A DNA stretch of 64,000 bases from a candidate division FCPU426 bacterium (lineage in GTDB: Bacteria > Oederibacteriota > Muellerivitia > Muellerivitales > Muellerivitaceae). A model generated the notes under the pieces. That model saw nothing but the letters and a program-made list of their open reading frames with translations, made no database searches and was not told the origin of the DNA. A program made the translations under genes and the position numbers. How positions within the stretch are numbered: the first letter of the stretch is position 1; each line of letters begins with the position of its first letter. The stretch is from positions 346-64,345 of the forward strand of contig PLFD01000055.1 of assembly GCA_003136635.1 (NCBI GenBank). The letters are read 5' to 3'. Of this stretch, positions 1 to 64,000 are shown piece by piece.

Positions 1-510
1 GTTGCTCTGATTGGCGCAGGGGTCTTGAAAATATTTAAAAGCCCCTTATTAAAACTCCTTTCTTTCATTAACGAACAATTGAAGGTTATGGTCAGGCCAA
101 GTCCAACGGTACATTGCGAACAAGATGTTACCGATATTCAACAAAGCTTTTGGTTTTATTTATTTGCCGGTGAAATAGGGAAAAGAGTGTTTGTCCAAAT
201 AAGAGGAAGATTTCATATAACAATAAGTGGTTGGTGGGAGAATCAGCCGAGGTTTATCAAGGTGATTTTCAAACCCACCCAAAACATTGGAACTGGCTAT
301 TATGAAAATTACGGGGAGTTTAGAGAGAACGACGATATTCCTATGGATAGAATGACGCTTTCAGAAGGCCGCACCTACAATTTACACATTGATGTTGATA
401 TCAAAATGGGCCACGAAATTGAGAGGAAACCCCTAAAAGGTGAGATTATTCTCGTTGATCAATTTGGAGGGGAATTCAGTTTAGGGATTCGGACATTTCG
501 CGCTCAATGA
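1..510 (+). CDS. hypothetical protein, 3' part (gene probably starts upstream of the window)
   Basis: The frame of ORF 25..510 stays open back to nt 1 (VALIGAGV-LKIF...). No motif recognised. It converges on the minus-strand PIN module. Confidence 0.35.
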   Translation, partial: VALIGAGVLKIFKSPLLKLLSFINEQLKVMVRPSPTVHCEQDVTDIQQSFWFYLFAGEIGKRVFVQIRGRFHITISGWWENQPRFIKVIFKPTQNIGTGYYENYGEFRENDDIPMDRMTLSEGRTYNLHIDVDIKMGHEIERKPLKGEIILVDQFGGEFSLGIRTFRAQ

Positions 511-565
511 AAGGTAAGATCTGTAAACCCGCAAGAAGCAAAGGGCAAGGTTTATTTGTTCTGCA

Positions 566-1006
566 TTAAGAGATATCAGTACTGGGGCGGAGCAAAATGT
601 TTTTTCCAGCCAGTTCTTTTTTAATTTTTTTAATTAAGCCGTTATCGTCCGTGTAAATCGTTACTTGTTCAAAATTTGGAAATAGTTGTGTTAGTTTTTG
701 TTTGACAGATACTTCGATGAGCATAAGCGTTGCGGCAAGAATAGAAACGTCACCAAATCCAGTCATGTTATAAAATGAGCGGCCACCATACTTGTTTAGG
801 ATATCGCTGTAGTGTTTTAGATAGATTGCCTCGTCGAAATTGCCGGATTTGATAATTTTTGAAATGCGAGCTGGAAGACCTTTTCCGTGTATTATTTGTG
901 TCATTTCAACTTCCTCTTCAACATCAGGTGCCAAGTAATAGTTATTTTGTAGAGCAAAATTCTTGGTGAAAACGTAATGAACTCCGTTTGTATCAATTAA
1001 GTTCAT
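566..1006 (-). CDS. PIN-domain nuclease (toxin-like)
   Basis: 146 aa. LIDTN (Asp5), EEEVE (aa 30-34), GDVSILAA (Asp86) and TDDNG (Asp120/121) fit the spacing of the four acidic PIN positions. ATGA start/stop overlap with the upstream gene. Confidence 0.6.
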   Translation of the reverse strand: MNLIDTNGVHYVFTKNFALQNNYYLAPDVEEEVEMTQIIHGKGLPARISKIIKSGNFDEAIYLKHYSDILNKYGGRSFYNMTGFGDVSILAATLMLIEVSVKQKLTQLFPNFEQVTIYTDDNGLIKKIKKELAGKNILLRPSTDIS

Positions 1007-2280
1007 ATGCCAAGCTCGTTACGATATTTGCGATATCCTTTTTTATTGGATGCTCCCCATATCAAATGTTGTGCCTGAACACTCGACAGCGATCCACTTC
1101 GAATTCCAATATTGATGGCTTGAAATGTTATTCGGCCACAAAATTTTTCTACCGACGTTGAAACTCGTGGAGAATTCATGTGTGTCTTAGTCTTCTTGGG
1201 AACATATACTGGTGGTTTTAATGCATCGTATTCTTGCTTTGAAATGATTCCTCTCATCCGAAGGGTAGTGACCAGCGCCAATGGGGACACTTTAAATTTA
1301 TTTGAAAGATCGTCTCTCATATTAGAGGTGATACTCTGCTCACGAAGAGGTTCAACTTCGGTTGTTGGAATGAGAAGTTCCGTTGTAATTGAATGTAACT
1401 TTGCTGATATACCCTTTGCTTTCAAAATCTTTGCTTTAAAATTTTTATCAAGAAAATAGTCGTATTGTTCAAGCCCGATAATTGCAATTAGATAAATCAA
1501 TGTATATATCTGTCTACTTTCAACTTCGTCCGGATTCACTTCACTTGGAAGGAAAACAAAAGGCACTTGGTCATCTCTAATCACGAAACCACTTGTGCTT
1601 TTATAAACGTCGTTTTGTACAACCTGCCAAGCTGGCAGCAATTTATTTGTCAGGACACCCCTGGAGACGTTTATGTTTTTATCTTCTGTCTGTGCGATGA
1701 AATATTTCAAAGCCCGTCCCTTGCTGGTAAAACTCCACAACGTCGAACGATCGATTTTAAAGTGGGTGAGTATATGATTAACTGCTTGGCTAGTCTGCAT
1801 GCCTTGCAATGATCCGCAGAAAGAGTTGTTTGAAAAAGTAACTGAACTCGTTAGAAAGTTTTGTTGGCGAATTAACCGATCAATAATACGTTTTGAAGTT
1901 ACGTTACCGGTTCCTTTTCGCTTAGCAATTAATTTGGAAGAGACTTTATATTTACGTTGCTTATCGATTTGAGCTATTTGATTATCAAGATTGGTACGGT
2001 TTAGAAGGAACATCTGCCAAGGGATTAGGATCTTTTCGCTTTCTGCCTGTAGATCCATAAAATCAATATGACCGTTAGCGAATGCCTCGCTGAAAATGGG
2101 ACGATCTATCAATTTTTCTTCAGGATACATGCCAAGTACGCGTTCAATGACATTGTCTTCGATTTCTGTTGAGTTAGTGCCGTTGGCCTTGATCCACATA
2201 GACTGTTCTGACCCGCCCTCGAAAACTGGTTTGCCTGTAAGGTTATAATAACCCGAAAGGTAGATTGGAAATGGCAACAA
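1003..2280 (-). CDS. large partner protein of the PIN gene; C-terminal half resembles an ImmA/IrrE (COG2856) domain lacking the HEXXH metal site
   Basis: 425-aa ORF with a TTG start and no clear RBS, so the true start is uncertain. The ordered blocks IYTLIYLIAII / SITTELLIP / KFKVSPLALVTTLRMRGII parallel the FTLxHExxH / FAxELLMP / FxVSxxxxxxRL blocks of ImmA/IrrE peptidases. No HExxH occurs anywhere in the protein. Confidence 0.45.
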   Translation of the reverse strand: MLPFPIYLSGYYNLTGKPVFEGGSEQSMWIKANGTNSTEIEDNVIERVLGMYPEEKLIDRPIFSEAFANGHIDFMDLQAESEKILIPWQMFLLNRTNLDNQIAQIDKQRKYKVSSKLIAKRKGTGNVTSKRIIDRLIRQQNFLTSSVTFSNNSFCGSLQGMQTSQAVNHILTHFKIDRSTLWSFTSKGRALKYFIAQTEDKNINVSRGVLTNKLLPAWQVVQNDVYKSTSGFVIRDDQVPFVFLPSEVNPDEVESRQIYTLIYLIAIIGLEQYDYFLDKNFKAKILKAKGISAKLHSITTELLIPTTEVEPLREQSITSNMRDDLSNKFKVSPLALVTTLRMRGIISKQEYDALKPPVYVPKKTKTHMNSPRVSTSVEKFCGRITFQAINIGIRSGSLSSVQAQHLIWGASNKKGYRKYRNELGI

Positions 2281-2468
2281 AGGGGAAGCTTTATTACAAC
2301 TCTGAATATATGAAAGCGAGAATTGTGATTGTTTACTATGAAATTGAGGAAATCGTAAATATTAGAGTTAGAGTTGAATGTAAAACATAAAGGTTCCGGC
2401 CAACACTCAACACTTTAAAAAATAAAGGGTGCCTGGTTCCTTTTGGCTTTAGAACATTTCAGTTTTCA

Positions 2469-2654
2469 TTTCTTCGCCCGTTCTAAAAATACCCTAGGCG
2501 TAACAATGGACAGGCGTTCCAAACCAACTGTCTTCAGCTTTTCTTTCGTGATGGAAAGAAGATCCAAATCGCCGGTCACCAGGAAGTCCGCGGAGACGGT
2601 TTTGGCCGAACACAAAGGTTCCAGGCCAACATTCAACACTTTAGGCCAGACCCC
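2469..2654 (-). pseudogene. remnant of a PIN-family toxin gene (C-terminal ~60 codons only)
   Basis: The minus-strand frame reads KVLNVGLEPLCSAKTVSADFLVTGDLDLLSITKEKLKTVGLERLSIVTPRVFLERAKK-stop. aDxLVTGDxDLL is the conserved C-terminal block of a large PIN toxin family. The frame is closed upstream by a stop at 2655-2657 and the N-terminal half is absent. Confidence 0.45.
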
Positions 2655-2684
2655 TCAATCCCCGCGCCCGGAAATAGGGGCCTG

Positions 2685-2905
2685 GCTTACAAGTTACATT
2701 TTAATACTGATCGGAGTTCTATGAGCTGGACGGACGATATTCACGAAGAACTTCACGAAATGGACGCCCAAGGCTTAAGGCGCCGTCTTCGCGCGGTAGA
2801 TCTTTTAGGCGGCATGAGAGCTTCAGTTGAAAATAAGGACTGTATTCTTTTTTGCACCAATAATTACCTGGGGCTGGCCGATCACCCTCATGTTTTAGAA
2901 CGATC
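2685..2905 (+). repeat. left copy of a 221-nt direct repeat (bioF leader plus first 61 codons)
   Basis: Gap-free collinear match to 4531..4751 with 22 mismatches by hand alignment. The 59-nt block 2826..2884 is identical. Confidence 0.9.
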
Positions 2906-2927
2906 ATCCAAGACAATTTTGCATTGA
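2721..2927 (+). pseudogene. truncated bioF 5' fragment (68 codons)
   Basis: MSWTDDIHEELHEMDAQGLRRRLRAVDLLGGMRASVENKDCILFCTNNYLGLADHPHVLERS matches the N-terminus of the full bioF at 4567 (2 aa differences). It then diverges and stops. Confidence 0.85.
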
Positions 2928-2990
2928 AGGCAAAGCCTGACCAGGTTGATATTGAGCCTTTTTCAAGTATATCAATTTATACTGTTATTT

Positions 2991-3030
2991 ATGTATAACC
3001 GTGTATAGATGTGTATAATTGTGTATAAAT
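2991..3030. repeat. four tandem 10-bp units ATGTATAACC GTGTATAGAT GTGTATAATT GTGTATAAAT
   Basis: Read directly. Head-to-tail units with one helical turn of periodicity, 33 nt upstream of the ATPase start. A TATAAT hexamer lies at 3014-3019 inside unit 3. Confidence 0.8.
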
Positions 3031-3062
3031 TTTCACGAAATAAATATTAACGGAAAACCAAA

Positions 3063-4289
3063 ATGGACAAAATCAAAAACCCGTTCTCGCCGGGCGCGGG
3101 ATCACCGCCTCCGGAGCTTGCCGGTCGTGACGGCATTTTGGAAAGCGCAAGGGTGCTCCTGGGCCGTGTGAAAGAAAAACGGTCAGAAAAGAGCATCCTC
3201 CTGACGGGTCTTCGCGGGGTAGGCAAGACGGTCCTATTGAACGAAATTGAACGGATAGCCGCGGATCAAGGTTATCGTACCATTCAGATCGAGGCGCATG
3301 AGGACAAACCCCTCGCGGCGCTCTTGGTGCCGCATCTTCGCCGTTTGCTATATGACTTGGACCGGATCAAGGGCGTGAGTGAGAAAGTCCGGCATGGTAT
3401 TGGCGTATTACGAAGTTTTATTGGAACGTTGAAGTTAACCTATGGCGATTATGAGGTGGGTATCGACATAGAACCGGAAAAAGGGTCCGCCGACAGCGGT
3501 GATTTGGAGGCCGACTTGCCCAATCTTTTCGCGGCGGTTGCGGAAGCGGCAGAAGACCGGTCAACGGCGATCGCGGTACTGGTTGATGAAATCCAATATT
3601 TCAATTCATCCGAACTGAGCGCGCTGATTATGGCCATGCACCGGATGCAGCAACGCCGGCTCCCTCTGGTCTTGATCGGGGCCGGGTTGCCGATCCTGCC
3701 TGGATTGGCTGGGGAATCGAAGTCTTACGCCGAAAGGCTCTTCAGTTTTCCCGATATCGGACCCTTGTCGGCAAAAGATGCCGCCAAGGCGCTCCAGGAT
3801 CCGGTGAAAGCCGAGGGAGTGGAATTTAAGCGTGATGCTTTGGGTGAAATCTGCGAATTGACGAAAGGCTATCCCTATTTCATCCAGGAGTGGGGCTACC
3901 AAGCGTGGAATCATGCCGAGTCCTCGCCCATAATTCTTAAGGACATCAAGGAAACCACGCAAGTCGTCGCGGACCGCCTGGATAAAAATTTTTTCCGTGT
4001 GCGTTTTGACCGCCTTAGGCCGCGGGAAAAGGATTTTCTCCGCGCGATGGCCGATATTGGCCCGGGTCCGTACCGGACGGGTGATATTGCGGATGCCCTC
4101 GGTGAAAAAATCAATACGTTAGGCCCTATGCGGGCAAGCCTTATTAAAAAAGGGATGATTTACAGCCCGTCCCATGGGGATTTGGCTTTCACGGTGCCTC
4201 TCTTTGACGAATTCATGCGCCGGGCTATTCCGAAGTTTCAGACAAAAACAAAAAAGAAATCAAACCTAAAACCAAAACGTAATTTATAG
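3063..4289 (+). CDS. AAA-type ATP-binding protein (archaeal-ATPase/ORC-like family) with a winged-helix-like C-terminus
   Basis: 408 aa. N-terminal NPFSPGAGSPPPELAGRD, Walker A GLRGVGKT, Walker B VLVDEIQ, and a C-terminal FLRAMADIG...TGDIADALG helix-turn-helix-like segment. GC-rich relative to its neighbours. Confidence 0.7.
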   Translation: MDKIKNPFSPGAGSPPPELAGRDGILESARVLLGRVKEKRSEKSILLTGLRGVGKTVLLNEIERIAADQGYRTIQIEAHEDKPLAALLVPHLRRLLYDLDRIKGVSEKVRHGIGVLRSFIGTLKLTYGDYEVGIDIEPEKGSADSGDLEADLPNLFAAVAEAAEDRSTAIAVLVDEIQYFNSSELSALIMAMHRMQQRRLPLVLIGAGLPILPGLAGESKSYAERLFSFPDIGPLSAKDAAKALQDPVKAEGVEFKRDALGEICELTKGYPYFIQEWGYQAWNHAESSPIILKDIKETTQVVADRLDKNFFRVRFDRLRPREKDFLRAMADIGPGPYRTGDIADALGEKINTLGPMRASLIKKGMIYSPSHGDLAFTVPLFDEFMRRAIPKFQTKTKKKSNLKPKRNL

Positions 4290-4477
4290 CATAGGGTTAA
4301 AATCGACGGAAAAGCCGGGCGGTATCAAATGGAATTGTTGGGAACAGTATGGGTACGGTACCGGATTCGAAAAATTCTTCAGAAGCTCAAGAAGGAGGGG
4401 CGAATCCGGGTGGTGCAAATGGGCTCCAAAGGAAAATGGCGAAAAATATAGGGTTTTAATTAGGTACTATCCCGGCC

Positions 4478-4511
4478 AACTAGGTATTTTGAGGGGTGAT
4501 AATACCTAGTT
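4478..4511. repeat. perfect 11-bp inverted repeat AACTAGGTATT-N12-AATACCTAGTT
   Basis: Read directly. It lies 20 nt upstream of the right bioF repeat, and no T-run follows it. Confidence 0.8.
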
Positions 4512-4530
4512 GAATAGAACCCAGAGTTTT

Positions 4531-4751
4531 GCTTACAGATTAAATTTTAATACTGATCGGGGTTATATGAGTTGGACGGACGATATTCATGAAGAACTTC
4601 ACGAAATGGAGGCCCAGGGTTTAAGGCGCCGTCTTCGTACAGTAGACCTATTGGGCGGTATGCGGGCTTCGGTTGAAAATAAGGACTGTATTCTTTTTTG
4701 CACCAATAATTACCTGGGGCTGGCCGATCATCCGCATGTTTTAGAACGATC
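4531..4751 (+). repeat. right copy of the 221-nt bioF 5' direct repeat
   Basis: See 2685..2905. The identical core is 4672..4730. Confidence 0.9.
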
Positions 4752-5721
4752 TCAAAAAGCGCTGTTTCGCTATGGCGCCAGTGCTCAGGCCTCCCGTCTC
4801 GTTTCGGGTCATTTGCCCATTCATCAACAATTGGAAGAAAAGACAGCGGCTTTTAAAGGATCTGAGGCCTGTTTGGCTTTTCCAACGGGCTATATGGCCA
4901 ATCTGGCGGCGGTTTCAGCCCTGGTTGATGAGAAAGACGTTATTCTTTGTGATCGTCTCAATCACGCCAGCTTGATTGACGCTTGTCGTATGTCCAAAGC
5001 CAAGTTTATGGTTTATGAACATCTGAACCTTGAAGACCTTAAAGCACAGTTAGAAAAGACGGCCAAATACCGCAGACGGTTAGTGGTGACAGATGGATTG
5101 TTCAGTATGGATGGCGATCTGGTGCCTTTATTAAAGCTAATGGAATTGGCCCATGAATATGACGCGTTGGTCATGGTGGATGACGCCCATGGTACGGGTG
5201 TTTTGGGTCCGACGGGACAGGGGATCATCCACCACTTTCCCTTAAAGCATTTTCCAGCGGTCGTGGTGGGTACTTACAGCAAGGCAATAGGAAGCATGGG
5301 CGGGTTCGTTTGCGGTTCCCAATTGTTTATCGAATATCTTTTAAACAAAGCCCGTACGTTTATTTACACCACGGGATTGCCGCCGTCAGTTTGCGGGGCT
5401 TCGCTGGGGGCTTTGGAAGTGATGGAACAGGAAACCAGCCGGGTGGATAAGCTTTGGGATAATGCCAAAAAGATTCGCGTTGGTTTAAAGGCGCTGGGTT
5501 ATGACATACCCAGAGGGGCCGGGCCGATATTGCCTGTAATGGTTGGCGAAAATGAAGAAGCCCTGCGTATGTCAAAAAGGCTTTTAGAAGAGGGCATCCT
5601 TATCGTTGCCATTCGTCCGCCCACAGTCCCCAAAGGCACAGCCCGTTTACGGCTTTCCGTATCGGCGGCTCATACGGATGAGGATATTGTTAAGCTTTTG
5701 GATGCGTTTAAGAAGCTATAA
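4567..5721 (+). CDS. bioF: 8-amino-7-oxononanoate synthase
   Basis: Class II aminotransferase fold signatures NNYLGL and GTYSKAIGSMGG (PLP lysine), with the right length and neighbouring bioD/bioA. Start placed at ATG 4567 (MSWTDD), shared with the duplicated copy, instead of the TTG at 4510. Confidence 0.9.
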   Translation: MSWTDDIHEELHEMEAQGLRRRLRTVDLLGGMRASVENKDCILFCTNNYLGLADHPHVLERSQKALFRYGASAQASRLVSGHLPIHQQLEEKTAAFKGSEACLAFPTGYMANLAAVSALVDEKDVILCDRLNHASLIDACRMSKAKFMVYEHLNLEDLKAQLEKTAKYRRRLVVTDGLFSMDGDLVPLLKLMELAHEYDALVMVDDAHGTGVLGPTGQGIIHHFPLKHFPAVVVGTYSKAIGSMGGFVCGSQLFIEYLLNKARTFIYTTGLPPSVCGASLGALEVMEQETSRVDKLWDNAKKIRVGLKALGYDIPRGAGPILPVMVGENEEALRMSKRLLEEGILIVAIRPPTVPKGTARLRLSVSAAHTDEDIVKLLDAFKKL

Positions 5722-6028
5722 CAAAACATCTTTAACCACCAAGGGCACCAAGTTCACCATGCCGACCTTCAATAAAGCTTTTAACAGGGTGTTGAAAAAC
5801 TATTTTCAACAACCTGTTAATGAGGTCGGTATAGTACCGATTTCCATAATTTGTTTTATGGTAAATCGGCACAAGAAAGGCAAAACCAAAATTTTGGTTT
5901 AAACATTAATACGACTCTGATAAATAATTAGTTTAAAACCCTTCCCCGAATAGATAGGGATATCTCCCTTCTTTCGCAGTTATAATGAGTAGTATTAATC
6001 AGGTTAATTTTAATAACGGGTTTTAATC

Positions 6029-6924
<896 letters not shown>

Positions 6925-7111
6925 AAAGAAGTCATTACCGGCTGCCAAGGCCATCCGGCCTTTAGCCGTGTACACAGTTTTTCCATTTTATGGGCCTGTG
7001 GCCCAAATAATACGGTAACTGTGTGGCAGCTCGGTCCAAGTACGCAAATGGGGTAACTTACTCATCTGGAATTGATTTGATCGTGTTTAATGCTAAAGAG
7101 AGAGCTGTCCC

Positions 7112-7333
7112 TTGACGAAATATCAAATAACAAAACAGCATAAGTGTAGTTATTGCAAAACAGGCGATTTGGCGATTTTGAATTATTCACACGCGAAGAT
7201 CAAAAACGAAGTTGATTTTTTATATATGTGCGTTAATAAAGGGTGCGAACATTTTGAGATAAGGGATCAAAAATATGGTCCCTATTCCATTTATAAGCTG
7301 CCTGAAGAAGAACGGCAGTCATTGAATAGCTAG
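7112..7333 (+). CDS. small Cys-rich (zinc-ribbon-like) hypothetical protein
   Basis: 73 aa with CSYC...CVNKGC pairs. TTG start. Confidence 0.35.
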   Translation: MTKYQITKQHKCSYCKTGDLAILNYSHAKIKNEVDFLYMCVNKGCEHFEIRDQKYGPYSIYKLPEEERQSLNS

Positions 7334-7351
7334 TCTAAAGGGGAAATTGGA

Positions 7352-8575
7352 ATGAAGCGTTGGAGTATCGCCCTATTTTTAATTCTTTTAACAACGGGAG
7401 TGGCTTTTGCCGCTCCCAAAACTGCGGCTGAGTATTTAGCGGCGGCCGCTCAACTCTATAGCGCTAAAGATTATCAAGGCGCGGCTTACAGTTATGAAGC
7501 GGGGTTGGTATTGGACCCTAATAATGCCGGTGGTTATCAGGGTCTGGGTGATTGTTACTATTATTTGGGACGTCAAACCGACGCGATGATGGCCTATCAA
7601 AAGTCTTTGGCTTTGAATCCCAGTAATCCCAAGTTGACCGATTTTATTAAAACTTTTAAGCCGCAGGACGCCGCAGGCGCGAGTGATGGAACTACAATAA
7701 CTATGTTTTCCCAGATGCAAGCCACACCGGTGATTGACTACAGCAATACGAATTCAGAACCATCAACTGTTAAGTCAAAACCGGAAGTCAAATTCGCGAT
7801 CGATAAAAGTACGTGGATTCGTTTTTCTGCCGGCTATGACTTTGCCCTTTTGAGTGATTTTAACAACGGAGTTAACGCTCAGCAGACGCTATTGGACTCC
7901 AATCCCAATTCCACAACAGCTACGACTACCAGTACGGGTAGCAATGGGTTTCGCGCCGGGGGTGAATTTGGTGTGGATTTGGATCAAGGAAATGGTTTTT
8001 CCATTAGTTTTGAAAATGTCTGGACCCAGGGCATTAGCTATAACAATAACGAAACACAAACGCTGGTTGACAGCTCGGGTACTACGGTTCTTGCCCCTCA
8101 AAGCGAGTCTTTTCAACCGAGTTTATTCAACGTTTCGCTGAACTATTACGCCTATCTTCCGGCTGGCAAAGGCTCGAGAGCTTATTTCACCGTAGGCGGC
8201 GGTTATTATCAGGCGACGGTTGGTTTTGTGGGTGTGGACCCGACTCTTTCGCCAACTAATGAAAATGGTACTTTTACAGACAGCGCTTTTGGATGGACAT
8301 TCGGCTTTGGAGATACTTTAGCGGTTGGAAATTCTTTCGGACTCACCCTTTCAGCGCGGGGACGAATTGTCGCGTTTAATCAAATGACAACGACCTCGGT
8401 TAACAATTCAACCAATTCAGGACCCTATGCCATTGTGATTGATAATTCGACTTCTACCACCGCCGGGACGATTAATGTCACTCCCGTTTCAAATATAAAC
8501 GCCACGAGTTATCGCTACGCGGTGCTGGATTACACGGGTTTCGACGCGGATTTATCGTTTGCTTTTTATTTTTGA
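7352..8575 (+). CDS. secreted TPR-repeat protein fused to a predicted outer-membrane beta-barrel
   Basis: Signal peptide (LLTTGVAFA-AP), two or three TPR-like repeats, then a Thr/Ser/Asn/Gly-rich alternating region ending in FAFYF (OMP-type C-terminal Phe). Confidence 0.55.
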   Translation: MKRWSIALFLILLTTGVAFAAPKTAAEYLAAAAQLYSAKDYQGAAYSYEAGLVLDPNNAGGYQGLGDCYYYLGRQTDAMMAYQKSLALNPSNPKLTDFIKTFKPQDAAGASDGTTITMFSQMQATPVIDYSNTNSEPSTVKSKPEVKFAIDKSTWIRFSAGYDFALLSDFNNGVNAQQTLLDSNPNSTTATTTSTGSNGFRAGGEFGVDLDQGNGFSISFENVWTQGISYNNNETQTLVDSSGTTVLAPQSESFQPSLFNVSLNYYAYLPAGKGSRAYFTVGGGYYQATVGFVGVDPTLSPTNENGTFTDSAFGWTFGFGDTLAVGNSFGLTLSARGRIVAFNQMTTTSVNNSTNSGPYAIVIDNSTSTTAGTINVTPVSNINATSYRYAVLDYTGFDADLSFAFYF

Positions 8576-8589
8576 AATTGGAGAAATAG

Positions 8590-9237
8590 ATGCCCATTAG
8601 AAAGCGAAACGCATTTGGAATCGGTTTGATTCTTGTGTTATCTGTTTGCCTCAGTTCCTGCGGTAAAAAAGAAAATATCGATTGGGTTACCTATCACAGT
8701 TTGGACAAGCTTTTTACAATCGATTATCCGCCCACTTGGGAACATTCTTTGGACGGCCATGTTTTTAATATTACTCCACCCGATAAAACGGGGTTGGTGG
8801 CCGTTTCGGGTTATATAGATCCCGGAACCACCTTCGACGAAAAGGCGTTTAAAGCCATGGTCATGCTGGATTTTGTGGAATGCCGTGTGAAAGAACCGTT
8901 TAAAGCCGTAACCGGACACGAATGGATAGGTGAGGACGCGCTTTATGAAAGAACTATTAACGGTCAAAAATTCATTTATCTATTCCGGGTGGCGCATCGC
9001 GGACAAGTGGGGGCTTTTATCGCGGTGAGCGATTTGGAAATTCACATGAAAGCCAACATGGGGAACTATAAGCAAATCATGGATTCACTGGTTATTTTGG
9101 ATGATCCGACAAAACCGGAAGACCTGAGCAGGACAACGCCTGTGGTAGAAAAAATAAAACCATGGCAGGAAAAGTTGATCGATTGGATCCGGTCAACCGA
9201 GAAAAAAGAAGACAAAAAAAGTTATTACAGTAATTAA
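8590..9237 (+). CDS. lipoprotein of unknown function
   Basis: Lipobox LSSC-GKK after a hydrophobic leader. Lys/Glu-rich tail. Confidence 0.55.
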   Translation: MPIRKRNAFGIGLILVLSVCLSSCGKKENIDWVTYHSLDKLFTIDYPPTWEHSLDGHVFNITPPDKTGLVAVSGYIDPGTTFDEKAFKAMVMLDFVECRVKEPFKAVTGHEWIGEDALYERTINGQKFIYLFRVAHRGQVGAFIAVSDLEIHMKANMGNYKQIMDSLVILDDPTKPEDLSRTTPVVEKIKPWQEKLIDWIRSTEKKEDKKSYYSN

Positions 9238-9255
9238 AGCGATTAAGCGCGAAAA

Positions 9256-10611
9256 GTGAATTACCAAAAACTCTCTCAAAAAGACAAAAAATATCTTTGG
9301 CATCCCTTCACCCAGCAGCAAGAATGGATAGCGGATAAAGATATTACGATCATTACCAAGGGCAAAGGCACTTTTCTTTACGACGCGAAGGGTAAAAAAT
9401 ACCTGGATGGAGTTTCTTCTCTCTGGTGCAACGTTCACGGACATCAAGTGCCCGAAATCGACAGAGCCATTCAAAAACAGCTCAAGAAAATAGCCCATTC
9501 GACACTGTTGGGCGCTTCCAACGAACCCGCCATTTTACTGGCTGAAAAGCTGGTTAAATTGGCTCCCAAGGGATTGACCCGGGTCTTTTATTCGGACTCG
9601 GGTTCGGAAGCCAATGAAATCGCGGCCAAGATGGCTTTTCAATATTGGCAACAGAAAAAACCCGCAAAACCCAAGAAGAATTTGTTTTTGACCGTGCGGG
9701 AAGGCTATCACGGCGACACCATTGGTTCGGTCAGTCTGGGTGGCGTGGATCTTTTTCACCAAATTTTTGGACCCATGTTATTTAAGACGCTTAAAGTAAA
9801 AAGTCCGCATGATTATTCCAGCCGGAAAGTATCCAATACTCAATGGCTGAAAGATTGCGTAAAAGAAGCAGAAGCGGTTTTTAAAAAGTATGGTTCTCGA
9901 CTTGCGGCGGTTCACATGGAACCGCTTATGGAAGGGGCTGGAGGTATGCTGGCCCATCCCTGGGGTTACTTAAAAGCGATCCGCCGGTTATGCGACAAGT
10001 ATGAGGTTCTTTTAATTCTGGATGAGGTGGCGACGGGTTTTGGCCGTACGGGAACACTGTTTGCCTGTGAACAAGAGGGAGTTAGGCCTGATATTCTTTG
10101 TCTGGCAAAAAACCTGACAGGGGGCTATTTACCTTTAGCCGCGACCCTAACGACGGAAAAAGTTTATAAAGCCTTTCTGGGGGCTTTTGAATCCACTCGA
10201 ACTTTTTATCATGGACACACCTTTACGGGTAATCAGCTTGCCTGCGCGGCGGCTTTAGCCAATTTAGAGTTGATGGAAAAAGAAGAGTTTCTGGCCAACA
10301 TTGAAAAAAGCAGTCAGATGCTGCAAGAGTTTTTAGAACCTATTGTCGCCCATCCGCATGTGGCTGATGTTCGTCTGCGGGGCATGATGGGGGGCATTGA
10401 ATTGGTCAAAGATAAAACGCATGATATTCCCTATGGGTATGGTGAAAAGATGGGATATAGAGTTTGCGCCGAAGCCAAAAAATTGGGAGTTCTTATCCGG
10501 CCCCTGGGTAATGTGATTGTGTTGATGCCGCCTTTGGCGATCACCCGCAAAAACCTGATGCGGCTTATTGAGGTCATTTCCCTGAGCATTCATCGCGCGA
10601 CGAAGGATTAA
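9256..10611 (+). CDS. bioA: adenosylmethionine-8-amino-7-oxononanoate aminotransferase
   Basis: Class III aminotransferase with LWHPFTQ and DEVATGFGRTG, 451 aa. GTG start. Confidence 0.9.
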   Translation: MNYQKLSQKDKKYLWHPFTQQQEWIADKDITIITKGKGTFLYDAKGKKYLDGVSSLWCNVHGHQVPEIDRAIQKQLKKIAHSTLLGASNEPAILLAEKLVKLAPKGLTRVFYSDSGSEANEIAAKMAFQYWQQKKPAKPKKNLFLTVREGYHGDTIGSVSLGGVDLFHQIFGPMLFKTLKVKSPHDYSSRKVSNTQWLKDCVKEAEAVFKKYGSRLAAVHMEPLMEGAGGMLAHPWGYLKAIRRLCDKYEVLLILDEVATGFGRTGTLFACEQEGVRPDILCLAKNLTGGYLPLAATLTTEKVYKAFLGAFESTRTFYHGHTFTGNQLACAAALANLELMEKEEFLANIEKSSQMLQEFLEPIVAHPHVADVRLRGMMGGIELVKDKTHDIPYGYGEKMGYRVCAEAKKLGVLIRPLGNVIVLMPPLAITRKNLMRLIEVISLSIHRATKD

Positions 10612-10616
10612 CGACT

Positions 10617-10820
10617 ATGGCTCTTTTTGAAATTTGCAAACACGCTGACCACGACGCCCGGATGCTTTTGACCACTTCCTGGAAAGATCAGGAAGGGGAA
10701 AGAACCCAGGTTTGGCGCTGTGAAGAATGCAAAGCGATAAAGGTGACGACCACTTTTGATCCGGTGGAAGACATTCGGAAAATGCCGCCTGATCAGCTTC
10801 CCAAAACGCCATTTGGTTGA
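10617..10820 (+). CDS. small hypothetical protein with CxH...CxxC
   Basis: 67-aa ORF 6 nt after bioA. No recognisable family. Confidence 0.3.
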   Translation: MALFEICKHADHDARMLLTTSWKDQEGERTQVWRCEECKAIKVTTTFDPVEDIRKMPPDQLPKTPFG

Positions 10821-10914
10821 AAAGTTACCTTTTCTTATAGCGATTCACTTCTAAAAACCTTTTGTTTGCCCCTGGTTTCAACCAAGAGATGGTTATGTTA
10901 GAGTACCCGCACTT

Positions 10915-12324
10915 ATGAGCCTCAAAACTATCAATAAATCAGCCAAAACTGTCGCCGTGATTAGCTTGGGTTGCCCGAAAAATACCGTCGATTCCGAGGT
11001 AATGCTGGGCAAACTGGCTAAAGACCACTACATATTGGTCAAAGACCCGGCGGAAGCCGAAGTGGTTATTGTGAACACCTGCGGTTTTATCGAGGCCTCT
11101 AAAAAAGAATCCATTGATACCATTCTTGATGTGGCAAAGCTTCGCAAAAGCGGCAATTTAAAATCGCTGGTGGTGGGTGGTTGTTTGGCCCACCGTTATG
11201 GTGATGATCTGAAAAAAGAATTGCCTGAAATCGACATTCTCTTTGGCTTGAACGACGTTGAAAATGTGGCTCAGCAAATTAAAGGTGTTGCCTCACCCAA
11301 ACTTCCCTGGCAGACCGGCGAACACCATCACGAAGAAGACCTCAAGCCGATGCTGCCGAATTCTTTAAACGAAGCCACGTATGTTTACGACGCCTCATCG
11401 CCCCGGCTTTTATCCACCCCCGGTCATTTCGCTTATGTGAAAATTTCCGAGGGCTGCGACTTGCCCTGTACCTTCTGCATCATCCCCAAAATTCGGGGAC
11501 ACTATCGAAGCCGTTCCATCGAGGACATTGAACAAGAAGCCAAAAATTTAGCCGCCCAAGGGGTGAAGGAACTTTGCCTGGTGGCGCAGGATAGTACTTG
11601 GTACGGGTCGGATCGTTATGGCCGTCCTCAGATTGCCCAATTGCTGGACCGTTTGGCCCAAGTAGAGGGCATTGAGTGGGTTCGGTTGCATTACTTATAC
11701 CCAAGCCGAGTAACAGATGAAATGCTGGATGTGATGGCCAAGTATCCCCGAATTACACCCTATTTCGACGTGCCGCTACAGCATGCCAGCAATCGTATTT
11801 TGAAATCCATGCAGCGTATTGGCGACAGGGCTTTGTTGGATAAGCTGATCTCTCGGATTAGGAACAAGATTCCAAACGCGTCTATTCGTTCAACTTTCAT
11901 TGTGGGTTTTCCCGGAGAGACCGATGAAGACTTTAATGAACTTTTGGATTTCTTGAAAACGTCCCAGATGGATTATGTGGGGTTTTTTGCCTATTCGCAG
12001 GAAGAAAACACGCCGGCTGGTTTGATGGAAAATCAGGTTCCTGAAAAAGTAAAACAAGCCCGTTTAGCCGAAGCCTACCGGGTACAGGAATCTGTCGCTG
12101 AAAAATCGCATCAACGCTGGGTAGGGGAAACTTTAACCGCGGTAGTTGAAACGGTCGAAAACGGGGAAGTGCAGGGCAGAACCAAATACCAGGCGCCCGA
12201 AGTGGATGGTGTTGTATTGATAGAAGGTCTTCAAAACCCTCAAGTGGGGCAATGGGTGAAGGTTGAAATAACCCACGGGTTTCAACAGGATTTGGTTGGT
12301 AAAGCTGTTTCGCAAGGGTTGTAA
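10915..12324 (+). CDS. rimO: ribosomal protein S12 methylthiotransferase
   Basis: LGCPKNTVDSE N-terminus, radical-SAM CDLPCTFCIIP, and a C-terminal TRAM-like domain. Confidence 0.85.
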   Translation: MSLKTINKSAKTVAVISLGCPKNTVDSEVMLGKLAKDHYILVKDPAEAEVVIVNTCGFIEASKKESIDTILDVAKLRKSGNLKSLVVGGCLAHRYGDDLKKELPEIDILFGLNDVENVAQQIKGVASPKLPWQTGEHHHEEDLKPMLPNSLNEATYVYDASSPRLLSTPGHFAYVKISEGCDLPCTFCIIPKIRGHYRSRSIEDIEQEAKNLAAQGVKELCLVAQDSTWYGSDRYGRPQIAQLLDRLAQVEGIEWVRLHYLYPSRVTDEMLDVMAKYPRITPYFDVPLQHASNRILKSMQRIGDRALLDKLISRIRNKIPNASIRSTFIVGFPGETDEDFNELLDFLKTSQMDYVGFFAYSQEENTPAGLMENQVPEKVKQARLAEAYRVQESVAEKSHQRWVGETLTAVVETVENGEVQGRTKYQAPEVDGVVLIEGLQNPQVGQWVKVEITHGFQQDLVGKAVSQGL

Positions 12325-12326
12325 AA

Positions 12327-12965
12327 ATGGGACCGAAAACTCAAAAGGCGTCCCGCTGGAACAGCGCCAACATCGTTACTCTTTCCCGAATAGTTGTTAC
12401 ACCGCTTTATCTCATTTGTATTTTCAGACCGGAACTTTGGGCCAAGTGGACGGCGGGCCTATTGTTTGCCTGGGGAGCGATTAGCGATTATTTGGATGGA
12501 TATCTAGCCCGCAAATACAATCTCAAGACAAGTTTCGGCGCTTTGATGGATCCGCTAGCGGACAAGATTCTGATCCTTTCGGTATTTGTTTCTTTCATTC
12601 AACTCAATCTGGTGCCTACCTGGATGGTGGTTATTATCGCCGCTCGTGAGTTTCTCATTACGGGTTTACGCCAGATAGCGGAAAGCCGGGGAGTCGTCAT
12701 CGCGGCAAGCCGGGGTGGAAAGCATAAAACTATTTCCCAAATTGTGGCAATTTCAGTAATTTTGGCCATTCTTTGCGCCAGAGCAACCGCTGCCGCCTAT
12801 CAGGTTAATTGGGATGTCATGATTAATAACTTAGGATTATGGGGGCCGTGGCTGAACGGGTTTATTGATTACGGACCCTACTGGTTGATGTTTTACGCGA
12901 CTTGTATGTCGGTCTGGTCGGGTGTCGATTATTTTGTTCGAAATCGGAATGTGATTACAGGATAA
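12327..12965 (+). CDS. pgsA: CDP-diacylglycerol--glycerol-3-phosphate 3-phosphatidyltransferase
   Basis: CDP-alcohol phosphatidyltransferase motif DYLDGYLAR...G...DPLADK. Multi-pass membrane protein. Confidence 0.85.
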   Translation: MGPKTQKASRWNSANIVTLSRIVVTPLYLICIFRPELWAKWTAGLLFAWGAISDYLDGYLARKYNLKTSFGALMDPLADKILILSVFVSFIQLNLVPTWMVVIIAAREFLITGLRQIAESRGVVIAASRGGKHKTISQIVAISVILAILCARATAAAYQVNWDVMINNLGLWGPWLNGFIDYGPYWLMFYATCMSVWSGVDYFVRNRNVITG

Positions 12966-12967
12966 AG

Positions 12968-13429
12968 ATGAAACAGATCAATTTTTTAATCGCGACTTTT
13001 TTTGGTATTGGGAAATTACCCATGGCGCCCGGAACTTGGGCGTCTTTGGCGGCGGCGCCCTTCTTTTGGTTTTTGATTGAAAAACCTCTTTGGCAATTTG
13101 GTCTCATTTTGATTGCAGTTTATTTTGTGGGCGTCTATACCTCGGGCCAGTACGAAAAGCAAATTGGAGAAAAAGACCCTTCCAGCGCGGTCATTGATGA
13201 AGTGTTGGGAGTTGGTGTGGCCATGTTTAACATACCGGGCCAATGGTATTACGCGGTGATGGCGGTTGTTCTTTTCAGACTTTTTGATATTTGGAAACCC
13301 TATCCCATACACCGTCTGGAAAAACTTCCGGCGGGTTGGGGCATTATGACGGATGATCTTCTGGCGGGAGTTTACGCGAATGTTTGGATTCAAGTAGGCG
13401 TTTATGTTGTTAATAATGTTTTGAAATAA
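12968..13429 (+). CDS. pgpA: phosphatidylglycerophosphatase A
   Basis: FFGIGKLPMAPGTWASL and IDEVLG motifs. Start moved to ATG 12968, right after the pgsA stop. Confidence 0.8.
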   Translation: MKQINFLIATFFGIGKLPMAPGTWASLAAAPFFWFLIEKPLWQFGLILIAVYFVGVYTSGQYEKQIGEKDPSSAVIDEVLGVGVAMFNIPGQWYYAVMAVVLFRLFDIWKPYPIHRLEKLPAGWGIMTDDLLAGVYANVWIQVGVYVVNNVLK

Positions 13430-13439
13430 AGGGATAACG

Positions 13440-14693
13440 ATGAACGCCGAAATTGTGGCGATTGGGACAGAACTTTTATTGGGCCAAAACGTGGATACCA
13501 ATTCGGCGTGGCTGGCCCAACAACTGGCACTGCTGGGCGTGGATGTTTATGGTTTTCAACAAGTCGGCGACAACGAAAAACGGATGGAAGCGGCCATGAA
13601 AGGCGCCTGTGAAAGAAGCCAGGTTGTTATTACGACAGGAGGCCTGGGGCCGACAGTCGATGACCTGACCCGTAAAGTGGCGGCCAAGGTCGGCCAAAAG
13701 ACGCTGGTCTATTACGAAAATCTCGCCAAGGCCATGGAAGCCAAATTTTTTAGAAGCGGCAAACTTTTTCCCCAATCCAATTTAAATCAGGCCTTTATTC
13801 CGCAGGGCGCCACCCTGATCCCCAATCCAGTGGGAACAGCTCCCGGATTTATTTTAAAGATCGACAAAACCTATTTGGTAACACTTCCGGGTGTGCCGTC
13901 TGAAATGAAAGCCATGTTTGAGCAAACAGTGAAGCCTTTTTTAAAGGGATTGGAACCAGCGACAAGCATTATTAAATCCCGGGTTTATCGGACTACGGGT
14001 ATGTCTGAATCGAGACTTAATGAAAAAATAGCGGATATTTTTGAAAGCTCCAAAAATCCGACTATCGGGGTTTTGGCTCATCCCGAAGGAGTAGATATTC
14101 GGCTGACCGCTAAGGCGACCAATGGGGAAGAAACGGATAAGTTGATCGACGCGTTGGGCAAAATTTTGCTGACAAGGCTGCCCAATAATATTTACGGCTT
14201 GGACAAAGATGAGTTAGAGAGCATTGTGGGACAAATGCTGACGACCCGACATATGACTTTAGCGACAGCCGAATCCTGCACGGGAGGGCTTATCAGCCGC
14301 CGCATTACTCAAGTTTCAGGTTCTTCCACCTATTTTTTGAGGGGTTATGTGGTTTACAGCAACGAGTCCAAAAGCGACATGCTTAAAGTTGACCCCAAAA
14401 TGATTAAAAATAAAGGCGCGGTCAGCGCTGAGGTGGCGGAAGTTTTGGCCGTAAATGCCAGAACTCAAAGCGCCGCGTCGGTGGCGATATCCACTACCGG
14501 AATTGCGGGACCCACCGGCGGGACTGAGGAAAAACCAGTAGGTTTGGTTTATATTGGCCTGTCGGACGATCAAACTACGCATACTTTTAAATTTCAGTTT
14601 ACTGGCGACAGAGAAGTGGTGCAGTTGAAGGCAAGTCAAGCGGCGCTGGAAATACTACGCCGGCATTGTTTGGGTTTGTCTTTAACGGATTAG
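13440..14693 (+). CDS. cinA: CinA-family competence/damage-inducible protein (MoCF-binding plus nicotinamide-nucleotide amidase domains)
   Basis: MNAEIVAIGTELLLGQNVDTNSAWL N-terminus and a C-terminal ESCTGG PncC-type domain. Confidence 0.85.
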   Translation: MNAEIVAIGTELLLGQNVDTNSAWLAQQLALLGVDVYGFQQVGDNEKRMEAAMKGACERSQVVITTGGLGPTVDDLTRKVAAKVGQKTLVYYENLAKAMEAKFFRSGKLFPQSNLNQAFIPQGATLIPNPVGTAPGFILKIDKTYLVTLPGVPSEMKAMFEQTVKPFLKGLEPATSIIKSRVYRTTGMSESRLNEKIADIFESSKNPTIGVLAHPEGVDIRLTAKATNGEETDKLIDALGKILLTRLPNNIYGLDKDELESIVGQMLTTRHMTLATAESCTGGLISRRITQVSGSSTYFLRGYVVYSNESKSDMLKVDPKMIKNKGAVSAEVAEVLAVNARTQSAASVAISTTGIAGPTGGTEEKPVGLVYIGLSDDQTTHTFKFQFTGDREVVQLKASQAALEILRRHCLGLSLTD

Positions 14694-14725
14694 TTAATGG
14701 CTGTTTTATTTTATAAGGGGAGGTC

Positions 14726-15223
14726 ATGATGAAAAATCTAAAACTGGATTTAGGATTCGCGCTGGCGGCGGTTCTTTTGATGCTGATGCCTTCTTCTGTC
14801 AAAGCCGGAGACAGTTCGCCCATTTTAGGCGGCGGTAATTTTGGTTTGGGTTTGGAGTTGGGTGATCCCGGGGCCTGGGGCGCTTCGGGAAAAATATGGG
14901 TGAATCACGACATGGCTTTTCAACCAGCCATCAAACTGGGTGAAGGAAACACACTTTTGCAATTGGATTACCTTTTTCATGATTACGGGATTGCGCATCC
15001 ACAACATGGATTAATGCCGCTTTATTTGGGTTTTGGCGGTGACTTATCTTTGCAAGGCACGGTTACGATTGGGGCGAGAGGTGTGGCCGGTATTTCTTAT
15101 ATGTTTGATCAAGCCAATGTGCCGGTCGATATTTTTATTCAAATAGCACCGACTCTTTGGTTTTACACTTCGGGAACTCAGTTTGATGTTTATGGCGAAC
15201 TGGGCGCGCATTACTACTTCTAA
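14726..15223 (+). CDS. small secreted beta-barrel-like protein
   Basis: Signal peptide, Gly-rich alternating pattern, C-terminal HYYF. Confidence 0.45.
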   Translation: MMKNLKLDLGFALAAVLLMLMPSSVKAGDSSPILGGGNFGLGLELGDPGAWGASGKIWVNHDMAFQPAIKLGEGNTLLQLDYLFHDYGIAHPQHGLMPLYLGFGGDLSLQGTVTIGARGVAGISYMFDQANVPVDIFIQIAPTLWFYTSGTQFDVYGELGAHYYF

Positions 15224-15244
15224 TTAAAAGATAAGGGAATAAGA

Positions 15245-16390
15245 ATGACTTCCAAAACTAAAGCGGCTTCGCCAGACCTGATGATGTACGCGGCCAGCGA
15301 ATACGATTCCAACCTTTATTACGCCGTGAAATTTGTCGTGCCGGACCCCTTTCCCTTTTTTCAAATTAAAGGCAAAAAAATCATCTTAATGAGCGACCTG
15401 GAGCTTGGCCGTTCGCAAAAGCAAGCCAAGGTGGATGAGATTGTTTCTTATTCCGATATTCAGGTAAAAACCCAAAAGTCCGGTATTGAAAAGCCCGGCG
15501 TAGCGGATGTGACAGCCTTCTTTTTAAAGAGCAAGGGGGTTCATAAAATCCAAGTACCTTACAATTTTAATTTGGGATTGGCCGATGCCTTGCGCCTGCG
15601 GGGTATCGAGATTGAAAGTAAAGCAGACCCATTTTTTCAAGAACGGGTTTATAAATCCGATGAAGAAGTAAAAATGATTACGGATTCGCTCCGACATACC
15701 GAGGCAGCCATTCACAAAGCCGAAAATCTGCTAAAAAAATCAAAAATTGTCGGTAAGAAAATTGTCTATCAAGGACAAGTAGTCACCTCTGAATTACTGA
15801 AAAAGGTAATCAACGTTTCCATGATGGAAAATAACTGTATTGGCAGTCATACCATTGTGGCCAGCGGAGACCTGGGCACGGATCCGCATAACGAGGGTAC
15901 CGGCACGGTTTGGGCTCATCAATCCCTGATTGTGGACGTGTTTCCCCGTTCGGGAGATACCTTTTATTATGCTGATATTACCCGCACTTTCGTGAAGGGG
16001 AAGGCATCGCCTGCCCTGAAAGCCCAGTATGAAGCGGTTCAACGAGCCCAGGAAAAGGGTATCGCGATGGTGGCACCAGGAATGAATGGGCGGTTGGTTC
16101 ATCAAGCGATTCAGCAAGATATGGAAAGTTACGGCTATAAAACCGAGCGCCGCAACGGGGTAGCGGTCGGTTTTTTCCACGGTACAGGACATGGATTGGG
16201 TCTGGATGTACATGAGGCGCCGCGGGTGAATTCATCCGACCACATTCTTAAAAAAGGTGAAGTTGTTACGGTTGAGCCGGGACTTTATTACCCGGGTGTG
16301 GGGGCGGTCCGCATTGAAGACCTTTTGGTGGTAACCGATAAAGGCCATCGTAATTTAACGGTTTATCCTAAAAAACTAGAAATTGCCTGA
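15245..16390 (+). CDS. M24-family Xaa-Pro aminopeptidase/dipeptidase
   Basis: HGTGHGLGLDVHE, VEPGLY and IED metal-ligand blocks. Confidence 0.85.
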   Translation: MTSKTKAASPDLMMYAASEYDSNLYYAVKFVVPDPFPFFQIKGKKIILMSDLELGRSQKQAKVDEIVSYSDIQVKTQKSGIEKPGVADVTAFFLKSKGVHKIQVPYNFNLGLADALRLRGIEIESKADPFFQERVYKSDEEVKMITDSLRHTEAAIHKAENLLKKSKIVGKKIVYQGQVVTSELLKKVINVSMMENNCIGSHTIVASGDLGTDPHNEGTGTVWAHQSLIVDVFPRSGDTFYYADITRTFVKGKASPALKAQYEAVQRAQEKGIAMVAPGMNGRLVHQAIQQDMESYGYKTERRNGVAVGFFHGTGHGLGLDVHEAPRVNSSDHILKKGEVVTVEPGLYYPGVGAVRIEDLLVVTDKGHRNLTVYPKKLEIA

Positions 16391-17257
16391 GTGCTTTCTT
16401 TGGAATCATTCGATCAAACCAATTTAGATTTTAAAAACTATATCGGCCGTTTGGACATTAAATGGGATTTGTTCGATGGGGTTCTTCTTATCGCCCGTCA
16501 ACAATATCCAAGGCTGAATCAGGAAAAGTATAAAAATCTTGTCCAAAGCATGACGCAGCAGGCGATTGAACGCCTTTCTTCAACCACATCCAAGATTGAA
16601 AAAATCAACGCATTGAACCAGTTTTTCTTTAAAGAGATGGGGTTTCACGGCAATGACAAAGATTATTTTGATCCCCGCAACAGCTATATTTCAGACGTGT
16701 TAGACCGAAAAGAAGGCATACCCATTTCGCTAGCCACGCTTTATCTGGTTTTGGGCTGGGCGTCGGGATGTAAACTCCATGGAATTAATTTTCCAGGACA
16801 TTTTCTGGTGGAATGGAGGGAGTCAACTCAAGATTCATCCCAAAACTTATATATTGATGTATTTAACGCAGGGAAGATTCTGACCCTTAAGGATATTCAG
16901 GAACGGCTCAATCATAATCTGGGTAGTGAGCAAAAGTTGGAGCCAGCCTTTCATCTTCAGTCTGCCGGCATTCGAGGCATCTTGCACCGCACTCTAAACA
17001 ACTTAAAAGTCATTCACGCTTCCCAGGGGCTGACAGATCGTGCTCTTTGGGAAACGGAATGGATGCTCCTTTTAAAATCGAACGATTGGAACAGTCTGAG
17101 GGATAAAGGACTTTTTTCCTATTCCCTGGGCCGTTATGAAGTCGCACAGCAGTGTTTGGAAACTTATTTGGAAAAAACCGGCAAGCCAGCGGATTACGCT
17201 CAAGTCTGGCAGGTGCTGTACGCTATGAAGGCACGTAACACTATTAATTTGAATTAA
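16391..17257 (+). CDS. SirB1/transglutaminase-like family protein with a TPR-like C-terminus
   Basis: DYFDPRNSYISDVLDRKEGIPISLATLYL...INFPGHFLV block typical of the SirB1 (UPF0162) family. GTG start. Confidence 0.6.
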   Translation: MLSLESFDQTNLDFKNYIGRLDIKWDLFDGVLLIARQQYPRLNQEKYKNLVQSMTQQAIERLSSTTSKIEKINALNQFFFKEMGFHGNDKDYFDPRNSYISDVLDRKEGIPISLATLYLVLGWASGCKLHGINFPGHFLVEWRESTQDSSQNLYIDVFNAGKILTLKDIQERLNHNLGSEQKLEPAFHLQSAGIRGILHRTLNNLKVIHASQGLTDRALWETEWMLLLKSNDWNSLRDKGLFSYSLGRYEVAQQCLETYLEKTGKPADYAQVWQVLYAMKARNTINLN

Positions 17258-17297
17258 TCCGATCCTTAGTCGTAGTTTTGCTCTCAGGGAAGATTCA

Positions 17298-17322
17298 TTC
17301 CAAAACTGTATGAAATGACCAA
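17298..17322 (+). promoter_or_regulatory. upstream dyad element TTCAT-N11-ATGAA (candidate enhancer-binding-protein site), copy 1
   Basis: TTCCAAAACTGTAyGAAAyrACCAA is shared with 22163..22187. In both copies it lies exactly 94 nt upstream of a sigma-54 promoter. Confidence 0.55.
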
Positions 17323-17391
17323 CATCTGGACCTAGTTTGTCGACTTCTTTTTCAAAAGCTCTGATTTCCCTTTAAATTCAACAAAAACTCT

Positions 17392-17406
17392 TGGCACATC
17401 CCTTGC
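17392..17406 (+). promoter_or_regulatory. sigma-54 (-24/-12) promoter TGGCAC-N5-TTGC upstream of mcp
   Basis: cTTGGCACATCCCTTGCTt matches TGGCAC-N5-TTGCW. It lies 120 nt upstream of the mcp start. Confidence 0.7.
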
Positions 17407-17525
17407 TTTAATTACTCAAAGAAGCATTTTGTAATTAACCTCAATGAAAATCTTCAAATTAGAGTTTTGAGGTCGTTTTTCTGGAATCCCAAATGTTTGA
17501 ACTACGCCCCATCAGGAGATGAACC

Positions 17526-19499
17526 ATGTTTGAAAATATCAAAATTAGCATCAAGTTAATCGGGGGTTATTTAATTGTTTTGGCCATTCTGGCAGTCATG
17601 GCAGTCATGTCCTTTGCGGGCATGAAGACTTTGAATGACAACAGTAACGCAATGTATCAAGAACACTTGAAACCTCTCGCCAGTTTAAATAACGCCTATA
17701 CCCTTTTTTATTTTGTCCGAGGTAATTTGTATAAATATGTTCTTGTCCCGCAAGACAGGGAATGGTCCAAAAACCAAATCAAGGACGAATTGGAAACCAT
17801 TGACGCGGATATGGAAGTTTTTCGCCATAAAAAGCTTACAAATGAGGAACAAAATAACCTAAAGAATCTCGACGACCAAATGAAACTCTATCGAAAAGAT
17901 ATTGATGACAGTATGGCATTGGTCAACGCCGGTAAAATTCAAAAGGTCACGACACTTTTAGTTCATGGTGGAAAAATTTCAAAGACATGCGACGCGATTG
18001 ATGAAGCTTTTTCTCAGCTTAACGTTGTTAACGACAAACTCGCGGAACAAAGTTATAAGGACTCAAGCGCTATGTTTTCGCGCGCGACCACTTTGAACCT
18101 GATCGCGGCCTTGATAGCGATCGCTTTGTCATTGATGATGGGATTTTTTCTCTCCAGGTCCATCACTGTTCCGCTTGATCGGTGCGTCAAGATGATCCAA
18201 GAGATGAGCCTGGGCCATTTGAAAAACCGGCTTAATATTCATGCGAAAGATGAAGTGGGTGTGTTGGCCCAGAATATGGACCGGTTCGCCGATGAGTTGC
18301 AGAATGTCGTTATTGGAACCATGAAGAAAATCTCCGAGGGCGATCTTTCTTCGCAAATCGCGGCCAAAGACAGCCGGGATGAGATATCACCCGCGCTCCA
18401 AGGAACGATCGCGAACTTGAAGGCGCTGATCGCGGATGCCAACTTGTTGTGTCAAGCGGCTTTGGACGGCGATTTGTCCCGACGGGCTAATGCCAATAGT
18501 CACAAAGGTGATTATCGTAAAGTTATTCAAGGTTTCAATGAAACTCTCGACGCAGTGATTGGTCCCATTAACGAAGCCGCTTTAGTGCTGGAGCAAGTGG
18601 CGAAACGTGACCTGACGGTTCGGGTCAAAGGCGACTATGCGGGCGATCACGCTAAAATCAAAGAATCGATTAATTTGGCGGTGGACAACTTAGACAAGGG
18701 CCTTATCCAAGTCGCTCAGAATACCCAGACCTTGGCCTCCGCTTCTGAAGAACTGAGCACAATTGGCCATGAAATGAGCCAAAACGCAGAAAAAAATTCA
18801 AGTCAATCCAATGTGGTTTCGGCCGCGGCCGAACAGGTAAGCACGAATATTCGGATGGTGGCCGCCGCCGCCGAACAACTGAATGCCAGCATTAAAGAAA
18901 TTGCCAAAAACGCCGCGGAAGCGGCTCTCGTGGCGGAGCACGCGGTCCAGTCGATTGAAATAACGAATGTTACGGTGAGTAAGCTGGGTGACAGCAGTGC
19001 TGAGATTGGTAATGTGGTTAAAGTGATTACGTCGATTGCCCAGCAAACGAATCTATTGGCTTTAAACGCCACTATTGAGGCCGCCCGAGCGGGAGAAGCG
19101 GGTAAAGGGTTCGCGGTAGTGGCTAATGAAGTTAAAGAGTTGGCCAAAGAAACGGCCAAGGCTACTGAAGATATCAGCTTGAAAATCGAGACCATACAGG
19201 GTGATACCAAAGCGGCGGTGTCGGCCATTTCGGAGATCAGCGGCATTATCAAGCAGATCAATGAATTTCAGGCCAGTATCGCCAGCGCGGTGGAAGAACA
19301 GAGCGCGACCACCAATGAGATTGGTCGAAATGTGACTGAAGCCGCCAAAGGAAGTACTGATATCGCGGAAAATATTACGGGTGTGGCGCAAACGGCTCGA
19401 AATACAGCCAGCGGCGCGAGCGACAGTCAAAAAGCCTCCGCTGAACTTTCGAATTTGGCGGTTGGACTTCAAAAATTGGTCGCCCAGTTTAAATACTGA
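17526..19499 (+). CDS. mcp: methyl-accepting chemotaxis protein
   Basis: Two TM segments flanking a helical sensor, HAMP-like repeats, and a highly conserved signalling hairpin ([37 protein letters not shown]). Confidence 0.9.
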
Positions 19500-19521
19500 A
19501 ATCGCGACTCGGGGGACAGCT

Positions 19522-21684
19522 ATGGATGGAATGGATGAAATAATTAAAGAGTTCTTGATCGAGTCTACGGAAAATCTCGATAAGTTAGACAGGGATTTTG
19601 TCGCCCTAGAAAAAAATCCAAAGGATAAAGAGCTTTTATCCTCCATTTTCCGCGTGGTTCATACTATTAAAGGAACTTGTGGGTTTTTGGGGTTTCAAAA
19701 ACTCGAATCAGTTGCTCATGCAGGCGAAAATATTTTAGGAAAATTACGCGATGGTCAATTAGCTATGAACGAGAGCCGCACTAACGCTTTGCTGGCCCTG
19801 GTAGACGCGCTACGAAAGATGCTGGTTGAAATTGAAAAAACTGGAAAAGACGAAAAGGGCAACTACGACCGTCTCATTTCAACACTCACCCTTTTATCGG
19901 AAGTCAATGACTCGGTGAAAACCACGGTGGTACCTGCCCTAGAAGAAGCTTCCGAAACGGCAAATCGGACAGGGGAATCTGCGGGCGTCTCCGAAACCGC
20001 GATTCGTGTGGATGTAAGTCTTTTGGATCGGTTGATGAATCTGGTAGGCGAGCTGGTTCTGGCCCGTAATCAGATTCTTCAATTTAGTACCGCGCAGGAA
20101 GGCGCTGGTTTGGGCAGCGCGCCTCAACGCTTAAGCTGGATCACTTCCGAACTGCAAGAGGGCATTATGAAAACCCGTATGCAGCCCATTGGAAATGTGT
20201 GGGGAAAATTTCCCCGAGTGGTTCGCGATTTGGAAGCGGCCTGTGGCAAAAAAATCCGCTTGGAAATGGAGGGGAAGGAAACCGAGCTGGACAAGACAGT
20301 CATTGAGGCCATCAAAGATCCCCTGACCCACATCGTTCGAAATTCAGTCGATCACGGTATTGAAAGTCCCGAAAAAAGGCGTGAGGCCGGTAAAAATGAA
20401 GAGGGTTTATTAAGTCTCAAGGCTTATCACGAAGGCGGTCAAGTTCACATTGAAATTACGGATGACGGAGGTGGAATTTCCCCCGAAAAAATCCGTGATA
20501 AGGCTTTATCCAAGGGTCTTATTAGTCCGGAAGTCGCAAGACAAATGAGTGAACGGGATTTGCTCAATCTGATTTTTTTGCCGGGATTCTCAACGGCGGA
20601 AAAAGTCACCCATATTTCAGGCCGCGGGGTCGGCATGGATGTGGTGAAGTTCAATATTGAGAGCATTAACGGCGTGATTGATATTCAAAGTAAACCGGGA
20701 CTGGGAACCACACTTAAGATCAAAATACCTCTGACTTTGGCGATTATACCGGCCTTGATGGTGAGTTCCCAAAATAACCGCTATGCGATTCCTCAGATTA
20801 ATCTATTGGAACTGGTGCGGTTGGAGGGGGTGAAAGTTCAAACCGAGATACAGCTTGTTCACGGCGCGCCCATTTATCAATTGCGCGGCCATCTTCTTCC
20901 ACTGATTTTCTTGAATCAAGAACTGGAGGTTTCCAATAGCCTTGATACCGTTCATAACAGCTTAAATATAGTGGTGTTGAAAGCCGGCGATCATCAGTTT
21001 GGTTTGGTGGTGGATGAGGTGAATGATACGCAGGAAATAGTGGTTAAACCACTCCATCAGATACTCCGTCATGTGGACGCTTTCGCGGGCGCGACCATTC
21101 TGGGGGATGGAAGCGTTGCTCTCATTTTGAATGTGATGGGCTTGGTCAAAAAGGCTCATCTCATTTCGGCTAATTTGGAGCAAGCCAAAATCGAAAAAGC
21201 GCCGGTTATAGAAATTGACACAAGAGATAAACAAATGCTTCTGTTGGTGAAAGCGGGATACACGGACCATATGGCTGTCCCGATGAAACAATTGGAACGA
21301 ATTGAAAAACTGGACGGTTCTCTGGTGGAAAAGGCGGGGGATCACGACGTGATTCAGTACAGGGGAAAGATCATGCCTTTGATCCACATTGGATCTGTTT
21401 TGCCCGAACGCCGCAAGAAACCCCGCCAGATTGTGGAACCCAGTGTGTATGAAAACAAAGCGTTGATCTACGCGGCGGTTTACACAAAAAATGGTCGCAG
21501 TATCGGTTTTGTGGTCGACCGTGTTTATGACGTAGTGGAAGTAATAGTGGAAATTAAAGACGTTATTCGGCGCGAGGGCGTGCTGGGGACTACTGTTATT
21601 CAAGGTAATGTCACGGAAATTCTGGACGTGGATTGGATTCTTAAGCTGGCGCCGCCAGGATTTTTTGATTCCGCGGTGGCATGA
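19522..21684 (+). CDS. cheA: chemotaxis histidine kinase CheA (with two C-terminal CheW-like domains)
   Basis: Hpt box HTIKGTCGFLG, HATPase blocks, then two CheW-like segments. Start set at ATG 19522 (MDGMDEIIKEF), just after the mcp stop. Confidence 0.9.
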   Translation: MDGMDEIIKEFLIESTENLDKLDRDFVALEKNPKDKELLSSIFRVVHTIKGTCGFLGFQKLESVAHAGENILGKLRDGQLAMNESRTNALLALVDALRKMLVEIEKTGKDEKGNYDRLISTLTLLSEVNDSVKTTVVPALEEASETANRTGESAGVSETAIRVDVSLLDRLMNLVGELVLARNQILQFSTAQEGAGLGSAPQRLSWITSELQEGIMKTRMQPIGNVWGKFPRVVRDLEAACGKKIRLEMEGKETELDKTVIEAIKDPLTHIVRNSVDHGIESPEKRREAGKNEEGLLSLKAYHEGGQVHIEITDDGGGISPEKIRDKALSKGLISPEVARQMSERDLLNLIFLPGFSTAEKVTHISGRGVGMDVVKFNIESINGVIDIQSKPGLGTTLKIKIPLTLAIIPALMVSSQNNRYAIPQINLLELVRLEGVKVQTEIQLVHGAPIYQLRGHLLPLIFLNQELEVSNSLDTVHNSLNIVVLKAGDHQFGLVVDEVNDTQEIVVKPLHQILRHVDAFAGATILGDGSVALILNVMGLVKKAHLISANLEQAKIEKAPVIEIDTRDKQMLLLVKAGYTDHMAVPMKQLERIEKLDGSLVEKAGDHDVIQYRGKIMPLIHIGSVLPERRKKPRQIVEPSVYENKALIYAAVYTKNGRSIGFVVDRVYDVVEVIVEIKDVIRREGVLGTTVIQGNVTEILDVDWILKLAPPGFFDSAVA

Positions 21685-22136
21685 AGGAGCAATGGATGAG
21701 TCAGGAACAAAAGTTTTGCACCTTTATTGTGGATCAATATTTTTTTGGGATCGAAATATCTCGTGTCCAGGAAGTCATCCGATATCAAGAAATGACAGAC
21801 GTGCCTCTGGCACATCCGGTGATTCGGGGACTTATTAATTTGCGTGGTCAAATTGTGACAACGCTTGACCTGAGACGGCGTTTGGGCTTTCCTCCGCTTA
21901 AAGCCGGACGTTTTCCAATGAATGTGGTGATTCGGGCCGAAGATGGCCCTCTTAGTCTTCTGGTCGATGAGATCAGTGATGTCATGGACGTCTCGGAGGA
22001 TTGGTTTGAAAATCCGCCGGAAAATTTGAACGGGGAGACGCGCGCCATGATTCACCATGTTTGCAAACTGAAAGACAGGCTCCTGTTGATTCTTGATGTC
22101 GAACAGTTGTTAAATCTGGAAGTGGCAAAAACATAA
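21681..22136 (+). CDS. cheW: chemotaxis coupling protein CheW
   Basis: FGIEISRVQEVI...LINLRGQIVTTLDLRRRLG. ATGA overlap with cheA. Confidence 0.9.
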   Translation: MKEQWMSQEQKFCTFIVDQYFFGIEISRVQEVIRYQEMTDVPLAHPVIRGLINLRGQIVTTLDLRRRLGFPPLKAGRFPMNVVIRAEDGPLSLLVDEISDVMDVSEDWFENPPENLNGETRAMIHHVCKLKDRLLLILDVEQLLNLEVAKT

Positions 22137-22162
22137 TAAAGTTTCACAATAGAGAAGGTTCG

Positions 22163-22187
22163 TTCCAAAACTGTACGAAACAACCAA
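22163..22187 (+). promoter_or_regulatory. upstream dyad element TTCGT-N11-ACGAA, copy 2
   Basis: Same motif and the same 94-nt spacing to the promoter as copy 1. Confidence 0.55.
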
Positions 22188-22256
22188 TGTTTAGGCGCGA
22201 TTTCCTGTTTTTTCCTTCAAAAACGCCCCGATTTTTTCAAAATTCAATGAAACTCT

Positions 22257-22271
22257 TGGCATATCCCTTGC
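22257..22271 (+). promoter_or_regulatory. sigma-54 promoter TGGCAT-N5-TTGC upstream of cheY
   Basis: cTTGGCATATCCCTTGCTt. About 125 nt of flanking sequence aligns without gaps to the mcp promoter region. Confidence 0.65.
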
Positions 22272-22337
22272 TTAACTTTAATGAGAGGCGTGGTTGGATT
22301 TAACTTTAAGGAGATTTTCAAAAAAGGAGGTTTAAAA

Positions 22338-22709
22338 ATGAAGGCACTGATAGTGGATGATTCGAGGGCGATGCGGCTGATTATCGGAAAAATCCTGACC
22401 GAAATCGGTTTTGAGATCATTGAGGCCAAAGACGGTGCGGAAGCTATGAAGTATTTCGACGGCACGGGCCAGGTAGATTTGGCTTTAGTTGATTGGAATC
22501 TTCCCAATATGAACGGCTTAGAACTGATTACCTATATTCGGTCCAATCCACTCAACAACGATATTTGCGTCATTATGTGCACATCGGAAACCGAGAAATC
22601 CCGTGTGACCGACGCTTTAAGCGCGGGAGCCAACGAATATGTCATGAAGCCTTTTACTCGTGATGTCATGCTGGCCAAGCTCGAGTTGCTCGGTATGGTT
22701 AGGAGTTGA
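22338..22709 (+). CDS. cheY: response regulator CheY
   Basis: MKALIVDDS...DWNLPNMNG...KPF receiver. Start set at ATG 22338, behind AAGGAGG. Confidence 0.9.
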   Translation: MKALIVDDSRAMRLIIGKILTEIGFEIIEAKDGAEAMKYFDGTGQVDLALVDWNLPNMNGLELITYIRSNPLNNDICVIMCTSETEKSRVTDALSAGANEYVMKPFTRDVMLAKLELLGMVRS

Positions 22710-22710
22710 T

Positions 22711-23811
22711 ATGGCTAGGATCCGCGTTCTCATTGTGGACGACGCGGTAGTTATCCGGCGTCTTCTACACAATATCCTGTCGATCGATCCGGCGTTGGAG
22801 GTGGTGGGTTCGGCACCCGGGGGAAAAATCGCCCTCGCCCGCATCCCCCAGCTGAATCCGGACGTGATTATCCTGGATGTTGAAATGGCTGAGATGGACG
22901 GACTACAGACTCTCAGGGAAATCCGAAAAATTTATCCCCGTCTGCCGGTAATCATGTTCAGCGCCCACACAGCTAAAGGCGCGGCTGCCACTATTGACGC
23001 GTTGCTTTTAGGGGCCACCGATTATGTGACCAAACCTTCTAACGCGGATAGTCTGGACGCGGCCATAGAGTCGGTTCGGGAAAATCTTCTGCCCAAGATT
23101 AAACAGTTTCAGCCATTGATTAAGCAATCCACCCTTGAAAAAAGTCCGATCAGTGTTTCTGCCCCCGAAAAAAAAACATTGGTAAGAAAATCTGGCCGTA
23201 TAGATGTAGTGGCCATCGGAGTTTCGACGGGAGGCCCCAACGCACTGGCAGTTGTGCTACAGAAGATTCCACGGGATTTTCCGGTTCCAGTTCTGCTGGT
23301 TCAGCATATGCCGCCTCTTTTTACCAAAACCTTCGCGGAGAGGCTGGATAGTTTGTGCGCCATCGAAGTGAAAGAAGCCAAGGGTGGAGAGTTTTTGAAG
23401 CCTGGGTGTGCCTGGCTGGCTCCCGGGGATTTTCATCTGACTCTGAAGAAAGCTCCTGATGGAATCAGTTTGAAATTGAACCAGGACACGCCTGAAAATT
23501 TCTGCAGACCCTCTGTGGATACAACCTTCCGATCGGCGGCCGAAATTTATCAAGGTCATTGTCTAGGAGTGGTGATGACTGGAATGGGTCGGGACGGGCT
23601 CCGGGGCAGCGAATGCATCTACGAATTGGGTGGACAGGTTATCGTTCAGGATAAGGAAAGCAGCGTGGTTTGGTCTATGCCGCAGGCAGTCGTCAATGCG
23701 GGGTTGGCTGATCAGATTGTGAAACTGGATAATTTGGGTGAAGAAATCGTGAATCGGGTCAAAAAAAGTCAATTGTCCAGCGCAGTCCCATTTGGAGCAA
23801 CTCATGATTAA
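22711..23811 (+). CDS. cheB: protein-glutamate methylesterase CheB
   Basis: REC domain plus the methylesterase domain (GVSTGGP, DGLRG blocks). Start at ATG 22711. Confidence 0.9.
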   Translation: MARIRVLIVDDAVVIRRLLHNILSIDPALEVVGSAPGGKIALARIPQLNPDVIILDVEMAEMDGLQTLREIRKIYPRLPVIMFSAHTAKGAAATIDALLLGATDYVTKPSNADSLDAAIESVRENLLPKIKQFQPLIKQSTLEKSPISVSAPEKKTLVRKSGRIDVVAIGVSTGGPNALAVVLQKIPRDFPVPVLLVQHMPPLFTKTFAERLDSLCAIEVKEAKGGEFLKPGCAWLAPGDFHLTLKKAPDGISLKLNQDTPENFCRPSVDTTFRSAAEIYQGHCLGVVMTGMGRDGLRGSECIYELGGQVIVQDKESSVVWSMPQAVVNAGLADQIVKLDNLGEEIVNRVKKSQLSSAVPFGATHD

Positions 23812-24646
23812 TGGAACCAGTTCCCCTCTCTTATCTGTTGATTTCGACTACGTGCGTCAAATGATGTTTGACTATTCCTCGGTGGTATTGGAAGCGGGGA
23901 AGGAATATCTGGTGGAGGCGCGGCTTCTTTCGATAGTCCAGGAAAGAGAAATGAATTCTTTAGGTGAATTGGTCGAGGCGCTGAGGAAAAAATCCTCCAA
24001 TAAGCTTCGTCAAGAAGTGGTGGAAGCCATGTTGACGAACGAAACCTCATTCTTCAGGGACGTGAAGCCTTTTGAATCCATTCGGGAGTTCGTATTACCC
24101 GATCTCATTTCCAAACGATCGGCGGAACGAACTTTAAATATCTGGTGTGCGGCTTGTTCCGGAGGTCAGGAAATCTATAGTTTTTTGATGCTCATAAAAG
24201 AGTATTTTCCCATTTTGGAAGGTTGGAAACTAAAGGTCATCGCTAGCGACCTCTCTCTGCGGATGTTGGAAAAGGCGAAACGGGGGATTTACTCCCAATT
24301 GGAAGTGAACCGGGGTTTGCCCGCCGCTTATCTGGTGAAATATTTTGAGAAGGTGGGGTTGGAGTGGGAAATCCATGAAAATTTTAGAAAATCCATTGAG
24401 TTTCTTTCGGTGAATTTAGGTAGCTCTTGGCCAGCCTTACCTGTCATGGATCTTATCTTAATGAGGAATGTCATGATTTATTTTGATGTTAAAACCAAAA
24501 AACGAGTTTTAAATCAGGCGGCGGAATTGATGAATTCGGATGGATATCTTTTTCTGGGTGGTGTCGAAAGCACAATCAATTTGGCAGATCAATTTGAAAT
24601 CGTCTCCTGGAAACAATCCAGTTGTTACCGGCCGAACCGCGTTTGA
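23792..24646 (+). CDS. cheR: chemotaxis methyltransferase CheR
   Basis: TSFFRD and the SAM-binding IWCAACSGGQEIYS block. An alternative start at 23804 overlaps the cheB stop. Confidence 0.9.
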   Translation: MEQLMINGTSSPLLSVDFDYVRQMMFDYSSVVLEAGKEYLVEARLLSIVQEREMNSLGELVEALRKKSSNKLRQEVVEAMLTNETSFFRDVKPFESIREFVLPDLISKRSAERTLNIWCAACSGGQEIYSFLMLIKEYFPILEGWKLKVIASDLSLRMLEKAKRGIYSQLEVNRGLPAAYLVKYFEKVGLEWEIHENFRKSIEFLSVNLGSSWPALPVMDLILMRNVMIYFDVKTKKRVLNQAAELMNSDGYLFLGGVESTINLADQFEIVSWKQSSCYRPNRV

Positions 24647-24658
24647 AAAGGAAACTCT

Positions 24659-25141
24659 ATGGAATTTCTTGAAGAACAAATTGTCAAAGTCACGGAAGAT
24701 GTTTGGAAAAGAGTGATGGGGCTTGAGATTAAGGTGGCGGATGAGGATGTAGGTTCGGGCGAAAAGGAACTTATTGCGAGCTTCATACAGATTATGGGGT
24801 CCTGGGACGGTACCGTTATTTTGGATTGTGACAAAGAATTTTCACGATTGTTAGCCTCGCTGATTTTTAACATGCCCAAAGAGGAAGTGAGTGATGAGGA
24901 AATTTGGGACGCTTTAGGAGAATTGGTCAATATTATCGCGGGTAATCTGAAGGCTCATCTTCCCCAACCTTGCTACATTTCATTGCCGGCGACGGTTGGT
25001 GGATGGGATTACATGCTTCGTTTTCCAGGCAGTCATGAAGTCAGTCAAGTTGTCTTTGAGTGTGGGTTTCAATTTTTTGGGGTGACGCTTCTCAAGCAAG
25101 GAGAAAGCGCGCCTTTTACTAAAGTGGTGAAGCATTCTTAA
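24659..25141 (+). CDS. CheX/CheC-family CheY-P phosphatase-like protein, paralogue 1
   Basis: DALGELVNIIAGNLKAHLPQP fits the E-x2-N...P motif of the CheC/CheX/FliY family. About 160 aa. Confidence 0.65.
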   Translation: MEFLEEQIVKVTEDVWKRVMGLEIKVADEDVGSGEKELIASFIQIMGSWDGTVILDCDKEFSRLLASLIFNMPKEEVSDEEIWDALGELVNIIAGNLKAHLPQPCYISLPATVGGWDYMLRFPGSHEVSQVVFECGFQFFGVTLLKQGESAPFTKVVKHS

Positions 25142-25177
25142 ACGGTTAGGATGGTTTATTTAAAGAAGGAGGGCGTT

Positions 25178-25663
25178 ATGCAGATTACGGAGGATCAAAT
25201 TGTTATTGTGACAAAGGACGTCTGGAACACTGTCATGGGTCTTGAAATTAAAACGATTAAAAACGGGGACGCGGAAAAGGATCAAAAAAGAGTCGCGAGT
25301 TTCATCCAGATTATGGGTAATTGGGAGGGATCGATCATTTTGGATTGTACCCAGCATTTATCTAAACTTTTCGCCTCTAAGATGTTTGGTATGCCTTTGG
25401 ATGAGATACGCGATGAGGAAATCATGGACGCTTTGGGAGAACTGATCAATATCGTCGCGGGCAACCTCAGAGCTTTTCTGCCACAACCTTGTCAATTGTC
25501 CCTGCCGGCCGTCATTGACGGCTGGGACTATACTTTGAGTTTTCCCGGAGGCAAGGGTGTTAATCAAATTCTTTTTGAGTGTGGTACGGGGCAATCTTTT
25601 GGAATAACTATTCTCAAACAAAGTGAAAGCGAGCCCTTTTCCAAAGTAGTGAAGCCAACGTGA
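25178..25663 (+). CDS. CheX/CheC-family phosphatase-like protein, paralogue 2
   Basis: Collinear with paralogue 1 (DALGELINIVAGNLRAFLPQP). Start at ATG 25178, behind AAGGAGGG. Confidence 0.65.
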   Translation: MQITEDQIVIVTKDVWNTVMGLEIKTIKNGDAEKDQKRVASFIQIMGNWEGSIILDCTQHLSKLFASKMFGMPLDEIRDEEIMDALGELINIVAGNLRAFLPQPCQLSLPAVIDGWDYTLSFPGGKGVNQILFECGTGQSFGITILKQSESEPFSKVVKPT

Positions 25664-25775
25664 CGAAATGGTTGAATGATAAAGACTTTAACCGGTTAAG
25701 TGTTTAATAAGGATGAAGTGAAAAACGTGGTTAGGAATAAAACGAAAAAAACGCTATTACGTTAATTGGTGAATT

Positions 25776-27590
25776 ATGAATCTTTCTCACAATGAAGACG
25801 AAAAAAATATTCTGAAACTGGCGGACAGCTATTTTCAAAAAGGTTTGTGGGATAAGGCCATTGAAGAATGCCTCAAACTTTTAAAATCCAATCCAGATCA
25901 CACCGAGATTTACAACTTTTTGGGAGACGTTTATGTCAAAAAAGCGGATCATTCGCAAGCCTTTAAGGCCTATAACAAAGTTCTAACTGATTTAATCAAC
26001 CACGGTCAAAACTATAAAACCGCCGAATTGTTTAAAAAAATAGCGAGTCTGGACCGGGAGCAGCTCGGCGAGGAAGGTAAAAACAAACAAACCATTATTC
26101 AGCTTCAATTGGACGCTGACGAGGCTTTGTCGGTAAATAAATCGGATGAGGCGATCCAGTACTTAAATAAGGTTTTAAAACTCGATCCGTTCGATTTTAC
26201 GGTTGTTTTAAAACTGGCCCAATTGTTTGAAATTCTCGGCAGAAATTCCGACGCTGTCCAACAATACACACGTTTTGGCGAGGCCTTTCTCAAGAACAAG
26301 TCGCACAAAAAAGCCATGGAAATATTTAAAAAAATAGTAAGTCTTGAACCTGAAAGTATGGAAGCTCACCGCCATTTGGCTGAAATTCACCTGAAACTCG
26401 ATTCTGAGTTTGACGCCAAAAACGAATACTGTCATTTAGCCGAAATCGCTTTGGGAAGAAATGATCTAGACAGTGCTTTTGAATATGCCCTAAAAGCCAT
26501 CGATCTGAAAAGTCTGGACGCTTATTATGTTTTGGGAATTGTTTTATTTGAACGCAAAAAATGGCTTGATTCAAAAATAAAATTTGATGATTTTCTGAGG
26601 TTTAGACCAGGTCATGTGGGGGCGCAAGTTTATTTGGGCAAGATTTTTGACGCCCTTGACCAGCCAGCCAAAGCGGTCCAAGCTTTCCAAAAAGCTTTGA
26701 AAATGGATAAAGAAAACATGATGGCTTTGGAGGTTTGGGCGGAATATTGCGTTAAGACAAAGAATAACGATGAGGCGATAAAAACTTACAATCTCTTGAT
26801 CGAAAAATCCCTTTCGGAAGATCAGGATATGCGAACCTTGGAATGGGCCCGGCTTCTGGTCGCGGTGGATGAGAATTCAGCGCCCTCTCAACTAAAACTG
26901 GCTCAAATTTTGGAAAAAAATGGCGATTTAGACGCGGCGGGAGAGACTTATTTCAATTTGGTTTCAATTTATTCTAAAGAGAAGAATAGTGAGGAAGCTG
27001 AAAAATACCGCCGTAAAACGTTGGAACTGAAGCCTTTACACGCCAAGGCATTGGCGTTAGATCCGGGAAAAATGCGACTTTCTGAAGAAACTTCAGCTGC
27101 GGTTCAAACGCAATCCAGTCCTGTTCGATTCCAGGTGGAAAAACCGGTTTCAGAGACGATGGATTCTGAACCTCTGATCGCGAAACTTCCTGAAGTCAAT
27201 CCGCGCGAGATTCGTTTGGCGCAAATCAGTTTAGCGGATCAGTATATTTTTGAAGGCCAGTTAAACGAGGCGATTGATATACTGCAAAAATTAGCAGAAG
27301 GGAATCCTCATGATTTGATTGTTAAAGAGAAATTGAATCGAGTTTATGTTGCTTATTCCAAAGCAGATACGAATTTAACTGATGATTCTGAATTGTCTCC
27401 GCAGCCCCAAATTGTCATCACTCATTTCATGAATCAGGAAAAACCGCATTCAATTCACGATGAAAGTTTTAGTGAAACGAAGAGTTCATCGAAGGAGGGA
27501 GTTCCCGGATTTAAACTGGAAGCCGCGAAGAAGGCACGTTTAGAAGCGGAAAAAAAGAATCCAAAGAGATCCAAAAGGAAATTTGTTTAA
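25776..27590 (+). CDS. TPR-repeat protein, paralogue A (604 aa)
   Basis: Multiple 34-aa TPR-like units. Collinear with the N-terminal ~560 aa of the next gene. Short Lys-rich tail. Confidence 0.7.
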   Translation: MNLSHNEDEKNILKLADSYFQKGLWDKAIEECLKLLKSNPDHTEIYNFLGDVYVKKADHSQAFKAYNKVLTDLINHGQNYKTAELFKKIASLDREQLGEEGKNKQTIIQLQLDADEALSVNKSDEAIQYLNKVLKLDPFDFTVVLKLAQLFEILGRNSDAVQQYTRFGEAFLKNKSHKKAMEIFKKIVSLEPESMEAHRHLAEIHLKLDSEFDAKNEYCHLAEIALGRNDLDSAFEYALKAIDLKSLDAYYVLGIVLFERKKWLDSKIKFDDFLRFRPGHVGAQVYLGKIFDALDQPAKAVQAFQKALKMDKENMMALEVWAEYCVKTKNNDEAIKTYNLLIEKSLSEDQDMRTLEWARLLVAVDENSAPSQLKLAQILEKNGDLDAAGETYFNLVSIYSKEKNSEEAEKYRRKTLELKPLHAKALALDPGKMRLSEETSAAVQTQSSPVRFQVEKPVSETMDSEPLIAKLPEVNPREIRLAQISLADQYIFEGQLNEAIDILQKLAEGNPHDLIVKEKLNRVYVAYSKADTNLTDDSELSPQPQIVITHFMNQEKPHSIHDESFSETKSSSKEGVPGFKLEAAKKARLEAEKKNPKRSKRKFV

Positions 27591-27651
27591 AGGTCTCAAA
27601 GAAAGTTTGTAAAGAATTAAAGAAGATTTAAAAGATACGATAAAACTGTCA

Positions 27652-30549
27652 ATGAAAGGAGGGAAGGGCGAAATGGCTAATTTCAACGAAGACGATAAAA
27701 ATAATAGTGTTAAATCGGCCCATCTTTACTTTCAGGGAGGGCAGTGGGATAAGGCGATCGCCGAATACGAAAAAATATTAAATTTAGATCCTGACGATAT
27801 GAATATTCACAATATGTTGGGCGACCTACATGTTAAAAAAAATGATCCGGCTAAAGCTTACGAGGCTTATATTAAAGTCATCGACGATTTAAACAATCGG
27901 GGTCCAACCGACAAAATCATTGTGATGAATAAAAAAATTGCACGATTGGATGGTCATCTTCTGGGTCCCGCGGCCCAGCAAAAACACAGACTTATTCAGC
28001 TTTCTCTTAAGGCTGAGGAGGCTCTGGAGGAAAATAAAATTCAAGAGGCGGTAGAAGTTTTCACCGAAATTTTGAAATCAGACCCGGAAGATATGGTGTC
28101 GGCTTTGAAACTGGCGGAATTGGAAGAAAAACTGGGTCGAAAACAAAGTGCGGTGGAACGATATTCTGGTTTGGGAGAGTCCTTTCTTAAAAATCGTTTG
28201 TTTAAAAAAGCCCAGGAAATGTTTAAAAAAGTTTTAACCATAGATCCGGAAAACATCTCTGCGCGCTCCAATTTGGCTCAAACCTATATTAAACAAGGGT
28301 TTGAAAACGAGGCAAAAAAAGAATATTTAAACGTGGCGGAACAAGCGCTGGCCCAAAAGGATCTGGATGGCGCTTACGAGTACGCGAAGATGGCGGTTGA
28401 GTTAAAAAGTATTGAGGCGCATTATCTGGTGGGTGTGGTTTTATTTGAACGTGAAAAATGGGCTGAAGCTAAAGAGGAGTTTGAGCTGTTGCTTCGGTTT
28501 AAACTCAATCATGTGGCCGCTTTGGTTTTTTTAGGAAAAATCTACGCCGCAATAAATCAATCACCCAAGGCGGCTGAAACCTTTCAAAAAGCCCTAAGAA
28601 TTGAAAATGATAATCTGTTCGCTTTGGAGGCCTGGGCCGAGTATTGCGTCAAGAAGAACCTCAAAAATGAGGCGATTCAAGCGTTAAACCAATTAATTGA
28701 TAAAGCTGCGGTGGAGAGTAATAAAGAAGGCGCGGTGAAATGGGCACGAATTCTGGTTTCAGTAGACGAAAATTTATTGGCATCTAAATCGAAGCTAGCT
28801 GAGGCGTTGCAAAAAAATAACGATTCTCTAGGTGCTGCGGATGTTTATTATCATTTGGCTTTGACACACGGTAAGCAAAACAGAACCCAAGACGCGGCGA
28901 AATATATCCGTAAAACGCTCGAATTAAATCCGACCCATGCGGATGCTTTGGCGGCGGCTCCTGAAGAGGAGTGGATTTCTGAGACAACAACGGCTTCTCG
29001 AACGATTTCAGAGAGTCAGGAAAAAAACAAACAAGTTGTTTTGAAGACGACCGCTTTCGAATTGCCCAAAGCTCATGTTCCATCTGTAAGCCCACAGGAG
29101 GCACTTAAAGCTCAGTTAGATGTGGCGGATCACTATGTTAAACAAGGTCTTTTGGACGCAGCCATTGAGATTTATCAGCAATTAATCGAGGGAAACCCGA
29201 ATTATTCAGACGTCAAAGAAAAATTGAACCGAGTATATGCTGCTTACGCAAACACCGGTACGGATTTAACCGGTGCTTTTAAAACTGAGACGATTCTTCC
29301 TGCCGAGATTTTGACAACCAAGGATAACGATTCGTTGCACGCCGCTGTCCGTTCTGAATTGACACGACCCAATTTAGGGTCTCATCCCACAGCTTCGGCC
29401 CAGGAGCCTCAAGTCATTCTGGACGGTGCAAAAAAACAACCTGAAACTTCTGAAAAGGATTTGCGTGAATTAGAAGCTAAAGCTCGTGAAGAGGCGGATA
29501 AAAAAGTGAAAGTAGAATTGGAGAAACGGGCACAAGAAGAGGCAGAGAAGAAATCTCGCGATGAAGAGAAAAAGGTCCATGAAGCCACGGAGTATAAAAT
29601 TTATGAGGATGAGGAGAAGAAAATCCGTGAAGCGATGGAAAAGAAGATCCGCGAAGAAGTTGAAAGAAAAGTTCGCGCTGAAATTGAAAAAGAAGATAGA
29701 GAAGAAACGGAAATTAAAACTCGTCAGGAATCAGAGAAGAAAGCCCGCGAAGAAGCGGAAAATAAAATTCGTGAACAAGAAGAGGATAAAAAGTTTCATG
29801 AAGAGATGGAACGTAAAGTCCGCGAAGACATCGAAAGGCGAGCCCGCGAAGAAGCGGACAAGAAATCCCTCGGTGAGATACAAAATAAAATCCGTGAAGC
29901 GGTTGAAAAGAAAACCCGCGAACACGAGGAGAAAAAAGCTAGGGAAACTGTGGAAAATCACGAACGGTTAGAGATGGAACGTAAAGTCCGTGCGGAAGTT
30001 GAAGCGAAGGTTAAAGAAAAGATGGAAAAGAAAGCCCATGAAGAGGCGGAAAAGAGAATCAGGGAAAGCGTGGAAAGGGAAGTTCGCGAGGCCGCAGAAA
30101 AGAATGTCCGCGAAGAAATTGAACGAAGAATTCAGGAAGAGCTGCAGAAAAAATATCGAGAAGATGAAAAAAAGAGAGCCAGGGAAGAAGCGAAAAAGAA
30201 AATCCACGAAGTCATGAACAAGAAAACTGAGGTTCTTGGCGCGATGATTGCTTTGACCGAGGCGGATCAGTTCCACAGTCAGGGACGTTATGAAGAAGCA
30301 TTGAAGCTGTACCATAAAATATTGGAATCGAATCCCGATGATCCTTATGTTCTTCAAAAAATCGGCGCTGTTAAAGAAATTTTGAAGACGAACGAAATTC
30401 CGCACGCAGCCAGTCCGCCTACTTTGAAGGTGATCGAATCACCCGCGAAGGCGACGGAGTCGCCTATATCGTCAAATGCCACAGTTCCTCCCGAACTTGA
30501 AAAAGATTCCGAGACTAAGAAAAAAAATAACAAAATCGGCTACGTTTGA
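27652..30549 (+). CDS. TPR-repeat protein, paralogue B (965 aa) with a ~250-aa Glu/Lys/Arg octad-repeat helix and an extra C-terminal TPR unit
   Basis: The N-terminal ~560 aa are collinear with paralogue A. The charged repeat region and a terminal TPR-like block are also present. An alternative start is at 27673. Confidence 0.7.
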   Translation: MKGGKGEMANFNEDDKNNSVKSAHLYFQGGQWDKAIAEYEKILNLDPDDMNIHNMLGDLHVKKNDPAKAYEAYIKVIDDLNNRGPTDKIIVMNKKIARLDGHLLGPAAQQKHRLIQLSLKAEEALEENKIQEAVEVFTEILKSDPEDMVSALKLAELEEKLGRKQSAVERYSGLGESFLKNRLFKKAQEMFKKVLTIDPENISARSNLAQTYIKQGFENEAKKEYLNVAEQALAQKDLDGAYEYAKMAVELKSIEAHYLVGVVLFEREKWAEAKEEFELLLRFKLNHVAALVFLGKIYAAINQSPKAAETFQKALRIENDNLFALEAWAEYCVKKNLKNEAIQALNQLIDKAAVESNKEGAVKWARILVSVDENLLASKSKLAEALQKNNDSLGAADVYYHLALTHGKQNRTQDAAKYIRKTLELNPTHADALAAAPEEEWISETTTASRTISESQEKNKQVVLKTTAFELPKAHVPSVSPQEALKAQLDVADHYVKQGLLDAAIEIYQQLIEGNPNYSDVKEKLNRVYAAYANTGTDLTGAFKTETILPAEILTTKDNDSLHAAVRSELTRPNLGSHPTASAQEPQVILDGAKKQPETSEKDLRELEAKAREEADKKVKVELEKRAQEEAEKKSRDEEKKVHEATEYKIYEDEEKKIREAMEKKIREEVERKVRAEIEKEDREETEIKTRQESEKKAREEAENKIREQEEDKKFHEEMERKVREDIERRAREEADKKSLGEIQNKIREAVEKKTREHEEKKARETVENHERLEMERKVRAEVEAKVKEKMEKKAHEEAEKRIRESVEREVREAAEKNVREEIERRIQEELQKKYREDEKKRAREEAKKKIHEVMNKKTEVLGAMIALTEADQFHSQGRYEEALKLYHKILESNPDDPYVLQKIGAVKEILKTNEIPHAASPPTLKVIESPAKATESPISSNATVPPELEKDSETKKKNNKIGYV
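29470..30225 (+). repeat. degenerate in-frame 24-nt tandem repeat (about 30 units)
   Basis: Consecutive 24-nt units can be read in phase, e.g. 29617-29640, 29641-29664, 29665-29688, 29737-29760. Each encodes KK-h-RE-E-h-E. Confidence 0.8.
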
Positions 30550-30722
30550 ATTTTTGAAGTTCGGATCGTCCTTAAAAGCGGCTACGAAAATTCGTCTAAA
30601 CGACATTATTGTGTCCAACTGAAAACCTATTCCTTTGTAATTGTTGCATAGTTATTGATTCATGAATGGCATGTTACTTGCTCGTTTATGACGCAAGGTT
30701 AAACCACGATCGAGGTACGACG

Positions 30723-31976
30723 ATGTTCAAAACAACGCAATCGAAATTAAATATCCGAAAAATTATTGAGGGCGAATCCGTTACGGCGCTCTATCAACCT
30801 ATTATTTCTCTCAAGCGAAAAGGGTTAATCGGGTTTGAAGGCTTGGCCCACGGAGTTTATCCGGATAATAAAGCGGTGATTCCGGCAGAGGAACTCTCTT
30901 TAGCGGCTTCCCAAGGAGGCCTGAGCTTGGCGCTGGATAGGTTGCGTCGGAAAAAAGTCCTGGAACAATTTAAACCTATTCAAGAAGCTTATCCAGACAC
31001 TATGCTGACTCTGAGTTTCGACGGGTCTATCCTGGGTGAAGAAGTCGAAGGCTCGGGGCATTTAATTCAAACAGTAAAAAACATGGGGCTGAACCCCTGG
31101 AACATCTGTATTGAAATCATCGAATCAAAAGTGGACAACGTCGACGAGCTTCAAAAATTCGTGGATACCTACCGAGACTATGGGTTTTTGATCGCGCTGG
31201 AGGATGTGGGTACGGGCCACTTCAATCTTAACCACATCGTTCTGTTAAAGCCGGACATCATGAAGGTTGACCGTTCTCTAATAGAGGGAATTCAGGACAA
31301 TTTTTACAAACAGCAAATTTTAAAATCGCTCGTGTTCCTATGCCGTACTCTGGGGACGATGATCATCGCCGAGGGCGTTGAAACGAAAGAGGAGGCCCTG
31401 ACGGTTCTTCAATTGGGAGCGGACATGCTTCAGGGAGATTATTTTTCTAAACCCCAAGAACCAAGCCAGAGCCTCCAGGAATCTTATACAGATAAAATAA
31501 CCGATCTGGCTGCTACTTTTAGAACAGGTGTGGGTAAAAAAATCAGGATCAAACGGGTCAATTACACAAAATATAATTCTATGATTGAAGAACTTCTCAC
31601 AGACCTTTCGCAAACGTCTGCTTCGGCTTTCGACTTAAAACTGTTCCAGGCCGCCGCACGGTTACCCTTTATTGAGTGTTTTTACATTATCGACGAAAAG
31701 GGAATTCAGGAAACCAAAACCTATTTCAGCAAAAACGAAGACCTGCACAACAACAAACTAATGTTCCGTCCCGCTCCCAAAGGAACCGACCATTCGATGA
31801 AAGACTATTACTATATGCTGATCGAAGATGGGGTTGAAAAAAGTTATATCACCGAACCTTACTTATCGATGGCTTCAGGAAATCTGGGTGTGACCATCTC
31901 GACGCTTTTTACTGACACGCTTCAAAAGAAATATCTTTTTTGCGTGGATATCAAGGCTGAGAAATCGGTCTATTGA
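30723..31976 (+). CDS. EAL-domain protein with a C-terminal Cache/PDC-like domain
   Basis: YQPIISL...GFEGLAHG, CIEIIES, ALEDVGTG, KVDRSLI, IIAEGVET and QGDYFSKP blocks. The C-terminal DHSMKDYYY...ITEPYLSMASGNLGVTIS resembles the Cache core. Start at ATG 30723 (GAGG RBS). Confidence 0.7.
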   Translation: MFKTTQSKLNIRKIIEGESVTALYQPIISLKRKGLIGFEGLAHGVYPDNKAVIPAEELSLAASQGGLSLALDRLRRKKVLEQFKPIQEAYPDTMLTLSFDGSILGEEVEGSGHLIQTVKNMGLNPWNICIEIIESKVDNVDELQKFVDTYRDYGFLIALEDVGTGHFNLNHIVLLKPDIMKVDRSLIEGIQDNFYKQQILKSLVFLCRTLGTMIIAEGVETKEEALTVLQLGADMLQGDYFSKPQEPSQSLQESYTDKITDLAATFRTGVGKKIRIKRVNYTKYNSMIEELLTDLSQTSASAFDLKLFQAAARLPFIECFYIIDEKGIQETKTYFSKNEDLHNNKLMFRPAPKGTDHSMKDYYYMLIEDGVEKSYITEPYLSMASGNLGVTISTLFTDTLQKKYLFCVDIKAEKSVY

Positions 31977-32061
31977 GATTGGATTCCTGCAAAATAAATT
32001 TTTTATTTGAGCCAGGGTTGATTTGAAGTTGGTGAATAAGATTTTAAAGGAGTTCAAAACT

Positions 32062-32283
32062 TTAAGGTTGTTGATCGGTGCTTTGTTGCGGCGCAAACAT
32101 TTTGATGGCGGCTTTCGAAGCGTCATCATCTTTACTACCACCAGAAAAAAGAAAGTAAGAGAGAACAATCAGAACCGCACCCCAAAGCATTAGTTTTGGT
32201 TCTGCAATCTTTTTCCCGCGGTAAAGAAGGTAGCTGCCAATCGCTCCCATGAGGGCGGACACCGCGAATTCAAACCAAACCAT
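32062..32283 (-). CDS. small two-TM membrane protein
   Basis: 73 aa with two hydrophobic segments, immediately downstream of the PBP gene. Confidence 0.4.
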   Translation of the reverse strand: MVWFEFAVSALMGAIGSYLLYRGKKIAEPKLMLWGAVLIVLSYFLFSGGSKDDDASKAAIKMFAPQQSTDQQP

Positions 32284-32298
32284 GATTTTCCCCCGGAA

Positions 32299-34125
32299 CT
32301 ACTTTTTCTCGTTATCCGACGAGAAATGCATAAATTCCATCATACCCTCGATGACCTTTTTGGCAATGGGGGCCGCCACGTCTTTACCTGTACCGCCGTT
32401 TTCGGCCAGGATGGCCATAGCGATTTGAGGATTTTCGGCGGGGAAAAAGCAGATAAACCAGGCGTGAAAATTGGGGTTGCGGCTTCCCGAAGTACCTGTT
32501 TTACCGGCTACTTTTATGCCTTTAACCCGGGCTTTGACACCGATGCCCCGTTCTACATCATTGACCATCATGGTGGTTAGGAATTGGGCAGTCTGGCGAT
32601 TAATGGCATTCTTATAAACAACTGGTTTATTTTCTTCCAAAACCGTTCCTTCGATGTTGGTTAGTTTTTGAACCAAGTAAGGAGACATAATAACGCCATC
32701 ATTCGCGATGGCAGAAACGATGAGAGCGGCGTTTAACGGAGTTAGCCTGAAAGTATCGCCTAAGCCCGTAGCGCTTTCCGCGAGCTCATAGTTGGTGAGT
32801 CCCAGTTTTGGAGAATTTCCCTGAGCCACGGGAATGTTGATGGTTTTAGGGACGGAATTAAAGCCAAAGCGATTGTCATATTCAAAAAGGGTATCTTCAC
32901 CTATCGCAATACCGAGGCGGGCGTAGGACACGTTACAGGAAGTGTCAAAAGCTTCTTCTAAACTCCGAATTTCTTTATGTTTTTCGTTGTCGTAAAAGAT
33001 TTTATTGTCGATATAGGTGTAACCCTTGCAATAAAGAGGGAAAACGGAGGACATGTTTAGATTTTTTTCGATGGCGGCGGAAGAAGTTACAATTTTAACA
33101 ATTGAACCTGGTTCGTATAGGCCTTCAAAAGCCCGATTTTTTAAAGGGGTATTTTTGTTATCAATATAACTCCACCATTGTTCGTGAACTTTTTCTGGCG
33201 TATATGTGGGTTGTGAAACAGAACCCAAAATTTCGCCTGTGTGAGGATCGAGAACTACAATCGCTCCTTTTTCCCAGCCTAAGGCTTTTGAAATAACCAG
33301 TTGAATGCGGCTGTCCACGGTTAGATAAAGCTTATTACCGGGGAAGTCCTTTTGATAAACGGATTCAAGACCAGTGCTACCGCGGTTGTTGGTGGTGTTT
33401 TGATCCACATAGCCAATCAAATGGGCAAATTCTTTGCCCATGGGATAGCCTCTATTTCCGTTTTTAGTCCACTCCAAAGCCAAAGGTACTCCGTTACGGT
33501 CATAAATGTAATAAACAGAACCACGGTCTCTTTCGGAATGAGCTTCGTCCAACTGGGTTTGGGCCATTTTATTTTTGGGATCAAGGTGAAGAGCGGTTTC
33601 GTAATACTTTATGGCCTGTGAGGTTTGGTCTAAAGCCCGTTCGGTGGTGCCTAAAGCCGCGTAAATATCGGCATTATTGGGCTGTATTTCTAAAGCATGT
33701 TGAAGTTCTAATTCCGCTTGGGGATATTGGCCTTTGTCGATAAAAGCCTGTCCGGTCTTGAGATGGTCAAATTTACGGCTAAAGCCCAATCCCATTTGGA
33801 TGGCTTGGTCATAAAGGCTTTTGGCTTTATCTAGGTTATCGGCCTTCATTTCGATCAAGCCGAGTCCATCAACCGCTTTGGCATCGCCTGGAGTACGGGT
33901 GAGAACCTTATTAAATTCCATTCGGGCAAGCTCTAAATCGCCTGTGCGCCAATATTTAAGACCCATTAAATAATCATATTGATTCATCAAAATAGTTTTA
34001 GAGGTCACCAAACCGCAAAAAATAATGATGATAAGTAAAATGGTTCGAACAGAAGGAAGTTTTGTCCTTCTTTTACGAGAGAGGGATATGGGTTTATATT
34101 TAGAAAAGGGATCTATCGAAGGCAT
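32299..34125 (-). CDS. penicillin-binding protein (class B-like transpeptidase) with an N-terminal TPR module
   Basis: TM anchor, about four TPR-like units, then the transpeptidase motifs SIVK (SxxK), SCN (SxN) and KTGTS (KTG). Confidence 0.8.
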   Translation of the reverse strand: MPSIDPFSKYKPISLSRKRRTKLPSVRTILLIIIIFCGLVTSKTILMNQYDYLMGLKYWRTGDLELARMEFNKVLTRTPGDAKAVDGLGLIEMKADNLDKAKSLYDQAIQMGLGFSRKFDHLKTGQAFIDKGQYPQAELELQHALEIQPNNADIYAALGTTERALDQTSQAIKYYETALHLDPKNKMAQTQLDEAHSERDRGSVYYIYDRNGVPLALEWTKNGNRGYPMGKEFAHLIGYVDQNTTNNRGSTGLESVYQKDFPGNKLYLTVDSRIQLVISKALGWEKGAIVVLDPHTGEILGSVSQPTYTPEKVHEQWWSYIDNKNTPLKNRAFEGLYEPGSIVKIVTSSAAIEKNLNMSSVFPLYCKGYTYIDNKIFYDNEKHKEIRSLEEAFDTSCNVSYARLGIAIGEDTLFEYDNRFGFNSVPKTINIPVAQGNSPKLGLTNYELAESATGLGDTFRLTPLNAALIVSAIANDGVIMSPYLVQKLTNIEGTVLEENKPVVYKNAINRQTAQFLTTMMVNDVERGIGVKARVKGIKVAGKTGTSGSRNPNFHAWFICFFPAENPQIAMAILAENGGTGKDVAAPIAKKVIEGMMEFMHFSSDNEKK

Positions 34126-34244
34126 TTAAATGAGGCTCCTTGTTAACCCGAGCATTATTAGGGGAACGGAAGACGAAATAAAGGGAAAAACGGCCAATTG
34201 GCGGTGGGCATCGTTGCACCACGTCTTAAAAGGTACTATAAGGA

Positions 34245-35513
34245 TTGGGCAGCACTCAGATTGTCCAAATTATTAAAAAGCGATTCCAAATGGAAATAGT
34301 CTTAATTTTCTTTAGTCTTTTACTGTTGATCGTTCTGATTATTTTAACTTTGCGCAAACCCAATGGAAGGATTAGCGAAGTTCTTGCTAGTTTGGGAAAT
34401 TTGGCGAAAGATCAGGAGCGTTTAGAAAAAGTTTTGAAAGATGAAATGGGCCGAAATCGCGAGGAAACCAGCGCCAGCGAAAGGGCTGCCCGGGAGGAAA
34501 TTCAACGCCAGCTTTTAACCCTTACCCAACTGAATGAGCAAAAGCTTGAATTGGTCCGGCAAACGCTTGAAAAACAATTGCGAAATCTGCAGGAAGACAA
34601 TGGCCAGAAATTAGATCAGATGAGGTTGGTGGTGGATGAAAAATTACAGGCCACTTTGGAAAAACGTTTAAGCGATTCTTTTCGGCAGGTAAGTGAAAGA
34701 CTGGAACAGGTTCATCAAGGATTAGGGGAAATGCAGTCGCTGGCCGCCAATGTAGGTGCTTTGCAGCGGACTTTAACCAACGTAAAAACCAGAGGTACCT
34801 GGGGTGAGGTTCAGTTGGAGAGCCTGCTTCAGCAAATCTTGACGGTGGAGCAGTTTGAAAAGAACGTGGCAACCAAACAAGGAAGCAAAGACCGGGTGGA
34901 ATTTGCGGTTAAATTACCGGGTCGCGAGGGTGAGTTGGGTCAGCCGGTTTGGCTTCCTATCGACGCTAAGTTTCCCCAGGAAGACTATCAGAGACTAACC
35001 GACGCTTTTGAAAAGGGTGATGTGGCTGGGGTGGAAGAGGCTTCTAAAAGTCTGGTTCAACGGGTGAAAGCTGAAGCTAAAAGCATTAAGGAAAAGTATT
35101 TGGACCCCCCTCATACTACGGATTTTGCCATTTTGTTTTTACCGACTGAAGGTTTATACGCGGAGGTTTTAAGGCAACCGGGACTCTTGGATCAAATGCA
35201 AAGGGAAAACCGGATTGTCTTGACTGGTCCTACGACTCTCGCGGCCATTTTAAATAGTCTTCAAATCGGCTTCCGAACACTGACAATTGAAAAACGTTCC
35301 AGCGAAGTTTGGAATCTGTTGGGAGTAGTGAAAAAAGAATTTGGACAATTCACGGATATTCTTGAAAAAACACGGAAAAAGCTGCAGGAAGCTACTAATA
35401 CTATGGAAGACGCTTCTAAAAAGACCCGAACGATTGAGCAAAAGTTGAAAAAAGTTGAAGGCTTGCCTTCTAGTCTGGAAGAAGAAACGACCACTGAACA
35501 GCCGTTGGAATAA
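34245..35513 (+). CDS. rmuC: DNA recombination protein RmuC
   Basis: N-terminal TM segment, long coiled coil, and the RGTWGEVQLESLL block. The start could be ATG 34290. Confidence 0.85.
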   Translation: MGSTQIVQIIKKRFQMEIVLIFFSLLLLIVLIILTLRKPNGRISEVLASLGNLAKDQERLEKVLKDEMGRNREETSASERAAREEIQRQLLTLTQLNEQKLELVRQTLEKQLRNLQEDNGQKLDQMRLVVDEKLQATLEKRLSDSFRQVSERLEQVHQGLGEMQSLAANVGALQRTLTNVKTRGTWGEVQLESLLQQILTVEQFEKNVATKQGSKDRVEFAVKLPGREGELGQPVWLPIDAKFPQEDYQRLTDAFEKGDVAGVEEASKSLVQRVKAEAKSIKEKYLDPPHTTDFAILFLPTEGLYAEVLRQPGLLDQMQRENRIVLTGPTTLAAILNSLQIGFRTLTIEKRSSEVWNLLGVVKKEFGQFTDILEKTRKKLQEATNTMEDASKKTRTIEQKLKKVEGLPSSLEEETTTEQPLE

Positions 35514-35537
35514 AGCACTTTAGGATATAATTCGCCC

Positions 35538-36569
35538 ATGAAATCTCTCCCGGTTATTCGAGTTGGCGTGATTGGATTAGGACAAATCGCTGTTAAAGCC
35601 CACTTACCCGGATACTTGCAAGCGGCTGGCTGTCAGGTGACGGCTGTTCATTCTCTGCGGGAACAGCACGCGAAAGCGGTAGCGAAAGAATTCGGCATTC
35701 CGCATATCTATAACAATTGCGACCGTTTGCTGGAATCAAAAGACATCGACGCGGTTTCGATTTGTACGCCCAATTTCACCCATTCCTCGATTGCCATTAA
35801 AGCGCTTAAAGAAGGAAAACATGTCCTGGTGGAAAAGCCGATGGCTATCAACAGCGTAGAAGCTAAGGCAATGATTCAAGCCGCTAAAAAATACAAGCGG
35901 ATTTTAATGGTGCATCAGAATATGAGGTTTGATCCCGCTATTCGAACTTCTGAAAAATTACTGCGCCAAGGCATTATTGGTGATATTTTCGCAGCGAAAA
36001 GTTCTTTAACTCATCGGGGTCCGCAAGCCTGGAGTGAAAAAGCCAATTGGTTTTTTGATAAAAAAAAATCAGGCGGTGGGGCTTTGATGGATCTGGGCCC
36101 TCACGTTTTCAATACCTTGAGTTTTCTGTTGAATGACGAGGCGGTTCTGATGGGAGCGGTGGCGGCGGGCGGCAGAAAAGTAAAACTGAAATCCGACATG
36201 GCACCAGTGCAAATGGACGTTCATGCTTCTTGCTTGCTACGTTTTAAAAAAGGCGCGATTGGAATGATCAACGTGGGATGGGCCGATAACGCTTATCACA
36301 ACCGCTTTTATTTTTACGGAACTAAGGGTGTATTGTCGATCAACCTGGGGAAGGGTGAACCCATTACGGTGGAACTTCGAAATAAACCGGGGAGGGAGTT
36401 TCCCGACCTGGATAAAGACAGTTTTTCTCCCACCATCTATGAGAATTTTCTGGATAGCATTCGTAAAAACAAAACCCCGATGGTTTCAGGTGAAGATGGT
36501 CTTAAAACAATCGAATTGGTAGAAGCCGGTTATCGGTTTATTGCCAAATCGGCTCCGGATGTGTTCTGA
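35538..36569 (+). CDS. Gfo/Idh/MocA-family oxidoreductase
   Basis: N-terminal Rossmann VGVIGLGQIA and the EKP motif (VLVEKPMA). Confidence 0.85.
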   Translation: MKSLPVIRVGVIGLGQIAVKAHLPGYLQAAGCQVTAVHSLREQHAKAVAKEFGIPHIYNNCDRLLESKDIDAVSICTPNFTHSSIAIKALKEGKHVLVEKPMAINSVEAKAMIQAAKKYKRILMVHQNMRFDPAIRTSEKLLRQGIIGDIFAAKSSLTHRGPQAWSEKANWFFDKKKSGGGALMDLGPHVFNTLSFLLNDEAVLMGAVAAGGRKVKLKSDMAPVQMDVHASCLLRFKKGAIGMINVGWADNAYHNRFYFYGTKGVLSINLGKGEPITVELRNKPGREFPDLDKDSFSPTIYENFLDSIRKNKTPMVSGEDGLKTIELVEAGYRFIAKSAPDVF

Positions 36570-36600
36570 ACCTATTTGAGTTGAGCCGGATCGTCGCACC

Positions 36601-36629
36601 TTGACACGATTGGGTTCGATACCTACACT
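36601..36629 (+). promoter_or_regulatory. candidate sigma-70 promoter TTGACA-N17-TACACT for trxA
   Basis: Read directly. It lies 48 nt upstream of the trxA start. Confidence 0.4.
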
Positions 36630-36676
36630 TTGATTCATCTCACATTATGAGAATAAACTAGTCTAGGGAGGACATT

Positions 36677-37003
36677 ATGGGCGCCGCGACACACACATCG
36701 GATTCGGATTTTCAAAAGGACGTTTTGGATTCTAAAATCCCCGTTTTGGTGGATTTTTGGGCCGAATGGTGCGGACCCTGCAAAATGGTGGCTCCGGTCT
36801 TGGACGAGTTGGCCAAAGAATACGAAGGCAAAATTAAAATCGCCAAGGTCGACGTGGATCAAAATCAGCAAGTGGCTGGAAATTTTAACATCCGCAGCAT
36901 TCCGACCCTGCTCTTTTTCAAAAATGGCCAGGTGGTCAAGCAATTGATCGGAGCCCATCCGAAAACGAAACTGGTTACTGAAATTCAAGAGGTTCTTGGT
37001 TAA
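36677..37003 (+). CDS. trxA: thioredoxin
   Basis: WAEWCGPCK active site, 108 aa. Confidence 0.9.
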   Translation: MGAATHTSDSDFQKDVLDSKIPVLVDFWAEWCGPCKMVAPVLDELAKEYEGKIKIAKVDVDQNQQVAGNFNIRSIPTLLFFKNGQVVKQLIGAHPKTKLVTEIQEVLG

Positions 37004-37005
37004 TT

Positions 37006-37455
37006 TTGACCGTTAGTGTTTTTCGATTTTTTTCTTTTCTGTTCTTTGTTGTTTGGGGTTTGGCAGGTCACGGCGTTTTTGCGGCAAGCGTGACTCCCGC
37101 TCCTGACAGTCTTCCATTTGTTTCAGGTAATCAATTTCAAACTCAAGTCGACTCCTCGAAAATTCCGGTGGTTCTCGATTTTTGGGCCTCCTGGTGTGCG
37201 CCCTGTCAGGTTTATAGTCCGGTCGTTGAAGAAGCATCCCATGCATTCAAAAACAAAATGGCTTTTTATAAAGTAGACGTCTCGGATAACGCGAATGAAC
37301 AACGGGTTAAAGGCTATGCTATTGAATCAATCCCAACGATTTTGGTAATTGAAAATGGTCAAGTGGTGGAACGATGGGAAGGTATGTTTAAACCCAACGA
37401 CCTTAAATCCAAGTTGAAACAAGTTTTGAAAAACTGGTTAAAACCTGTCCCTTAA
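37006..37455 (+). CDS. secreted/periplasmic thioredoxin-like protein
   Basis: Signal-like leader and a WASWCAPCQ active site. TTG start. Confidence 0.7.
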   Translation: MTVSVFRFFSFLFFVVWGLAGHGVFAASVTPAPDSLPFVSGNQFQTQVDSSKIPVVLDFWASWCAPCQVYSPVVEEASHAFKNKMAFYKVDVSDNANEQRVKGYAIESIPTILVIENGQVVERWEGMFKPNDLKSKLKQVLKNWLKPVP

Positions 37456-37496
37456 ATCCTTAAGTGGTGAGGTTATTGCTTCCCGGTAGGAATTCA

Positions 37497-37526
37497 TTGA
37501 CAGGTTTTCCCGGTTTTACCTATACT
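37497..37526 (+). promoter_or_regulatory. candidate sigma-70 promoter TTGACA-N18-TATACT for secDF
   Basis: Read directly in the 103-nt gap before secD. Confidence 0.4.
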
Positions 37527-37558
37527 GCCACCGCTTTTAGCCTAGTTTTCCAAGCTTT

Positions 37559-38932
37559 TTGGGGAAAACCAGCAAGACCAACCTTTTTAATAAAGAAAGG
37601 CTTTCAGTGACTTTCCAAAAGTGGATGGCTCTCATTGTTATTGTACTCATTGGCGTTTCGATTATGGGCATTTTGCCGTCTGATTCAGACCGCAAGGAGC
37701 ATAAGGCGACTAGTTTAAAGCTGGGGTTGGATATCCAGGGTGGTCTGCATATGAATCTGGTAGTTGACCGGGACAAGATGCAGGGTAAGAGCGAACAAGA
37801 AATTTCAGATGCGGCTGATCGAGCCATGGAAATTTTGCGCAATCGTATTGACGCTTTGGGTGTCAGCGAACCGGTTTTGGAACGCGAAGGCATTGACGGA
37901 ATTGTAATCCAATTACCCGGATTGACCGATGTGAAGCACGCCAGGGACATTATTCTTTCCACCGCTCAATTAGAATTCCGATTTGTTTCAACTCTTCATC
38001 CGTCGGATTACATGGATAAAGACGGCAAAATTGACGTTAAAAAACTGCCAGCCGACATTACCTATTTTCCTGGTAAAGATAATCAGCAATACCTTTGTGA
38101 AAAAGTACTCTTGACCGGTGAAGCTTTAGTGGATGCTCATGTGGAAACTGATTCTTTGGGTCGATCCGAAATCGCATTTACGCTTAATTCTGAAGGCGGG
38201 AAAGAATTTGGAATCATTACGGGAGAAAATCTTCACCGACAATTGGCCATCATTTTGGATGATCGAGTTTACTCCGCTCCTGAAATCCAAAGCCGTATTC
38301 CGGGTGGGCATGGCGTGATCACGGGTAGTTTTTCAGATACGGAAGCGGCCGATCTGGCGCTGGTCTTAAAAGCGGGAGCTTTACCTGCTCCGTTAAAAGT
38401 TGTTGGTCAGTTTCAAGTGGGACCGAGCTTGGGCGCGGACTCGGTTAAAAAAGGCACTTTGGCCGCAGTTTACGGGTTGATTTTAGTTCTGATTTTTATG
38501 GGTATTTATTACCGGGTTTCGGGCGTCATCGCCAATGTAGGTCTGCTGGTGAATATGGTTTATCTAGTCGGAGCGCTGGCTTATTTGAAAGCGACCATTA
38601 CTCTGCCTGGCATTGCGGGCATTATTTTGACACTAGGTTTGTCCGTGGACTCCAACGTTCTGATCTTTGAACGCATTCGTGAGGAATTAAAACTGGGCAA
38701 AACCGTTCGATCGGCTATTCAAGCCGGTTATAACAGGGCTCTGGTTGCGATTATCGATACACACGTGACGACGCTTATTTCGGCCGCGGTTTTGTTTCAA
38801 TTTGGCACGGGTCCCATCAAGGGTTTTGCTGTGACTTTAAGCCTCGGTGTGGCGTTGAGTTTGTTTACCGCTGTCGTGATTACCAAGATGATTTTTGACG
38901 CCCGCAAAGAATACCAAGGACTGAGCATCTAG
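37559..38932 (+). CDS. secD: protein translocase subunit SecD
   Basis: LGLDIQGG, periplasmic domain, C-terminal 6-TM SecD/F domain. TTG start, uncertain. Confidence 0.9.
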   Translation: MGKTSKTNLFNKERLSVTFQKWMALIVIVLIGVSIMGILPSDSDRKEHKATSLKLGLDIQGGLHMNLVVDRDKMQGKSEQEISDAADRAMEILRNRIDALGVSEPVLEREGIDGIVIQLPGLTDVKHARDIILSTAQLEFRFVSTLHPSDYMDKDGKIDVKKLPADITYFPGKDNQQYLCEKVLLTGEALVDAHVETDSLGRSEIAFTLNSEGGKEFGIITGENLHRQLAIILDDRVYSAPEIQSRIPGGHGVITGSFSDTEAADLALVLKAGALPAPLKVVGQFQVGPSLGADSVKKGTLAAVYGLILVLIFMGIYYRVSGVIANVGLLVNMVYLVGALAYLKATITLPGIAGIILTLGLSVDSNVLIFERIREELKLGKTVRSAIQAGYNRALVAIIDTHVTTLISAAVLFQFGTGPIKGFAVTLSLGVALSLFTAVVITKMIFDARKEYQGLSI

Positions 38933-38944
38933 AAAGGCAGCATC

Positions 38945-39877
38945 ATGTTTCAATGGTTTAATGAACCCAAAATTAATTTCATGGCGCCGCGCCGGTTTTT
39001 CCTAACCTTGTCCACTTTGGGCTGTTTGGCGGGTGTTTATGCCATTGTTCTTTTGTATCAGGGAAAAGCTAATTTGGGCACGGACTTTGGGGCTGGTGTG
39101 TTGCTTCGCATGTCGGCTTCGAGCAGTGTTGAAATTGATAAAGTCCGCCAATCCTTGAAGGATCAAGGATATGGAGATGCAGTTATTCAACAGGTAAAAG
39201 AGGACGACAACAGCGGTTTTAAATTGATCATTAAGCTCAAGCATGATGAGAGCAAAGAAGTGGGAAGCATCGGCCAGGATGTTTTGGATTTTTTTAATAA
39301 GAGTTTTCCAGATGCTCATTTTACCCTGGATGGCAGCGACGAAGTTGGGCCGGCGGTTTCACAAAAACTACGGGATGACGCGTTAAAAGCTTTTCTACTT
39401 TCGATGCTGGGTATTTTGGTTTATATCGCTTTTCGTTTTGATTTCAAATTCGCGGTGGCCGCGATTATTACGACCGTTCACGATATTCTGGTTATTTTGG
39501 GAATCATTATCTTAACGGGTCGGGAATTTAACCTTTTACAAGTAACAGCCCTTCTGACGCTAGCTGGGTATTCTTTGAACGATACGGTGGTTACGTTTGA
39601 CCGTATTCGCGAAAATCTTAAATTCTTAGTTAAAGATCATACCTTTGCCAGTTTGGTGAATTTGAGCGTGAACGAGACTTTGAGCCGGACGATTAACACC
39701 AGCGGTACGGTTTTCTTAACCCTTTTACCCCTGTGTGTTATCGGCGGAGATGCTTTGAAGGATTTCGCTTTTACCCTTCTTTTAGGCGTTGTGGTGGGAA
39801 CCTATTCTTCTATCTTTGTGGCAAGCCCGATTCTGGTTGAGTGGAATAATCTGGCGAAGCCGAAAGCCCCGAAGTAA
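38945..39877 (+). CDS. secF: protein translocase subunit SecF
   Basis: SecF signature (LGTDFGAG, YSLNDTVVTFDRIRE). Confidence 0.9.
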   Translation: MFQWFNEPKINFMAPRRFFLTLSTLGCLAGVYAIVLLYQGKANLGTDFGAGVLLRMSASSSVEIDKVRQSLKDQGYGDAVIQQVKEDDNSGFKLIIKLKHDESKEVGSIGQDVLDFFNKSFPDAHFTLDGSDEVGPAVSQKLRDDALKAFLLSMLGILVYIAFRFDFKFAVAAIITTVHDILVILGIIILTGREFNLLQVTALLTLAGYSLNDTVVTFDRIRENLKFLVKDHTFASLVNLSVNETLSRTINTSGTVFLTLLPLCVIGGDALKDFAFTLLLGVVVGTYSSIFVASPILVEWNNLAKPKAPK

Positions 39878-39931
39878 GTACTGTCTTCAGCTTTTCTCTG
39901 GACGCATTCCATTCGCGGAAAGGCGTTTCTG

Positions 39932-40612
39932 ATGGATATTCAAAATCAAATTCATGATATTCAAAAACGAATTCAGGATTCGGCCGCGCGGGTTGGCCGA
40001 AACCCTTCGGATATTCTTCTCTTAGCGGTTTCTAAAACGGTTTCTTCTGACAATATCCAAAAAGCTTATGACGCGGGACTAAAAGATTTTGGAGAAAACC
40101 GCATGCAGGAAGCTTTGGAAAAGATACCTTTATTGCCCTGGGATGTCCGTTGGCACATGATTGGACAGTTGCAAACCAATAAGATTAATAAAACACTGGG
40201 GCGGTTTGTCTTGATTCACTCCATCGATTCGCCGGAGTTGGCTCAGGCGGTTTCGAAACGTCAAGGCGACCTCACTCAGGATGTACTCTTAGAGGTTAAT
40301 ACATCGGGAGAGCCAAGCAAGTCGGGAGTGGATCCCGCACAAACCCTTTTGGCCGCTCAAACTCTTTCAAGGTTGCCACATTTGAAGTTAAAAGGTCTGA
40401 TGACTGTGGGGCCTTTAACCGAGAACATTAGCAAACAAAGAGATGCTTTTAAAAAACTCAAAGAACTATTTGAACAAATCGGGTCGAAAAAATCGCTCGG
40501 CGATTCCTTTTCGATTCTATCGATGGGCATGAGCGGGGATTTTGAAATGGCAATTGAGGAAGGCTCGACTTTGGTTCGAGTGGGAAGCGCCATCTTCGGC
40601 GCCAGAGCTTAA
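39932..40612 (+). CDS. yggS: YggS-family pyridoxal-phosphate homeostasis protein
   Basis: LLAVSKT (PLP lysine), FGENRMQE, HMIGQLQTNK, SMGMSGD. Confidence 0.85.
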   Translation: MDIQNQIHDIQKRIQDSAARVGRNPSDILLLAVSKTVSSDNIQKAYDAGLKDFGENRMQEALEKIPLLPWDVRWHMIGQLQTNKINKTLGRFVLIHSIDSPELAQAVSKRQGDLTQDVLLEVNTSGEPSKSGVDPAQTLLAAQTLSRLPHLKLKGLMTVGPLTENISKQRDAFKKLKELFEQIGSKKSLGDSFSILSMGMSGDFEMAIEEGSTLVRVGSAIFGARA

Positions 40613-40672
40613 AAAGCTTTTGAATAGGGTCATGGCCCATTAAAATGAAGCGGCTTTAAAAGGGGAATTGAG

Positions 40673-41494
40673 ATGGCCTTTCAACAAAAAACAGTCGTTT
40701 TGGGCATTGGGAAAATGGGCGGCGCTTTGGTCAATGGCTGGATTTCCTCAAAGCTTATACCAGCTTCGAAAATCATTGGGGTTCGATCAGATGCCTCAAA
40801 AGTTAAACAAACCACTTCTCAATTAAAGATTAAAGTCACCACCAGCACGGACTTAGCTTTAAAAGGAGCCCGACTGATAATTTTGGCCGTCAAACCTCAA
40901 AAATTAAAGGATGTTTTGAGTCAAGTTGGCGGGTTTATTTCTAAAAATGCATTGGTAGTTTCGATAGCGGCTGGTGTTTCCACGGAACAGATTGAAAAAT
41001 TACTACCTCAGGGCTGTCCCGTCGTGCGTGTCATGCCGAATACGCCGTCTTTGTTAAGTGCGGGTATGGCGGCGGTAGCTGGGGGTAAGCGAGCGAAACC
41101 GGCGCATGTCAAACTGGTGTTAAAACTCTTCGCGGCGGTTGGAAAATCCATTCCGGTTCGTGAAGATCAAATGGACTGGGTGACTGCGGTGTCGGGAAGC
41201 GGGCCCGCTTATGTTTTTCATATGATCGAAGCGATGATAGAAGCGGGGGTAAAAGGCGGCTTGGATGAAAAGGTTGCTTTAGCGTTGGTAGCTCAAACCG
41301 TATATGGAGCGGCCCGAATGGTTCAGGAGACGGGGAAAAGCCCCGCAGAACTTCGAATCCAAGTCACTTCATCGGGAGGAACCACTCAAGCGGCCCTCGA
41401 TAAAATGACCGAATTGGGGTTTAAAGCGATAGTTGAAAAGGCGATGTCTGCCGCAGCTCAACGGAGTGCGGAATTGCAAAAGCTGAACGGGTAA
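40673..41494 (+). CDS. proC: pyrroline-5-carboxylate reductase
   Basis: GIGKMGGAL Rossmann, VRVMPNTP, and the SSGGTTQAAL C-terminal block. Confidence 0.9.
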   Translation: MAFQQKTVVLGIGKMGGALVNGWISSKLIPASKIIGVRSDASKVKQTTSQLKIKVTTSTDLALKGARLIILAVKPQKLKDVLSQVGGFISKNALVVSIAAGVSTEQIEKLLPQGCPVVRVMPNTPSLLSAGMAAVAGGKRAKPAHVKLVLKLFAAVGKSIPVREDQMDWVTAVSGSGPAYVFHMIEAMIEAGVKGGLDEKVALALVAQTVYGAARMVQETGKSPAELRIQVTSSGGTTQAALDKMTELGFKAIVEKAMSAAAQRSAELQKLNG

Positions 41495-41497
41495 CCC

Positions 41498-41791
41498 ATG
41501 GCATTCTTACTTTCTGGCTTTGCGTATTTTCTTACTGTTTTATTAGACTTGATGACTTTGCTTTTAATTTTGGAATGGTTTTTTTATTTCATACCGGGTG
41601 CGTCATTGAATGGGATTCGCAAATTATTTTTTTATTTAACTTATCCCTTGCTGGGATGGAGTGATCGTTTCTTTTCGGTTCGTTTAGGTTTGTTTAACTC
41701 GCGAGGTTTATTTACCGCGCTTCTGTTGTGGGGCATAGGTTATTTGGGTGTACCTTGGTTGATTCTTTTTAGCTATTCTTTGCGAGTTTGA
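41498..41791 (+). CDS. yggT: YggT-family membrane protein
   Basis: 97-aa multi-TM protein in the conserved yggS-proC-yggT context. Confidence 0.65.
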   Translation: MAFLLSGFAYFLTVLLDLMTLLLILEWFFYFIPGASLNGIRKLFFYLTYPLLGWSDRFFSVRLGLFNSRGLFTALLLWGIGYLGVPWLILFSYSLRV

Positions 41792-41842
41792 TGAAAGACG
41801 TTAGAAGCTTTAAGTAAACTGAAAAATTAAAAGGGGAAATTT

Positions 41843-42670
41843 ATGGCTGAGTTATTTGATCAGATTCAGGAAGCTCTGAAAGAGATTCGTAAAAGCACTC
41901 CGTCCAAACCTAAGGTGGGTATTATTTTAGGAACGGGTCTCGGTGCTCTGGCTCATGAAATTACAGATCAAACCGTTATCCCTTACGGAAAAATACCGCA
42001 TTTTCCTCTTTCTACGGTTGAATCTCACGCAGGCGAGCTGGTTTTTGGGAAATTAGGGAATACATCGGTTGTGGCCATGAAGGGCCGCTTTCACCGTTAT
42101 GAAGGATACACGATGCAGCAGGTGACGTTTCCTGTTCGGGTGATGAAGGCGCTGGGTATTGATTATTTGCTTGTGTCAAACGCTTGTGGCGGTATGAACA
42201 GAACCTATAACCCTGGTGATTTAATGATCATTGAGGATCACGTGAATTTAATGGGCGACAATCCGCTGATCGGAATCAATGATGATCGCCTCGGTCCTCG
42301 GTGGCCTGATATGTGCGAGCCCTATTCAAAAGAACTTATGGCTTTAACCGAGAAGATTGCTTGGGAAAAACGCATTCCGGTTCGTAAAGGTGTTTATGTA
42401 GCGGTGACAGGCCCTAATTTGGAAACGCGGGCCGAATACCGCTGGCTCTCCACCTTTGCGGATGTGGTGGGAATGTCAACTGTTCCTGAGGTAGTGGTGG
42501 GTGTGCATGCCGGGCTTAAAGTTTTGGGCATTTCAGTTATTACGGATAAGTGTGTGGCCGATACCTTAGAACCAGCGGATATTAAAAAGATTATTCAACA
42601 TGCTCAAGAAGCCGAGCCGAAACTGACTGTTTTGATGAAAGAAGTGGCCATCGCTTTGGAGAAAAAATAA
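41843..42670 (+). CDS. purine nucleoside phosphorylase (PunA/PNP-I type)
   Basis: GRFHRYEGY, VGMSTVPEV. 275 aa. Confidence 0.8.
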   Translation: MAELFDQIQEALKEIRKSTPSKPKVGIILGTGLGALAHEITDQTVIPYGKIPHFPLSTVESHAGELVFGKLGNTSVVAMKGRFHRYEGYTMQQVTFPVRVMKALGIDYLLVSNACGGMNRTYNPGDLMIIEDHVNLMGDNPLIGINDDRLGPRWPDMCEPYSKELMALTEKIAWEKRIPVRKGVYVAVTGPNLETRAEYRWLSTFADVVGMSTVPEVVVGVHAGLKVLGISVITDKCVADTLEPADIKKIIQHAQEAEPKLTVLMKEVAIALEKK

Positions 42671-43737
42671 TGGCAGTCAAGAAATTACGGCCTATTCGCT
42701 GGACGAGGGGAATTGTTTATCTTTTGGAACAAAGGGATTTGCCCTTTCGTGAAAAATGGGTGAAATGCGATACGGTAGAGAAAGTTGCCAAAGCGATTGA
42801 AGAAATGACAGTTCGCGGGGCGCCTGCCATTGGTATTACGGCAGCTTATGGTGTGGCTTTGGGAGCTGTTCGTTCTAAAAGTAAGAACACAGCGGTGTTT
42901 GAAAAACATGTTGGAAAAGCTATTGTCAGGCTGCGCCGAACTAGACCAACAGCTGTCAACTTGTTTTGGGCTTTGGATCGAATGGAAGAATGTCTCAAAG
43001 TCGTTTCTGTGTTGCCTATAGCAGAACAAAAACAGGCATTGGAAAAGGAAGCGATTGATATTCACTTGGAAGACGAAGCTTTGTGTAACCGCCTGGGAGA
43101 GCACGGAGCCAAACTTTTAGCGAGCGCCAAGAATGTTCTGACCCATTGCAACACAGGTGCTTTGGCCACGGGGGGAGATGGAACGGCGTTGGCGGCGATT
43201 ACGCATGCTGCGCGAAAAAATAAAAAGTTGCATGTTTGGGTGGATGAAACCCGACCTTATTTACAGGGTGCTCGTTTAACGGCTTACGAAGTGGCGCACG
43301 CTGGAATAGACTTTCACTTAATTACGGACAATATGGCCGCTTCTTTGATGAAGCAAAGAAAGGTAGACGCTATTATTGTGGGTGCGGACCGGATTGTGGC
43401 TAATGGGGATACGGCTAATAAAATTGGAACCTATGCTTTGGCGGTAATGGCCAAGGCACACGGGATTCCATTTTATGTTTCAGCTCCAACGACAACGTTG
43501 GATTTGACTAAGAAAAATGGCGACGAAATTGAGATTGAACAAAGAAACCCAAAAGAAGTCACTCATCCACAAGGTATAGCCATCACAAAAGAAAGTTATC
43601 CTGTTTATAACCCCGCTTTTGATGTGACCCCGGGAAAGCTGATTACGGCGATTATTCTGGAAACGGGTATTTGCAGGAGCCCTTATCAAAAGTCGCTGGG
43701 ACAAGCTTTGGCTGTGGCTAAAAAAGAGTCGATGTGA
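42670..43737 (+). CDS. mtnA: S-methyl-5-thioribose-1-phosphate isomerase
   Basis: eIF-2B alpha/beta/delta family. RGAPAIG, ETRPYLQGARLTAYE, GADRIVANGDTANKIGTY. Confidence 0.85.
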   Translation: MAVKKLRPIRWTRGIVYLLEQRDLPFREKWVKCDTVEKVAKAIEEMTVRGAPAIGITAAYGVALGAVRSKSKNTAVFEKHVGKAIVRLRRTRPTAVNLFWALDRMEECLKVVSVLPIAEQKQALEKEAIDIHLEDEALCNRLGEHGAKLLASAKNVLTHCNTGALATGGDGTALAAITHAARKNKKLHVWVDETRPYLQGARLTAYEVAHAGIDFHLITDNMAASLMKQRKVDAIIVGADRIVANGDTANKIGTYALAVMAKAHGIPFYVSAPTTTLDLTKKNGDEIEIEQRNPKEVTHPQGIAITKESYPVYNPAFDVTPGKLITAIILETGICRSPYQKSLGQALAVAKKESM

Positions 43738-44150
43738 GTTCGGAGGTTTCTAGCGATGAAACCTTTGCAGACGATCATTATTGCTTGTGCTGTGGTGATC
43801 AAAATCCAATAGGTTTTAAAATGAAGTTCCATTTTGAAGGTGAAAAGCTGCTCTCGGAAGTGATTGTTCCAAAAGAATATCAAGGTTTTAGCCATGTGGT
43901 TCACGGCGGCATTTTGGGCATGCTTTTAGATGAGATAATGGTGAATTGCTATTGGTTTAAGGGTATTAAAGCTGTAACTGTAGAGTATCAGGTTCGACTC
44001 AAGGCTCCTTGTCCCACCGATGCCCGGGTTTTACTTTTCGCATGGCCCTTAGAGAAGAAACACCAGCTCCATTTTGTGGCGGCCGAAGCCCGTCTTGAAG
44101 ATGGAACGGTGGTAGCTGAAGCTACAGCAAAGTGCATGAAAATAAAGTAA
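43734..44150 (+). CDS. PaaI/hotdog-fold thioesterase with an N-terminal CxCC segment
   Basis: HGGILGMLLDE core. GTG start overlapping the mtnA stop. Confidence 0.65.
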   Translation: MSSEVSSDETFADDHYCLCCGDQNPIGFKMKFHFEGEKLLSEVIVPKEYQGFSHVVHGGILGMLLDEIMVNCYWFKGIKAVTVEYQVRLKAPCPTDARVLLFAWPLEKKHQLHFVAAEARLEDGTVVAEATAKCMKIK

Positions 44151-44224
44151 TAATGTTGCGAAAAAGAGATTTCCTGTTACACTGATGCCCGCAAAAAAGC
44201 TGTTTATTTAATGGAGGATTTTGA

Positions 44225-44329
44225 ATGCCTTGTGGTAAAAAGCGTCATCGTGCAAAGATTAAAACTCACAAACGGAAAAAACATCGTAAGAAGATGAGAG
44301 CCTTGTTGCGTCGTCAGGGCCGTCTATAA
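44225..44329 (+). CDS. 34-aa highly basic protein, bS22 / AURKAIP1-COX24-like
   Basis: Not in the ORF track. ATG lies behind GGAGG. It encodes MPCGKKRHRAKIKTHKRKKHRKKMRALLRRQGRL, similar in length and composition to small ribosomal protein bS22. A hairpin terminator follows it. Confidence 0.45.
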   Translation: MPCGKKRHRAKIKTHKRKKHRKKMRALLRRQGRL

Positions 44330-44354
44330 TTTTTTTATTGTTTTAGTTTTAAGT

Positions 44355-44388
44355 CGCTCTTGGGTATCCAGGAGCGGCTTATTTTTTT
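44355..44388 (+). terminator. rho-independent terminator
   Basis: CGCTCTTGG-gtat-CCAGGAGCG (9-bp stem, one G-U) followed by GCTTATTTTTTT. Confidence 0.6.
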
Positions 44389-44597
44389 GTCATAAATCAT
44401 GTGTTTTTGATCAATTTTCTTAATTGGTCGATATGTTGTATCGTTTTTTAAGAAACCACTAGATGTTGTGTTTTTTTGTTAAAAAACAAGGAGTTAAAGC
44501 GATTTTAGTTCTTCTTTCTTTCCAAAAAAGCACTCATGCCTACAATGTCGTTGTCAGTCAGGTTCCAATGCGTTATCAACTGTCTTAAAAGTGTCAA

Positions 44598-44822
44598 ATG
44601 ATATTAACGATAAAAGAAGTCGCAGACAAACTGGGTGTGCATGAACAAACGCTTCGCAATTGGGAGCGCCTTGGTCTTTTGAAAGTTTCGCGTATTGGCG
44701 GAAATCGTACAAGGATTTATGACGAGAATGATTTTCTGTTATGCAAAAAAATAGTAAGTTTTTCTGATCAAGGAATTAATTTAAAAGGAATCAAAGCGCT
44801 TTTAGAGATTGGGAAAATATAA
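44598..44822 (+). CDS. short MerR-family HTH protein
   Basis: LTIKEVADKLGVHEQTLRNWERLGLL...R.Y MerR-type wHTH. Only 74 aa, with no effector domain. Confidence 0.7.
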   Translation: MILTIKEVADKLGVHEQTLRNWERLGLLKVSRIGGNRTRIYDENDFLLCKKIVSFSDQGINLKGIKALLEIGKI

Positions 44823-44896
44823 CTGGTCCAGTTTTTTGAAGTAAAAAAGTAGTGCTGGAAACGGCTTTAAACAAGGGTTTTCTGTCAGCTAAATCC

Positions 44897-44924
44897 TTGA
44901 CAGGGGTGAAAGCTTTGTCATAAT
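44897..44924 (+). promoter_or_regulatory. candidate sigma-70 promoter TTGACA-N16-CATAAT for the flagellar operon
   Basis: Read directly. It lies 133 nt upstream of flgB. Confidence 0.45.
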
Positions 44925-45056
44925 GACAAAACTTTTTCCCTTCGAACACAAATTCGAGAAAGTATTTTCGTTAGTTTGGAGTTCTGTCCGCAAGTCGAGT
45001 TGTTGGGTCGTTGAAGCAGTTTCTGACATGAATTCAAAATGGATTGAGGAGAAAAA

Positions 45057-45485
45057 ATGATTAATCCAATTTCTTCGTCGGTTGACCCCATGACCATTTT
45101 GCAGAAGAGTCTTGATGCGCTCTCTATTCAACATGAGGTTATTGCCAACAACCTTGCAAATATTGATACTCCTAATTTCAAGCGTTCGGTTGTATCGTTC
45201 CAAGATAAGTTAAGTATGGCCATCAATGAAACTCCAGATTCGCCTTTGTGGCGGACAAATCCAATGCACATGCCTCTTTCTCCAAAAGCCTTATCTTTGA
45301 ACAATTTTCAGCCTGATATTCGTACAGTTAATGACACGATTGGCCGCAACGACGGCAACAATGTTGATATGGAAATGGAGTCGGGGTTGATGGCTGAAAA
45401 CAATTTACTTTATAACAGTTTGGCGGATGTAACGGGGCGCTATATTGCGAACCTGCGACACGCCATTACCGAAGGGAAGGCGTAA
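45057..45485 (+). CDS. flgB: flagellar basal-body rod protein FlgB
   Basis: NNLANIDTPNFKR motif and its position at the head of the operon. Confidence 0.85.
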   Translation: MINPISSSVDPMTILQKSLDALSIQHEVIANNLANIDTPNFKRSVVSFQDKLSMAINETPDSPLWRTNPMHMPLSPKALSLNNFQPDIRTVNDTIGRNDGNNVDMEMESGLMAENNLLYNSLADVTGRYIANLRHAITEGKA

Positions 45486-45488
45486 TTA

Positions 45489-45944
45489 ATGGGTGCTCTT
45501 TCGGGTGTGTTTGCTCCTTTTGCCATTTCGGCTTCAGCGTTAACAGCTGAACGTCTTCGAATGGATGTCATTTCTAATAACATCGCAAATGCTAATACAA
45601 CTCGGACTGTTGAAGGCGGGCCCTATATTCGTCAACGAGTGGTTTTTTCTCCCCGTTTTGATGCAACTCCAGCTTTTTCATCCTTTATCCCAACAATGAC
45701 TCCGGATGGATTACCGGCTGGCGTGAGAGTTACGGGCATTCAGAAGGATTCGTCACCGGTGAGAATGGTTTATGACCCAGGCCACCCGGACGCCAATGCG
45801 GAGGGGTATGTGGCTTATCCCAATGTGAATGCGGTTAATGAAATGGTTGATTTGATTTCGGCAAGTCGTGCATACGAAGCCAATATCACCGCTTTTAACT
45901 CCACAAAGTCTATGGCAATCGAAGCGTTGTCAATTGGGAAGTAA
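45489..45944 (+). CDS. flgC: flagellar basal-body rod protein FlgC
   Basis: SNNIANANTTRT and the C-terminal SRAYEANI block. Confidence 0.9.
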   Translation: MGALSGVFAPFAISASALTAERLRMDVISNNIANANTTRTVEGGPYIRQRVVFSPRFDATPAFSSFIPTMTPDGLPAGVRVTGIQKDSSPVRMVYDPGHPDANAEGYVAYPNVNAVNEMVDLISASRAYEANITAFNSTKSMAIEALSIGK

Positions 45945-45989
45945 ATTTTTAAAATAAGCAATTAATAACGATTGAAGGGCAATTAAAGT

Positions 45990-46319
45990 ATGGAAATTCA
46001 ACCGATACAAATGCCGATTTCCTTAACACAAAATCCGATTCAGCCAATAGCGCCTATTTCGATATCTAATAACGCGCAAAGCACGTCTGAGGTTTCTGCA
46101 GTTAATTTTAAAGATTTATTGACTAAAGCGATTTCGGATTTGAATACCAGTCAAACTGATGCCAGTGCATCTATTCAAAATTTAGCTACTGGTGGGGCCG
46201 ATAATCTGCACGATGTGATTATTTCCATGGAAAAAGCAGAAATGACTTTGCAGTATGCCATTCAAGTTCGTAACAAAGTAATGGACGCATATCAGTCAGT
46301 TATTCAAATGCAGGTTTAG
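45990..46319 (+). CDS. fliE: flagellar hook-basal body protein FliE
   Basis: C-terminal MEKAEMTLQYAIQVRNKVMDAYQSVIQMQV. Confidence 0.85.
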   Translation: MEIQPIQMPISLTQNPIQPIAPISISNNAQSTSEVSAVNFKDLLTKAISDLNTSQTDASASIQNLATGGADNLHDVIISMEKAEMTLQYAIQVRNKVMDAYQSVIQMQV

Positions 46320-46353
46320 CTTTATATCTTGAATCTCTCTTGATGAGGACATT

Positions 46354-48003
46354 TTGAACGAATTTTTCCAACAAATCATCCAACAGTTTAAAGAAACATG
46401 GGAACGATTTAATTCTACCCAAAAAATTCTTATTGTTGCTATCCCCGCTGTTATTCTCGCGGGTTTACTGGCACTAATCATTGGAACTTCCCATAATCAA
46501 TATGAGGTTCTTTATTCTCGCTTGGATCAAAAAGATGCCGGGGATGTTGCGGCCGAATTAAAAAAGGAAAATATACCTTACAAGGTGTCCAGCAAGGACA
46601 ACTTGATCATGATTATGGTTCCCTCGGAAAAGGTTTATGACACTCGTTTGACTTTGGCGGGCCAAGGATTGCCCAAGGGCAACGGTGTCGGCTATGAAAT
46701 ATTTGATGAACCAAAATGGGGTTCAACCGACTTTACTCAAAAGGTTAATTATAAACGGGCTTTGGAAGGCGAACTTCAGAGGACTATTGGCAGTTTACAA
46801 GAAATAGAGAGTGCCCGGGTAAATATTGTTATTCCTGAGCCGGAGCTTTTTACGGAAAAAGAAAAGCCAACAACAGCTTCTGTGGTTTTGGAGTTAAAAA
46901 CGGACGCTTCTTTAAAAAGAGATCAGGTTCGCGGAATTGTTCATTTGGTGGCTGCCAGCGTAGAAGGGTTAAAGCCTGAAGATGTTAATGTGGTTGATAA
47001 TCGCGGCAACATACTTTCTGGTTTTATCGCTGAAGAACAACAGGAAAATAATCCGGACGCAGTTGATACGGATACGTTAACCCAGCAGGCTAAGTTGACC
47101 TTACATGATATGGAAGTTCAGCAAAGTTATGAAAAGGATTTGGAACACAAAATAACCGATATGTTGAACAAGGTTTTGGGTGGAAACAATCGTTTTGCGG
47201 TGTCGGTTTCGGCTGAACTTAACTTTGATAAAACTGAAAATGATTCTGAAACTTTTGAACCTGTAGTCGATGGACAGGGAATTGTGCGTTCCGCGCAAAC
47301 GAAGAAAGAACAATTTGTGGGCGATGGATCGATGCCGAACACGATTGTGGGCGGTGTTCCGGGAACGGACACTAATATTCCGGGTTATCAAGCTTCTGTA
47401 GCGACCGGCACCAACTCACAATATTCTAAAGAAGAAAATACGACTAATTATGAAATCAATAGAACGGTTAAACATGATGTTGTCGCGCCGGGTTCTCCTA
47501 AAAGAGTTTCGGTGGGTATTTTTGTCGACAATCTTCAACCGCAACAGGTCGAAGCGATTAAGGCGGCTGTGATAGCGGCGGCGGGGTTAGATATAAACAG
47601 AGGAGATCAGGTGGAGGTTCAAAATATGCCATTTGATAATACTCAAGCGTTGGCAAGCCTGAAGGAGACACAAATGGAGACTCAACAAAATCTTTATATG
47701 ACGCTTGGAAAAATAGGATTGTTGGTTTTGATGGCTTTTGCGATTCTCTTGTTCTTGCGTTCGATTTTGAAACCCAAACGTGAAAAGCAGTTTGTAGAAG
47801 AAATAGATGATATTGAAGAACCGCCTATGCCTCAAGTTGAAGATCTCATATCAAATGACATGACCACCGAAGATATAAGCAGGGCTGAAGCAACTATGAA
47901 CGCTAGAAAGCGTGAAATGGTTCGTAAGGAAGTGATGGAAATGGCAAACAAGAATCCTGAAAACATTGCACAAATTATTAAGAAATGGCTTTCTGAGGAG
48001 TAG
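46354..48003 (+). CDS. fliF: flagellar MS-ring protein FliF
   Basis: 549 aa, two TM segments, YscJ/FliF-type ring domains. TTG start. Confidence 0.9.
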   Translation: MNEFFQQIIQQFKETWERFNSTQKILIVAIPAVILAGLLALIIGTSHNQYEVLYSRLDQKDAGDVAAELKKENIPYKVSSKDNLIMIMVPSEKVYDTRLTLAGQGLPKGNGVGYEIFDEPKWGSTDFTQKVNYKRALEGELQRTIGSLQEIESARVNIVIPEPELFTEKEKPTTASVVLELKTDASLKRDQVRGIVHLVAASVEGLKPEDVNVVDNRGNILSGFIAEEQQENNPDAVDTDTLTQQAKLTLHDMEVQQSYEKDLEHKITDMLNKVLGGNNRFAVSVSAELNFDKTENDSETFEPVVDGQGIVRSAQTKKEQFVGDGSMPNTIVGGVPGTDTNIPGYQASVATGTNSQYSKEENTTNYEINRTVKHDVVAPGSPKRVSVGIFVDNLQPQQVEAIKAAVIAAAGLDINRGDQVEVQNMPFDNTQALASLKETQMETQQNLYMTLGKIGLLVLMAFAILLFLRSILKPKREKQFVEEIDDIEEPPMPQVEDLISNDMTTEDISRAEATMNARKREMVRKEVMEMANKNPENIAQIIKKWLSEE

Positions 48004-48009
48004 TTCGTT

Positions 48010-49026
48010 ATGAGTGAACCAAAAAAAACAGCTTTAACCGGTGAACAAAAAGCGGCAGCTCTCCTCATTTCTTTGGGGCCGGAGTTGGCGTCCAAGGTTT
48101 ATCAGCATTTAAAAGAGGACTCGGTTGAGCAGGTCACTCTTCAAATTGCCAATCTTCGCAAGATTTCCCCTGAGGAAAAAGATGCGGTCATGCGAGAAGC
48201 GCTGGATATTTCGGTAGCTCAAGAATACATTTCTCAGGGTGGTGTTGAGTACGCTCATGAATTACTAGAGAAGGCTTTAGGGGCCAATAAGGCCATGGAA
48301 ATCATTAACCGTCTGCAAGGATCCTTGCAGATGACCCCTTTTGATTACATCAAAAGAACTGATCCGCAGCAATTACTTAACTTTATTCAATCTGAACATC
48401 CACAAACTATTGCCTTAATTTTAGCTCACTTGAACCCGGAGAACGCAGCGACTATTTTGGGTGCTCTTCCTTTAGAAGTTCAGGTTGATGTAGCGACTCG
48501 TATTGCCATTTTGGATAGAGCTGCGCCGGACGTAGTGATGGAAATTGAACGGGTGCTAGAACGCCGTATTTCAGCCATCTTTACTCAAGAATTTACAGCT
48601 GCTGGTGGTGTGCGTTCTTTGGCGGAAGTTCTCAATCGCGCCGACCGTTCTACCGAAAAAGCTATTATGGAAAAATTGGAAGAGTCCAATCCTACTTTGG
48701 CGGAGGAAGTCAAGCGCCTCATGTTTGTCTTTGATGACCTTATTGTGTTGGATAACCGAACAGTCCAACAAATATTACGAGAAGTTGATGCAAAAGATCT
48801 GGCTTTGGCTTTGAAGGGAGCAAAAGAAGAAGTGAAAGAGCATTTACTTAAAAATATGTCCAACCGTGCCAGAGCGATGATTATGGAGGATATGGAAGTT
48901 ATGGGTCCTGTTCGTTTGAAGAATGCGGAAGAAGCCCAGCAGAAAATTATCAATGTGGTTCGACAGCTTGAGGAACAGGGCGAAATTGTAGTGGCTCGGG
49001 GCGGCGATGAAGGAGCCATGGTTTAA
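48010..49026 (+). CDS. fliG: flagellar motor switch protein FliG
   Basis: 338 aa with LMFVFDDL and a C-terminal charged helix. Confidence 0.9.
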   Translation: MSEPKKTALTGEQKAAALLISLGPELASKVYQHLKEDSVEQVTLQIANLRKISPEEKDAVMREALDISVAQEYISQGGVEYAHELLEKALGANKAMEIINRLQGSLQMTPFDYIKRTDPQQLLNFIQSEHPQTIALILAHLNPENAATILGALPLEVQVDVATRIAILDRAAPDVVMEIERVLERRISAIFTQEFTAAGGVRSLAEVLNRADRSTEKAIMEKLEESNPTLAEEVKRLMFVFDDLIVLDNRTVQQILREVDAKDLALALKGAKEEVKEHLLKNMSNRARAMIMEDMEVMGPVRLKNAEEAQQKIINVVRQLEEQGEIVVARGGDEGAMV

Positions 49027-49055
49027 TTCGATTAAAATAGGGAGTATGTAAATTA

Positions 49056-49952
49056 ATGGGGCATGAAGTTCTTTCAAGTAAAGATTATGAATATCAGGAT
49101 CAAGGTTACTTGATTGATAATGGACCGTGGCAAGAAACCATAAAAAAAATGGCCCAGCGTTCCAAAACTATTGGATTAGTCAACTCTTGGCCAACCCTTG
49201 GTGTGGATGAATTTAAGCCCGATTTTTTACCGGAAAATTCTGACGCTAGTGGAGTTGAGGGCCTATCAACTATAGGTGTTTTACCCGATGTGATTGCGGA
49301 TGCAGAAGAAAAGGCTAGAACAATAGAGCAAAATGCCAGGAAAAGTGCTTATGAAGTGGTGGAAAAATCGCGGTGGGAAGCGGATAAGATTTTAAGTGTT
49401 GCTCGCGAAGAGGCTGAAAATGAATCCAGCGTCATTCGTGAAACGGCCAGGGTACAGGGATATAAAGAAGGTTTTGATCAGGGTAAGCCAGAGGGATTTA
49501 GTCAAGGTGTGGCTGATGGAAAAAATTCTTATTCCGAGTTGATAAAAAACTTTAATGGACTTATGGACAGTTTGACAGCAGAACGTAAGACTTTGGTTGG
49601 TGATTTACAGCCTTTGTTGGTGGAATTGGTAGGCGAAGCGCTTAAAAAGTGTCTTAACAAACAAGCGAAAAAGGGCAAGCTGGTGGCTAATCTTGTTCAT
49701 GAAGCGCTATTGAAAGCCCAAGATCGAGTTCATTTGAAACTTCATTTGAACCCAGATGATATAAATGAAATTGAAGCTCACAGAAACGAACTTCAATTGA
49801 CAGTGGGCGCAGGGGAAATGGAACTAATTGCGGATGCTCGCATTGAGCGAGGTGGGTGCTTGCTTGATACAGAAGGCGGCACAGTTGATGTCCGGTTGAA
49901 CACGGTGGTTGATCAAGTAAAAGAGTCTTTGACATCTGAAATGAAGAAATAG
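49056..49952 (+). CDS. fliH: flagellar assembly protein FliH
   Basis: Central coiled coil, C-terminal ERGGCLLDTEGGTVDVRL block, position before fliI. Confidence 0.75.
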   Translation: MGHEVLSSKDYEYQDQGYLIDNGPWQETIKKMAQRSKTIGLVNSWPTLGVDEFKPDFLPENSDASGVEGLSTIGVLPDVIADAEEKARTIEQNARKSAYEVVEKSRWEADKILSVAREEAENESSVIRETARVQGYKEGFDQGKPEGFSQGVADGKNSYSELIKNFNGLMDSLTAERKTLVGDLQPLLVELVGEALKKCLNKQAKKGKLVANLVHEALLKAQDRVHLKLHLNPDDINEIEAHRNELQLTVGAGEMELIADARIERGGCLLDTEGGTVDVRLNTVVDQVKESLTSEMKK

Positions 49953-49975
49953 TGTCTAATAATTAAGGGGAAAAT

Positions 49976-51316
49976 ATGAATCCGCTGTTGAACGATATCA
50001 TTCCCCCGTTAGATAACTTGAAGAAGAGTCTGGAAAAAGCCGATTTAACTAGAGTTAACGGCAGGGTAGAACAAATTGTAGGTCTAGTGATTGAGTCGAC
50101 GGGACCTTCTGCGTCAGTAGGCGAAGCTTGTTGGATTACACCTATAAACGGTAGCGGAATACCAATTTTGGCCGAGGTAGTGGGTTTTAGACAAAATCGT
50201 GTGTTATTGATGCCCTTGGGTGATATGCGGGGTTTAGGGCCTGGCAGTGAAGTTGTTAAAACGGGAGAGTCTTTTAAAATTCTTGTAGGTGATGCTCTTT
50301 TGGGCAGGGTTATTGATGGTATGGGGATGCCCTTAGATGGAAAAGGCCCGTTGGGTTCTTTAAGTCAAAGTTACTTTATTCATCGCGATCCTCCTCCTGC
50401 GATGGAAAGGCGAAGGATTTCGTCGCCTGTAGCGACGGGTGTTCGGGCCATTGACGCATTGTTGACTTTAGGTGAAGGGCAGCGACTTGGAATATTTTCT
50501 GGGTCGGGTGTAGGAAAAAGTACCTTGCTGGGGATGATTGCTTGTAATACCGAGGCGGACATTAACGTGATCGCTTTGGTGGGTGAACGCGGCAGGGAAG
50601 TTCGAGACTTTTTAGAGAGGGATTTAGGGGAGAAAGGGCTGACTCGTAGCGTGGTGGTAGTGGCTACTTCGGATCAACCTTCTCTCATCCGTATCCAAGC
50701 AGCCTTAGTGGCGACGACGGTTGCGGAGTATTTTCGTGATCAAGGTAAGCGGGTAATGTTGATGATGGATTCCGTCACCCGTTTTGCGATGGCGCAAAGG
50801 GAAGTGGGCTTGGCGATTGGTGAACCGCCCACAACAAAAGGGTACACACCTTCGGTTTTTGCCCTGTTGCCTAAAATTTTAGAAAGGGCAGGGACAGCGT
50901 CTCACAAAGGAAGTATTACTGGTATTTACACCATTTTGGTGGAAGCGGATGATATGAATGAACCGGTTGCTGACGCATGTCGCTCTATTTTGGATGGGCA
51001 TGTGGTTTTGTCGAGGGATTTGGCAGCGCAGAATCATTATCCCGCCATTGATGTTTTGAATAGTGTTTCTCGAGTGATGCGGGATATTGTGAAGCCGGAA
51101 CAACTTCAGGAGGCCGGTAATATCCGGTCCATGTTGGCGACTTATAAAAGTGTTGAGGATTTAATCGCTATTGGGGCTTATGTAAAGGGGAGTAATCCGA
51201 AAGTCGATCAGGCTGTGATGAAGATGGACGCAATACAAGGTTTTTTGAAGCAATCCCGGGGGGATTTGGCGCCTTGGGTTGATACGATGGAAAAAATGAA
51301 GTTTTTTTTGGGTTAG
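49976..51316 (+). CDS. fliI: flagellum-specific ATPase FliI
   Basis: Walker A GSGVGKST and Walker B-type MLMMDS. F1-ATPase-like. Confidence 0.9.
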   Translation: MNPLLNDIIPPLDNLKKSLEKADLTRVNGRVEQIVGLVIESTGPSASVGEACWITPINGSGIPILAEVVGFRQNRVLLMPLGDMRGLGPGSEVVKTGESFKILVGDALLGRVIDGMGMPLDGKGPLGSLSQSYFIHRDPPPAMERRRISSPVATGVRAIDALLTLGEGQRLGIFSGSGVGKSTLLGMIACNTEADINVIALVGERGREVRDFLERDLGEKGLTRSVVVVATSDQPSLIRIQAALVATTVAEYFRDQGKRVMLMMDSVTRFAMAQREVGLAIGEPPTTKGYTPSVFALLPKILERAGTASHKGSITGIYTILVEADDMNEPVADACRSILDGHVVLSRDLAAQNHYPAIDVLNSVSRVMRDIVKPEQLQEAGNIRSMLATYKSVEDLIAIGAYVKGSNPKVDQAVMKMDAIQGFLKQSRGDLAPWVDTMEKMKFFLG

Positions 51317-51799
51317 GTGGTTATGGCGAAACGGTTTCAATTTCGACTAGAGCAAGTTTTAAACCTGCGAAAACAGGTAGAAGAAGTAAAGGTTCGCGAA
51401 TTGGCCGTGGCTAAAATGCATCTTTTGGAAGTTGAGCGTGTTTTGAACGAACATCTTGAGAAGCAGGTTGAGTTTTTAAATGCTTACGGTGAACTTGAAA
51501 AAGATGGTTTTTTTACCGCCGAGCAAGTTATGACATATTGCGATTACAAAGAAGTGTTGTCGAAAAAAGAAAATGAATTTCGGGAACGGCAAAGCGATTG
51601 GATGCTTGAAGTAGAACGGCGGCGCAGAGAAGTCGTGAAAGTCAGTCGGCAGCGGCGACTTTTGGATAATTTGAAAGATAAAAAAAAGAGTGCTCATTCT
51701 CTGGAAGTTCAAAATGATGAACAGAAGTTTTTGGATGAAGTTTCCTCTATCGCGTTTGTGAGGCGAGAGAGGGCGAAAAGGTCGGCTTTGTTGAGTTGA
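51317..51799 (+). CDS. fliJ: flagellar export chaperone FliJ
   Basis: FQFRLEQVLNLRK start, all-helical ~155 aa, position after fliI. The start may be ATG 51323. Confidence 0.7.
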   Translation: MVMAKRFQFRLEQVLNLRKQVEEVKVRELAVAKMHLLEVERVLNEHLEKQVEFLNAYGELEKDGFFTAEQVMTYCDYKEVLSKKENEFRERQSDWMLEVERRRREVVKVSRQRRLLDNLKDKKKSAHSLEVQNDEQKFLDEVSSIAFVRRERAKRSALLS

Positions 51800-51868
51800 T
51801 GTGAAAAATTAGAATTTTGCTTGATGCCTTCAGGTTTTTAACCTGATGGAAAATGAGGGAGGTTTATC

Positions 51869-52678
51869 GTGGATATAGCAACAGTCGTTGGTTTGGTCCT
51901 AGGTATTTTCGGCGTGTTTGGTGGTGCGGTCATGGACGGCCTTAATGTTGGGCGTTTATTTCAGCTTCCGGCTTTCATGATTATCGCTTTTGGAACTGCT
52001 GGCGCTACAATGATGAGCTTTTCCTTTGATACGGTTAAAGAAGTTATTCCAGTTTTGAAAAAAGCTTTTAAACGTCAGGAATTAGACGCGGCCACTATCG
52101 TGACGCAATTGGTTAACTTTGCCACTAAGGCTCGTCGTGAAGGTCTTTTGGGTTTGGAAAGTGAAGCGGAATCGACTACGGACCCATTTTTGAAAAAAGG
52201 ATTGCAATTGGTTGTTGATGGCACGGACGGTGAAATGATTCGTAATATCATGGAAACGGACATCGCCTTTTTGGAATCGCGTCATAAAACAGGTGAAGGT
52301 TTGTTTGGGACGTTTGGCGGTTTTGCGCCAACGCTAGGTATCATCGGTACTGTCTTGGGTCTTGTCCATGCTCTGGGTGCATTCGGTGAAGGCGCCGCGG
52401 ACGCTAATATTCTCGTTGGTGCTATCGCAACGGCCTTTATCGCTACCTTTTATGGTATTTCGTTTGCTAACTTATTTTTCTTGCCGATTTCTTTTAAACT
52501 CAAAGCTAATAGCCAGCAAGAAGTTCTCATGAGAGAAGTGATGTTGGAAGGAATATTAGCTATTTCTGCGGGTGACAATCCTCGTATTGTTGAAGAAAAA
52601 CTAAAAGCTTTCTTGCCTCCCAAGGTAAAGGTGTTGATGGAAGCTCAAAAAGCCCAAAGTGGGGCGAAAGAAGAATAG
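51869..52678 (+). CDS. motA: flagellar stator protein MotA
   Basis: Four-TM MotA/TolQ/ExbB family, ending in the FYGISFANLFFLPI plug/TM3-4 block. GTG start. Confidence 0.9.
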   Translation: MDIATVVGLVLGIFGVFGGAVMDGLNVGRLFQLPAFMIIAFGTAGATMMSFSFDTVKEVIPVLKKAFKRQELDAATIVTQLVNFATKARREGLLGLESEAESTTDPFLKKGLQLVVDGTDGEMIRNIMETDIAFLESRHKTGEGLFGTFGGFAPTLGIIGTVLGLVHALGAFGEGAADANILVGAIATAFIATFYGISFANLFFLPISFKLKANSQQEVLMREVMLEGILAISAGDNPRIVEEKLKAFLPPKVKVLMEAQKAQSGAKEE

Positions 52679-52717
52679 TAAATCTAAAGATTGATAGAGA
52701 TTTATTAGGAGATTTGA

Positions 52718-53491
52718 ATGCCAAAACGTAAAAAGGGCGGAGGCGAGAGCATGGAGATGGAATCCGGCGGCGGAATGCGCTGGCTCTTGACCTATGCTGA
52801 CTTGATTACGCTCTTACTGGCCCTTTTTGTTATTCTTTTTGCTATGGCGTCGAGTAATCCAGTGCAAAAAATTGCAATCATGGCGCAGTTTAGACGTGTT
52901 TTCGGTCCGATTGAGGGTAGTCCGGCTCTTTTGACGGCACAAGGAGCTAACAACGGGGATCATTACAAAATTATTCCTGGAGAACCGGAAGAAGGCGGCC
53001 CCGGAGGTCCAAAAAAACCAACAGCCCCATCTGAAAAGGGTAAAAATATTGAAGGTGAATTAAGACAAAAGTTACAGTTTCAGATTGGGGCCAATAAGGT
53101 TTCGATTCGAAAAGAAGCCCGTGGTTTAGTGATAAGTCTTTTAACGGATAAGGTTCTTTTTGATTTAGGGGATACGAGATTGAAGCCGGAAATGAAAGGT
53201 GTTTTAAACAATATTGCTGAAGTGTTGCAACACCATCCGGATAAGCAAATCGCGGTGGAAGGTCATACAGATGATTTGGCGATTCAGTCGGCGAAAGTGC
53301 CCAGCAATTGGGAGCTTTCTGCCTTAAGGGCGACGTCCGTGGTAAAGTATTTTGTGACGAATGAGGGGATGGATCCGAGCCGTTTTTCTGCGGCAGGTTA
53401 TGCGGAGTACCAACCTTTGGTGCCCAATATCAGTGAAGCGAACCGACGGATTAATCGTCGGGTCGACATAATCATTCTGAAGTTAGATTAA
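52718..53491 (+). CDS. motB: flagellar stator protein MotB
   Basis: WLLTYADLITLLLALFVILF TM with the conserved Asp. C-terminal OmpA-like domain (NWELSALRA, NRRVDI). Confidence 0.9.
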   Translation: MPKRKKGGGESMEMESGGGMRWLLTYADLITLLLALFVILFAMASSNPVQKIAIMAQFRRVFGPIEGSPALLTAQGANNGDHYKIIPGEPEEGGPGGPKKPTAPSEKGKNIEGELRQKLQFQIGANKVSIRKEARGLVISLLTDKVLFDLGDTRLKPEMKGVLNNIAEVLQHHPDKQIAVEGHTDDLAIQSAKVPSNWELSALRATSVVKYFVTNEGMDPSRFSAAGYAEYQPLVPNISEANRRINRRVDIIILKLD

Positions 53492-53507
53492 TTTTTAGGA
53501 GGATGTA

Positions 53508-53981
53508 ATGGCAGAGCAAAATGATAAGGGTGCAAAAGGATTATTGAATACGGTGCTGATTCTGTGTCTTGTAAGCCTATTAGGAATCATCGGCTTAGGG
53601 GTCGGTATGTATGCTCTTTGGGCATCCAAAACAGAACCTAAAGAAACCAAGGTTATTGAACAAAAACCCGAACCAGGGAAAATTTATGACATGGGAACGT
53701 TCATTGTTAATTTGGCGGATGAAGAAGTTTCGCGTTATGTTCGAGCACAGATTGAATTGGAATATAGTAAGGTTAACATTCAATTAGATGGCGAAATTAA
53801 AGAACGTGATCCTCAAATTAAGGATCTGATTAACACTTTATTGAATGACCGTAAGTCGGCAGAACTTTCTACATCGGAAGGTAAAGAACGGTTCCGCCGA
53901 GAATTGCAATTAAAAATTAATCAGATACTCAAATATGGAGCTGTCACTAATATTTATCTCACTCAGTTCGCAATTCAGTGA
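53508..53981 (+). CDS. fliL: flagellar basal body-associated protein FliL
   Basis: Single TM segment and the FIVNLADEEVSRYVRAQIELE block. Confidence 0.85.
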   Translation: MAEQNDKGAKGLLNTVLILCLVSLLGIIGLGVGMYALWASKTEPKETKVIEQKPEPGKIYDMGTFIVNLADEEVSRYVRAQIELEYSKVNIQLDGEIKERDPQIKDLINTLLNDRKSAELSTSEGKERFRRELQLKINQILKYGAVTNIYLTQFAIQ

Positions 53982-54014
53982 TTTTGATTTTAGAAAAAGA
54001 AAGGAGGGGCAAAA

Positions 54015-55067
54015 ATGGATGATTTACTATCAGACAATGAGGTAAGCGCTCTACTTTCGGAATTGGACATGGGTGATGTTGGAGGAGATGTCGCTCCCGT
54101 GGCGAGTAGTATGCATGATGAAGCCTCGTCATCGAAAATCACGACAGCTCCTGAAGTTGGTTCGATTGTGGATGAAAAGGGCCGTAAGATTAAAAAATAC
54201 GACTTTAACCGACCCAATCGTTTTTCCAAGGATCATATGAAGACCTTGGAGATGCTTCATGAAATTTTCTCTCGCAGTTTTACGGCTTCTATTGCGGCTT
54301 ATCTAAGAACAGTGGCAGAAATTAAAGTTGTATCTGTTACACAACTTCCGTTTTATGAATACACTATGTCGCTTCCGCGTCCTGATTGTATTTTTACTTT
54401 TAAGATGGAACCTTTAGAAGGTTCGATGATCTTAGAGATTAATCCTGAATTGGTTTTGACTTTGGTGGATCGTATATTAGGAGGTCCAGGAAAAGCGCCA
54501 CCGGCGTCCCGAGAACTTACGTTAATTGAACAATCGATTATTGAAAAAATTATCAATAGAGGTTTGGAAAATCTTCAAGAAGCTTGGCTTAAAGTCGGTC
54601 ATTTTCAGCCCAAGATTACAGGTTACGAAACAACCGCCCAATTCGTTCAAGTGGTGGCACCCAGTGAAATTTCGGCGGCCATTGAGTTTGAAGTTAAGGT
54701 TAATGATGTGACTGGAAAAATGTCGATGTGTATCCCTTATGTTGTTTTGGAACCAATCATCACTGATTTGTCGGCCCAAAAGTGGTTTACGGTTGGTAAA
54801 AAAGAATCAACGCCTGAAACGGTTGATAGTTTGACCAAAGTCATGAAAGAAACAGTGGTTCCTTTCGTAGCTAAGGTTGGGCAGACTCAAATTACGGTTC
54901 GAGATATGTTGAAACTTTCTGTCGGGGATGTGGTTCGTTTGAATTCCAGTCCCAATAACGAAATTGAAGTTTTGATTGAAGGATTGGTAAAATTGATGGG
55001 GCGTCCTGGCGTTTCTTCAAAGAAAAAGGCAATGCAAATTACACGCATTGTTACGAAAAACGCTTGA
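54015..55067 (+). CDS. fliM: flagellar motor switch protein FliM
   Basis: N-terminal LSDNEVSALL CheY-P binding peptide. 350 aa. Confidence 0.9.
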   Translation: MDDLLSDNEVSALLSELDMGDVGGDVAPVASSMHDEASSSKITTAPEVGSIVDEKGRKIKKYDFNRPNRFSKDHMKTLEMLHEIFSRSFTASIAAYLRTVAEIKVVSVTQLPFYEYTMSLPRPDCIFTFKMEPLEGSMILEINPELVLTLVDRILGGPGKAPPASRELTLIEQSIIEKIINRGLENLQEAWLKVGHFQPKITGYETTAQFVQVVAPSEISAAIEFEVKVNDVTGKMSMCIPYVVLEPIITDLSAQKWFTVGKKESTPETVDSLTKVMKETVVPFVAKVGQTQITVRDMLKLSVGDVVRLNSSPNNEIEVLIEGLVKLMGRPGVSSKKKAMQITRIVTKNA

Positions 55068-55259
55068 AATCTTTTTTTAGAGCCATTGCTGATATGGTTA
55101 AATTGAAAGTTTTGAGATCGAGTAGCAATGGGGTTTTTAGAAACTAGTAGTTTTTTTGTAGTGCATGTTGAATTGTCCATGTGGGTAATTCTTCAATCGG
55201 TGATGTTGAAAAAATGTATTTTTACAATAAATACTCAAAAGTACGCGGGAGGTGTTGGT

Positions 55260-55550
55260 ATGTCTCAAATGGATAACGAATCACATGGTGGAAACATAAG
55301 TCTCTTGTTGGATGTCCCTCTGAAGCTTACGGTTGAATTGGGCCGTACAACTCGTACAGTGAAAGAGATTTTGGCTTTGGCTCCTGGTTCGGTCGTTGAG
55401 CTGGATAAACTTTCTGGTGAAGCAGTGGATATTTTAGTTAACGAAAAATTGATTGCTAAAGGTGAGGTTGTGGTCATTGACGAAAATTTCGGTGTCCGTA
55501 TTACGGAAATTCTCGATCCAGATGTACGTTTGACCGCGGTACAAGGTTAA
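55260..55550 (+). CDS. fliN: flagellar motor switch protein FliN
   Basis: SpoA domain [16 protein letters not shown]...[17 protein letters not shown]. Start at ATG 55260 behind GGGAGG; the 44-codon upstream extension is rejected. Confidence 0.9.
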
Positions 55551-55578
55551 CAGGCCCAAAAAGAAGGGCTTAAGCCTC

Positions 55579-56283
55579 ATGAACAATGAGTATACTTTCA
55601 CTCGCAATCTTCTAAGGCGTCTGAGTTGTTTAGTGATTTTGTATTTGGGAGTTTGTGTTTTTTGTTTTGTGAATATTTCTTCTACGTTTGCCGATGTTAC
55701 TGCCGCTAGTACAATTTATCAACAAAGCTCAGCGGGTATTAACACAGTAACAGAGAAACCTGGGCAGCCATTGGCATTACCTGAAGCCATAGATAATTCA
55801 TTTCCTGGTGTTTTCTCAACTTTTTTCCACATCATTTTAAATTTAGGTTTAATTATTGGATTTATTTTTATTACTGTTTGGTGCTTGAAAATGATTTTGG
55901 AAAAGCGGGGAGTAACCAATAGTGCGGACGAAACAAAACCCATCAAAGTTTTGACTTCAACTTATTTGGCTCCACGAAAAGCGATTCATTTAGTTGAAGT
56001 GGGAAATCGTATTTTAGTGTTAGGGGTAGGCAACGATGAAATTACGCGGCTGGATGTTATTACCGATCCTGCTGAGATGGAAACTATTCGCCAGTCAACC
56101 CAAACTGGGTTTCCAAATGTTTTGGAAAGACTTATACACCGGGAGGTAACTGAAAAAACCGACGCGGAAACGCAACAAATGATTGCGGAAAGCAGTGCGT
56201 CTGTTAGTGGCTATGTTGAAAAGTTAAAACGAACTGGCCGTAAGCGAAAAGATGAAAACCAATTTCCGGAAGATCGGGCATGA
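55579..56283 (+). CDS. fliO: flagellar biosynthesis protein FliO/FliZ (long form)
   Basis: TM segment plus the LAPRKAIHLVEVGNRILVLGVGNDEITRL block. Position before fliP. Confidence 0.7.
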   Translation: MNNEYTFTRNLLRRLSCLVILYLGVCVFCFVNISSTFADVTAASTIYQQSSAGINTVTEKPGQPLALPEAIDNSFPGVFSTFFHIILNLGLIIGFIFITVWCLKMILEKRGVTNSADETKPIKVLTSTYLAPRKAIHLVEVGNRILVLGVGNDEITRLDVITDPAEMETIRQSTQTGFPNVLERLIHREVTEKTDAETQQMIAESSASVSGYVEKLKRTGRKRKDENQFPEDRA

Positions 56284-57038
56284 AAAAAAGATTATTTTCG
56301 GTTACCGCAATTTCGATATTTTTATTTTCCATCTCAGCCATTGGATCAGTGGCCGCCGATATTCCCTTTCCGATTATCCGTTTGGGGGTAGAACAGGCAA
56401 AAAATCCTCAAGATGTAGCGCTTAGCATCCAAATACTATTGGTTTTGACTGTTTTATCCTTGGCGCCGGCTATTTTGATCATGATGACGTCTTTTACTCG
56501 AATTATTATTATTTTATCTTTTTTACGACAAGGGCTTGGGACTCAACAAGTTCCCCCTAATCAAATCTTAGTAGGTTTGGCGTTATTCCTCACTTTTTTT
56601 ACAATGCAGCCGACTTTTGAGCAGATTGATAAAGACGCGTTCACGCCTTATATGGCTGGAAAAATTGGAACTACTGAAGCTTTTAAAAAAGCCGAAGACC
56701 CCATTCGGAAATTTATGTTTAAACAAGTGAATGAAAAAGATTTGGCGTTGTTTGTGGCTCTTTCCAAATCAAGCCGTCCGCGCACTCCTGCAGACATTTC
56801 AACTTGGGTATTAATTCCTTCCTTCGTCATCAGCGAGTTGAAAAAAGCCTTTGAAATGGGTTTTATTATTTTTATACCCTTTTTAATCATTGATATGGTG
56901 ACCGCTTCGGTTCTAATGTCGATGGGAATGATGATGCTTCCGCCGGTTTTGATTTCTTTGCCGTTTAAAATTTTGCTTTTCATTATGGTAGATGGTTGGA
57001 ACTTAATTGTTCGATCAATTGCCTTGAGTTTTCAATGA
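56280..57038 (+). CDS. fliP: flagellar export apparatus protein FliP
   Basis: Signal peptide and conserved FliP TM blocks (TSFTRIIIILSFLRQGLGTQQVPPNQ). Confidence 0.9.
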   Translation: MKKRLFSVTAISIFLFSISAIGSVAADIPFPIIRLGVEQAKNPQDVALSIQILLVLTVLSLAPAILIMMTSFTRIIIILSFLRQGLGTQQVPPNQILVGLALFLTFFTMQPTFEQIDKDAFTPYMAGKIGTTEAFKKAEDPIRKFMFKQVNEKDLALFVALSKSSRPRTPADISTWVLIPSFVISELKKAFEMGFIIFIPFLIIDMVTASVLMSMGMMMLPPVLISLPFKILLFIMVDGWNLIVRSIALSFQ

Positions 57039-57049
57039 TTGGAATTTAA

Positions 57050-57319
57050 ATGACAGTTGAGTTTGTAGCCGATTTAGCGAGTCGTGCTCTTTGGATCACG
57101 CTATTAGTTTCCGCTCCGATTCTGGGATTGGGACTAGCGGTCGGTGTGGCCGTCTCTATTTTTCAGGCGGTTACTCAGATCCAAGAAATGACACTTACTT
57201 TTATTCCTAAAATTATAGCCATCTTTATCGCGATCCTCATTTTCGGAAAATGGATGATGCTTATTTTGATTAATTTCACTTCGGATTTGTGGATTAATTT
57301 ACCCAATTATGTGAAGTGA
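57050..57319 (+). CDS. fliQ: flagellar export apparatus protein FliQ
   Basis: 89-aa two-TM protein containing QAVTQIQEMTLTFIPK. Confidence 0.9.
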   Translation: MTVEFVADLASRALWITLLVSAPILGLGLAVGVAVSIFQAVTQIQEMTLTFIPKIIAIFIAILIFGKWMMLILINFTSDLWINLPNYVK

Positions 57320-57326
57320 GGCGTTT

Positions 57327-58112
57327 ATGCCCACCAATCCTTTTCAATTTGATTCCTCTGAAGTTATTGCGTTTGTCCTAATTCTGGTGAGGATGGCGGG
57401 TCTTTTTTTGACGGCTCCAGTTTTTTCCAGTAAAAATATTAATGTGATGGTAAAGGCTGCCTGGATACTTTTGGTTACTTTTTTAATTTTCCCGGTGGTT
57501 GATTTTGATCCGAATACTCTTCCTGCACCGGGGTTGGGTTTGGGGCTTGCGGTTATTCGCGAAGTTTTAGTGGGATTATCAATTGGCATGGGATCCACGA
57601 TGATTTTATCAGGTGTTCAAATGGCTGGACAAATAGCAGATACACAGATGGGGTTGGGATTGGCGAATGTGATTGATCCCATGACTAATACTCAAGTTTC
57701 AGTGATGGGACAGTTTTATTATATGGTTGGTATTTTGGTTTTTCTTTCGGTAAATGGTCACCATATGTTAATTAAAGCTTTGGTTGATAGTTTTTCCGTA
57801 GTTCATTTGGGTCAGGCGCATTTCACGCCAGCGTTGGGAACTAAAATGATGGGTCTCTTTTCTCAAATGTTTTTTGTTGCTTTTAGAGTGGGCGCGCCGA
57901 TTATTGGAGCTCTTTTTATTACCAACATGGCATTGGGTGTTGTGGCCCGGACGGTGCCTCAAATGAATGTATTTATTGTGGGGATGCCGCTTAATTTGGG
58001 CGTTGGATTATTAATTGCGGCCACTTCTATGTCCTTTTTTGTTTATGTGATGCAGGGAATCATCGATGGTATGTATCGTGATATTGTGGTTTTAATTCAG
58101 GCAATGCGTTAG
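57327..58112 (+). CDS. fliR: flagellar export apparatus protein FliR
   Basis: 261-aa multi-TM protein, position between fliQ and flhB. Confidence 0.85.
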   Translation: MPTNPFQFDSSEVIAFVLILVRMAGLFLTAPVFSSKNINVMVKAAWILLVTFLIFPVVDFDPNTLPAPGLGLGLAVIREVLVGLSIGMGSTMILSGVQMAGQIADTQMGLGLANVIDPMTNTQVSVMGQFYYMVGILVFLSVNGHHMLIKALVDSFSVVHLGQAHFTPALGTKMMGLFSQMFFVAFRVGAPIIGALFITNMALGVVARTVPQMNVFIVGMPLNLGVGLLIAATSMSFFVYVMQGIIDGMYRDIVVLIQAMR

Positions 58113-58133
58113 ATATCTCGAAGAGGTTAATCT

Positions 58134-59201
58134 GTGGCCGATCCATCTAAAACTGAACAGGCAACGCCGAAACGGAAACAAGAAGCTCGCGAAAGAGGGC
58201 AGATTGCCCGGTCGGTTGAGCTTAATTCAGCGATTATTCTTTTAACTGCGCTAATTACGATTCGTTATGTGGGTCCTTATCTTTTGAATTCCATGGGTAA
58301 ATTGACAGTTTTTACTTATGAGAATTTGTCAGCCGATTTTGGCATGGAAAATGTTTATTCCTATACAATTTTTTACATGATGGAAATTTTTAAAATGGTC
58401 GCGCCAATTTTAATGATGATGTTGATAGTGGGACTTATTGTGAACTATATGCAAGTTGGGGTTTTATTCACAATTCAGCCTTTGACTCCCAAATTGAGTA
58501 AAATTAGCCCTATCGCAGGATTTCAACGTCTCTTCTCTAGACGCTCACTGATTGAATTTGTGAAATCAATGTTGAAGTTAACCGTGATTGCTTGGTTGGG
58601 TTATGAGGGAGTGAAATCGGCATTGCCTCAGCTAATTCCCGCAATGGATATGCAGGGCGCGGAAGCAATCAAGTTTGTTGGAGAACTGACATCAAATATT
58701 TTAACGCGGATTATTATTGCTTTGCTTGTTATTGCGGCGCTGGATTTTTTATATCAACGCTGGGAGCATGGTGAAAGTTTAAAAATGAGTAAACAAGAAA
58801 TAAAAGATGAGTTTCGCCAAGCTGAAGGCGATCCGATGATCAAAGCCCGAATTCGACAAATTCAACGGGAAATGGCTCGAAGGAGAATGTTTGAATCTAT
58901 TCCAAAGGCGACGGTTGTTATTACAAATCCCACACACGTAGCGGTGGCGTTGGAATATAAAGATGGAATGCAAAGTCCGGTGGTATTAGCTAAAGGTGAA
59001 AGGGTTATTGCTGAAAAAATTAAAGAGGTGGCCCGTAAGCATAATGTTCCTATAGTTGAGAATCCGCCTCTAGCTCGGACGTTACTAAAACAATGTCCGG
59101 TTGGTGCGCCGATTTCCCCTGATCTTTTTGAAGCCGTAGCCGAGGTTTTAGCTTTCGTTTATCGTATGAATAGAAAGAAGTCTGGAGCGAGTACTTCATA
59201 A
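58134..59201 (+). CDS. flhB: flagellar export switch protein FlhB
   Basis: KTEQATPKRKQEARERGQIARS N-terminus and the NPTH autocleavage site (ITNPTHVAVAL). GTG start. Confidence 0.9.
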   Translation: MADPSKTEQATPKRKQEARERGQIARSVELNSAIILLTALITIRYVGPYLLNSMGKLTVFTYENLSADFGMENVYSYTIFYMMEIFKMVAPILMMMLIVGLIVNYMQVGVLFTIQPLTPKLSKISPIAGFQRLFSRRSLIEFVKSMLKLTVIAWLGYEGVKSALPQLIPAMDMQGAEAIKFVGELTSNILTRIIIALLVIAALDFLYQRWEHGESLKMSKQEIKDEFRQAEGDPMIKARIRQIQREMARRRMFESIPKATVVITNPTHVAVALEYKDGMQSPVVLAKGERVIAEKIKEVARKHNVPIVENPPLARTLLKQCPVGAPISPDLFEAVAEVLAFVYRMNRKKSGASTS

Positions 59202-59317
59202 GCTTAATTTAAAGGCCTAAATAGTGTTTTTTTGAGTAAAAGTGTGTGTCCACTAGGAATGAATCGGACTACAATGTGGGTTCGAAAAATCGTGAAGAAA
59301 GGCTGATTTAATCCCCT

Positions 59318-61405
59318 ATGGCAGAAGCAGCGGTCTTAAAAACAATTCAAAAAAATAGCCATTTTATCGTGGCTTTTGCCGTTGCCATGATCGTGGTGAT
59401 GTTGGTAATTCCACTGCCGGCAATTATTCTGGATATCTTGATTTCATTTAATATTACTTTGGCTTTAGTTGTTGTTTTGATCACGATGTACACTTTAGAA
59501 CCTCTTCATTTTTCTATTTTTCCCACACTACTTCTTATCACAACCCTTTTTCGTCTTGCTTTGAGTATATCGGCGACTCGTCTAATTTTGCTTCACGGAA
59601 ATGAAGGTACAGCGGTAGCTGGCAAGGTGATCGAGGCCATCGGAAGCGTTGTGGTTGGCGGCAGTTATTATGTTGGAATTGTTATATTTCTTATTCTTGT
59701 CATTGTTCAATTTGTGGTTATTACCAGCGGCGCTCAGCGTGTAGCGGAAGTCGCCGCCCGCTTTACGTTGGATGCTATGCCTGGAAAACAAATGGCGATT
59801 GATGCTGATTTAAATTCTGGACTTATAACAGATGATCAAGCCCGGAAACGACGAAAAGAAGTTGAGCGTGAAGCTGATTTTTATGGAGCCATGGATGGCG
59901 CGGGCAAATTTGTTAGAGGTGACGCTATCGCAGCCATCATTATTGTGATTGTCAATGTTTTGGGAGGGTTTGCGATCGGCATTTTAAAAAATGATCTTCC
60001 GTGGCAAGAAGTTCTTCAACGATATACCCTTTTAAGCATCGGCGATGGTTTGGCTACTCAAATTCCAGCGCTACTGTTATCAACGGCAACGGGTATTGTA
60101 GTTACCCGTGCCGCTTCTGAAAGCAACCTTGGAACGGATTTGGTTAATCAATTAATTGCGCAACCGAGGGCTTTATGGGTTGCTTCGGGTGTGCTTTTTG
60201 TTTTTTCTCTTTTTCCGGGAATGCCACATTTAGCATTTATTTTTATTTCGGGTTTGACAGGAACTTTGGCTTATTTTGTGGGAAATGCTGTTAAGAAAGA
60301 AGCGGATGAAGCGGAGGTTGCCAAGAAAGCGGCTACTCCCGAAAAGAAAAAAGAACCTGAGAATGTTTCGTCACTTCTACAAGTTGATCATCTCGAGGTT
60401 GAGATTGGTTACAGCTTGATTCCGTTGGTCGACGAGGCACAGGGAGGAGATTTATTAGAACGGATTACGGGTATACGCCGCCAGATGGCCAGCGATTTGG
60501 GGTTAGTGGTACCACCCATCCGTATTCGTGACAATATGCAGTTACAACCAGCTGAGTATGTTATAAAAATTAAAGGTGTTGAATTTGCCAGATGGAAAAT
60601 TATGCCTGGACACCTTTTGGCCATGTCGACTGGGCCAAACATGCCGAAAATTCAGGGAATTGAAACAAAAGAACCAACTTTCAATTTGACAGCTTATTGG
60701 ATAACAGATGAAGAAAAAAATATGGCTGAACAAGCGGGTTATTCGGTTGTGGACGCATCAACCGTGATAGCGACTCATTTGACCGAAATTATTCGTAATC
60801 AAGCACATGAATTTTTAACTCGGCAAAGTGTATCCAAACTGCTTGAAACTGTTAAAAAAGAAACACCTGCCGTTGTCGATGAATTAATTCCGTCGCAACT
60901 TTCGATAGGGGATCTTCAAAAAATTCTTCAAAACCTTCTGAAAGAGCATCTTCCAATTCGTGATCTTGAGGGTATTTTAGAAGCGGTGGCGGATCATGTT
61001 CGTGAAACCAAAGACACACAAACGTTAACAGAATATGCCAGAAAATCATTATCTCGCTCAATAACAAAACTTCATCAATCAGCTGATGGCAAAGTTTACG
61101 CTTTGACACTTGATCCTAAATTTGAAAAAGTAATTACTGATTCAATTCAATCCACGGAAACTGGAACGGGTGGAGCAATTGACCCTAGACTTATTCAACA
61201 GATGTTTCGAAGTCTTTCTATGGGTATTGAAAAAATGGCCAGTCAGGGTAGACAGCCATTAGTTTTGTGTTCGCCAATGGTCCGACCCTACTTCAAAAAA
61301 ATGGTTGAAAGGTTTATTCCACATTTGACTGTGCTTTCATTTAGTGAACTTTTACCTCGAACTGAGATTCAATCCGTTGCAACAATTGAAAGTATCCAAT
61401 CATGA
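59318..61405 (+). CDS. flhA: flagellar export gate protein FlhA
   Basis: 695 aa with the FHIPEP-family blocks (ITSGAQRVAEVAARFTLDAMPGKQMAIDADL). Confidence 0.9.
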   Translation: MAEAAVLKTIQKNSHFIVAFAVAMIVVMLVIPLPAIILDILISFNITLALVVVLITMYTLEPLHFSIFPTLLLITTLFRLALSISATRLILLHGNEGTAVAGKVIEAIGSVVVGGSYYVGIVIFLILVIVQFVVITSGAQRVAEVAARFTLDAMPGKQMAIDADLNSGLITDDQARKRRKEVEREADFYGAMDGAGKFVRGDAIAAIIIVIVNVLGGFAIGILKNDLPWQEVLQRYTLLSIGDGLATQIPALLLSTATGIVVTRAASESNLGTDLVNQLIAQPRALWVASGVLFVFSLFPGMPHLAFIFISGLTGTLAYFVGNAVKKEADEAEVAKKAATPEKKKEPENVSSLLQVDHLEVEIGYSLIPLVDEAQGGDLLERITGIRRQMASDLGLVVPPIRIRDNMQLQPAEYVIKIKGVEFARWKIMPGHLLAMSTGPNMPKIQGIETKEPTFNLTAYWITDEEKNMAEQAGYSVVDASTVIATHLTEIIRNQAHEFLTRQSVSKLLETVKKETPAVVDELIPSQLSIGDLQKILQNLLKEHLPIRDLEGILEAVADHVRETKDTQTLTEYARKSLSRSITKLHQSADGKVYALTLDPKFEKVITDSIQSTETGTGGAIDPRLIQQMFRSLSMGIEKMASQGRQPLVLCSPMVRPYFKKMVERFIPHLTVLSFSELLPRTEIQSVATIESIQS

Positions 61406-62604
61406 GAATCAAGCGCTATGAAGCGCCGACAATTCAAGAGGCTTTGGTTAAGGTCAAAAAAGATCTGGGGCCGGAAGCAATCATCCTTTATACGAAAACT
61501 TTTAGAAAAGGCGGTGTTTTAGGTTTTTTTGGAACACCAATGGCAGAAATAACTGCGGGAATTGATTTGAATTTGTTGGATGACATGGCAAAGCGAAAAG
61601 GGTCTTCGCGCGAGTCGGCTTCCTCCCCCGAGAGAGAAGTTTTAGTTGGTAGAAGTTTAGAGGGTTCAAATCTGCTGAACACATCTTCTTTTTCTGGCTC
61701 GCTTGATTCGGCACGAGTAAGGGCGAAGACGCTTCAAAGGGAATTAAATGAAATGAAGACTTCCAGCGCTTTCCAAACTTCTCGCGGTCTCAATCCTGTT
61801 GATTCTGTGGCTTTATTATCCGAGGGTTTTGCTCGGCTAAAAAAAAAGTTGTTCAGACAAGAAGTTGAAGATTTTTTAATTCAAAAAATTATTAAAGGAA
61901 TGATTTCTGAGAAAGTCGATCCGGATAAAAACGAAGAAGTTTTTGAGTGGCTTAATAGATTTGTTTCTTCTTCCATAAAGGTTGTTCAATCTGCTCCGGC
62001 CTCAAAGTTTCAAAAAGTAATCGCTTTTGTTGGACCGACGGGGGTTGGGAAAACGACCACGATAGCGAAACTGGCCGCTCGGTTTAGTTTAATGGAGCAA
62101 AAAAGAGTCGCGATGGTGACAGCGGATACTTATCGGATAGCCGCAACAGAACAGTTAAAAACTTATGGACGAATTATGGGAATACCTGTTGAAGTTGCCG
62201 ATTCGGCTGAGGATATGATTGCGATTTTAAATAAGTATAAAAATATGGATGTGGTGTTGGTCGATACGGCTGGAAGAAGTCCATCCAGTGATGACCAATT
62301 AAAAGAACTCAAAAATTTTATCGCCAAAAGCCAGCCCGATGAGATCCATTTGGTTTTATCGGCCACGACTAAATACTTTGACATGATTCGTATTATAGAA
62401 CGATTTGGTGCTGCGGTTCCGATTAATAGGATGATATTCACAAAATTGGATGAGACGCGTTTTTATGGTGCTTTTATTAATTTGATGAACAATTTTCAAA
62501 TTCCTCTGGCTTATTACTCTGCGGGGCAAAACGTTCCGGATGATCTGGAAGTACCTGAAGTTCGTTCCTTGTCAGAGAAAATAACAAAATCGTTACTGGG
62601 ATAA
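61402..62604 (+). CDS. flhF: flagellar SRP-type GTPase FlhF
   Basis: GPTGVGKTTT, DTAGRS and TKLDET G-motifs. ATGA overlap with flhA. Confidence 0.9.
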   Translation: MRIKRYEAPTIQEALVKVKKDLGPEAIILYTKTFRKGGVLGFFGTPMAEITAGIDLNLLDDMAKRKGSSRESASSPEREVLVGRSLEGSNLLNTSSFSGSLDSARVRAKTLQRELNEMKTSSAFQTSRGLNPVDSVALLSEGFARLKKKLFRQEVEDFLIQKIIKGMISEKVDPDKNEEVFEWLNRFVSSSIKVVQSAPASKFQKVIAFVGPTGVGKTTTIAKLAARFSLMEQKRVAMVTADTYRIAATEQLKTYGRIMGIPVEVADSAEDMIAILNKYKNMDVVLVDTAGRSPSSDDQLKELKNFIAKSQPDEIHLVLSATTKYFDMIRIIERFGAAVPINRMIFTKLDETRFYGAFINLMNNFQIPLAYYSAGQNVPDDLEVPEVRSLSEKITKSLLG

Positions 62605-62610
62605 ATAATT

Positions 62611-63510
62611 TTGCAAGATCAAGCTGAAAATTTAAGACAATTAGTAGAACGGTTAAATGCTCAATTGGGAGCAGAAAAACCGATTGAGCCTCACGCAAAC
62701 TGTCGGGTTATTGCGGTTACCAGTGGTAAAGGCGGTGTAGGAAAAACGAATATTTCAGTTAATTTTGCTTTAGCGATGGCGAGCAGGGGCAAAAAAGTTC
62801 TTCTTTTTGACGCCGATATGGGCTTGGCAAATGTGGATGTTATGCTGGGAATTGTACCCCATTTTAATTTGGCGCATGTTTTAACTGGACAGAAAACACT
62901 GGCTGAAATTATTACAGACGGTCCCAATGGAATAAGGCTGGTTGCTTCAGGATCGGGTGGTGTTCGTGAATTGGCTGATTTGAACGACGAACAACGAAAC
63001 AAATTTTTAAATGCCTTGTTTGCGCTTCAAAGTCAATCAGACTTAATATTGATAGATACTGGCGCTGGACTGCACCGCAATGTGTTGGCTTTTGTTTTGG
63101 CGGCGGAAGAGGTAGTGATAGTCACGACGGCTGAACCAACTTCGCTGATGGATGCTTATGGTATGATTAAAATTCTTTATAGAGAAAAAAAGAATCCGGT
63201 TATCAGCGTCATTGTGAACATGGTATCTAATCAGGCTGAAGCGGATGAAGCGGGGAGAAAATTGACTATTTTGGCCCGGCGATTTTTAAATCTTGAAATT
63301 GACTATTTGGGTTTTGTACTAAGGGATCAAGCGATGATTCGAGCTGTAAAAGAACAAAAACCGGTTATGCTTTCCGCGCCCAATAGCCCGGCAGCGATCA
63401 GTATAAATCGATTGGCCGAGGCGATTCTATTGGGTAAATCTCAAAAAAATAATGGAAATTTAGCCAGCTTTTTCAAAAGAGTAACACAGATATTTGGGAG
63501 TACGGTATGA
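62611..63510 (+). CDS. flhG: MinD/ParA-type ATPase FlhG (FleN/YlxH)
   Basis: Deviant Walker A SGKGGVGKT and a C-terminal amphipathic LASFFKRVTQIF. TTG start. Confidence 0.85.
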   Translation: MQDQAENLRQLVERLNAQLGAEKPIEPHANCRVIAVTSGKGGVGKTNISVNFALAMASRGKKVLLFDADMGLANVDVMLGIVPHFNLAHVLTGQKTLAEIITDGPNGIRLVASGSGGVRELADLNDEQRNKFLNALFALQSQSDLILIDTGAGLHRNVLAFVLAAEEVVIVTTAEPTSLMDAYGMIKILYREKKNPVISVIVNMVSNQAEADEAGRKLTILARRFLNLEIDYLGFVLRDQAMIRAVKEQKPVMLSAPNSPAAISINRLAEAILLGKSQKNNGNLASFFKRVTQIFGSTV

Positions 63511-63896
63511 CAGTTGATCCGAAAAAAATTCAAAAGAGACGTTTTGTTCGTTTAGATGCGGTACTCTCGGCTAAATACCGTCGATACACTGGAAACCCTG
63601 TTTTTCAATCCAATTTTAATGTAGGCAAAACGATCAATCTATCTGTTGGCGGTGTCAAATTAAGCGTTAGTACGCCTATTCCTACTGGAACTAAATTGGA
63701 TATGGAACTGGAATTATCGGAATCTGTAAAATTGTATGCAGTTGGAAAAGTGATCGGTGGAGAAGAAAAGGTGATAGATGGCATTTCTCGTAGGATTGAG
63801 AAAATAAGTTTTCTTGAAGTTGACAAAGAAGATCAAGATTTAATGATGAAGTATATTTTCAATCATTTGCGAAAAGTTGTTCGAAAGAATAAATAG
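63507..63896 (+). CDS. PilZ-domain protein
   Basis: RRFVR (RxxxR) and NLSVGG (D/NxSxxG) c-di-GMP binding motifs. ATGA overlap with flhG. Confidence 0.75.
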   Translation: MTVDPKKIQKRRFVRLDAVLSAKYRRYTGNPVFQSNFNVGKTINLSVGGVKLSVSTPIPTGTKLDMELELSESVKLYAVGKVIGGEEKVIDGISRRIEKISFLEVDKEDQDLMMKYIFNHLRKVVRKNK

Positions 63897-63907
63897 TAGG
63901 AGTTTTT

Positions 63908-64000
63908 ATGGCCAAGAATAATAAGGGAAAACAGTTTTTTGAAGTCACGCGCGAGAAACCCGTGGGGAAGGGTTACGTTTTATTGATGGGCGGTTCGGTT
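63908..64000 (+). CDS. hypothetical protein, 5' part (runs off the window)
   Basis: ATG behind AGGAG. 31 codons are visible (MAKNNKGKQFFEVTREKPVGKGYVLLMGGS). Confidence 0.35.
   Translation, partial: MAKNNKGKQFFEVTREKPVGKGYVLLMGGSV

What the first reader, a model, noticed from the sequence alone, without database searches (positions are those of the whole stretch)
2685..4751. Diverged direct duplication of the bioF 5' end brackets a GC-rich single-gene ATPase cassette
nt 2685-2905 and 4531-4751 are collinear 221-nt direct repeats. My hand alignment gives 22 mismatches and no gaps (about 90% identity). The repeats cover 36 nt of leader plus the first 61 codons of bioF. The left copy runs into unrelated sequence and stops after 68 codons, while the right copy continues as full-length bioF. 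Between them lie only a 4x10-bp tandem array, one AAA/ORC-like ATPase gene and an 11-bp inverted repeat. This is the footprint expected when an integrative element inserts into the 5' end of a gene and brings its own replacement 5' end. However, no integrase or recombinase lies between the repeats or anywhere in the window. The cassette could therefore be a decayed island, a recombinase-less hitchhiker mobilised in trans, or one unit of a tandem array at a bioF hot spot.
Basis: partly seen in the sequence, partly recalled or inferred. Interest (0 to 1): 0.7.

Follow-up and report, generated by a model that had tools for sequence, protein, structure and literature searches.

The report
Leftover bioF start beside imported ATPase
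A foreign one-gene ATPase cassette sits in front of the biotin gene bioF next to a leftover copy of that gene's start, and related peat-bog contigs suggest the block spreads by ordinary homologous recombination, using the leftover as a homology arm, not by an integrase.

Summary
The 221-nt direct repeat (2685-2905 / 4531-4751; 22 mismatches, no gaps) is real and is not an assembly artefact. It brackets a GC-rich, stand-alone ORC/Cdc6-like AAA_16 ATPase gene.

The organism is an uncultured FCPU426 bacterium from peat. About 35 contigs from many samples carry the same arrangement. Sister species do not. Two contigs of the same population (L139, L143) are empty sites: 266-aa gene, 614-aa gene, leader, then intact bioF.

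The left copy is the resident gene's own 5' stub. In L023 it matches the first 185 nt of L139's intact bioF at 185/185, after 3173 flank bases with one mismatch. What follows the stub is the cassette plus a complete, different bioF allele, not only a replacement 5' end.

Flank-swap breakpoints fall at the stub's edges. The identical tract between the two copies shifts from genome to genome, so there is no fixed att core. No recombinase lies in the window or in the 6.9 kb upstream.

Best reading (0.6): one illegitimate founding junction, then spread by homologous recombination with the stub as left arm. A decayed integrase island (CIME-like) remains possible (0.2). This resembles the known "insertion with long target duplication". 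Interest is moderate.

The parts
1..2684 (.). Right part of an accessory ('W') island: end of a 189-aa gene (1-510), an overlapping minus-strand pair of 146 aa and 398/425 aa (566-2280), and a PIN-like gene remnant (2466-2639, minus) lying inside a multicopy ~250-nt repeat (2398-2644).
   Evidence: ORFs. No Pfam, NCBIfam or PADLOC hits for the pair. Upstream on L002 lie a UvrD-like helicase plus DUF2290, matching PADLOC models PDLC03002 (E 3e-241) and PDLC02998, and a ParB_N protein. This flank is replaced by a 266-aa + 614-aa gene flank in other contigs of the population. Logan depth is 3-4x over 2398-2644, with many alternative continuations.
2685..2905 (+). Left copy (stub): 36-nt leader plus the first 61 codons (+2 nt) of a bioF allele (haplotype A). 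It ends as a 68-codon ORF (2721-2927). It is a remnant of a resident bioF and serves as the left homology arm.
   Evidence: Stub haplotype E is identical (185/185) to the 5' end of the intact bioF in empty-site contigs L139 and L143. One contig (L128) carries a 25-nt frameshifting deletion in the stub, so the ORF is dispensable.
2906..2991 (+). Founding junction and 86 nt of spacer of unknown origin. The junction GAACGATC|ATCCAAG is the same in every occupied contig.
   Evidence: the sequence ATCCAAGACAATTTTGCATTGAAGG follows the stub in 33 loci.
2992..3030 (+). 10-bp x 3.9 tandem array (rTGTATAa units) in the ATPase promoter region. Probably an operator for the ATPase's own DNA-binding tail (inferred).
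   Evidence: TRF result. Comparable phased (G)TATAA-type repeats precede homologues in unrelated hosts, including high-GC ones.
3063..4289 (+). 408-aa stand-alone AAA+ ATPase (AAA_16, ORC/Cdc6- and Arch_ATPase-like). Walker A is GLRGVGKT and Walker B is VLVDEIQ. The C-terminus is predicted as helix-helix-helix-strand-strand.
   Evidence: Pfam AAA_16 at 60 bits against a 32.6-bit cut-off. More than 8000 relatives at 73-81% identity across phyla. Present on 121 plasmids, one weak phage hit (40% identity), none in IMG/VR. AF2 model is poor (pLDDT 56); top Foldseek hits are RuvB, ORC/Cdc6 and SSO1545.
4290..4366 (+). 3' flank shared by all copies of the cassette. Position 4366 is the right breakpoint of the shared block.
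   Evidence: A 9-bp inverted repeat (4361-4369 / 4401-4409) straddles the breakpoint.
4367..4530 (+). Lineage-specific 'tail' upstream of the working bioF (W type). It is unrelated to the roughly 160-nt V-type tail found with the other bioF allele. It contains a 12-bp perfect inverted repeat (4477-4512), a possible operator, and the end of a 40-codon winged-helix-like ORF remnant (4329-4451).
   Evidence: Alignment. W tail always occurs with allele B and V tail with allele C. Inverted repeat. Weak BLACT_WH hit, E 0.002.
4531..4751 (+). Right copy: leader plus the first 61 codons of the working bioF (haplotype B).
4567..5721 (+). Intact bioF (8-amino-7-oxononanoate synthase), allele B. It arrived or recombined as a whole gene together with the cassette.
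   Evidence: Pfam. Alleles B and C differ by 43 nt in a patchy pattern. Both are about 88% identical after +185 to the allele of the empty-site contigs.
6029..6924 (+). Second variable slot (an orphan RHH/VapB-like gene at 6029-6244; other lineages carry a VapB-like/PIN/Phd cluster here), followed by bioD (6241-6924).

Best explanation
The repeat is a recombination scar, not the att sites of an integrase element.

The cassette is an accessory block consisting of its own operator-like 10-bp repeats, a stand-alone ORC-like ATPase gene and a short 3' flank. At one past event it became joined, by an illegitimate junction, to position +185 of a bioF gene (inferred). A complete second bioF with its own leader lay downstream of the cassette. 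The truncated first 185 nt plus leader remained as a stub.

Since then the structure stub - cassette - full bioF has spread and reshuffled among peat FCPU426 lineages by ordinary homologous recombination. The stub pairs with the 5' end of a recipient's bioF and forms the left arm. bioF and the downstream genes form the right arm. The recipient's own gene start then becomes, wholly or partly, the new stub, and the donor's bioF replaces the recipient's.

This model explains four things. Stubs differ almost only at synonymous sites. The identical tract between the copies differs from genome to genome. Left flanks switch exactly at the stub's edges. No recombinase is needed.

The ATPase is cargo. 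Its likely role is a self-regulated accessory or defence-type NTPase, but that function is inferred, not shown.
For: 1. Empty sites exist. Sister species with bioF at 91-94% aa identity have SDR-KAS-VIT1-bioF-bioD with the same downstream synteny, no ATPase and no second copy. Within the population, L139 and L143 have 266-aa gene, 614-aa gene, leader and intact bioF.

2. The stub is the resident gene's start. L139 1-3358 matches L023 1-3358 with 1 mismatch, ending exactly at +185, and stub E matches L139/L143 bioF at 185/185.

3. The incoming block carries a whole bioF. After +185, the L139 allele is 87.9-88.0% identical to alleles C and B, while the flanks are 99.97-100% identical.

4. Breakpoints lie at the stub's edges. 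Five filled contigs (L021, L136, L138, L140, L141) are 0/3173 different from L139 upstream but 14/185 different in the stub. L005 and L007 (614 flank) join window-type sequence at 2717, 4 nt before the ATG.

5. There is no fixed core. The identical tracts sit at different places in the A-B, A-C, D-C and E-C pairs.

6. The population is recombining. Cassette SNPs are mosaic, with at most 14 differences in 1461 nt. L019 is window-like (99.83%) from -1437 up to the cassette, but 96% in bioF and 92.7% downstream.

7. Variation looks like functional alleles. 23 of 28 variable sites among the five 5' haplotypes are codon position 3, including in the stub-only pair A-D (12 of 15).

8. The stub ORF is dispensable: L128 has a 25-nt deletion.

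9. There is no recombinase in the window, in the 6.9 kb upstream, or in any contig.

10. The ATPase travels as cargo of many vehicles: an integrase island, an hsdS|hsdR slot, plasmids and a Vibrio integron cassette. Eleven other contexts lack unique bracketing repeats.
Against: - The founding event is inferred. No donor with the cassette lying upstream of an undisrupted single bioF was found.
- The two 'tails' between the cassette and bioF (W and V types) are unrelated although both start at 4366. That needs an extra rearrangement I cannot reconstruct.
- No stub that is a D/E mosaic was seen. Observed crossovers therefore cluster at the two ends of the stub, which could also suit a site-specific process.
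- The left end of the W island was not reached, because contigs end 6.9 kb upstream of the window. An integrase there cannot be excluded.
- The two empty-site contigs are metagenome assemblies. They do come from two samples, differ by 39 SNPs in the flank, and share the same bioF allele.
Confidence: 0.6

Rival explanations
1. Decayed site-specific integrative element (CIME-like), possibly one unit of a tandem accretion at a bioF 5' attachment site. An integrase-carrying island once integrated here with an attP that mimics the bioF start, then lost its integrase. Alternatively the integrase lies beyond the contig end or acts in trans.
For: - The junction at +185 is constant in all occupied sites.
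- In the window the repeat has a 59-nt perfect core, with 141 nt of diverged sequence on one side and 21 nt on the other.
- Both window copies carry the same derived leader with an ATG start. This differs from the native TATAAT...GTG leader of sister species, as if both were element-borne arms.
- The upstream region is a stack of accessory modules.
- The same ATPase family is cargo of a tyrosine-integrase island (L108) and of an integron cassette (L133).
- Observed flank switches cluster at the two ends of the repeat.
- CIMEs and accretion are established phenomena (PMC5704250).
Against: - No recombinase in the window, in the 6.9 kb upstream, or in about 45 related contigs.
- No third bioF 5' copy on any contig.
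- The perfect core is not conserved: in other genomes the identical tract lies elsewhere.
- Empty and filled genomes with identical flanks differ in the whole bioF allele, not by a clean insertion.
- The empty-site genomes carry the same 'derived' leader next to the 614-aa gene. That leader is therefore simply the clade's native leader.
Confidence: 0.2
2. The filled arrangement is ancestral in this clade. The empty contigs arose secondarily by deletion through recombination between the two copies.
For: Direct repeats of 221 nt with identical tracts of 38-92 nt would allow such deletions. All 28 contigs found through the two common bioF alleles are filled.
Against: A deletion would leave a stub/right-copy hybrid followed by the C or B allele. 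Instead, L139 and L143 carry a different allele, about 12% diverged after +185. Sister species are all empty.
Confidence: 0.07
3. The ATPase cassette is itself a one-gene mobile element. [quoted passage not shown]
For: The cassette is extremely conserved and self-contained, carries its own repeat-bearing control region, and occurs in many unrelated genomic contexts. Earlier unverified notes from this scan report a same-family ATPase bracketed by a 66-bp tRNA-Leu duplication, and similar scars around other ATPase cassettes. Restriction-modification units show recombinase-free insertion with long target duplication (PMC2853133).
Against: Eleven other contexts of this family that I examined have no unique bracketing repeat. 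Here the duplication is explained by allele replacement. The protein has no nuclease or recombinase domain. All occupied sites in the population share a single junction, which points to a single origin.
Confidence: 0.05
4. Assembly artefact, or a simple in-place tandem duplication that then decayed.
For: Repeats with a 59-nt identical core can mislead short-k assemblers. Logan unitigs do break at the core.
Against: Many independent assemblies, including k141 contigs, span both copies. The core unitig has about twice the flanking depth. Divergence is 88% at third codon positions, which in-place decay would not give. The insert is foreign in composition.
Confidence: 0.02

Closest known systems
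'Insertion with long target duplication' of restriction-modification gene complexes (Nobusato et al. 2000, cited as ref. 37 in Furuta, Abe & Kobayashi, Nucleic Acids Res 2010, PMC2853133)
   Same: An accessory, defence-type gene unit with no mobility gene. It is flanked by long direct repeats (more than 30 bp) that align with a single copy in a related genome lacking the insert. The insert is far below 20 kb. The phenomenon is seen mostly in recombination-proficient populations.
   Different: - The cargo is a single ATPase gene, not an R-M pair.
- The repeat is 221 nt and 10% diverged, whereas the published cases are near-identical.
- The repeat is the 5' end plus leader of a biosynthetic gene.
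- The downstream copy belongs to a whole foreign allele, so the duplication is maintained and re-created by homologous recombination, not made at each insertion.
Cis-mobilisable elements (CIMEs) and tandem accretion of integrative elements (Pavlovic et al. 2004; Bellanger et al. 2011; reviewed in Guedon et al. 2017, PMC5704250)
   Same: A short cargo segment between direct repeats that include a gene end, no integrase, and a position next to other accessory modules.
   Different: No related integrase-bearing element, no conserved crossover core and no third att copy were found. Empty and filled sites differ by an allele replacement, not by a clean insertion.
Displaced gene ends ('orphan' modules) at rhs, CDI and T6SS effector loci; and homology-facilitated illegitimate recombination in naturally transformable bacteria (de Vries & Wackernagel 2002).
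   Same: An incoming allele recombines through the conserved part of a gene and pushes the resident gene end aside as a leftover fragment. One homologous anchor plus one illegitimate joint can insert foreign DNA.
   Different: Those loci displace 3' ends that encode toxin tips with immunity genes. Here a 5' end of a housekeeping enzyme gene is displaced, and the cargo is unrelated to the gene.
Arch_ATPase / ORC-Cdc6-like AAA+ proteins (Pfam AAA_16 PF13191, ATPase_2 PF01637; structures 2qby, 1fnn, 2fna)
   Same: A P-loop AAA+ core with Walker A and B motifs. Pfam AAA_16 scores above its threshold. Foldseek top hits include ORC/Cdc6 and SSO1545.
   Different: No PDB relative by sequence. The model is poor, with TM-scores of 0.2-0.3. 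The protein is bacterial, stand-alone, 73-81% conserved across phyla and carried on mobile DNA. There is no evidence that it initiates replication.

Membership tests
Site-specific integrative element (tyrosine or serine recombinase island) | A recombinase gene inside or next to the element | tested here: not met
   None among the ORFs of the window, of the 6.9 kb further upstream (L002), or of about 45 related contigs. The far left end of the W island was not reached.
Site-specific integrative element (tyrosine or serine recombinase island) | A conserved identical core (crossover site) shared by attL and attR in every occupied site | tested here: not met
   The longest identical tracts lie at +105..163 (A-B), +138..184 (A-C), +15..52 (D-C) and +24..115 (E-C).
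Site-specific integrative element (tyrosine or serine recombinase island) | The empty site differs from the occupied site by the element only (a clean insertion) | tested here: not met
   L139 and L143 (empty) match filled contigs in the flank at 99.97-100%, but their bioF after +185 is about 88% identical to that of filled contigs.
Site-specific integrative element (tyrosine or serine recombinase island) | An excised circular form or a reconstituted attB in reads | not testable with these tools
   Only Logan contigs (k=31 unitigs) were available, and they cannot phase across the 59-nt core.
CIME / tandem accretion | A related integrase-bearing element, or a further att copy, at the same target | tested here: not met
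   No third bioF 5' copy and no integrase on any contig.
Insertion with long target duplication (Furuta et al. 2010 criteria) | Direct repeats over 30 bp flanking the insert that align with a single copy in a genome without the insert | tested here: met
   221-nt repeats. A single copy is present in L139 and L143 and in sister species.
Insertion with long target duplication (Furuta et al. 2010 criteria) | No mobility gene in the insert, and an insert shorter than 20 kb | tested here: met
   The 1625-nt insert holds one ATPase gene.
Insertion with long target duplication (Furuta et al. 2010 criteria) | Cargo is a restriction-modification system | tested here: not met
   The cargo is an AAA_16 ATPase. 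The rearrangement type matches, but the cargo class does not.
AAA_16 / ORC-Cdc6-like AAA+ ATPase | P-loop core with Walker A and B motifs, and a Pfam AAA_16 score above the gathering threshold | tested here: met
   60 bits against a 32.6-bit cut-off. GLRGVGKT and VLVDEIQ are invariant in the family alignment.
AAA_16 / ORC-Cdc6-like AAA+ ATPase | A C-terminal winged-helix DNA-binding domain | tested here: inconclusive
   The AF2 C-terminal half has pLDDT below 50. The secondary-structure order H320-332, H339-346, H355-362, E366-368, E373-375 fits a winged helix. Foldseek TM-scores are only 0.2-0.3.
Known anti-phage defence system (PADLOC-DB) | A significant match to a model of a described system | tested here: not met
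   Only a weak mad8 hit, E 6.5e-5 at 20.6 bits. The NCBIfam DS41_1_antiphage hit scores 19 bits against a 370-bit cut-off.
Integron gene cassette | An attC site at the cassette end | tested here: not met
   No attC-like repeat flanks the window's cassette. A 50%-identical homologue in Vibrio sp. HDW18 does lie between ~125-nt VCR-like repeats.

The most novel reading that the evidence does not exclude
The ORC-like ATPase with its phased 10-bp repeats would be a minimal, recombinase-free selfish cassette that engineers its own spread. It would land at the start or end of conserved genes and create or exploit long duplications of the target. Those duplications would then serve as portable homology arms for recombination into naive genomes. 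That would make it a new class of one-gene mobile element, shared with other defence-type ATPase cassettes that earlier notes of this scan report as bracketed by duplicated gene ends.
Probability: 0.06. Interest if true: 0.8.

Novelty: new member of a known kind. Interest (0 to 1): 0.45.

Why it matters
This locus is a well-resolved natural example of how an accessory, probably defence-type gene can spread through an uncultured bacterial population without any integrase or transposase. Filled sites, empty sites and recombinants are all present in public peat metagenomes.

A leftover gene start acts as a built-in homology arm, and each transfer re-samples that leftover from the recipient's working gene. 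Genome annotators should therefore not read every gene-end duplication around a small island as an att site.

The work also flags a very large, unusually conserved family of stand-alone ORC-like ATPases. Members are 73-81% identical across phyla, occur on plasmids, in integron cassettes and in restriction-system slots, and carry their own operator-like repeats. Their function is still untested.

Tried and rejected
The window's own genome could therefore not be searched for a second cassette copy, an integrase, or the missing VIT1-KAS-SDR genes.
The empty sites rest on two assembled contigs only.
- One look-up was wasted on a mis-trimmed ParB protein. The corrected look-up found only the same contig, so the W island could not be extended.

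**Searches that found little**
- The single metagenome scan, using a degenerate bioF 5' pattern, returned only 4 contigs. None had a third copy or a new flank.
- IMG/VR holds no relative of the ATPase. The phage collection has one weak hit.
- No solved structure matches by sequence.
- The AF2 model from a 14-sequence, low-diversity alignment was poor (pLDDT 56). Fold matches therefore support only a general AAA+/ORC-like core.
- The consensus promoter and terminator scan gave nothing useful. There are no Rfam families or tRNAs in 1-9000/12000.

**Ideas considered and dropped**
- The stub as a selected micro-protein: rejected because of the 25-nt frameshifting deletion in L128 and the variable ORF starts of 68, 88 and 115 aa.
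- The 59-nt core as an att core: rejected.
- Type A as a copy that travels with the cassette: rejected, because D and E stubs sit beside the same cassette.
- A step in B-versus-C divergence at the repeat end: not seen, the divergence is patchy.
- The 266-aa and 614-aa genes as ancestral neighbours in sister species: not found there.
Full report
**1.

Positions 2685-2905 and 4531-4751 are a 221-nt ungapped direct repeat, 90% identical and spaced 1846 nt. Of the 22 mismatches, 5 lie in the 36-nt leader and 17 in the first 61 codons. Fifteen of those 17 are at third codon positions, and only two amino acids change. The longest identical run is 59 nt. A 53-nt part of the repeat occurs twice in the window, against zero expected.

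The left copy ends as a 68-codon ORF. The right copy is the start of an intact 384-aa bioF. Between them lie:
- a 10-bp x 3.9 tandem array at 2992-3030;
- a 408-aa AAA_16 ATPase gene at 3063-4289, 53% GC against 43.8% for the window;
- a perfect 12-bp inverted repeat at 4477-4512.

No tRNA and no Rfam family is nearby. I scanned most ORFs of 180 aa or more in the window. The rest of the window encodes biotin, chemotaxis, flagellar, Sec and other core functions, and no recombinase.

**2. It is not an assembly artefact**

The identical ATPase protein is encoded on 18 contigs. The window itself is part of a 155.6-kb ENA scaffold (L001), which ends 4.1 kb upstream of the window. In total about 35 contigs from many ENA and JGI peat samples carry the two-copy arrangement. 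These include k141 MEGAHIT contigs.

Logan contigs of four runs from four studies tell the same story. The 59-nt core is a separate unitig at about double depth, and one 1847-nt unitig joins the two cores.

**3. Organism and relatives**

The closest named genomes are MAGs of candidate division FCPU426 and 'Firestonebacteria'.
- Ten GTDB species with bioF at 76-91% aa identity have no ATPase within 8 kb and no second bioF 5' copy.
- Closer sister lineages (bioF 91-94% aa) have SDR - ketoacyl synthase - VIT1(-) - bioF - bioD - TPR - ... - bioA. Downstream synteny is the same as in the window.
- Their native bioF leader (TATAAT ... GTG start) differs from the ATG leader of both window copies.

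**4. The cassette**

The ATPase belongs to a very large family. More than 8000 hits were scored, and the best are 73-81% identical across Planctomycetota, Syntrophus, Kiritimatiellia, Nitrospirales and Elusimicrobia.

It is always a stand-alone gene, found in varied settings:
- inside a tyrosine-integrase island (L108);
- between a carotenoid gene and lacI (L114);
- in the hsdS|hsdR slot of a type I restriction operon (L115);
- on 121 plasmids, including plasmids of Legionella, Protochlamydia and Polaromonas;
- in Vibrio sp. HDW18, as a cassette between ~125-nt VCR-like integron repeats.

It is essentially absent from phages, with one weak hit, and from IMG/VR.

Every copy brings an AT-rich upstream region with phased (G)TATAA-type or subfamily-specific repeats, even in high-GC hosts. 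I read this as an operator for the protein's own C-terminal DNA-binding domain. That is an inference.

- None of the eleven other contexts has a unique bracketing repeat.
- Known defence models match only weakly.
- No PDB relative is found by sequence.
- A poor AF2 model (pLDDT 56) resembles RuvB, ORC/Cdc6 and SSO1545.

**5. Population structure of the locus**

The 185-nt bioF start occurs as five haplotypes.
- B and C are the working (right) copies.
- A, D and E are left copies.
- 23 of the 28 variable sites are third codon positions.
- All haplotypes are about equally distant from each other (13-17 differences), except C-E with 7. All are 18-38 differences from the sister species.

The left flank is one of two types. 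One is the 'W' island: ParB_N, a UvrD-like helicase plus DUF2290, an unknown gene pair and PIN remnants. The other is a 266-aa plus 614-aa gene pair. Flank type, stub haplotype and right-copy allele occur in several combinations.

The cassette (2906-4366) differs by at most 14 in 1461 nt between contigs, and its SNPs are mosaic. Contig L019 is 99.83% identical to the window from -1437 to 4366. Its cassette SNPs become the other lineage's type from about 3140 onwards. Its bioF is 96% identical and the downstream genes 92.7%.

After 4366 the two lineages carry unrelated 'tails' of about 160 nt, up to roughly 24 nt before the ATG. Each tail is strictly linked to its own bioF allele.

**6. Empty sites inside the population**

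The look-up of the 266-aa flank protein gave 16 contigs, of which 10 were shown. Eight are filled. Two, L139 and L143, have 266-aa gene - 614-aa gene - leader - intact bioF, with no stub and no ATPase. They come from different JGI samples.

- L139 positions 1-3358 equal L023 (filled) with one mismatch, and the match ends exactly at +185 of bioF.
- Stub haplotype E is 185/185 identical to the start of the intact gene in L139 and L143.
- After +185, the L139 bioF is only 87.9-88.0% identical to alleles C and B. Divergence rises from 2-5 per 100 nt at the gene ends to 14-19 per 100 nt in the middle.
- L139 and L143 differ at 39 flank positions but share the same bioF allele (99.6%). They are therefore two strains, not one artefact.

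Five other filled contigs are identical to L139 over all 3173 upstream bases yet differ at 14 of 185 stub positions, carrying haplotype D. L005 and L007 have the 614 flank and join window-type sequence at 2717, 4 nt before the ATG.

**7. Reading**

The left copy is the resident gene's own start. What came in is the cassette together with a complete bioF of another allele. The switches of flank and of haplotype fall at the two edges of the stub. The identical tract between the copies lies at a different place in each genome type.

This is the pattern expected if the arrangement stub - cassette - bioF moves between lineages by homologous recombination. The left crossover would lie anywhere in the roughly 221 nt of stub homology, and the right crossover in bioF or beyond.

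- A crossover at the right end of the stub leaves the recipient's allele as the stub (haplotype E in L023 and L007).
- A crossover at the left end keeps the donor's stub (D in L021; A in L005).

This accounts for the synonymous-only divergence of a non-functional fragment. Stubs are repeatedly re-sampled from working alleles. Contig L128 shows that the stub ORF is dispensable, because it carries a 25-nt frameshifting deletion.

All occupied sites share the junction GAACGATC|ATCCAAG. The founding join therefore happened once. It was probably an illegitimate joint next to a homologous anchor, but that step is inferred.

**8. Rivals**

- **Decayed integrase island or CIME in a tandem array.** This stays possible. 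The left end of the W island was not reached, and observed crossovers cluster at the stub ends. Against it stand the missing recombinase, the missing third copy, the shifting identical tract and the whole-allele difference between empty and filled sites.
- **Deletion origin of the empty sites.** This does not fit their distinct bioF allele.
- **A self-mobilising ATPase cassette.** This is not supported by the eleven other contexts. Earlier unverified notes of this scan do report similar scars around this and other ATPase cassettes.

**9. Comparison with the known**

The rearrangement meets the published criteria for 'insertion with long target duplication', apart from the cargo class (PMC2853133). 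It differs in that the repeats are diverged, because the downstream copy belongs to an imported allele.

It resembles CIMEs only superficially (PMC5704250). It also parallels displaced gene ends at rhs and CDI loci, and homology-facilitated illegitimate recombination. Those two comparisons rest on my own knowledge and were not checked here.

**10. Limits**

- The metagenome scan returned only four contigs.

**Verdict**

The mechanism, however, is most likely recombination through a leftover gene start and not an integrative element carrying a replacement 5' end. The feature is a new member of a known kind, of moderate interest (0.45).

Noticed in passing
window 2398-2644 (also 2384-2417 and 2611-2643; L002 3945-3972 minus strand; L021 1076-1098): A segment of about 250 nt holding the PIN-like gene remnant has 3-4x the neighbouring depth in Logan contigs and many alternative continuations at 2608 and 2644-2647. 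Its 23-nt motif GGTTCCAGGCCAACATTCAACAC (peptide LNVGLEPL on the minus strand) recurs at module boundaries: between ParB_N and the helicase gene, and between the 266-aa and 614-aa genes. It may be a multicopy decayed toxin gene or a small repeat element.
   Followed up: partly
L002 4053-6845 (upstream of the window; the 189-aa gene that follows ends at window 510): A 709-aa UvrD-like helicase plus a 220-aa DUF2290 protein match the paired PADLOC models PDLC03002 (E 3e-241) and PDLC02998 (E 2e-34). This is a candidate defence pair inside the island that abuts the stub.
   Followed up: partly
window 566-2280 (minus strand): An overlapping gene pair of 146 aa and 398/425 aa has no hit in Pfam, NCBIfam or PADLOC. 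It is AT-rich (36-39% GC) and travels with the W island.
   Followed up: partly
window 6029-6244, compared with L019 7200-8164: A second variable slot lies between bioF and bioD. The window has an orphan RHH/VapB-like gene whose stop overlaps the bioD start. Other lineages carry a VapB-like + PIN + Phd/YefM cluster there, and sister species have nothing.
   Followed up: partly
L139 3174-4328 compared with L019 6001-7155: bioF itself is strongly mosaic in this population. Divergence between alleles is 2-5 per 100 nt at both gene ends and 14-19 per 100 nt in the middle. Alleles B and C differ in patches (10 differences in codons 100-133, 2 in the next 300 nt).
   Followed up: partly
L119 4799-7843, L120, L121; absent from the window and all related contigs: In sister species bioF is preceded by SDR - ketoacyl synthase - VIT1. 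These genes were not found on any contig of the window's clade, so the whole upstream synteny is broken at bioF.
   Followed up: partly
L133 3269-4884 (Vibrio sp. HDW18, NZ_CP049914.1): A 50%-identical homologue of the ATPase lies between two ~125-nt repeats that recur about ten times in 8 kb (VCR/attC-like). It therefore appears to be a gene cassette of a sedentary integron array, next to an annotated abortive-infection gene.
   Followed up: no
window 4361-4369 / 4401-4409 and 4329-4451: A perfect 9-bp inverted repeat straddles the 4366 breakpoint where the two lineages' tails diverge. The 40-codon ORF across it looks like the C-terminal winged helix of some other, lost gene (weak BLACT_WH hit).
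   Followed up: no
L114 about 4840-4920: In a high-GC genome the ATPase's AT-rich control region is preceded by about ten tandem copies of GATCGCCC.
   Followed up: no
L117 2649-2709 / 7931-7990 and 4294-4353 / 8777-8836 (Protochlamydia plasmid pPNK): Two pairs of ~60-nt direct repeats (92% and 88% identical) bracket the ATPase homologue together with a RelE/HTH toxin-antitoxin pair, at 4.5-5.3 kb spacing. I did not examine whether they are plasmid-wide repeats.
   Followed up: no
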